Source: a virus
Reading direction: 5' to 3' (one strand)
UHGV virus genome: UHGV-0149439
Length of the DNA stretch: 29,037 nucleotides
Shown: one piece after another, positions 1 to 29,037 of the stretch
How the letters are laid out: every line of letters starts with the position of its first letter
Numbering within the stretch: the stretch's first letter is position 1
The notes under the pieces: generated by a model
The model's database searches: none
What the model saw: the letters and a program-made list of their open reading frames with translations, nothing else
Told to the model about the DNA's origin: nothing
Made by a program: the position numbers and the translations under genes

Positions 1-49
1 CGCCGCGGATTGTATCTTCCTGGCATGACGGATCAATGTGTTTTAAGTA

Positions 50-289
50 TTAATGCCACGTCTTTTTGCTCAGGCTTGTTATAGCTGAAATCGCATGTGC
101 TGAATCATCAAAAAGCCGGGTCAGTACAGGAACCCACTGCCTGTTTTTGTACTCAAGCACCTGATGTCCAGGCAGGTCTTTGCTGATGATGGCAAATGTC
201 CTGAGTTCAGGCGTTGGAACAGGGAGTTCGGTGCCAGGCGGGAAATATATTCTTACCCTGGCAATAATCATGTTGTCCATGCTCATCAT
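50..289 (-). CDS. Hypothetical small protein (79 aa from MMSMDNMIIARV...), translationally coupled to the dinI-like gene
   Basis: Its ATG at 289-287 overlaps the TGA of the upstream dinI-like gene (ATGA). The listed ORF 50..304 merely extends 5 codons further. No recognisable motif. Confidence 0.45.
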   Translation of the reverse strand: MMSMDNMIIARVRIYFPPGTELPVPTPELRTFAIISKDLPGHQVLEYKNRQWVPVLTRLFDDSAHAISAITSLSKKTWH

Positions 290-525
290 TCGTTCACCAG
301 CCACATATCGGCTTCTTCAAACATCTCTTCCAGCATACGGTTAAGTCGTTCTTTTTCGGTCTTTGTGCTGTCGCTGTTTAATGCGTTAGCCTGCATTGGC
401 TTAACTCTCACGTCGGCGTCGGGGAAGATCCGGTGTACGCGCTTTGTCAGCTCGTTAAGAATGATGTTTCTTGCGCCCGGTAGCCCCTCGACATTACGCT
501 TGTCATAAACCAGTTCAACGAACAT
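286..525 (-). CDS. dinI: DinI-family DNA-damage-inducible protein (MsgA-like), 79 aa
   Basis: MFVELVYDKRNVEGLPGARNIILNELTKRVHRIFPDADVRVKPMQANALN...EEMFEEADMWLVNE has DinI length, the acidic C-terminal helix and the WxV(S/N)E end. The real start is the internal ATG at 525, not the ORF-track start at 732. A LexA box lies 19 nt upstream. Confidence 0.85.
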   Translation of the reverse strand: MFVELVYDKRNVEGLPGARNIILNELTKRVHRIFPDADVRVKPMQANALNSDSTKTEKERLNRMLEEMFEEADMWLVNE

Positions 526-543
526 AAAAGCACCCCGGAAAAT

Positions 544-563
544 TACTGTGATTGTATACAGTA
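544..563. promoter_or_regulatory. LexA (SOS) box upstream of the dinI-like gene
   Basis: TACTGTGATTGTATACAGTA versus consensus TACTGTATATATATACAGTA; both CTGT/ACAG arms are perfect. Confidence 0.8.
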
Positions 564-644
564 TTTTTACTGTAAAAATAAATAGTGTCAAGGTGAGCGG
601 AGCGCGAAAGGGGGATGTGTTTTTGTTACCCTTAGTTACAAATA

Positions 645-680
645 GAAAAACCCCAGACCGTGAGATCTGGGGTTCTTTTA
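645..680. terminator. Bidirectional intrinsic terminator (better on the minus strand)
   Basis: AAAAACCCCAGA-loop-TCTGGGGTTCTTTT: 8-bp stem flanked by an A-run on one side and a T-run on the other. It lies downstream of minus-strand gene 836..1615. Confidence 0.6.
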
Positions 681-835
681 AAGTGCACGTGCACTTCACG
701 TGTATATTTTTGTCTTTTCTCGGTCTGCGCACTGTCTGGTCAGTGTCCTTAAGTGGCTGTTTTTATTGCCGCTGTCCGGTTGCAGTCCTATCAAAAGTGC
801 TGGCGGGAGTTGAACCAGCGTCCGTAATCATTTAA

Positions 836-1615
836 CTATCTGTTTTTGTTGAAATCATGTTCATCTATAAAATCCGCGTAGCTTTTGCGTATCCTTTGCT
901 GTATCTGCGCAGTCTTACTATTTTTTGATACTTGGAACATTAAAGCGCCGCGATAAGTATTTTCGTAGGGTTGCTTTCCGTACTCGCGTAGATGATATTG
1001 GCTTGAGTAACTTATAGAAAATTTCTTTCCCTTTGCATCTGAGAAAGTGATTTTTAATGACGGGCCATCAACAATTGTGGGTATTTCACCATTCATAATA
1101 CGTAATGAATTTAATTCGTTTAGCAATATAATTAGAAAAACTGGAGGAAGGATAGTTCTGATTGGTTTTTTTTCTATATTTATGGGTAGCAGATAATTAT
1201 GGGAGTAATAATTTTCTAAGCTATATGGAATGGTTATTCCACCCCCGGATATTTTTATTGATTTATTGTTTGAGTTTTTTCGAGTTTCATACTTTAAATC
1301 AAAAATCTTTGAAATGGAATTTAATTTTTCTTCGGCTGGATATTCCCAAAATAGCTTTACATTTATGGCAGTGCCTAACCCTGAGTTAACTAACTCAGGT
1401 TTGATATCATCTATGGGTATTCTAGCTAGTGGCATGGCTGAATAATGATGCTCATTCATTGAAACTGTGAGCAAATCCAAATCATTAATTAATAATTGTG
1501 GTCTAATTGATTCCTTTCTTTGAACTACTGTTTGCCTAATTGCAAGGTATGCCGCAATTGCTGATAATGTACTAGCAATCAATCCACCGTATGTAACAAA
1601 ACTAGTGTCTGCCAT
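836..1615 (-). CDS. Hypothetical membrane-anchored protein, AT-rich cargo between int and the prophage edge
   Basis: 259-aa ORF with an N-terminal TM helix (FVTYGGLIASTLSAIAAYLAI), then an N/S/I/K-rich domain with no motif I can place. Markedly lower GC than the neighbours. Confidence 0.7.
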   Translation of the reverse strand: MADTSFVTYGGLIASTLSAIAAYLAIRQTVVQRKESIRPQLLINDLDLLTVSMNEHHYSAMPLARIPIDDIKPELVNSGLGTAINVKLFWEYPAEEKLNSISKIFDLKYETRKNSNNKSIKISGGGITIPYSLENYYSHNYLLPINIEKKPIRTILPPVFLIILLNELNSLRIMNGEIPTIVDGPSLKITFSDAKGKKFSISYSSQYHLREYGKQPYENTYRGALMFQVSKNSKTAQIQQRIRKSYADFIDEHDFNKNR

Positions 1616-1623
1616 GTTGTAGT

Positions 1624-1650
1624 ATTCCTGCCTAAAAATCAGGCAGGAAT
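1624..1650. promoter_or_regulatory. Perfect 10-bp hairpin in the 41-nt int-cargo gap
   Basis: ATTCCTGCCT-AAAAATC-AGGCAGGAAT. On the minus strand the 3' arm holds the only AGGA-type SD-like element before the ATG at 1615. Confidence 0.4.
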
Positions 1651-1656
1651 TATTTG

Positions 1657-2832
1657 TCAGTTAGTTTTTTTATTCAAGTGGGTAACAGATGTATTGTTAT
1701 CGTATGCTTTAAGATACCTACCGTAATGTCGAAAAAGCATCTCTGGCCCCTTATGCCCCATTTGCCCCGCCAGCCAGAAAAGGTTAACTCCTCGACTGAT
1801 TAGGCGTGTGGCATATGTGTGACGGGTCTGATAGGGATTGCGGTACCTGATACCGGCTTTCCGTAGCGTTGGCACCCACGCTTTTTTCCTTATTGCATCC
1901 GCGCTGGCCCATGGCTTGTATGTCTTTGGATCCTCAAAGACACAGCCATCTTTCATGAAAGTAAAGGGCTTTTGATCGTTAAGTGCGATTATCGCTTCCT
2001 CAGTTAATTCAACTTTGCGAGTTCCCGCCTTAGTTTTCGTACCTTTTGTCACGCCTGAAACACTGGCGCTCTGTACATGCGCCGTCTTCTCAATGAAATC
2101 AATATCCCTCCAGCGGAGTGCGCATAGTTCCGAGCTGCGAAGTCCTGTCTGGATCGCAAATCTGAATAAGTTCTTCCACTGCTTATTGCCTGTTGATGTT
2201 AACAGCGCGTTCACCTCAGCTGGTGACAGCGGATCAACCACATAACTACTTTCTGCCTCTGATTTATCACTTTGGTACCGTGAAGCTGTCACCAGTGATA
2301 CAGGGTTAATCTGAAGCACACCATCCGTCACCGCCTCATCCAAAGCTGAACGCAGGAATGACAGTTGGTTTCGGATAGTCTTTAATGTTGTTTTCTGGTT
2401 CTGGATCCATGTCTTCAGCGCGGCCGGCGTCAACTCACTTGCAGGAAAAATATGAAGTGATGACAGCGCGCTTCGGCATTTCTTATATCCACCAATTGTT
2501 GAAGGGGATAGTTTTCTCGTTTCACAGATAACCAGATACTCGTCCAGGTACATCTTCACCGTTTTGCCTGCGGCAGCGTTGCCGAAAATTTTTAACCGGG
2601 TAGAACGGGGAAAGTATTCTGCATAAACAAATGTCCCCCTCTCGATCTTGTTATGGATTTCGCCGAGTGTGCGCTCGGCGTATTTGATGTTTTTAGGAGT
2701 TACGTCCAGATTAGAAAGGGGCTCACGGCATTTAACCCCTTTATAAGTGAAAGTAATATTGATGGTTTCGCCGTTGCGGTGTTTCCTGATGGTTACGCCG
2801 CGCGGGAGCTTAGGCGATTCTGTCGTGCCCAT
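1657..2832 (-). CDS. int: Tyrosine recombinase / phage integrase
   Basis: N-terminal arm-type domain (GVTIRKHRNGETINITFTYKGVKCRE). C-terminal catalytic signature with LRSSELCALRW (Arg), HxxR in TRHTYATR, and HKGPEMLFRHYGRY (His, Tyr). Confidence 0.95.
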   Translation of the reverse strand: MGTTESPKLPRGVTIRKHRNGETINITFTYKGVKCREPLSNLDVTPKNIKYAERTLGEIHNKIERGTFVYAEYFPRSTRLKIFGNAAAGKTVKMYLDEYLVICETRKLSPSTIGGYKKCRSALSSLHIFPASELTPAALKTWIQNQKTTLKTIRNQLSFLRSALDEAVTDGVLQINPVSLVTASRYQSDKSEAESSYVVDPLSPAEVNALLTSTGNKQWKNLFRFAIQTGLRSSELCALRWRDIDFIEKTAHVQSASVSGVTKGTKTKAGTRKVELTEEAIIALNDQKPFTFMKDGCVFEDPKTYKPWASADAIRKKAWVPTLRKAGIRYRNPYQTRHTYATRLISRGVNLFWLAGQMGHKGPEMLFRHYGRYLKAYDNNTSVTHLNKKTN

Positions 2833-3011
2833 TTTGCAACCTCATTAAGATCAATCCATCTTTCCTTAACGCCGTCGACCTTTAGCACCTGAACCCCTTC
2901 ACGCCATACTCCACGTTGCACACGTTTGTTGATGGCATCCGGGGTTTCGCCAGTCTCTTTGCAATAAGTTGAGATGGGAACACAATCGAGGCTCAGCATA
3001 TATTTCTCCAT
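2793..3011 (-). CDS. xis: Excisionase (Xis-type small DNA-binding protein)
   Basis: Small basic protein directly upstream of int and overlapping it: ...ISTYCKETGETPDAINKRVQRGVWREGVQVLKVDG...WIDLNEVAKWAR. The likely true start is ATG 2999 (GGAG 8 nt upstream), giving 68 aa. Confidence 0.75.
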   Translation of the reverse strand: MEKYMLSLDCVPISTYCKETGETPDAINKRVQRGVWREGVQVLKVDGVKERWIDLNEVAKWARQNRLSSRAA

Positions 3012-3062
3012 ACAATCCCGGCTGCACCCGGTAGTTTGATATTGTTTATTAGCTGGTTATTG

Positions 3063-3614
3063 TTAGTTGGTTTTCTTTAGTCCAAAGTAAAGTCCTGCGG
3101 CTATGCTTATTATGCCTGCAGCTAGAACACCAATAATCCAATAAAATAATGTTATAAATCGTTCTAACTGTTTGTCTGAGTAATCACTCATAACTTTTAA
3201 TGATGTGCTCAATGACTCCATATCTTTCTTCATGAGAGGTAAAGCCATTGCTTTTTCAGGACTATTTCCAAGTATATTATTAAGCGTGGATATCTTTTTC
3301 TGTATGTCATCAACTTTTACTTCCAACGCTTCTATTCGTATATTATCTGGGGTAAGGGTTGAAGTATTTTTTAAGGCACTTAACGTGTTTCTTACCTGAA
3401 ATATCTCATCCCTATAGGTGCTTATTTCGTTCATGAGATGATCTGTATCTATTTTTTTATCATAAGATGTAGGTAATGAAACATTTACTATTGAAGTGGC
3501 TTTATCTTTTATTTCTAAGGTCAAAGGAATGAGTATCGATCCCAAAGCGACCAGCATAAGAATAGGGGATAGTATTGCTATACTCTTTGCTAATGCGTTA
3601 CTTGTAAATGACAT
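3063..3614 (-). CDS. Hypothetical two-TM coiled-coil membrane protein, AT-rich cargo
   Basis: 183 aa with an N-terminal TM (IAILSPILMLVALGSILIPL), a central heptad-like region and a C-terminal TM (FYWIIGVLAAGIISIAAGLYFG). GAGGGA SD sits 4-5 nt before the ATG. Confidence 0.7.
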   Translation of the reverse strand: MSFTSNALAKSIAILSPILMLVALGSILIPLTLEIKDKATSIVNVSLPTSYDKKIDTDHLMNEISTYRDEIFQVRNTLSALKNTSTLTPDNIRIEALEVKVDDIQKKISTLNNILGNSPEKAMALPLMKKDMESLSTSLKVMSDYSDKQLERFITLFYWIIGVLAAGIISIAAGLYFGLKKTN

Positions 3615-3947
3615 GAGTCCCTCTTCATAGTATTGTGTAGTACGTTTTTATTGCAACTTACTGTTATGGATAGTTTTTTGTTAAAGTCATTGAGAGATTA
3701 GCATGTTTTAGCGTTAATTCATTGCTTTAATGAGGCCAAAACTAATATTCCAAGCCCTGTCTCATTTGCTTAATGACACTATAGGCCAACAGACAATTTA
3801 ATCATGGCAGCGTCCAGTGTCGATTTGATTTATTCATAAACATACTCGTATCCAGTAAGCCAAGAAAATCTGGCACTACGGTCATGCGGTCATTACTCAT
3901 GGTTTTACCCTCGTTATGGCGGCTGCCACCGCCGAACTTTCTCCATA

Positions 3948-4059
3948 CACAACAGAGAAGGGCATCTGCATTAGTCGGCGGCTTGCAGAGACCGCTTTCT
4001 TTTTGCCCGGGTGGATTGGGTTATGAGCCCGTCGCCCGGTGATGCCCTTTTCTGTTGTG
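3948..4059 (+). ncRNA. Candidate structured RNA (or MITE-like inverted-repeat element), family unknown
   Basis: 19-nt arms CACAACAGAGAAGGGCATC / GATGCCCTTTTCTGTTGTG enclose 74 nt with two GC-rich sub-hairpins. The single imperfect position is G.T on the plus strand and C.A on the minus strand. Confidence 0.3.
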
Positions 4060-4209
4060 CCCTGAAAAAGGCTGGCGGTTACCGGACAAGTGGGAAAACA
4101 CCGGGCCGCCAGAACAGGGAGTTACTTGTTATTGCTTTAGCCTGCTTTTAACCACATCAGGCGCGGTGGTATCCTTCTAAGTCGCTACAACCACGAAGGA
4201 ATTTTTTTT

Positions 4210-4449
4210 ATGAGCAATGTTACTTATCTCAACCATGCCAGGCTCGATGCCATTGAGTTGGCTATATCAAGGCTGGCTATTGCTATTACAGAGGCTGAAG
4301 GACCACATACTAAAGAGCTTGAAAGTTCTATCGCCCATTTCCGCGCGCTATTTGAAAAGCCTGATATCACTGAAAAAGAGCGCGAAACCTACCTCAGGAC
4401 GATAAGGTTGTTGGATCCATTAAATAGCGACCCTACCGAGCCGTTCTGA
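4210..4449 (+). CDS. Hypothetical 79-aa protein
   Basis: ATG with AAGGA 9 nt upstream. Helical acidic sequence with no recognisable motif. Its 3' end overlaps the convergent gene by 30 nt. Confidence 0.55.
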   Translation: MSNVTYLNHARLDAIELAISRLAIAITEAEGPHTKELESSIAHFRALFEKPDITEKERETYLRTIRLLDPLNSDPTEPF

Positions 4450-4725
4450 ATCGAGGCGTGCCGCTCTTTCCCTTCGCTCTAAAATCGCCTCAACAATTTC
4501 GACTCCATTGAGGCGCTTCTTTCCATTAATGTCCTGCTGGACCTCTTCTAATGCTGTTTGCGCAAGCTGAATGCGCGATTCAGTCCCGGAATTTGGCTCG
4601 AGCTGTTGAACTCGCTTAGCATCCTCCAGCAGTAGAGCAATGATGTGCTTCAGTTCGTTTGCGTCCACCGTGAACTCCTTTGAAATTTTAAGTGTTAGCG
4701 AATCATCCGGTTCTTCATATGCCAC
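4420..4725 (-). CDS. Hypothetical 101-aa acidic protein, first gene of the leftward (PL-like) transcript
   Basis: GTG start directly downstream of the OL-like operators and a TTGCGT-17-TATTGT promoter candidate. Same position as e14 ymfJ-type genes (from recollection). Confidence 0.6.
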   Translation of the reverse strand: MAYEEPDDSLTLKISKEFTVDANELKHIIALLLEDAKRVQQLEPNSGTESRIQLAQTALEEVQQDINGKKRLNGVEIVEAILERRERAARLDSERLGRVAI

Positions 4726-4783
4726 CGACGGCTACTTCGTGGGCGTCCTGCCTGTTCGCTATGGAGTAGACAATAAAATTAAA

Positions 4784-4821
4784 TTGCGAATAACGCAAGT
4801 AAATAATTGCGAATTGCGCAA
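4784..4821. promoter_or_regulatory. OL-like operator pair overlapping a leftward promoter
   Basis: Two perfect TTGCG-N5-CGCAA dyads: TTGCGAATAACGCAA (4784-4798) and TTGCGAATTGCGCAA (4807-4821). The same half-sites occur in the cI-cro intergenic region. Confidence 0.6.
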
Positions 4822-4832
4822 TATTAGGTGCA

Positions 4833-4857
4833 TAAAAAAACCGCCATAAAGGCGGTT
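4833..4857 (-). terminator. Intrinsic terminator after the repressor gene
   Basis: ACCGCC-ATAA-GGCGGT stem followed, on the minus strand, by TTTTTTTAT. Confidence 0.8.
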
Positions 4858-4876
4858 TCAACATTGATATGTAGCG

Positions 4877-5569
4877 TCAGGCGTGACGTTTGAATGATTG
4901 AGATTGGCTTATCATTACTTTCCCAAAAATGTAAAAACGGTGTTCGTTAGTCTTGTCCACGGACCATTCTCTATATTTTGGGTTATCCGATATCACCAAC
5001 AACTTATCAGGTATCATCTGTAATCGTTTGACGTAAATTTTATCATCAAAACCAAATACATAGATTCCATCACCATCGAACTCATGAATAGAGATATCAA
5101 CGAAGAGAAGATCACCAGGCTCGATTGTCTCAGCCATACTGTCGCCTCGAACGTTGATTACCTTTACTTGATCTGCCGTTCTTCCGCCGAACATCGCTAG
5201 CGCACGTTCATTGTTGTATTCGATTGACCTGATGACATCAATGATGTCGCTGCCTTGAATAAAGCCGCCACCAGCACTGGCACTAACATCAAGAATCTCC
5301 ACTCTAAACACAGATCCATCTCCAGAATGTGGATTACTACCACTGTATTCACATACAGTAGTTTTATTTCCACCTGGAGTAAATAGATCAGCAACGCTAA
5401 CGCCTAAAGCTTGAGCATATTTGCTAAGTGATTGTTCAGTAAATGACTTCTGCTTGCCAGTTTCTACACGCGAGATGTTAGCTCCGTCGACACCAACGGC
5501 TTCAGCAAGATCAGCGATTTTTAGACCCTTCGCAGTGCGAAGTTCTCTTATGCGGTTTCCTATGTTCAT
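4877..5569 (-). CDS. cI: CI-like repressor: XRE HTH plus S24 (LexA-like) autocleavage domain
   Basis: N-terminal HTH (IRELRTAKGLKIADLAEAVGVDGANISRVETGK), an Ala-Gly site in SASAGGGF, catalytic Ser in VRGDSM and Lys in IYVKRL. Confidence 0.95.
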   Translation of the reverse strand: MNIGNRIRELRTAKGLKIADLAEAVGVDGANISRVETGKQKSFTEQSLSKYAQALGVSVADLFTPGGNKTTVCEYSGSNPHSGDGSVFRVEILDVSASAGGGFIQGSDIIDVIRSIEYNNERALAMFGGRTADQVKVINVRGDSMAETIEPGDLLFVDISIHEFDGDGIYVFGFDDKIYVKRLQMIPDKLLVISDNPKYREWSVDKTNEHRFYIFGKVMISQSQSFKRHA

Positions 5570-5589
5570 GCGTCTATTACATGTTTTTT

Positions 5590-5652
5590 TTGCGTGATGT
5601 GCAAAGCAACTTGCGCAAGTCGTATGTTCTAATTAATATGCGTTTTACGCAA
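5590..5652. promoter_or_regulatory. OR-like operator region with divergent PR-like and PRM-like promoters
   Basis: TTGCGTGATGTGCAA (5590-5604), palindrome ACTTGCGCAAGT (5609-5620), ATGCGTTTTACGCAA (5638-5652). PR candidate is TTGCGC(5611)-17-TAATAT(5634). The minus-strand candidate TTGCAC-17-TGTAAT ends 6 nt before the cI ATG, implying leaderless cI mRNA. Confidence 0.65.
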
Positions 5653-5666
5653 TTAAAGGAGGGTAT

Positions 5667-5912
5667 ATGCAATCACCGTTACGAATCTTGCGTAAATCGC
5701 AAGGTATGACTCTTTCCTATGTAGCAAAAGGGGTTGATATCGACCCGGGAAATCTAAGTCGGATAGAGCGAGGGCAGCAAATTGCTTCCCTAGATATTGC
5801 TGAACGTCTAGTCCGTTTCTTCGCGGGAAAAATCAATGAGCTAGAAATCCTTTATCCACACCGCTATTCGAACTGTACAGGCGCGAGTACAGACATAAAA
5901 CCACAGGAATAA
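5667..5912 (+). CDS. cro: Cro-like XRE-family HTH regulator
   Basis: Divergent from cI, with an AAGGAGGG SD. HTH reads MTLSYVAKGVDIDPGNLSRIERGQQ. Confidence 0.85.
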   Translation: MQSPLRILRKSQGMTLSYVAKGVDIDPGNLSRIERGQQIASLDIAERLVRFFAGKINELEILYPHRYSNCTGASTDIKPQE

Positions 5913-5922
5913 GGGGTTAACC

Positions 5923-6474
5923 GTGGGTAACGAACCAATCTGGAAAGTCGAACGTCAGCCTAGTTGGCTGGTGGTAGCGATTAAAAAAACGATTACCGAT
6001 CTGCCTGGTGGATATTCTGAGGCTGCGGAATGGTTGGGCGTGACAGAGAACGCATTGTTTAACCGCCTTCGTGTGGACGGGGATCAGATCTTCCCTATGG
6101 GATGGGCGATGGTGCTACAGAAAGCCGCCGGTGTTAGCTACATAGCAGATGCGTTTTCTCGTCAAACAGATAACGGGATTCATATCCCTGGTGCAGCACC
6201 AGAAACAGAGAACGAAGAAATTGGCTTAAAGCTGGCTGAGCTGGTGGGCAGGCTTGGGGATCTGGTCAACGCATACCGTCGATACATCGATGATGGTGTA
6301 GTTGATAAAGGGGAGTGGGACAGTCTGAATGAAATCGCCTACCAGTTCCGGGTAACGCTTATGACGTTCCTGAACCTGATTTCACGAGTTTATTGTCTTC
6401 CTGAAAAGAGTGACGCCCGCGAGTGTGCAGCTCCGGGCGCCTTGGCGAACAAATCTTCGAGTATGGAGAAATAA
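5923..6474 (+). CDS. Putative early regulator at the CII position (resembles e14 YmfL-type proteins, from recollection)
   Basis: GTG start with AAGGGG SD, 183 aa. HTH-like segment YSEAAEWLGVTENALFNRLR. Placed directly after cro. Confidence 0.6.
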   Translation: MGNEPIWKVERQPSWLVVAIKKTITDLPGGYSEAAEWLGVTENALFNRLRVDGDQIFPMGWAMVLQKAAGVSYIADAFSRQTDNGIHIPGAAPETENEEIGLKLAELVGRLGDLVNAYRRYIDDGVVDKGEWDSLNEIAYQFRVTLMTFLNLISRVYCLPEKSDARECAAPGALANKSSSMEK

Positions 6475-6479
6475 TCCGC

Positions 6480-6806
6480 ATGAGCAGTTTAACGGCTTTT
6501 AACCGTCTACCGCAACTCAGGATGATCCCGGTTTCGGGTACTCCGTTGTTTCGGTATGAACGCAGATTATCAAACCGCTGGGTTCCGTGTAACCACAGTA
6601 GGGCGGTTTCAATTGTGGGGGTCTATAACCGGAGGGCAAAACGCCTGTGCGCGAACTTAACCGAAGGTTCAAAGACAACCGCGGAGTGCCAGTCCGTGTT
6701 ATCCGCTGGGAGCCAGAAACACAGCGCGTTATCTATCTGCGTGATGGCTACCCACACGAATGCTTCAGCCCACTTGAGCATTTCAGGCAAAAGTTCAGGG
6801 AGATAA
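6480..6806 (+). CDS. Doubtful 108-aa ORF (position of e14 ymfM-type gene)
   Basis: The frame is open, but the product is S/R/C-rich and looks off-frame in its 3' half, where a better ORF exists in another frame. Confidence 0.3.
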   Translation: MSSLTAFNRLPQLRMIPVSGTPLFRYERRLSNRWVPCNHSRAVSIVGVYNRRAKRLCANLTEGSKTTAECQSVLSAGSQKHSALSICVMATHTNASAHLSISGKSSGR

Positions 6807-6826
6807 CGGACGATCATGAGCACTAA
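6647..6826 (+). CDS. Small 59-aa protein not in the ORF track (DUF4222-like, from recollection)
   Basis: GTG 6647 lies 10 nt after GGAGGG. Product VRELNRRFKDNRGVPVRVIRWEPETQRVIYLRDGYPHECFSPLEHFRQKFREITDDHEH is protein-like. Its stop overlaps the start of the replication gene by 11 nt. Confidence 0.5.
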   Translation: MRELNRRFKDNRGVPVRVIRWEPETQRVIYLRDGYPHECFSPLEHFRQKFREITDDHEH

Positions 6827-7673
6827 ATTAACCGGCTACGTATGGGATGGTTGCGCGGCGTCGGGCATGAAGTTGTCTAGTGTCGCGATCATGGCTCGCC
6901 TTGCTGATTTCAGCAGCGATGAGGGGGTGTGCTGGCCGTCCATTGAAACTATTGCTCGTCAGCTTGGCGCGGGGCCGAGCACTATCAGAACGGCAATCGC
7001 TAAGCTTGAAAAAGATGGCTGGCTCACGCGTACACAGCGCCGCAATGGTAACCGTAATGCGTCGAACGTTTACCGCCTGAATGTGGCGAAACTTCAGGCT
7101 GCCGCATTTTCTCAACTGTCAGATTCTGACACGTCAAAATCTGACGCATCAAAATTTGACGCCTCAAAAGCTGACCCGTCGAAATCTGGCAAAAACGGCG
7201 GTTTTGACCCGTCAGAATCTGGCGGGGATCCGTCAGTAAAATCAACACAAGATCCACAAGTAACTTCAAAACCCTCTTGTCCGGTTGCGGCGCAACCAGA
7301 CCCTGAAGTCGTGATTACTGACCAGGCGATCTTAGTTTTGTCCCATTTGAATCAGATCAGCGGATCCCGGTATCAGAAATCAAAAACATCCCTGGAGAAC
7401 ATTCGTGCCCGACTGCGTGAGGGGTACAGCGTTGCAGACCTGCAACTTGTTATCGACCTGAAGCATGAACACTGGCACGAGAACGACGAGCAGTACCAGT
7501 ACATGCGCCCGGAAACGCTGTTCGGCCCGAAGAAATTCGAGAGCTATCTGCAAAGCGCTACCCGCTGGGAGCAGAAGGGACGGCCTAAACGCGCTGACTG
7601 GGGTGCGAAAAATCGCGATGTGATGGCTTTTGGTCCGGTTGATACAAGGATTCCAGAGGGGTTCAGAGGATGA
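6816..7673 (+). CDS. Replication initiator (lambda O-like role): N-terminal winged-HTH plus conserved phage C-terminal domain
   Basis: N-terminus CWPSIETIARQLGAGPSTIRTAIAKLEKDGWL. C-terminus LNQISGSRYQKSKTSLENIRARLREGYSVADLQLVIDLKHEHW...RPETLFGPKKFESYL (Phg_2220_C-type). Iterons sit in the linker. Confidence 0.85.
   Translation: MSTKLTGYVWDGCAASGMKLSSVAIMARLADFSSDEGVCWPSIETIARQLGAGPSTIRTAIAKLEKDGWLTRTQRRNGNRNASNVYRLNVAKLQAAAFSQLSDSDTSKSDASKFDASKADPSKSGKNGGFDPSESGGDPSVKSTQDPQVTSKPSCPVAAQPDPEVVITDQAILVLSHLNQISGSRYQKSKTSLENIRARLREGYSVADLQLVIDLKHEHWHENDEQYQYMRPETLFGPKKFESYLQSATRWEQKGRPKRADWGAKNRDVMAFGPVDTRIPEGFRG
7125..7241. repeat. Iteron array, probable phage origin of replication inside the initiator gene
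   Basis: Four tandem 15-mers: TCTGACACGTCAAAA, TCTGACGCATCAAAA, TTTGACGCCTCAAAA, GCTGACCCGTCGAAA. Two more copies follow: TTTGACCCGTCAGAA (7203) and GGATCCGTCAGTAAA (7227). Confidence 0.65.
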
Positions 7674-8551
7674 CGTTAAACAAATATTGCCAGGCGCTGG
7701 TGGCACTACGTAGCCAACCAGCCCACGAATTGAAAGAAGTTGGCGATCAGTGGCGGACACCGGATCTGCTTTTCTGGGGTATCAACGCGCTATTTGGACC
7801 ATTAGTTCTGGACTTGTTTGCTGACGACGACAACGCGAAGTGCCCGGCATGGTACACCGCCGAAGATAATGCGCTGACGCAGGACTGGTCTGAACGTCTT
7901 GCAGAACTGGGTGGCGCTGGTTATGGCAACCCACCGTATAGCCGTTCGCAGTACCACGAGAAACAGGCGATCACCGGCATGACGCACATCATGAACTACG
8001 CAGCAGCCCAGCGCGAAAAGGGCGGGCGTTATGTATTCCTGATAAAAGCCGCGCCGAGTGAAACGTGGTGGCCGGAAGATGCCGATCACATTGTATTCAT
8101 TCGCGGGCGCATTGGGTTCGATCTGCCTGTGTGGTTTGTACCGGCTGACGAAAAACAGAAGCCCACCAGCGCGTTTTTTGCCGGTGCCATAGCTGTATTC
8201 GATAAGTCGTGGCGTGGTGAGCGGTTCAGCTATATCAACCGCACAGAACTTGAGGAAAAAGGGCGGGCATTTATGGCGTTGGCTCAATTCGCCGTTGGTA
8301 AAGAGCAAACAATTGCAATGCAGGCAGCCAGGGAACCAGCAGCAACACCGGAAACTGAGTCACGAATCTGGCCTCTCGAGGTTGGTCTGGTGTTTAACCA
8401 GGTGGAAGGCGTTGATGTATTGAGCGAGGCCCAGCAGAACAAACTGAAAGCCAACATCAATCAACTCTGGCTGGAACGAACGGCCACCAGCGAAATTATC
8501 ACAATTGCGCGTGGTCTTGTTGGCAGCATGCAGGGGGTAACCCATGCGTGA
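7670..8551 (+). CDS. dam: Phage N6-adenine DNA methyltransferase (orphan Dam-type)
   Basis: DQWRTP near the N-terminus and the catalytic GNPPYS motif. ATGA overlap with the upstream gene. No adjacent endonuclease. Confidence 0.9.
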   Translation: MTLNKYCQALVALRSQPAHELKEVGDQWRTPDLLFWGINALFGPLVLDLFADDDNAKCPAWYTAEDNALTQDWSERLAELGGAGYGNPPYSRSQYHEKQAITGMTHIMNYAAAQREKGGRYVFLIKAAPSETWWPEDADHIVFIRGRIGFDLPVWFVPADEKQKPTSAFFAGAIAVFDKSWRGERFSYINRTELEEKGRAFMALAQFAVGKEQTIAMQAAREPAATPETESRIWPLEVGLVFNQVEGVDVLSEAQQNKLKANINQLWLERTATSEIITIARGLVGSMQGVTHA

Positions 8552-10478
8552 GATTATCGTTGATAACTTTGCTGGTGGCGGTGGTGCATCAACGGGTATT
8601 GAACTGGCGATCGGACGCAGCGTGGATATTGCGATCAACCACGACGAAAACGCCATTGCGATGCACAAGACGAACCACCCGGACACACTGCATTATTGTG
8701 AATCCGTATTTGACGTGGATCCTGTAGCCGCCACCGGAGGTAATCCAGTCGGACTGGCGTGGTTTAGCCCGGACTGCCGACACTTCTCGAAGGCAAAAGG
8801 CGCAAAGCCTGTGAAAAAAGAGATACGCGGTCTTGCCTGGATTGTTCTGCGTTGGGCACTGGCGAAGCGACCGCGTGTGATGATGCTGGAGAACGTGGAA
8901 GAGTTCAAAACGTGGGGACCGCTGCTGGCCGATGAAATGCGTCCGGATCCTGCCCGCACTGGCGAAACATTCAATGCATTTGTCGGCATGCTGTCCACTG
9001 GCATTCCTGCTGACCACCCGGCACTGTCAGAAGTTTGTGAGTTTCTGTCTATTGAAAGAGGTAGCGAGCAGGCGCAACTGCTGGTGGATGGGCTTGGATA
9101 TGATGTTGATTATCGCGAACTACGCGCGTGTGATTACGGCGCGCCGACGATCCGCAAACGCTTCTTCATGGTTATGCGCTGCGATGGCTGCCCAATCCAG
9201 TGGCCTGCTGTTACCCATGGGGATCCTAAGTCTCTGGAGGTGCAGAGCGGCAGGCTGATGCCATGGCGTACCGCTGCGGAATGTATCGACTGGAATGTTC
9301 CGGCCCTGTCCATCTTCGACCGCAAAAAACCGCTGGCGGAGAACACTCTGAAGCGGATCGCGCGCGGCATACAGCGCTTTGTTATCGAAAGTGCGTCGCC
9401 GTTTATCGTGAAGTGTAACCACACAAGCTCAAAAAATTCGTATGACGCTTTTCGCGGGCAGTCGCTGAATGAACCATTACAGACCATTACTAAAAAACTC
9501 GGCTACGCGTTAGCCGTTCCACACCTGACAAAATTCCGCACTGGCGCAACCGGGCAGCCCGTTACCGAACCTGTCCCGACGGTAACCGCTGGCACGTCAA
9601 AACGCCCGGGTGGGAATGGGCATGCTCTCGGGATTGTTGAGGCTGCACTGACGCCATTCCTGGCGGGTAATGGTGGTAGTGAATACCAGGCTAAACCGCG
9701 CCCGCTGGATAAACCTGCTCATACCATTCTGAAGCAATCCCGCGCCTGTCTGGTTGCGCCAGTGATAGCCCGCCAGTTTGGGGCCAGCGTTGGCCATCGG
9801 GCAGACGAACCGAGCGCAACCATAACCGCTGGCGGTGGCGGTAAATCTCAACTGGTAACGCCTACGCTGATCCAGATGGGTTATGGCGAACGACCTGGAC
9901 AAGAACCGCGTGTGCTGCGGCTGGATAACCCGCTGGGGACCGTTACTGCAGGCGGAAATAAATTTGCGACGGTGAGCGCGTTCCTGGCGAAACACTACGG
10001 CGGTAACTATACGGGGCCTGGTGTCAGTATGGATGAACCCGCGCATTCAGTGACCACTGTCGACCATCATGCAGTAGTTGCCTCTCATCTGGTGAAACTG
10101 CGTGGAACATGCCGCGACGGGCAACGCCTGGATGGGCCCATGCCAACAATCACCGCTGGTGGCCAACACGTGGGTGAGGTACGCACATTTCTCGAGACGT
10201 ATTGCGGGGAAAGTGACGATGAATGGCTGGTAACTATCGATGGGGTGAAATACCAGATCGTTGATATCGGAATGCGCATGTTGCAGCCGCATGAACTCTA
10301 CAAAGCGCAGGGCTTCCCCGATGGATACGTTATTGATCAGGACTACCGTGGAAATCGCTATGCAAAAGATAAGCAGGTAGCCCGCTGCGGTAATGCGGTA
10401 CCACCACCATTCGCCAGGGCGCTGGTGGAGGCAAATCTTCCGGAACTGTGTGCAGTGCAACAACAGGAGGTGGCATGA
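8544..10478 (+). CDS. dcm: DNA cytosine-5 methyltransferase, unusually long (644 aa)
   Basis: Motif I VDNFAGGGGAS, motif IV SPDCRHFS, motif VI MLENVEEF, motif VIII YGAPTIRKRFF, QGFPDGY, and motif X GNAVPPPF. Confidence 0.9.
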   Translation: MREIIVDNFAGGGGASTGIELAIGRSVDIAINHDENAIAMHKTNHPDTLHYCESVFDVDPVAATGGNPVGLAWFSPDCRHFSKAKGAKPVKKEIRGLAWIVLRWALAKRPRVMMLENVEEFKTWGPLLADEMRPDPARTGETFNAFVGMLSTGIPADHPALSEVCEFLSIERGSEQAQLLVDGLGYDVDYRELRACDYGAPTIRKRFFMVMRCDGCPIQWPAVTHGDPKSLEVQSGRLMPWRTAAECIDWNVPALSIFDRKKPLAENTLKRIARGIQRFVIESASPFIVKCNHTSSKNSYDAFRGQSLNEPLQTITKKLGYALAVPHLTKFRTGATGQPVTEPVPTVTAGTSKRPGGNGHALGIVEAALTPFLAGNGGSEYQAKPRPLDKPAHTILKQSRACLVAPVIARQFGASVGHRADEPSATITAGGGGKSQLVTPTLIQMGYGERPGQEPRVLRLDNPLGTVTAGGNKFATVSAFLAKHYGGNYTGPGVSMDEPAHSVTTVDHHAVVASHLVKLRGTCRDGQRLDGPMPTITAGGQHVGEVRTFLETYCGESDDEWLVTIDGVKYQIVDIGMRMLQPHELYKAQGFPDGYVIDQDYRGNRYAKDKQVARCGNAVPPPFARALVEANLPELCAVQQQEVA

Positions 10479-10861
10479 AACTTGTGCTCCCGTTCCCTCC
10501 GAGCGTGAACACTTACTGGCGCGCCCCTAACAAGGGGCCGCTGGCCGGTCGTCACCTCATTAGCGCAGATGGTCGTAAATACCAGAGCGCTGCCTGCATG
10601 GCGATCATTGAGCAATTACGACGTCTCCCGAAGCCATCGACTGAACTGGCAGCGGTAGAAATCACTCTGTACCCGCCGGATGCGCGCCGCAGGGATATCG
10701 ATAATTACAACAAAGCCCTGTTTGACGCGCTGACTCATGCGGGTGTCTGGGAAGATGACAGCCAGATTAAGCGCATGCTGGTGGAATGGGGACCCGTAGT
10801 GCCGAAAGGTCGGGTAGAGATAACGATCAGCAGATATGAACCGGCGGGTGCAGCCGCCTGA
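10475..10861 (+). CDS. rusA: RusA Holliday-junction resolvase
   Basis: MKLVLPFPPSVNTYW... and the catalytic acidic cluster RRRDIDNYNKALFDAL. AGGAGG SD; ATGA overlap with the dcm stop. Confidence 0.92.
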   Translation: MKLVLPFPPSVNTYWRAPNKGPLAGRHLISADGRKYQSAACMAIIEQLRRLPKPSTELAAVEITLYPPDARRRDIDNYNKALFDALTHAGVWEDDSQIKRMLVEWGPVVPKGRVEITISRYEPAGAAA

Positions 10862-10874
10862 TATGGAGAAAAGT

Positions 10875-11561
10875 ATGAGCCAGTTAATCGTGAATGGTGT
10901 AGTAACAATGTCCAGCCGTGATATTGCGGATCTGGTTCAAAGTAAACACAGTGACGTGAAACGCTCGGCTGAGCGCCTTGTTGCTGCGGGAATTTTAACC
11001 GCGCCGTTGGCGCAGTTCGATTTTGAGCATAACGGCAATATTTACCAGGAGTATCGTTTTAACAAACGCGACTCTCTGGTGATTGTTGCCAGACTGTCAC
11101 CTGAATTTACCGCCGCGGTCGTCGATCGCTGGCAGGAACTGGAAGAAGGGCAGAGTGTCAGTGTTCCCCGCTCATTGCCGGAAGCACTTCGCATGGCTGC
11201 TGATTTAGCCGAGCAGAAAGAGCAACTGACCATCCAACTGGCAGCCGCGGCGCCAAAAGTGGAGTTTGTTGACCGTTACTGCTCTGCAAAAGGCTCCATG
11301 TCATTCCGGCAGGTAGCCAAATTGCTCAACGCAAAAGAAACTGAGTTCCGCCTGTTCCTTATTGAACGCAATATCCTGTATCGCCTCGGCGGCACACTTA
11401 CCCCCATGGCGCAGCACATTTCAGCGGGAAGATTTGAAGTTAAGACGGGAACATCGAGCACATCCAATCACGCCTTCAGCCAGACGCGCTTCACTGCCAA
11501 GGGGGTACGCTGGATTGGTGGTTTGTGGGCTGAACATATTGCAGGGGGGCAGGCGGCGTGA
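10875..11561 (+). CDS. Rha-family regulator / KilAC-domain antirepressor
   Basis: N-terminus VTMSSRDIADLVQSKHSDVKRSAERL (pRha-type). C-terminus PKVEFVDRYCSAKGSMSFRQVAKLL (KilA-C/ANT-type). GGAG lies 6 nt before ATG 10875. Confidence 0.8.
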   Translation: MSQLIVNGVVTMSSRDIADLVQSKHSDVKRSAERLVAAGILTAPLAQFDFEHNGNIYQEYRFNKRDSLVIVARLSPEFTAAVVDRWQELEEGQSVSVPRSLPEALRMAADLAEQKEQLTIQLAAAAPKVEFVDRYCSAKGSMSFRQVAKLLNAKETEFRLFLIERNILYRLGGTLTPMAQHISAGRFEVKTGTSSTSNHAFSQTRFTAKGVRWIGGLWAEHIAGGQAA

Positions 11562-12553
11562 GGGCTTTGTTAACTCCTGAAGTCGCCCATCGCATGGGGA
11601 TTGTGTTGTTTCGTCCCGGCGCGGAATTAATGCACCTCTTCATGCGCGGTCGCGTTCTTCTCGAACCTGAACCAGAAGAAATGGCGTCATTCAGTACAGG
11701 GGCTGTTCCCGCCGCCATTCAGCCGCTGGCTGATGATCCGGTAATGCGGAAGGTCTTCGAGAATGAACGGGTTATTCAGCGTGCCGGCGGGCTTCCTTCC
11801 CTTGAGCAATGGTTGAGTAATCGGTTTGAATGCCAGTGGCCACATTCAACGTGGCACGACAAGAACTTCACAACAATGCGGCACCCACCAGGAAGCATTC
11901 GTCTGTGCTGGCATTGCGATCACACTTTGTCCGGGCAGCATACCGAACAGCTTGCAGGTATAGCGGCAGGAAACCTGGTATCCTGGATTCTGGAAGTTAT
12001 TCGTCGCGATTCTGGTTTTCCCGAGTCGCATGTACTGACGTTGCCGGAAATGTGCTGGTGGCTGGTCAGGAACGACCTGGCTGATGTTATTCCGGAAAGC
12101 GTTGCGCACAAGGGGCTACGCCTTCCGGATGAGAAGATCCGCTCTGTTATGAGGGAAAGCGACATTGTGCCTTCCGTGTCAGCAGCCAGCCTCGTGCAGG
12201 AGAAGGCTAAGAAGATCCTCACGCTCTCTGTTGATCCGGAGTCGCCAGAGTCTTTCATGCTCAGGCCAAAACGTCGCCGCTGGGTAAATGAGACGTACAC
12301 CCGCTGGGTTAAAACACAACCCTGTGAGTGTTGCCGACGGCCAGCAGATGATCCGCACCATATCGTAGGGCACGGTATGGGGGGGACAGCAACAAAAGCC
12401 CATGATCTCTTCGTGATCCCTCTGTGCAGAGAGTGCCACGACGAGTTACACGCCGATGTACCGGCATTCGAGCAGAAGCATGGTACGCAGCTTGAGCTGC
12501 TACTGCGTTTTATGGATCGGGCGCTGGCGATCGGCGTAATTGCGAAAGCTTAA
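11558..12553 (+). CDS. DUF968-family protein with an HNH-like Cys/His C-terminus
   Basis: C-terminus CECCRRPADDPHHIVGHGMGGTATKAHDLFVIPLCRECHDELH. GTGA overlap with the upstream gene. Precedes Q, as ydfU does in Qin-type prophages (from recollection). Confidence 0.75.
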   Translation: MRALLTPEVAHRMGIVLFRPGAELMHLFMRGRVLLEPEPEEMASFSTGAVPAAIQPLADDPVMRKVFENERVIQRAGGLPSLEQWLSNRFECQWPHSTWHDKNFTTMRHPPGSIRLCWHCDHTLSGQHTEQLAGIAAGNLVSWILEVIRRDSGFPESHVLTLPEMCWWLVRNDLADVIPESVAHKGLRLPDEKIRSVMRESDIVPSVSAASLVQEKAKKILTLSVDPESPESFMLRPKRRRWVNETYTRWVKTQPCECCRRPADDPHHIVGHGMGGTATKAHDLFVIPLCRECHDELHADVPAFEQKHGTQLELLLRFMDRALAIGVIAKA

Positions 12554-12574
12554 GTGTATGGAGCGCAAAGAAGC

Positions 12575-13264
12575 ATGAATCAACAAGACCTGAATTTTGT
12601 AAGAATAGAATTGCGCCGCGCGCTACCTGACCTCTCTGGGGGAACAAAAGGGCAGCTTGAGGCTTTCAGTGAACACCCACCAGCAGACAAAAATGCCACC
12701 CCGCGCCGTGGTATTCATCTCGTCGAACTCGAAGGAGAGAAGGGGCCACGCTTTGTTAACTCGCTTTCCGCGCCACTGTATGTGCTGGAAACACGCAGCC
12801 GCCGCAGGCCAATGCCGCCGATAAAAGATGCGGAATTTGAGTCCGCGCCGTGGCGTAGGGCAGTGTCCGCGCTTAGTGGATACCAGCAGGCCTGGTTGCG
12901 GTACTGCTACGGTTTTGACCTTAGCTATAAGCACCAGGTGATGATGTGTGAATACGTCTGGAAAACTTATCAGAAATGCCTGGGTGAAAACTCGCTTCAG
13001 GAGCGCGTAGTAAAGAAACTGATAGGCCTGGTATGGCTGGCAGGGCAGGAAATTACCGCAACCCGAAACAATGAAACCTATAAAGACTACGCTGGCGCGG
13101 CGCTGGCCCGTATGGTTAGCGTTGACCGTTCGACTTGGTTGCGCGTCTATTCAGGGCACTGGGCAGGGTTAAAGGCTGCTTTTACCCAGCTTGATGAGTC
13201 TGCGCTGGTCATGGCTCTTGAATACTATGAGGATGAAGAAGCACTCAAAGTGGCAGAAATGTGA
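12575..13264 (+). CDS. Late-gene antiterminator Q-like protein
   Basis: Last early gene, directly upstream of a promoter and terminator and the lysis cassette. QQAWLRYCYGFDLSYKHQ resembles the long Q (QuuQ-type) family, from recollection. An alternative GTG start is at 12554. Confidence 0.6.
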   Translation: MNQQDLNFVRIELRRALPDLSGGTKGQLEAFSEHPPADKNATPRRGIHLVELEGEKGPRFVNSLSAPLYVLETRSRRRPMPPIKDAEFESAPWRRAVSALSGYQQAWLRYCYGFDLSYKHQVMMCEYVWKTYQKCLGENSLQERVVKKLIGLVWLAGQEITATRNNETYKDYAGAALARMVSVDRSTWLRVYSGHWAGLKAAFTQLDESALVMALEYYEDEEALKVAEM

Positions 13265-13294
13265 AGTAAATTTCACTATCTCCTTCAAACGCGC

Positions 13295-13323
13295 TTGCAA
13301 AATGCAACAAAATAAGCCATATT
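13295..13323 (+). promoter_or_regulatory. Candidate late promoter (PR'-like)
   Basis: TTGCAA-17 nt-CATATT lies 30 nt after the Q stop and ~35 nt before a strong terminator. Confidence 0.35.
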
Positions 13324-13356
13324 TGAAGCATATTTGATATGTTGCCAAAGTTTTAT

Positions 13357-13381
13357 AAACCCGCCTATGAGCGGGTTTTTG
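13357..13381 (+). terminator. Intrinsic terminator (tR'-like)
   Basis: AAACCCGC-CTATGA-GCGGGTTT stem followed by TTTTTG. Confidence 0.8.
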
Positions 13382-13384
13382 CGT

Positions 13385-13424
13385 TATAATTCACCTATTT
13401 AAATCAATTGTTTTAAATAGGTGA
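13385..13424. promoter_or_regulatory. Consensus TATAAT plus a 34-bp near-perfect palindrome covering the RBS of the 283-aa gene
   Basis: TATAAT at 13385-13390. Palindrome TCACCTATTTAAAtCAATTGtTTTAAATAGGTGA at 13391-13424 has one central mismatch pair, and its right arm contains the SD AGGTGA for ATG 13428. Confidence 0.5.
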
Positions 13425-13427
13425 AGT

Positions 13428-14279
13428 ATGAAAATAGATAATCCCGAAAATCCACTTGAACGAAACGATTTTACGATGGATGACTTCCATCACTACTTAA
13501 GGGAGTTTGATAAAGCTGTATGTGAAGCGAATGCTGTAAGTCAGGGGGTTGGTGTGCGAATGGCTGAGGCTTTTAAAGGGTGGTCTACATACATTTTTTC
13601 ACGAATCTGCATTCATGCTTCAATAATGATTTCCAACGTACCAAGATCAAGATGGGCTAAGCGGGATTATGACTTTTGGGATTTTTCGGCGATTGCACCT
13701 CATGTAAGAGCGATTCTGGAAGCTGAGTTATTGTTTATGTATTTATCTGAGAATCCAGATTCAACTGAGGAGTGGTCAGCAAAGTTGAATGTCATGCACA
13801 TGAATGATTGTGTAAAGAGAATTGAGTTATTTACATCTAGTGATAATACGAAAGCATTGGATTTTTATCATGAACAAAAAGATATAATAACTGAGAGACT
13901 TAATAACAACCCTGTTTTTTTATCCCTTGAACAAGGAACCAGAAAACGTTGCTTGACTGGAAAAGCGCTTATGATTCCAAATCGAGATGAGTTATTGGTT
14001 AAACTGGGAAAAGATCCAAAGTCATTTAAAATAATGTTCGATTTTTTATCTCATTATACGCATATACTACCTATGTCATATTATAAAATGGAGCCAAACG
14101 GAAGGGGAACTGGTTGTTTTAACAACTATGACTTTGGCTATATGATTATGGGGATGATTATTTGTACTGAATCCTTGACTAAGTGTACAGATAGATTAGT
14201 AGAACTTTTTCCTGATGTTAGACGGTTGCGAAAAGGAACTAAATCAAAATTCACGTTAGGGCCTAAACCAACAAAATAA
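13428..14279 (+). CDS. Hypothetical 283-aa protein: AT-rich moron between Q and the holins
   Basis: Long clean ORF with an SD, probably all-helical, no TM segment and no catalytic motif I can assign. It has its own TATAAT/palindrome and terminator. Confidence 0.8.
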   Translation: MKIDNPENPLERNDFTMDDFHHYLREFDKAVCEANAVSQGVGVRMAEAFKGWSTYIFSRICIHASIMISNVPRSRWAKRDYDFWDFSAIAPHVRAILEAELLFMYLSENPDSTEEWSAKLNVMHMNDCVKRIELFTSSDNTKALDFYHEQKDIITERLNNNPVFLSLEQGTRKRCLTGKALMIPNRDELLVKLGKDPKSFKIMFDFLSHYTHILPMSYYKMEPNGRGTGCFNNYDFGYMIMGMIICTESLTKCTDRLVELFPDVRRLRKGTKSKFTLGPKPTK

Positions 14280-14303
14280 CAATGAGTAGCTTGCTGTTAT
14301 TTT

Positions 14304-14329
14304 AAAGGCTTCCAAATGGAAGTCTTTTA
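14304..14329 (+). terminator. Intrinsic terminator after the moron
   Basis: GGCTTCC-AAAT-GGAAGTC (one G.U pair) followed by TTTTATAATTT. Confidence 0.6.
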
Positions 14330-14468
14330 TAATTTCAGGCTTTGCAAATTATACTAATCTTCACATTTTCATAATAGCTCATAAGCCTGCCCCCCTTCCA
14401 TCAACCACAGCGCTGCATAATCTGCTCGGCTCTATACTATCTGCTTAGTATCGCGAAGGAATGTATGT

Positions 14469-14585
14469 ATGAAAGAAGGGGATTACTGGATTCAGCATGT
14501 GTGTGTTGTACAGGTGGCGTTTTACACCGATGACACTGTAGATGACCTGAAATGGGGAAAACAATCAAAGGAGTCTGGCACCTAA
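14469..14585 (+). CDS. Possible 38-aa small ORF
   Basis: AAGGA 9 nt upstream. Product MKEGDYWIQHVCVVQVAFYTDDTVDDLKWGKQSKESGT. No other support. Confidence 0.25.
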   Translation: MKEGDYWIQHVCVVQVAFYTDDTVDDLKWGKQSKESGT

Positions 14586-14674
14586 CCAGAGTCGATGATA
14601 TTTGCCATAACAGAGAGGCCGAAGTGCTTGAAGGTCCTCTCGCTCCATTAATGTAAGTAACCGTTCATACTTCG

Positions 14675-14700
14675 AGGCTGCCAGATGGCGGCCTTTTTTA
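14675..14700 (+). terminator. Intrinsic terminator immediately upstream of the holin gene
   Basis: AGGCTGCC-AGAT-GGCGGCCT (one U.G pair) followed by TTTTTTATT. Confidence 0.75.

Positions 14701-29037: not shown

Follow-up and report, generated by a model that had tools for sequence, protein, structure and literature searches.

A membrane-anchored gene between integrase and ssrA in a Citrobacter koseri prophage as a candidate phage-defence gene

The question raised by this locus is what a small AT-rich gene does in the slot between the integrase gene and the attachment site of a prophage. The window, which is the whole stretch of DNA that was analysed (29,037 nt; UHGV virus genome UHGV-0149439), carries such a gene at 836..1615 on the minus strand, where an open reading frame (ORF) in the ORF list starts with ATG and encodes 259 aa. 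The initial annotation had regarded it as a single-gene superinfection-exclusion or abortive-infection candidate with hairpin-gated translation. It is preceded on the same strand by the gene of a 391-aa tyrosine integrase, int (1657..2832; Pfam Arm-DNA-bind_2 and Phage_integrase), whose start is overlapped by a 72-aa excisionase-like ORF assigned from the ORF list and synteny (2793..3011, minus). The latter has no Pfam match, and its counterpart by synteny is the annotated excisionase in the phages LLS and phiNP. The int stop and the cargo gene are separated by a spacer of 41 nt (1616-1656). The GC content is ~0.29-0.37 in the cargo ORF against ~0.47 in int, which agrees with the earlier description of an AT-rich ORF between the int stop and the outer part of the element. 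The cargo protein is an exact match to WP_200029612.1 of Citrobacter koseri, and the host element is a lambdoid prophage of this species.

The cargo stop codon is followed after 6 nt by a 3'-end fragment of ssrA (tmRNA) at 799-829 on the minus strand. This fragment is taken as the att core because the record of phage LLS has an attP and a tmRNA pseudogene annotated at the same relative position, because an ssrA fragment follows the integrase in 48/68 related genomic loci, and because the matching sequence in E. coli genomes carries the ssrA annotation. The LLS integrase gene has ~78% nucleotide identity to int of the window, and in the LLS paper, the integration site is deduced to be the ssrA 3' end (PMC12315714). 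Judged from these matches, the target of the integrase at 1657..2832 is the 3' end of ssrA. The end of the fragment lacks TCCACC in this copy, compared with another C. koseri copy (L099), where an intact ...CAGCTCCACCA is found at the same place.

C. koseri contigs show int followed by the cargo gene, the ssrA fragment, a remnant of ~1 kb with dinI, and then host genes (DUF1440 and methionine-salvage genes), which indicates that the first ~800 bases of the window are the decayed end of a neighbouring prophage and lie outside the element. The reading of the window as a free phage genome was rejected, as C. koseri chromosomes contain the same junction, followed at 1 kb by host genes. The terminator-like hairpin that had been placed at 645-680 is real (643-680) and looks bidirectional, but the context from two C. 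koseri loci (L098/L099) shows that it stands past att and outside the element, in what is left of another prophage (dinI etc.). It bounds read-out from the cargo gene in this genome; in integrated relatives, the terminator downstream of the cargo gene is that of host ssrA. On the inner side of att, tandem decamers, AAGGATACGC and AAAGCTACGC, are found at 876-896 (minus) within the last 27 codons of the cargo ORF, where they are the sole two exact copies across the window. Comparable tandem repeats occur at equal distance from the att core in empty-slot relatives, and the 3' end of the cargo ORF is better conserved at the DNA level than its middle. The decamers are therefore only proposed here as candidate integrase arm-type (P') sites embedded in the 3' end of the ORF.

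The contents of the slot were surveyed in 68 loci, one genome per species, with an integrase homologue at 57-92% identity, with the slot measured between the int stop and the ssrA core. In 39/68 loci, these two are only 53-134 nt apart and the slot is empty; it is filled with a low-GC insert of 1.5-2.9 kb in 9/68, and no ssrA core was found within 6 kb in the other 20/68. All filled loci lose the integrase homology at residues 378-388 of 391, which places the insertion point within the last ~10 codons of int. The slot cargo consists of AbiLi and AbiLii in L015 (PADLOC, 1.6e-103 and 4e-29), a fused PARIS AriAB in L028 (1e-63), DarT with the DarT1-associated NADAR antitoxin in L058, L059 and E. 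coli EC43 (Pfam, 1.4e-18 and 8.7e-91), an 819-aa STAND NTPase with TPR in L031, a 595-aa AAA_15/AAA_21 ATPase (OLD/Gabija-like) in phage phiNP, a DUF4760 membrane protein in L036, and a membrane pair of 82 aa and 272 aa that belongs to no family in L018, L037 and L061. The slot of this integrase family is a variable hotspot of defence cargo with conserved flanks. The earlier proposal that exclusion or defence cargo sits between att and int thus holds for this integrase family (AbiL, AriAB, DarT-NADAR, STAND NTPase, OLD-like ATPase), and the variability that was to be looked for among prophages with this integrase is present. A homologue of the cargo protein of the window occurs in 0/68 surveyed loci, so the gene is not core in the relatives; by presence or absence and by its deviant GC (~0.32 vs 0.47), it is accessory and moron-like.

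Close homologues (27-98% identity) were found in Salmonella, Citrobacter, Enterobacter and Yokenella genomes, in phage LLS and in six IMG/VR contigs. In each case, an integrase gene of the same type ends 41-44 nt ahead of the homologue, and 8-25 nt separate the homologue from the ssrA core. An Enterobacter roggenkampii remnant has lost int by deletion and retains the cargo gene intact. Between distant alleles, residues 1-40 are 62-70% identical and residues 233-259 are 64-85% identical (with LLS as the exception, 32%), whereas the identity falls to 19-38% in residues 41-232. This combination of a conserved N-terminus and a variable middle is, at the level of the alignment, a sensor/effector-like pattern. 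The dN/dS values are 0.12-0.50 for the cargo gene against 0.04-0.08 for int, and the cargo dN is ~10x the int dN in the same genome pairs. Gene-wide positive selection, tested by dN/dS, was not found (all values <1). The cargo gene is under purifying selection, and it either evolves much faster than its flanks or is swapped as a cassette between conserved flanks.

The absence of a recognisable motif, as noted earlier, holds for the curated libraries: no Pfam-A or NCBIfam family reached its curated cut-off with the cargo protein, and PADLOC-DB v2.0.0 (including the Abi, PD-, HEC- and PDC- models) gave no match. Among 112 aligned relatives, no consistent Pfam family was found, and PADLOC gave one marginal match only (E 0.009). 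A family does exist, however, since the protein matches PHROG 7259 end to end by HMM (E 1.6e-48; residues 4-259 on profile positions 6-277 of 277), a full-length match that is shared with gp31 of phage LLS (E 4.9e-43). The function annotation of PHROG 7259 is "unknown function". A word-indexed protein search returned 11 relatives only, in Enterobacter, Yokenella, Citrobacter and Salmonella, and a second one with the 112-sequence profile added two further proteins only (P0120 and P0160). In an exhaustive profile search, 686 representatives were found at E <=1e-3, a number that counts clusters at 50% identity and is a lower bound; 159 of them reached E <=1e-10. Nearly all representatives have 230-285 aa and are matched over the full length. 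The remote-homology check thus brought out a wide family (686 representatives) but not a functional name: the named members, in Enterobacter, Klebsiella aerogenes, Cedecea, Serratia and Vibrio, are all "hypothetical protein". The wider family of 686 clusters is chiefly chromosomal or metagenomic. The positions conserved across it are Q32, R33, P39, N77-x-G79-x-G81-x-A83, W90, P144, P157 and D193, a set that does not look catalytic.

A tblastn search with the cargo protein found phage LLS alone among 50,697 phage records and nothing among plasmids. Nothing among 5,426 complete E. coli genomes corresponds to the DNA of LLS gp31; the ssrA part alone was matched. A degenerate DNA pattern for NIGLGAAK gave 20 matches in IMG/VR, which were set aside as chance, as none encodes a family member. 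The literature search by accessions and PHROG id found no report. The protein family and the promoter-in-hairpin wiring discussed below are not described in the libraries and the literature searched; integrase-adjacent defence cargo as such is well known.

The structure-prediction check was run with AlphaFold2 on the 112-sequence alignment and gave a confident model of the cargo protein (pLDDT 94.3, pTM 0.83), in which a helix at residues 4-36 is followed by a beta-sandwich that accommodates two further helices as insertions, and a helix at 234-252 stands at the C-terminus. The main domain is confidently modelled as an Ig-like beta-sandwich. A structure search of BFVD returned two unnamed viral proteins only, and a profile search of PDB sequences returned nothing. 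The single N-terminal transmembrane (TM) helix of the earlier description is confirmed as a hydrophobic helix at residues ~6-26, whose codons lie at 1538..1600 (minus). Invariant alignment columns show that it bears a conserved face of small residues (S15/S18/A19/A21/A22), followed by R27, Q28, Q32 and R33, and this face suggests helix-helix packing rather than a passive anchor.

The N-terminal tail is short (mean 7 aa) and acidic in all 112 aligned members, and K/R residues are richer after the helix than before it in 112/112 (3.7 vs 0.27 residues). With the positive-inside rule, this distribution leads to a predicted N-out/C-in, single-pass protein, the outcome of the topology check in 112/112 members, with a domain of ~230 aa predicted to be cytoplasmic. 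The predicted C-in topology speaks for a mechanism at the cytoplasmic face rather than for an injection blocker that faces outward. A Sec signal peptide was rejected for the N-terminal helix: its n-region is acidic, the hydrophobic stretch has 21 aa, and the basic residues come after the helix.

The spacer between int and the cargo gene contains a conserved RNA hairpin with a stem of 10-12 bp (1624..1650, minus), as determined from folding and from covariation in 16 loci. Its arms, ATTCCTGCCT (1624-1633) and AGGCAGGAAT (1641-1650), are 100% complementary around a 7-nt loop, and it is the only one in the 29-kb window among perfect stems of >=10 bp with a true loop. The coding-strand RNA folds at about -18 to -20 kcal/mol (z = -4.2), where 0/200 shuffles are as stable. 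The SD-like AGGA (1629-1626, minus) lies within the 3' arm, 10 nt ahead of the ATG, and a purine-rich SD-like stretch is present in the 3' arm in all 16 loci. Across the 16 int-cargo spacers, 92.3% of the cells are paired, and double changes occur at 5/12 hairpin pairs in 25 cells, as in the compensatory TCCCTACTTC/GAAGTAGGGA of the Salmonella and Citrobacter alleles. The covariation score is 0.429 compared with 0.176 in shuffles (0/500) and <=0.148 in slid registers. The perfect 10-bp hairpin with a 7-nt loop around the SD-like AGGA, as first described, is therefore real and has been kept with compensatory changes. Single changes yield U.G on the sense strand only, where the other strand would have C.A, which indicates that the hairpin acts as sense RNA. 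Three other roles were rejected: an intrinsic terminator of int (no U-tract follows on the sense strand), a lambda sib-like element (the hairpin remains linked to int whether integrated or excised), and a DNA operator (in the U.G wobble variants, only the sense RNA can pair).

A promoter-like element straddles the int stop at 1649..1677 (minus), with a consensus score of 9/12 and conservation in 16/16 loci. It consists of the -35 hexamer TTGAAT (1677-1672), which lies within the cassette-specific tail of int, a 17-nt spacer, and the -10 hexamer AATAAT (1654-1649), whose final T is also the first base of the hairpin's 5' arm, so that the two overlap by one base. The score within the window alone is at chance level (8 sites found, 8.7 expected), and TTGAAN, an exact 17-nt variable spacer and AATAAT are kept in 16/16 loci. 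From this conservation, we infer that TTGAAT-17-AATAAT works as the cargo gene's own sigma-70-type promoter. A transcript from it would start inside the 5' arm and therefore be without the hairpin; the RNA folded from position 1642 has a structure no stronger than shuffles (z 0.12), and the fold of the int read-through RNA retains a 12-bp stem. The hairpin probably silences int read-through transcripts, which is more likely than gating the cargo gene's own mRNA, and it may have an added role in protecting the int 3' end. Of the hairpin-gated translation in the initial annotation, the conserved RNA hairpin holding the SD thus stands; the gating is probably limited to int read-through transcripts, with the own mRNA open by virtue of the promoter kept in 16/16 loci.

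The cargo gene encodes a real, selected protein, as indicated by the 686 representatives, the pLDDT of 94.3, the dN/dS of 0.12-0.50 and the intact ORF in the int-less Enterobacter remnant. It is a good candidate for a new phage-defence gene by guilt by association, because the slot in related prophages carries proven anti-phage systems. Our preferred reading, to which we tentatively assign a probability of roughly 0.45, is that of a prophage-expressed moron for phage defence, which would act in an abortive-infection-like manner from the cytoplasmic membrane face. Given the predicted topology, such a mode appears more likely than outward-facing exclusion.

We infer the expression pattern, topology, defence function and mechanism of the cargo as follows. 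A moron-type cassette would have been inserted between int codon ~381 and the P' arm of an ssrA-targeting attP. Transcripts from its own promoter would start in the 5' arm and leave the SD free with the hairpin missing, so that the protein would be made constitutively in the lysogen. On int read-through transcripts, the full hairpin of 10-12 bp would bury the SD and uncouple cargo translation from int expression. The product would be a single-pass inner-membrane protein in which a periplasmic N-tail of 5 aa precedes a conserved TM helix with many small residues; a basic QR motif would follow next to the membrane, and then a cytoplasmic Ig-like sandwich that differs greatly from allele to allele. 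The variable sandwich might recognise a phage component as the sensor, and the conserved TM and juxtamembrane part might be the effector that oligomerises and perturbs the membrane.

Short, AT-rich and variable cargo between att and int is familiar from other elements, such as lit between icd/att and intE in e14 and the hotspots of P2 and P4. The present slot resembles these in holding mostly defence cargo, but it belongs to another integrase family and another att (the ssrA 3' end), and the cargo protein is unrelated to Lit, Old, Tin, PARIS and similar proteins.

An OB-like, nucleic-acid-binding soluble domain would be a further mark of the AbiP/AbiC and PdpSau-like proteins, whose anchor layout is reproduced by prediction in the cargo protein (hydrophobic helix 6-26, AlphaFold2 helix 4-36, C-in in 112/112). 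With the AbiP/AbiC group, the cargo protein shares a TM anchor at the N-terminus and a domain outside the membrane. The gene for PdpSau in Staphylococcus aureus prophages, which causes abortive infection with membrane depolarisation, is like the cargo gene a single accessory prophage gene; its product of ~260-280 aa likewise has a single TM helix at the N-terminus and its C-terminal domain in the cytoplasm (PMC10127798), and it is the closest functional parallel to the proposed mechanism. Lactococcal AbiP is a single-gene Abi with an essential N-terminal TM anchor that is triggered by a phage structural protein; it binds nucleic acids and is plasmid- or chromosome-borne in Firmicutes (PMC13064643). 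The cargo protein differs from AbiP in showing no sign of nucleic-acid binding and no Abi match in Pfam or PADLOC, including the 112 relatives. No homology to PdpSau or AbiP was found by the tests run.

Against a defence reading in general, it is observed that no PADLOC, Pfam or NCBIfam match exists and that the gene-wide dN/dS is <1; one distant member lies in an ordinary chromosome, and the close homologues are tied to one integrase type.

Superinfection exclusion proper, that is, a block of phage genome entry at the inner membrane without killing of the cell, is judged improbable. For instance, the protein could bind to an entry factor in the inner membrane, on the side of the cytoplasm, or to an ejected phage protein. 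A membrane-anchored protein, predicted to be prophage-expressed and encoded beside int in a hotspot, would suit this role; the highly conserved TM helix could reflect binding to a conserved host membrane protein, and the variable domain could track phage ejection proteins. HK97 gp15 and P22 SieA reportedly block genome entry at the inner membrane without cell killing, and they resemble the cargo protein in being prophage-expressed inner-membrane proteins from morons. The cargo protein has, however, no detected homology to them, and the bulk of it is predicted to be cytoplasmic. It is also unlike outward-facing Sie proteins (Sie2009/Ltp type), since its domain is predicted inside and its N-tail of ~5-7 aa is acidic in 112/112. 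With a predicted periplasmic part of ~5 residues, the block would have to act from the cytoplasmic side, and no similarity to any known Sie protein was found by PADLOC and PHROG with the cargo protein or by PADLOC and Pfam with the 112 relatives.

An accessory or lysogenic-conversion gene unrelated to defence, with an envelope or stress function or as a selfish or neutral passenger in a permissive site, is likewise doubtful. The evidence from the distant branch of the family, for which 60 metagenome loci were retrieved and 91 neighbouring ORFs from 26 loci were classified, points both ways. One distant member is surrounded by housekeeping genes in an ordinary stretch of chromosome, and the neighbours of distant members are ordinary genes for the most part. 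These findings favour an accessory role, as do the lack of a known-family match and the occurrence of non-defence morons in hotspots. On the other hand, defence-type neighbours recur in this branch: AAA_13 is the commonest Pfam family among the neighbours (4/91 ORFs), and by PADLOC, a PDC-S06 ATPase lies directly downstream of the family member on the same strand in L127 and ~740 nt upstream and divergent in L147, an MkoC-like protein lies near the family member in L131, and further neighbour matches include a type II RM system and IetA. These defence neighbourhoods are suggestive, in a small sample with no formal background. Each identifiable cargo in the slot is a defence or toxin system, and the purifying selection and the retention of the gene in the int-less remnant also argue against a non-defence passenger.

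A more specific form of the defence reading, which we regard as unlikely, makes the cargo protein the prophage representative of a large family of single-protein immune sensors, with a hypervariable Ig-like sensor and a Kir-like oligomeric TM pore that would collapse the membrane potential, where the hairpin would silence read-through and the own promoter would be active in the lysogen. The resemblance to inward-rectifier K+ channels (KirBac3.1 and others) is structural only, and neither the two TM helices with pore loop and selectivity filter of the Kir superfamily nor a significant structural match was found in the cargo protein.

A phage-cycle role tied to the integrase, as a membrane-associated modulator of integration/excision or lysis timing, or with the hairpin as a 3' stabiliser or processing site of the int mRNA, would accord with the fixed position of the close homologues 41-44 nt past the same integrase type, the overlap of the ORF 3' end with the presumed P' arm and the hairpin directly past the int stop, but is very improbable, as the slot is empty for 39/68 related integrases, which work all the same, and holds unrelated cargo for others, as family members are also found where there is no integrase, and as the gene is intact where int is deleted.

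If the preferred reading of a defence moron is correct, the cargo gene would give a function to a widespread family that is missing from Pfam and PADLOC, and it would make available for dissection a minimal sensor/effector that consists of one membrane-tethered protein. The slot between int and ssrA is a compact and well-delimited hotspot, empty in most of the species surveyed, which could be mined systematically for new cargo; the membrane pair of 82 aa and 272 aa and the DUF4760 protein are further cargo of interest. The promoter inside the hairpin offers a testable example of a moron that would be insulated from the transcription of the neighbouring integrase.

As shown by comparison of positions 797-800 of the window with positions 4800-4860 of L099, another C. 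koseri genome carrying the same prophage, six bases (TCCACC) that are present in L099 are missing from the junctional ssrA fragment of the window. In several relatives (L010, L036, L082 and L085), the non-functional ssrA copies have likewise lost a few bases at the CCA end, and the missing bases fit with decay of the duplicated ssrA fragment.

Past the attachment site, positions 1-800 of the window belong to a remnant, about 1 kb long, of another ssrA-integrating prophage. It contains dinI, a DinI-family gene (286-528, minus strand; Pfam 2.5e-23), which is preceded by a LexA-box-like palindrome, TACTGTGATTGTATACAGTA, at 544-563, and a promoter-like TTGACA-17-AAAAAT element at 591-563. In the phages PhiR12 and phiES15, this sequence makes up the right end of the genome, and in the phage LMessi it is internal; in C. 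koseri contigs, the remnant with dinI is followed by host genes. At L082 (1-1561) in Enterobacter roggenkampii, a prophage remnant has lost its integrase and retains an intact cargo ORF, for which dN/dS relative to the allele of the window is 0.50, together with dinI, about 50 nt of the end of int, the promoter-like element and the hairpin.

Distant members of the cargo family adjoin PDC-S06 / AAA_13 (PrrC-like) ATPases in the loci L127 (210-3216) and L147 (2832-6684); in the former, the ATPase gene follows the family member after 137 nt and shares its strand. A two-gene association of the cargo-family protein with an ATPase is possible in part of the family. The slot between int and ssrA also holds other genes in relatives. 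A conserved pair, encoding an 82-91-aa protein and a 268-272-aa protein with multiple TM segments, occupies it in three species (L018, 7406-8491; L037, 2561-3631; L061, 7443-8513); searches of Pfam and PADLOC gave no match for this pair, which adds a further uncharacterised cargo to those of the hotspot. In L036, the slot holds a DUF4760 membrane protein.

Next to int-xis, the region directly upstream of xis seems to be a second slot with variable content. In the window, it is occupied by an AT-rich ORF of 183 aa (3063-3614, minus strand; GC about 0.34), the product of which is hydrophobic at both termini with a coiled coil in the middle, and which gave only weak family matches, to PbeC/LmuB coiled-coil proteins (E about 1e-3 to 1e-4). 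In relatives, the position holds other genes, namely a DnaQ-like exonuclease in the phage LLS, an Rv2179c-like exonuclease, and ORFs of 144-320 aa that are unknown.

Elsewhere in the window, a full-length match to isrI, an Hfq-binding sRNA of Salmonella prophages, was found at 14564-14660 on the plus strand (Rfam, 47.5 bits; gathering score, 45). The longest inverted repeat of the window, ATAATTCACCTATTTAAATCAA / TTGTTTTAAATAGGTGAAGTAT (13386-13429), has 22-nt arms with 91% complementarity and no spacer, and immediately precedes an ORF starting at 13428.

Directly past the ssrA fragment of the prophage, several loci carry islands with a P4-type integrase (L096/L097, 3163-6935; L076/L078/L079, 6050-10801; L081, 5029-8786), and the cargo across these islands is SIR2_2 with HerA/DUF87, Mrr_cat or a very large AAA protein. 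Because such islands adjoin the prophage at its ssrA fragment, elements that carry defence genes are arrayed in tandem at ssrA in these genera.

What the first reader, a model, noticed from the sequence alone, without database searches (positions are those of the whole stretch)
3900..4200. ORF-free GC-rich block folding into a long-stem multi-hairpin element
Seen: in the 595-bp gap with no convincing ORF (3615-4209), the right half is GC-rich and highly self-complementary. 19-nt arms (3948-3966 / 4041-4059) enclose two GC sub-hairpins. The single imperfect pair is G.T on the plus strand and C.A on the minus strand, which favours a plus-strand RNA. A second hairpin is CTGGCGG..CCGG-loop-CCGG..CCGCCAG (4072-4112), and a third is GTGGT-N21-ACCAC just before the SD of gene 4210. 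Inference: this could be a structured 5' leader or riboregulator for gene 4210, a stand-alone ncRNA, or a MITE-like inverted-repeat insertion. It matches no RNA family I can recall.
Basis: partly seen in the sequence, partly recalled or inferred. Interest (0 to 1): 0.55.

Follow-up and report, generated by a model that had tools for sequence, protein, structure and literature searches.

The report
Conserved prophage early-operon leader RNA
The GC-rich block is a real, strongly conserved structured RNA, but it lies on the opposite strand to the one proposed: a transcription terminator followed by an undescribed three-way-junction RNA in the leader of a prophage's early-left operon, present in about half of complete E. 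coli genomes.

Summary
The hairpins are real (fold z about -5) and conserved in more than 200 phage and prophage loci. The RNA is on the minus strand, inside the leftward PL transcript of an N-less lambdoid prophage of the ST64B/phiNP/LLS type. It is not a leader of gene 4210 and not a MITE.

In transcript order the parts are:
- an intrinsic terminator (4112-4064). Its E. coli K1 homologue is the RACE- and Northern-mapped 3' end of sRNA-17;
- a three-way junction (4060-3947) with a 20-bp stem P1, a near-invariant arm P2 and a variable arm P3. The P2 loop matches the initiator-tRNA anticodon stem-loop over 14 nt;
- a GGAGAAA tail complementary to the terminator U-tract;
- a small hairpin P4 (3933-3918);
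- the ribosome-binding site of a truncated yfdP.

Covariation supports the structure (95% paired, several compensatory pairs). G.U wobbles favour the minus strand (109 against 28 A.C cells). There is no Rfam match and I found no published description. The junction's function is inferred, not shown. My best guess is a processing, stability or translation element acting after terminator read-through. Put-like antitermination or tRNA mimicry remain open.

A second undescribed conserved RNA sits just downstream of PL.

The parts
4770..4821 (-). PL promoter and OL operators. Repeats ttgcgNNattcgcaa lie at 4821-4807 and 4798-4784. The -35 is TTGCGT (4798-4793) and the -10 is TATTGT (4775-4770). The promoter sits just downstream of the cI repressor gene (4877-5569) and its terminator.
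   Evidence: Read from the sequence. The repressor, cro and cII-like genes were identified. The same layout, with other promoters and operators, appears in relatives.
4697..4760 (-). E1, a conserved structured RNA of about 65 nt at the very 5' end of the PL transcript. The outer helix is AGCGAA/UUCGCU and there are two inner hairpins. It is context for the finding and a candidate put-like element.
   Evidence: Found in 51 phage records and in 116 unique variants right after diverse promoters. Covariation: 94.4% paired, 0/500 shuffles reach this, 5 pairs with double changes. No Rfam hit.
4141..4173 (-). Block A, a conserved leader segment (GGAUACCACCGCGCCUGAUGUGGUUAAAAGCAGGC). It is the start of the part shared with E. 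coli, Flotzy and sal3 relatives.
   Evidence: Alignments. Homology to E. coli relatives begins at 4173.
4064..4112 (-). Intrinsic terminator. The stem is CUGGCGG (4112-4106) / CCGCCAG (4078-4072), with an inner CCGG/CCGG stem, followed by CCUUUUUC (4071-4064). With block A it delimits a candidate terminated leader or sRNA of about 110 nt (4173-4064).
   Evidence: 42 of 45 representative homologues have a hairpin of differing sequence in their 62 nt of upstream sequence plus a T5-7 run immediately 5' of the long hairpin; in most the hairpin is a strong GC stem abutting the T-run, in about six (L008, L012, L018, L034, L038, L125) the fold shows only a weak stem. In the E. coli K1 homologue this hairpin is the 3' end of sRNA-17, mapped by 3' RACE and Northern (PMC7719688; strand fixed from probe and primers; mapped to L006).
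3947..4060 (-). E2, a three-way-junction RNA. P1 is a 20-bp stem (4060-4041 with 3966-3947) with a conserved central mismatch. P2 (4039-4007) has an internal loop CGAC/AAUCCA and an apical hairpin GGGCUCAUAACCC (4030-4018). P3 (4006-3968) varies in length and sequence.
   Evidence: MFE fold. Covariation on 37 diverse sequences: 95.3% paired, 0/500 shuffles reach this, double changes at 7 pairs, for example GC19/CG18. RNAalifold gives the same P1. The covariance model scores 105.5 bits on minus against 40.5 on plus, and there is a single copy in the window. The P2 loop shares 14 nt with E. coli metY tRNA-fMet.
3937..3944 (-). Conserved tail GGAGAAAG (consensus GGAGAAAC(U/C)AAC). It is complementary to the terminator U-tract and could extend P1 to about 27 bp in read-through transcripts. 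It marks the 3' boundary of the conserved module.
   Evidence: Conserved in almost all homologues whatever gene follows. RNAalifold pairs the U-tract with it.
3918..3933 (-). P4 hairpin GGCGGU-GGCA-GCCGCC, just upstream of the Shine-Dalgarno sequence.
   Evidence: A hairpin with a K-G-C-A loop and covarying stems (GGCGG/CCGCC, CGACC/GGUCG, AGCGCC/GGCGCU, CCUU/GAGG) is present in 98 of 120 distinct downstream contexts, in front of different genes.
3802..3912 (-). Shine-Dalgarno GAGGG (3912-3908) and a truncated yfdP (ATG at 3900; 32 codons; stop at 3804-3802). Homology to YfdP ends after about 24 codons, where AT-rich foreign DNA begins.
   Evidence: Translation read. Compare YfdP N-termini in relatives. 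E. coli homology starts at 3829.

Best explanation
The block is the cis-acting leader of the early-left (PL) operon of an N-less lambdoid prophage, read on the minus strand.

Shown or strongly supported:
1. Transcription from PL (about 4763) runs leftward through E1, a truncated first gene and block A. It then meets an intrinsic terminator (4112-4064). That terminator ends a leader or sRNA-type transcript and insulates the early-left genes in the lysogen.
2. Immediately after the U-tract lies a conserved three-way-junction RNA (E2, 4060-3947), followed by a conserved GGAGAAAC tail, a small hairpin P4 and the ribosome-binding site of the first early-left gene (here a yfdP remnant).

Inferred: E2 acts only in transcripts that read through the terminator. 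The 20-bp A/U-rich P1 can be lengthened to about 27 bp by pairing of the U-tract with GGAGA. I propose that it is a double-strand-specific (RNase III-type) processing and stability site. It would sever the long structured leader and its sRNA modules from the coding part and set the 5' end, and with it the translation and half-life, of the early-left mRNA. The precedents are the lambda N-leader and T7 R-sites. The near-invariant P2 arm, with a YUNR U-turn loop identical to the initiator-tRNA anticodon loop, would be the contact for a conserved host factor or RNA partner.
For: Strand and context:
- Repressor, cro and cII-like gene order with operators places PL at 4770-4821, reading leftward.
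- Homologues always lie between PL and leftward genes.
- G.U wobbles outnumber A.C cells, about 60 to about 6 in sample 1 (read by me off the pair table) and 109 to 28 in sample 2.

Terminator:
- 42 of 45 variants have a T5-7 run immediately 5' of the long hairpin, in most of them directly preceded by a strong GC hairpin of differing sequence.
- The published sRNA-17 3' end lies there (PMC7719688).

E2 structure:
- Covariation.
- No indels in P1 across about 100 variants, and a conserved central mismatch.
- Not coding: P3 lengths are 13-38 nt and not multiples of three.
- The module is portable and sits in front of yfdP, rdgC-like and other genes.
- Prevalence is 2808 of 5426 E. coli genomes.

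Processing idea:
- A long, near-perfect, A/U-rich helix.
- U-tract to GGAGA complementarity.
- The mapped 5' end of sRNA-17 (GUUGUGG...) falls inside the 3' arm of an analogous CACAAC/GUUGUG long hairpin upstream.
- RNase III sites in the lambda PL leader are established knowledge.
Against: - No cleavage data exist for E2.
- A plain RNase III site would not need the strong sequence conservation seen in P2. That conservation points to a specific ligand that I could not identify.
- The sRNA-17 5' end may be a true transcription start. The authors report an ArcA-regulated promoter, and a GAGAAT -10-like hexamer sits at -13 to -8.
- In three variants (L099, L016, L075) E2 has no terminator in front of it. 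In L099 and L016 it follows a promoter directly, as putL does.
- The covariation statistics come from related sequences, so cell counts overstate the number of independent events.
Confidence: 0.4

Rival explanations
1. E2 is an RNA antiterminator of the put kind, alone or together with E1. The nascent RNA would bind RNA polymerase and make it resistant to downstream terminators in the early-left operon, replacing the missing N protein.
For: - This phage group has no N gene, and phage specialists have guessed that it uses a put-like mechanism (PMC12315714).
- The strongly conserved sequence of P2, across phages with different proteins, fits a host target such as RNA polymerase.
- In L099 and L016 E2 lies directly after a promoter.
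- Terminators in the leader must be overcome somehow.
Against: - No sequence or model similarity to HK022 or HK639 put.
- There is no second copy in the rightward operon, whereas HK022 has putL and putR (stated in PMC9378689).
- In 42 of 45 variants E2 lies downstream of the leader terminator, so it cannot be what gets polymerase past that terminator.
- E1 occupies the putL position (+3 to +70) and is the better candidate.
Confidence: 0.17
2. E2 is a translational or host-factor operator built around an initiator-tRNA anticodon-arm mimic. The P2 hairpin GGGCUCAUAACCC might bind the 30S P site or IF3, bind MetRS or a VapC-type anticodon nuclease, or pair its CUCAU loop with AUGAG at the start or Shine-Dalgarno region of the first gene. 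Any of these could control initiation or decoy a host factor.
For: - 14-nt identity with metY tRNA-fMet, including the three G-C pairs that mark initiator tRNA.
- CAU is kept in 61 of 64 independent variants and GGG/CCC in about 60 of 64.
- E2 always lies about 45-55 nt upstream of a start codon.
- AUGAG is present at the yfdP start in window-type loci and at the Shine-Dalgarno region in E. coli-type loci.
Against: - Positions 37 and 38 of the loop vary (AA, UA, UC), including pyrimidines at 37, which tRNAs do not tolerate.
- One diverged homologue has an unrelated loop, AACUAA.
- ARAGORN finds no tRNA-like gene.
- Complementarity to the start region is short and absent for some downstream genes.
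- The tRNA resemblance was noticed after the fact.
Confidence: 0.15
3. One reading: a plus-strand RNA, either a 5' leader or riboregulator of gene 4210 or a plus-strand stand-alone ncRNA.
For: - Gene 4210-4449 is probably real (phrog_28250, E = 1e-17) and lies directly to the right.
- The plus strand also folds well (z = -5.05), as any hairpin-rich DNA does on both strands.
- In the window itself the one imperfect P1 pair is G.T on the plus strand.
Against: - The element is conserved without gene 4210, and homology ends at 4173.
- Wobble pairs across homologues would be A.C mismatches on the plus strand.
- The plus strand has no terminator after the hairpins.
- A weak hairpin plus T8 (4174-4209) sits between the element and the ATG.
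- The mapped homologous RNA is on the other strand.
Confidence: 0.03
4. A DNA-level element or selfish repeat: a MITE-like insertion, a protein-binding palindrome, or a mosaic-junction 'linker' kept only by recombination between phages.
For: - There are up to 5 copies per E. coli genome.
- The module boundaries coincide with mosaic joints, and CACAAC/GUUGUG motifs recur at module borders.
Against: - Every copy whose neighbourhood I examined is at the same syntenic position in a prophage, and there is one copy per window.
- Compensatory changes and an asymmetric G.U pattern indicate selection on a single-stranded RNA of one strand.
- No flanking target-site duplications were noticed in the alignments; I did not search for them.
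Confidence: 0.04

Closest known systems
sRNA-17 of E. coli K1 (Sun et al. 2020, PMC7719688) and the STnc100 (RF02076) / PasD family of prophage sRNAs
   Same: - Same syntenic locus, between the prophage repressor and yfdP.
- Same strand.
- The sRNA-17 terminator is the homologue of the window's second hairpin.
- STnc100 gives sub-threshold hits (37.5 and 35.1 bits against a gathering score of 47) just upstream of the terminator in sal3 and ST64B.
   Different: - The window lacks the sRNA-17/STnc100 body. Only block A and the terminator remain.
- The long three-way junction is not part of sRNA-17. It starts right after the sRNA's 3' end.
- PasD and STnc100 proper are reported near Q and the lysis genes, not in the PL leader.
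HK022 putL/putR and the HK639 putL-like antiterminator RNA
   Same: - A structured, cis-acting RNA in the early operon of a lambdoid phage that lacks N.
- E1 has the same promoter-proximal position as putL.
- Terminators lie downstream of it.
   Different: - No sequence or covariance-model similarity.
- E2 is a three-way junction of about 110-130 nt, not two stem-loops of about 70 nt.
- It is usually 200-1800 nt from the promoter.
- There is a single copy, with none in the PR operon.
- Activity was not tested.
RNase III processing hairpins of phage early transcripts (lambda N-leader site, lambda sib, T7 R1.1). This comparison rests on established knowledge.
   Same: - A long, near-perfect helix of about two turns with a central mismatch, in an early-operon leader just upstream of the first cistron.
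- It is positioned to separate the upstream RNA from the mRNA.
   Different: - No cleavage evidence.
- E2 carries a highly conserved branched top (P2) that known RNase III sites do not need.
- No sequence relationship.
Anticodon stem-loop of initiator tRNA-fMet (E. coli metY)
   Same: CGGGCUCAUAACCC is identical over 14 nt. This covers the 7-nt loop with the CAU anticodon and the three consecutive G-C pairs.
   Different: - No other tRNA features, and ARAGORN is negative.
- Positions 37 and 38 vary among homologues.
- The pair equivalent to 28-42 is a C.A mismatch.
Lambda-type nut site (boxA, spacer, boxB)
   Same: - The order is a conserved linear 12-mer (GGAGAAACUAAC), a short spacer, then a hairpin with a conserved loop and covarying stem (P4).
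- It sits in the PL leader.
   Different: - The 12-mer does not match the boxA consensus (GCUCUUUAAC, from memory).
- The loop is KGCA rather than a GNRA-like pentaloop.
- No N-like protein is known in this group (PMC12315714).
- It lies downstream of the leader terminator.

Membership tests
Intrinsic (Rho-independent) terminator | A GC-rich hairpin directly followed by a U-run on the transcribed strand | tested here: met
   On the minus strand the stem is 4112-4106 / 4078-4072, followed by CCUUUUUC. 42 of 45 homologues keep a T5-7 run at this position and most keep a strong GC hairpin directly before it, while the stem sequence changes.
Intrinsic (Rho-independent) terminator | RNA 3' ends map to the U-run | not testable with these tools
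   Not tested for this window. In the E. coli K1 homologue, 3' RACE and Northern place the sRNA-17 3' end at the U-run (PMC7719688; mapped).
STnc100 (Rfam RF02076) / sRNA-17 | Match to the covariance model at or above the gathering score | tested here: not met
   No hit in window 3500-4500 even at E <= 10. The relatives sal3 and ST64B reach 37.5 and 35.1 bits against a gathering score of 47, and those hits lie upstream of the terminator, not over the long hairpin.
put antiterminator RNA (HK022/HK639) | Sequence or structure similarity to putL/putR (two stem-loops, about 70 nt) | tested here: not met
   The HK022 putL and HK639 putL-like sequences were read and there is no resemblance. Model R1 finds nothing in HK022 or HK639.
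put antiterminator RNA (HK022/HK639) | Located just downstream of an early promoter. HK022 has one element in each early operon. | tested here: not met
   E2 is 208-1844 nt downstream of E1 and PL in most loci. There is a single copy in the window and none after PR. E1 does meet the position criterion for PL only.
put antiterminator RNA (HK022/HK639) | Promotes terminator read-through in cis and is blocked by rpoC zinc-binding-domain mutations | not testable with these tools
   Needs reporter or in vitro transcription assays.
Lambda-type nut site | boxA consensus, a boxB hairpin, and a cognate N protein | tested here: not met
   No boxA-like GCUCUUUAAC in the transcript strand. The P4 loop is KGCA. 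No N homologue is reported for this phage group (PMC12315714).
MITE / dispersed repeat | Many copies at unrelated sites, with terminal inverted repeats and target-site duplications | tested here: not met
   One copy in 29 kb. E. coli genomes hold 1-5 copies with a median of 1; every copy whose neighbourhood I examined lies in a prophage early-left leader. I did not look for terminal inverted repeats or target-site duplications.
tRNA or tRNA-like gene | Cloverleaf detectable by ARAGORN | tested here: not met
   No tRNA or tmRNA in the window or in 7 related loci. Only the anticodon-arm identity of 14 nt was found.
RNase III processing site | About 20 bp or more of near-continuous double helix | tested here: met
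   P1 is 20 bp with one central mismatch, and its length is invariant in about 100 variants. It can be extended by U-tract to GGAGA pairing.
RNase III processing site | Staggered cleavage in vivo or in vitro that depends on rnc | not testable with these tools
   No data available.
Protein-coding gene | A conserved open reading frame with indels in multiples of three | tested here: not met
   P3 lengths are 13, 14, 15, 16, 17, 21, 32-38 nt, and element lengths fall in all three residue classes modulo 3.

The most novel reading that the evidence does not exclude
E1 and E2 together are a previously unrecognised, protein-independent RNA control system of the early-left operon in the large N-less (ST64B/phiNP/LLS/mEp460-like) lambdoid group. 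E1 would be a new class of put-like antiterminator at the 5' end of the PL transcript. E2 would be a host-machinery-binding RNA whose initiator-tRNA-like anticodon arm engages the ribosome, IF3, RNA polymerase or an anticodon-directed host enzyme.
Probability: 0.15. Interest if true: 0.85.

Novelty: new variant of a known kind. Interest (0 to 1): 0.55.

Why it matters
The three-way junction is present in prophages of about half of all complete E. coli genomes, including O157:H7 and Nissle 1917, and in at least 20 Enterobacterales species. In the records examined the stretch was either left unannotated or called 'hypothetical protein', and it has no Rfam family.

[quoted passage not shown] How those phages express early genes is unknown. 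Defining E2, and the promoter-proximal E1, would make that question testable.

It would also correct the reading of published data. The yfdP up-shift in the sRNA-17 deletion is probably a cis (polar) effect at this leader rather than trans regulation by the sRNA.

Finally, it would add one or two well-supported RNA motifs to genome annotation.

Tried and rejected
- **Rfam.** Searches at gathering and at permissive thresholds gave nothing credible over the block in the window or in six relatives.
- **tRNA search.** Negative.
- **put homology.** Rejected after reading HK022 and HK639 put and searching both with model R1.
- **E. coli K-12 CPS-53.** The yfdP upstream region has lost the element, so K-12 transcriptome resources cannot help.
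- **Source genome and papers.** RS218 is not in the collection. King et al. 2011 on new put RNAs could not be read.
- **Coding.** Rejected.
- **MITE.** Rejected.
- **Second copy after PR.** Neither E1 nor E2 has one.
- **E1-E2 kissing.** I tested for a kissing interaction between the E1 loop (UAUGA/GAAUGA) and the E2 P2 loop. There is some association between loop variants but no consistent covariation, so I make no claim.
- **P3-P4 loop pairing** (CUGC:GCAG, UGCA:UGCA). I compared loop variants by eye only and saw no consistent pattern across variants; I ran no test.
- **Promoter scan.** No convincing plus-strand promoter for gene 4210 inside the block.
- **Co-occurring protein.** A search for a protein that might bind E2 returned only the linked immunity genes: a YmfL-family cII-like gene in 41 of 45 loci, plus repressors.

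Full report
**1. Observation**

The block is as described. The 19-nt arms 3948-3966 and 4041-4059 pair with one imperfect position and enclose two GC-rich sub-hairpins. A second hairpin lies at 4072-4112. GC content rises to 0.54-0.56 against 0.33-0.39 on the left. The 336-nt stretch folds about five standard deviations better than dinucleotide shuffles on either strand. Rfam has nothing there at gathering or at permissive thresholds. Half of it lies outside the conserved block, so I treat it as chance.

**2. Genomic setting**

The window is a lambdoid prophage. The genes identified are:
- DinI;
- integrase (1657-2832, minus);
- excisionase (2793-3011, minus);
- an S24/HTH cI-type repressor (4877-5569, minus);
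- cro (5667-5912, plus);
- a YmfL/CII-like gene (5923-6474, plus);
- replication, Q, lysis and head genes further right.

Directly left of the repressor and its terminator lie two operator repeats and a -35/-10 pair (4821-4770). This is PL, and it fires leftward. The finding therefore lies in the early-left transcript, on the minus strand.

The closest phages are Citrobacter phiNP and Chris1, E. coli Flotzy, Eeyore and LLS, and Salmonella ST64B and sal3. Casjens and colleagues describe this group as lacking an N antiterminator, and they speculate that it uses a put-like RNA (PMC12315714).

**3. Homologues**

Megablast finds the window's version in 306 of 5426 complete E. coli genomes. The E. 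coli-type version of the long hairpin is in 2808 of 5426, with 1-5 copies per genome. In every locus I examined the copy lay in the leader between a prophage repressor/PL and leftward genes such as yfdP-yfdQ-yfdR or rdgC.

Pattern scans recovered it in 20 species representatives of Enterobacterales and in several hundred IMG/VR contigs.

In the window the downstream yfdP is cut after about 24 homologous codons, giving a 32-codon ORF at 3900-3802. It is followed by AT-rich foreign DNA carrying a 183-aa ORF.

**4. Anatomy in transcript sense**

- Block A (4173-4141).
- A GC hairpin plus U-run (4112-4064).
- A three-way junction, E2 (4060-3947), made of a 20-bp P1, a nearly invariant P2 and a P3 of variable length and sequence.
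- A conserved tail, GGAGAAAC(U/C)AAC (3944-3937 here), which is complementary to the U-run.
- A small hairpin P4 with a KGCA loop (3933-3918). It is present in 98 of 120 downstream contexts with covarying stems.
- The Shine-Dalgarno sequence and start codon of whichever gene follows.

**5. Structure and strand**

On 37 sequences below 93% identity, 95.3% of cells pair and no shuffle out of 500 reaches that value. Sliding the partners drops pairing to 37-55%. Several pairs show double changes:
- 16-114: GC 19, CG 18;
- 19-111: AU 31, GC 6;
- 22-108: AU 30, GC 5;
- 11-119: CG 27, AU 5;
- 33-57: GC 28, AU 4;
- 65-99: GC 26, AU 9.

RNAalifold recovers P1 and also pairs the U-run with GGAGA.

I took a second sample anchored on the 3' arm rather than on P2. 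Its 64 distinct sequences give 109 G.U cells spread over at least ten columns, against 28 A.C cells. Nineteen of those A.C cells are in the one P1 position that is mismatched in almost every sequence. G.U on this strand would be A.C on the other, so selection acts on the minus-strand RNA. The window's lone plus-strand G.T is that habitually mismatched position.

These counts are of cells, not independent events, and the sequences are related. The argument rests on the number of separate columns involved.

The covariance model built from the alignment finds exactly one copy in the window, at 105.5 bits on minus and 40.5 on plus. P3 lengths of 13-38 nt in all residue classes exclude a reading frame.

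**6. The second hairpin is a terminator**

In 42 of 45 representatives a run of 5-7 T abuts the 5' arm of P1, in most of them directly preceded by a strong GC hairpin of varying sequence.

The E. coli K1 'sRNA-17' is 193 nt and was detected by RACE and Northern (Sun et al. 2020, PMC7719688). It maps to the homologous leader. The Northern probe and the RACE primers in the paper's Table S2 show that the RNA is co-directional with yfdP. It begins GUUGUGGUGAAU and ends at the U-run of this hairpin.

The window lacks the sRNA-17/STnc100-like body. It keeps block A, an A/U-rich linker and the terminator. Together these form a plausible terminated leader or sRNA of about 110 nt (4173-4064).

The published deletion retained the terminator. 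It also placed a cat cassette that, by my reading of the pKD3 design, reads towards yfdP. The 95-fold rise of yfdP is therefore more simply a cis effect. This is my inference.

**7. What E2 does is not shown**

Several facts constrain its function:
- It is portable and sits in front of different first genes.
- Its P1 length never changes.
- P2 is conserved at the sequence level across phages whose proteins differ, which points to a host partner.
- The apical P2 hairpin, CGGGCUCAUAACCC, is identical over 14 nt to the anticodon arm of E. coli initiator tRNA, checked against metY. CAU is kept in 61 of 64 variants, while positions 37 and 38 vary.
- The loop has the YUNR U-turn signature typical of RNA-RNA recognition loops (established knowledge).
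- In three variants E2 lacks the upstream terminator, and in two of those it follows a promoter directly.

I commit, at modest confidence, to a post-read-through role: a double-strand processing and stability site that frees the early-left mRNA from its long structured leader and tunes the first cistron. The analogies are the lambda N-leader and the T7 R-sites. A hint in its favour is that the mapped sRNA-17 5' end falls inside the 3' arm of a similar CACAAC/GUUGUG hairpin.

The rivals are put-like modification of RNA polymerase and a tRNA-mimic or translational operator.

**8. A second element**

The first 65 nt or so of the PL transcript (4760-4697, minus) are conserved in 51 phage records and 116 unique variants. 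They lie immediately after promoters of many different immunity types.

The covariation-supported fold is 94.4% paired, and no shuffle out of 500 reaches that value. Double changes include 41-58 (GC 16, CG 5, UA 4), 43-56 (UA 16, GC 8) and 8-69 (GC 18, AU 6).

This element, E1, occupies the position of HK022 putL but is unrelated in sequence. It is the better candidate for getting polymerase past the leader terminators.

**9. Verdict**

It is wrong on strand, on target gene and on the repeat alternative.

The terminator is ordinary and, in a homologue, already mapped. The three-way junction, with its tail and P4, is a very widespread, well-supported and apparently undescribed leader RNA motif of unknown mechanism.

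Noticed in passing
window 4697-4760 (minus strand): E1, a conserved structured RNA of about 65 nt at the 5' end of the PL transcript. It is found right after promoters of many immunity types in over 100 variants. It has compensatory pairs, no Rfam family, the same position as HK022 putL, and unrelated sequence. It is a candidate new RNA antiterminator or 5' stabiliser.
   Followed up: partly
window 4064-4173 (minus strand): Block A, an A/U-rich linker and the terminator together look like a terminated leader or Hfq-type sRNA of about 110 nt. It is conserved at 90-97% identity in 306 E. coli genomes and at about 80% in phage Flotzy, where it is followed by further sRNA-like modules.
   Followed up: partly
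window 4210-4449 (+) and 4420-4668 (-): These are convergent genes that overlap by 30 nt. The plus-strand 79-aa gene matches phrog_28250 over its full length. The minus-strand first PL gene matches only the N-terminal ~50 aa of longer families (phrog_2982, phrog_12693). At the corresponding position E. coli relatives carry a gene annotated as a ClpX-type zinc-finger protein, but I did not test whether those phrogs are that protein. This looks like a moron inserted into, and truncating, the first PL gene.
   Followed up: partly
window 3063-3828: AT-rich stretch (33-35% GC) that replaces most of yfdP and the rest of the early-left operon. It carries a 183-aa ORF (3063-3614, minus) with no PHROG hit and no Pfam hit above cut-off. 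It may be cargo or a defence-type moron next to xis and int.
   Followed up: no
window 14564-14660 (+): Rfam isrI (RF01392) hit just above the gathering score (47.5 against 45 bits). It lies between the ORF ending at 14279 and the ORFs that begin at 14685. It is the only Rfam family found in the window.
   Followed up: no
L004 (phage sal3) about 3440-3545 minus; also L007 and L008: The upstream leader module of some relatives is another long CACAAC/GUUGUG-closed hairpin. It contains two T-arm-like hairpins (CUGGUUCGAUUCCAG and GUCCGUUCAAUUCGGAC). Together with the anticodon-arm-like P2 loop, tRNA-like pieces recur in these leaders.
   Followed up: no
L006 (E. coli E2863) 3001-3193; PMC7719688 Table S2: The sRNA-17 deletion design keeps the terminator and inserts a cat cassette that probably reads towards yfdP. 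The reported strong 'repression' of yfdP and yfdR by sRNA-17 may therefore be a polar artefact.
   Followed up: partly
L363 (phage HK639) 37910-37969: The HK639 record annotates an 'M3-like RNA' after the cII-like gene, as well as the putL-like RNA. I did not compare the M3-like RNA with the window.
   Followed up: no
E1 loop (window about 4716-4706) and E2 P2 loop (4027-4021): The E1 loop UAUGA/GAAUGA is complementary to the E2 loop UCAUA/UCAUUC. Loop variants are loosely associated across loci: 11 of 17 U37 variants have GAAUGAC, against 20 of 85 canonical ones. The pattern is not consistent enough to claim an interaction.
   Followed up: partly

Follow-up and report, generated by a model that had tools for sequence, protein, structure and literature searches.

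The classic cargo of the slot between the antiterminator gene Q and the lysis genes of lambdoid phages is stxAB of the Stx phages, and the production of Shiga toxin from this slot depends on late read-through transcription. Read-through also matters in IS10/Tn10, for which Davis, Simons and Kleckner reportedly described, in 1985, a fold-back inhibition by which transcripts that enter from outside the element are kept from being translated into transposase. Prophages and plasmids are furthermore known to carry abortive-infection or exclusion proteins that are encoded by single genes, such as AbiV, BstA and Tai (PMC8585504, PMC11364771). The gene analysed here resembles each of these systems in some respects and differs from it in others, and we consider it a solid candidate for a defence gene. 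It was found in the virus genome UHGV-0149439, of which the whole analysed stretch of 29,037 nt is referred to as the window.

The gene is an ORF of 283 codons at positions 13428..14279 of the plus strand, which starts with ATG and encodes a protein of 33 kDa. With a GC content of 0.360, against about 0.53 in its neighbours, and a GC3 of 0.31, it has the highest AT content in this part of the window. The upstream genes have a GC content of 0.53-0.55 and a GC3 of 0.54-0.57; they encode an Ant/Rha antirepressor (10836-11561) and a DUF968/HNH protein (11558-12553), both identified with Pfam and PHROGs, and a Q antiterminator (12554-13264, plus strand; PF06323 Phage_antiter_Q, E 7.7e-37; PHROG 304, E 8e-72) that forms the left border of the slot. 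The right border is formed by two holin genes on the plus strand (14746-15138 and 15128-15406; PF16931, E 8.6e-33, and PF05449, E 1e-20), downstream of which lies a gene for a GH19 endolysin (15564-16190; Pfam and PHROGs), and these lysis genes have a GC content of 0.51-0.52. Between the stop codon of the ORF and the first holin gene lie 466 nt, including a match to an isrI-like sRNA. The remainder of the window has the gene layout of a complete lambdoid prophage, and a scan of the window for tRNA genes, as present in the slot of Stx phages, returned none. Both the clean, AT-rich ORF and its position between Q and the holins, as given in the first-pass annotation, are borne out by these results.

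Homologues of the gene occupy the same slot in several other prophages. A gene with 86% identity was found between a Q-type gene and a lysis cassette in a Hafnia prophage, and homologues in the corresponding position were found in an Enterobacter prophage (82% identity), in Citrobacter freundii (58% identity; in 180 index blocks), in a decayed Raoultella prophage (50% identity) and in avian and other E. coli strains, where blastn detected the gene in 17 of 5,426 complete genomes. A Q gene is located immediately upstream in 21 of the 26 IMG/VR loci, and one further locus is cut and has holins downstream. The upstream Q genes belong to PF06323, PF06530/DUF1133 or PF03589, and an unannotated gene of 200 aa was also encountered in the Q position, while the lysis cassettes downstream are of the holin_8+holin_3_7, holin_2 or lambda-S type. 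The combination with three Pfam-defined Q families and at least three types of holin indicates that the gene moves independently of its neighbours. A tblastn search of 50,697 deposited phage genomes yielded no homologue.

The left junction of the inserted cassette could be placed at about position 13381. It is preceded on the plus strand by a conserved Q-proximal segment of 81 nt (13300..13380), presumably the leader of the late promoter, which ends at a terminator and is shared, with 98.8% identity up to position 13380, by 47 E. coli genomes including that of Nissle 1917. In Nissle 1917, an equal Ant-DUF968-Q backbone and this leader are followed by genes for a Clp-fold serine protease and a DNA methyltransferase. 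Two contigs that are 99% identical (L020 and L027) have an additional minus-strand ORF of 239 aa beside the gene. Since the PADLOC search of this alternative cargo (the Nissle protease and the 239-aa ORF of L020) gave no match, the slot is not demonstrably specific for defence genes.

The locus thus shares with the Stx-type morons a position that is preceded by Q, the late promoter and tR' and followed by the holin, a foreign base composition, a private terminator and a cargo that is interchanged among related phages. It differs from them in that the encoded protein is related neither in sequence nor in fold to Shiga toxin or any other characterised cargo. The slot is filled differently in related phages, the base composition of the gene deviates from that of its surroundings, and the gene has a terminator of its own. 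From these sequence comparisons, we conclude that the ORF is well supported as the cargo of a horizontally acquired moron cassette in a Q/tR'-to-lysis exchange hotspot. The earlier reading of the locus as a moron slot, and the proposal to look for homologues in variable slots of other prophages, are supported by the recurrence of the gene in unrelated lambdoid prophages and by the different cargo of Nissle 1917.

The ORF is flanked by two hairpins on the plus strand. Upstream lies an intrinsic terminator of the tR' type (13357..13381) with the sequence AAACCCGC-ctatga-GCGGGTTT and a T run; its 8-bp perfect inverted repeat forms a GC-rich hairpin at 13357-13378, followed by the T run, 50 nt 5' of the ATG. 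A tR'-type hairpin is found 5' of the gene in every prophage locus that was examined, including the Hafnia, Enterobacter, Citrobacter and Raoultella loci. Downstream, the terminator scan detected a terminator-like hairpin of the cassette itself, with a 10-pair stem, at 14304..14327; the Hafnia, Enterobacter and Raoultella loci likewise have a hairpin with a T run in this position behind the stop codon. A tR'-type hairpin upstream and a private terminator downstream together represent the classic architecture of a moron.

Directly after the upstream terminator, inspection of the sequence revealed a -10-like hexamer, TATAAT (13385-13390, plus strand), of a presumed moron promoter, with no recognisable -35 element. 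A scan for consensus promoters did not call a full sigma-70 promoter here, which is explained by the missing -35 element, the position of which lies inside the terminator hairpin. Hexamers resembling a -10 element occur at the equivalent place in five other loci (L001, L008, L016, L033 and L036). The hexamer overlaps with a palindrome at 13386..13429 of the plus strand, which has 22-nt arms with 0 nt between them that are 91% complementary, and which covers the Shine-Dalgarno (SD) sequence AGGTG (13419-13423) and ends two bases into the ATG. We consider it unlikely that this palindrome is a shared protein operator, as its sequence is not conserved in the homologous loci. Of the private signals that had been attributed to the gene, the TATAAT, the hairpin at the ribosome-binding site (RBS) and the terminator are therefore present, while neither a conserved operator nor a full promoter call was obtained.

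In RNA form, the palindrome brings an anti-SD sequence, CACCT (13392-13396), into pairing with the SD sequence AGGTG (13419-13423), in a stem that reaches the start codon. The predicted fold has a free energy of -19.1 kcal/mol and a z-score of -6.8 relative to dinucleotide shuffles, with 10 of the 10 bases of the SD window paired. Hairpins with an anti-SD sequence upstream of the SD sequence are also found in other lineages, where they are built from different sequences. They were detected in L036 (-10-like TATAAT; anti-SD/SD CCCCC/GGGGG; z -1.8), L033 (TATACT; GCCCC/GGGGC; z -3.7), L016 (TACAAT; GCTCC/GGGGG; z -2.0) and L031 (TAGCAT; CTCTCT/GGAGG; z -3.9), in all four of which the SD-occluding hairpin lies directly 3' of the -10-like hexamer, and in L003 (CCTC/GGGAG; z -2.2), which has no clear -10-like hexamer. 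An SD hairpin is missing in roughly half of the lineages with the gene in the Q slot, among them that of the Hafnia gene with 86% identity, and the two stem differences in the 99%-identical variant of L020 and L027 weaken the pairing without compensation.

The arrangement suggests a form of gating that depends on the origin of the transcript. In the lysogen, transcription would start about 7 nt past the TATAAT, at approximately position 13397. As this assumed start lies just beyond the anti-SD sequence CACCT, an mRNA from the moron promoter would lack the left arm of the palindrome and have a free SD sequence, and the protein would be made at a low constitutive level. [quoted passage not shown] Judging from the predicted pairing, the hairpin probably blocks translation from late read-through transcripts. 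The first-pass annotation had expected expression at a high level on induction, which has become doubtful because the hairpin would hide the RBS on such transcripts. This also sets the locus apart from the Stx-type morons, as an RBS hairpin would counteract the translation of read-through transcripts. A parallel is the fold-back inhibition attributed to IS10/Tn10, in which the left arm likewise lies upstream of, or at, the start of the element's own transcript (an assumed start in the case of the moron), such that an RBS-hiding hairpin can form only in transcripts from outside the element. The present case concerns a prophage moron instead of an insertion sequence, and the hairpin is found in only some of the lineages.

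Concerning the encoded protein, the first-pass annotation had been unable to name a family, and this can now be corrected. The protein itself matches Pfam family PF18928 (DUF5677) over residues 84-219 with 21.7 bits and an E-value of 2.4e-4, below the gathering cut-off of 27.1 bits. Its close relatives form 72 clusters, and 34 of the 40 aligned members of this clade match PF18928 on their own, the best with an E-value of 3.2e-7. A search with a profile of the clade retrieved 1,259 clusters at 50% identity, including 655 at E <= 1e-10 and 178 at E <= 1e-30; distant clusters sampled from these score 29-47 bits on PF18928, which is above the Pfam threshold. With a profile of the distant members, every full-length match carried PF18928, and the domain was lacking only in three short fragments. 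This is supported by RefSeq, in which an E. coli homologue with 80.5% identity is named 'DUF5677 domain-containing protein'. The homology is therefore secure at the level of sequence, and the protein represents a divergent clade of DUF5677.

The clade has the R..E, D..R and S..H residues in common with the distant members. It differs from them by an additional N-terminal helical hairpin, in which Cys residues are conserved, and by a conserved basic C-terminal tail, RKGxKSKFxxGPK, features that most of the distant members lack. A scan of PADLOC-DB v2 with the protein returned 0 families even at E <= 10, and scans of PHROGs and NCBIfam returned no match. Of the database searches that had been proposed earlier, PADLOC offered nothing; the family was named through a sub-threshold Pfam match together with profiles. 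None of the sources gave a functional name for the DUF5677 members among the relatives found, and the searchable literature on DUF5677/PF18928 assigns no function to the family. A study of Salmonella genomes lists DUF5677 among accessory Pfam markers, and in one relative (P0171) the domain is fused to a C-terminal RES toxin domain.

The AlphaFold2 model of the protein (pLDDT 89.2, pTM 0.87) consists of twelve helices, with weakly modelled regions confined to the two ends (the first 10 and the last 15 residues) and the loop 221-230. The maximum mean Kyte-Doolittle hydropathy over 19 residues is 1.19, which points to a soluble protein with no transmembrane segment. The all-helical protein without such a segment that had been predicted from the sequence is accordingly confirmed, and a membrane-bound or pore-forming protein, as prompted by matches to rhodopsins, was dropped because the hydropathy is too low for transmembrane helices. 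Structural comparison, which had been suggested as a route to a family, was less productive: Foldseek detected no significant relative of the predicted model in the PDB (best E-value 0.53, TM-score about 0.3) or among the predicted viral structures of BFVD (best E-value 0.47), and a sequence-profile search of the PDB gave chance matches alone, with E-values of 0.35 and above.

Across 40 sequences with identities down to 39%, 29 residues are invariant. In 108 diverse members, R94 (98%), E98 (93%), D127 (97%), R131 (94%), S208 (97%), H212 (98%) and G229 (94%) are conserved, as are W84-D85, Y105 and the loop R226-G-x-G229, and R94, S208 and H212 remain invariant in a second, more distant alignment. 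R94/E98, D127/R131 and S208/H212 form polar i/i+4 pairs on three helices. The close clade additionally has conserved cysteines (C32, C61 and C128), and the protein ends in a basic disordered tail (residues 263-283, pI 11.75). In the predicted model, the conserved polar pairs suggest the pattern that is expected of an active site or a ligand pocket, although the R-E and D-R pairs may instead be salt bridges with a structural, not a catalytic, role. The protein may act through a polar pocket between the three helices that carry these pairs, to which the flexible, glycine-rich R226-G-x-G229 loop and the basic tail would contribute. Pocket, loop and tail together suggest, as far as the model allows, an enzyme or a sensor for a phosphate-bearing ligand, either a nucleotide or a nucleic acid.

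Outside the Q-to-lysis slot, the gene was found in Burkholderiales prophages, where it adjoins and is convergent with a P2-type gpA gene, and on 9 plasmids. To describe its surroundings, 40 genomic loci from Gamma-, Beta- and Alphaproteobacteria were compared. No neighbour cluster in these 40 loci is shared beyond close relatives, and most of the flanking genes are separated by a gap of >70 nt or lie on the opposite strand. Without a shared partner, and with such gaps and orientations, the unit is a single gene.

Chromosomal islets with the gene contain genes of Type I restriction-modification, TIR, Lamassu, Old, AIPR and Gabija-like types. Three Xanthomonadales loci have HsdR (Type I) and a TIR_2 protein immediately upstream. 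Among the 149 neighbours within two genes, tallied as raw, uncontrolled counts, 4 are TIR_2 proteins, and PADLOC matched Old (1.9e-229), PDC-S06 (2e-212), a Type I methyltransferase (8.8e-189), LmuB (6.9e-165), ThsB (3.4e-129), MzaE (7.6e-84), mad2/3 and PD-Lambda-3. Individual family members lie 7 nt downstream of a gene for an AIPR abortive-infection protein, next to a KAP NTPase gene, 45 nt downstream of a serine recombinase gene in P. putida, and downstream of a gene for a DUF4365-TPR protein in Vibrio. In P. syringae, a pair of genes for an AAA_15 ATPase and a UvrD helicase is followed by two canonical DUF5677 genes, and a canonical member in Bradyrhizobium is part of an AbiEii/TIR_2/DUF4238/resolvase island. 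Defence genes were not seen in some chromosomal contexts, for example in Photobacterium and in a freshwater MAG. Nevertheless, members of the family adjoin defence genes repeatedly in unrelated genomes, which is the pattern on which guilt by association relies. An independent preprint reports an enrichment of DUF5677, with apparent co-transcription, beside the serine recombinases that serve as markers of defence loci in Bacillota. In the same preprint, 5 of 9 candidates protected E. faecalis against six Enterococcus phages, and the DUF5677 ORF that was included, a distant Gram-positive member of the family, was not among these five.

Based on these observations, of which the genomic settings of the family carry the most weight, the reading that we favour is that of a stand-alone DUF5677 defence effector of the prophage. 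It would be produced by the lysogen and shielded from late transcription, and its pocket would act on a phosphate-bearing ligand, with a tail that possibly binds nucleic acid; we give this reading a probability of roughly one half. The prophage would thereby supply the lysogen with an anti-phage activity of the superinfection-exclusion or abortive-infection type. The protein shares with AbiV, BstA and Tai that it is encoded by a lone gene in a variable slot of a mobile element, and that its homologues are distributed patchily across phyla and in defence islands; it differs from them in having no homology to these proteins (no match in PADLOC). The single-gene defence factor that had been proposed at first is thus favoured, if indirectly, by the lack of a conserved partner and by the defence genes in the neighbourhood, while the lack of a match in PADLOC, PHROGs and NCBIfam, the lack of a homologue in the deposited phage genomes, the contexts in which defence genes were not seen and the absence of protection by the Gram-positive ORF speak against it. 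A more far-reaching version would make DUF5677 a widespread and so far unrecognised family of single-protein immune effectors, with a novel helical fold, an R/E-D/R-S/H pocket that performs a new nucleotide or nucleic-acid chemistry, and, in lambdoid prophages, an anti-SD hairpin embedded in the promoter by which they would be translated in the lysogen and silenced in the lytic cycle. We regard this version as tentative and, on balance, improbable. With regard to the chemistry, a HEPN-type metal-independent RNase, which would cause abortive infection by cutting RNA in the manner of AbiV and other HEPN effectors, has the smallest chance of all the possibilities that we considered. A regular-expression search found no Rx4-6H motif in the protein and none is conserved in the family, Foldseek found nothing (best E-value 0.53), and none of the 40 members matched a Pfam family of the HEPN clan even at E <= 1. 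We rejected membership of the HEPN superfamily because the Rx4-6H motif is absent and the conserved residues are R94/E98, D127/R131 and S208/H212.

Two other explanations dispense with a defence function. The gene might contribute to lysogenic conversion or general fitness. Its product could be a regulator, or an enzyme of metabolism or the stress response, that takes no part in conflicts with phages, and the gene would simply ride in a permissive slot. Morons carry many kinds of cargo, some of the contexts contain housekeeping or accessory metabolism genes alone, members of the family are found widely among environmental Alpha-, Beta- and Gammaproteobacteria, and its place among the accessory markers of Salmonella would fit such a role as well. 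These points are outweighed in our view by the recurrence of defence genes at most two genes away in many unrelated genomes, by the RES fusion in one relative and by the hotspot positions in two different types of prophage, so that we consider a fitness gene unlikely. A late gene that benefits the phage itself, such as a counter-defence enzyme or a host-takeover factor that is abundant from the Q-dependent late transcript and not made in the lysogen, seems more unlikely still. Its location in the late operon, where it lies between Q/tR' and the holins, and the failure of the scan to find a convincing full promoter agree with this explanation, and antagonism of TIR signalling could be a reason for the TIR genes that lie close by in some genomes. 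It is difficult to reconcile, however, with the private terminator that several lineages carry immediately behind the stop codon and with an SD-occluding hairpin that would form precisely on read-through transcripts. Many homologues are moreover located on chromosomes and plasmids with no surrounding phage, the 50,697 deposited phage genomes contain none, and the fusion to a RES toxin in one relative likewise argues against it.

The Q-to-lysis locus is of a well-known kind, and the family was already catalogued in Pfam. New are the family name for this protein, the recurrence of the gene downstream of unrelated Q genes in the Q-to-lysis hotspot, the association of the family with defence islands across Proteobacteria and the conserved pocket, to which a hairpin that insulates the gene from read-through can possibly be added. 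Even if the defence reading were wrong, the gene would still be a well-defined marker of the Q-to-lysis exchange hotspot. If it is true, a role would be found for one of Pfam's domains of unknown function, whose clusters number over a thousand and occur in proteobacterial prophages, plasmids and defence islands, and a fold with no solved relative would join the immune effectors. The cassette also provides a simple example of how a prophage could keep a gene that is potentially harmful to itself translated in the lysogen and silent on the late transcript, with a proposed gating that is the opposite of the regulation of Shiga toxin in the same slot.

The Q-to-lysis slot carries different cargo in related prophages. 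In the prophage of E. coli Nissle 1917 (L086), a leader of 81 nt that is near-identical to that of the window is followed, in the same slot as the window's DUF5677 moron (3398-6079 in L086), by an ORF of 68 aa and by genes for an 'SDH family Clp fold serine proteinase' and for a DNA methyltransferase; a PADLOC scan of the proteinase gave no match. The IMG/VR contigs L020 and L027 carry a DUF5677 gene with 99% identity to that of the window, together with an extra 239-aa ORF between this gene and the holin (L020 5215-5934 and L027 7071-7790, both on the minus strand). This ORF is AT-rich, lies on the strand opposite to the DUF5677 gene, encodes hydrophobic N- and C-termini and had no match in Pfam or PADLOC. 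Past the lysis cassette of an Enterobacter prophage (L008), a RelA_SpoT-domain gene (10855-11931) matches the PADLOC defence candidate PDC-S33 (3.7e-117); that prophage therefore has an additional accessory gene, one labelled as a defence candidate.

Further accessory elements were detected in the window itself. Between the terminator of the moron and the holin, Rfam identified a match to the Hfq-binding sRNA isrI (14564-14660, plus strand; 47.5 bits, E 5e-8, with the gathering threshold at 45 bits), with a terminator-like hairpin 3' of it in the terminator scan (14674-14695). The slot may thus hold, beside the moron, this isrI-like element as another small piece of cargo. Just past the lysis cassette, a 111-aa ORF (16740-17075, plus strand) encodes a TonB C-terminal domain (PF03544, 1.9e-13); with a GC content of 0.42 it looks like another AT-rich moron, and it had no match in PADLOC. 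Upstream of Q, a 644-aa ORF resembling C5 cytosine DNA methyltransferases (8544-10478, plus strand) matches PADLOC MTase_II (1.5e-30). The 293-aa ORF directly 5' of it (7670-8551, plus strand) occupies the position of a Dam methylase in related prophages and is thereby a candidate methylase gene; the window prophage may therefore encode two orphan methyltransferases.

Within the DUF5677 family, the domain is fused to a C-terminal RES toxin domain in P0171 (660 aa, 5.2e-14), to an N-terminal DUF1353 in P0138 (422 aa, 6.4e-12) and to a weak MtlR-like N-terminal region in P0164 (478 aa, 7.5e-5), and about eight further members have a 200-aa N-terminal extension without annotation. A locus of Pseudomonas syringae (L088 3724-9700) has two paralogous DUF5677 genes, for proteins of 395 and 277 aa, downstream of a Gabija-like gene pair that encodes an ATPase (AAA_15/AAA_21) and a helicase of the UvrD type. 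In Luteimonas, Lysobacter and Stenotrophomonas, a TIR_2+DUF3298 protein of 398-400 aa (4722-5918 in L067 and L068, 4773-5975 in L072) is encoded on the same strand as a downstream DUF5677 homologue at a distance of 25-82 nt, with a Type I HsdR gene 5' of the TIR_2+DUF3298 gene in L067 and L068; this arrangement may represent a two-gene TIR-plus-DUF5677 variant.
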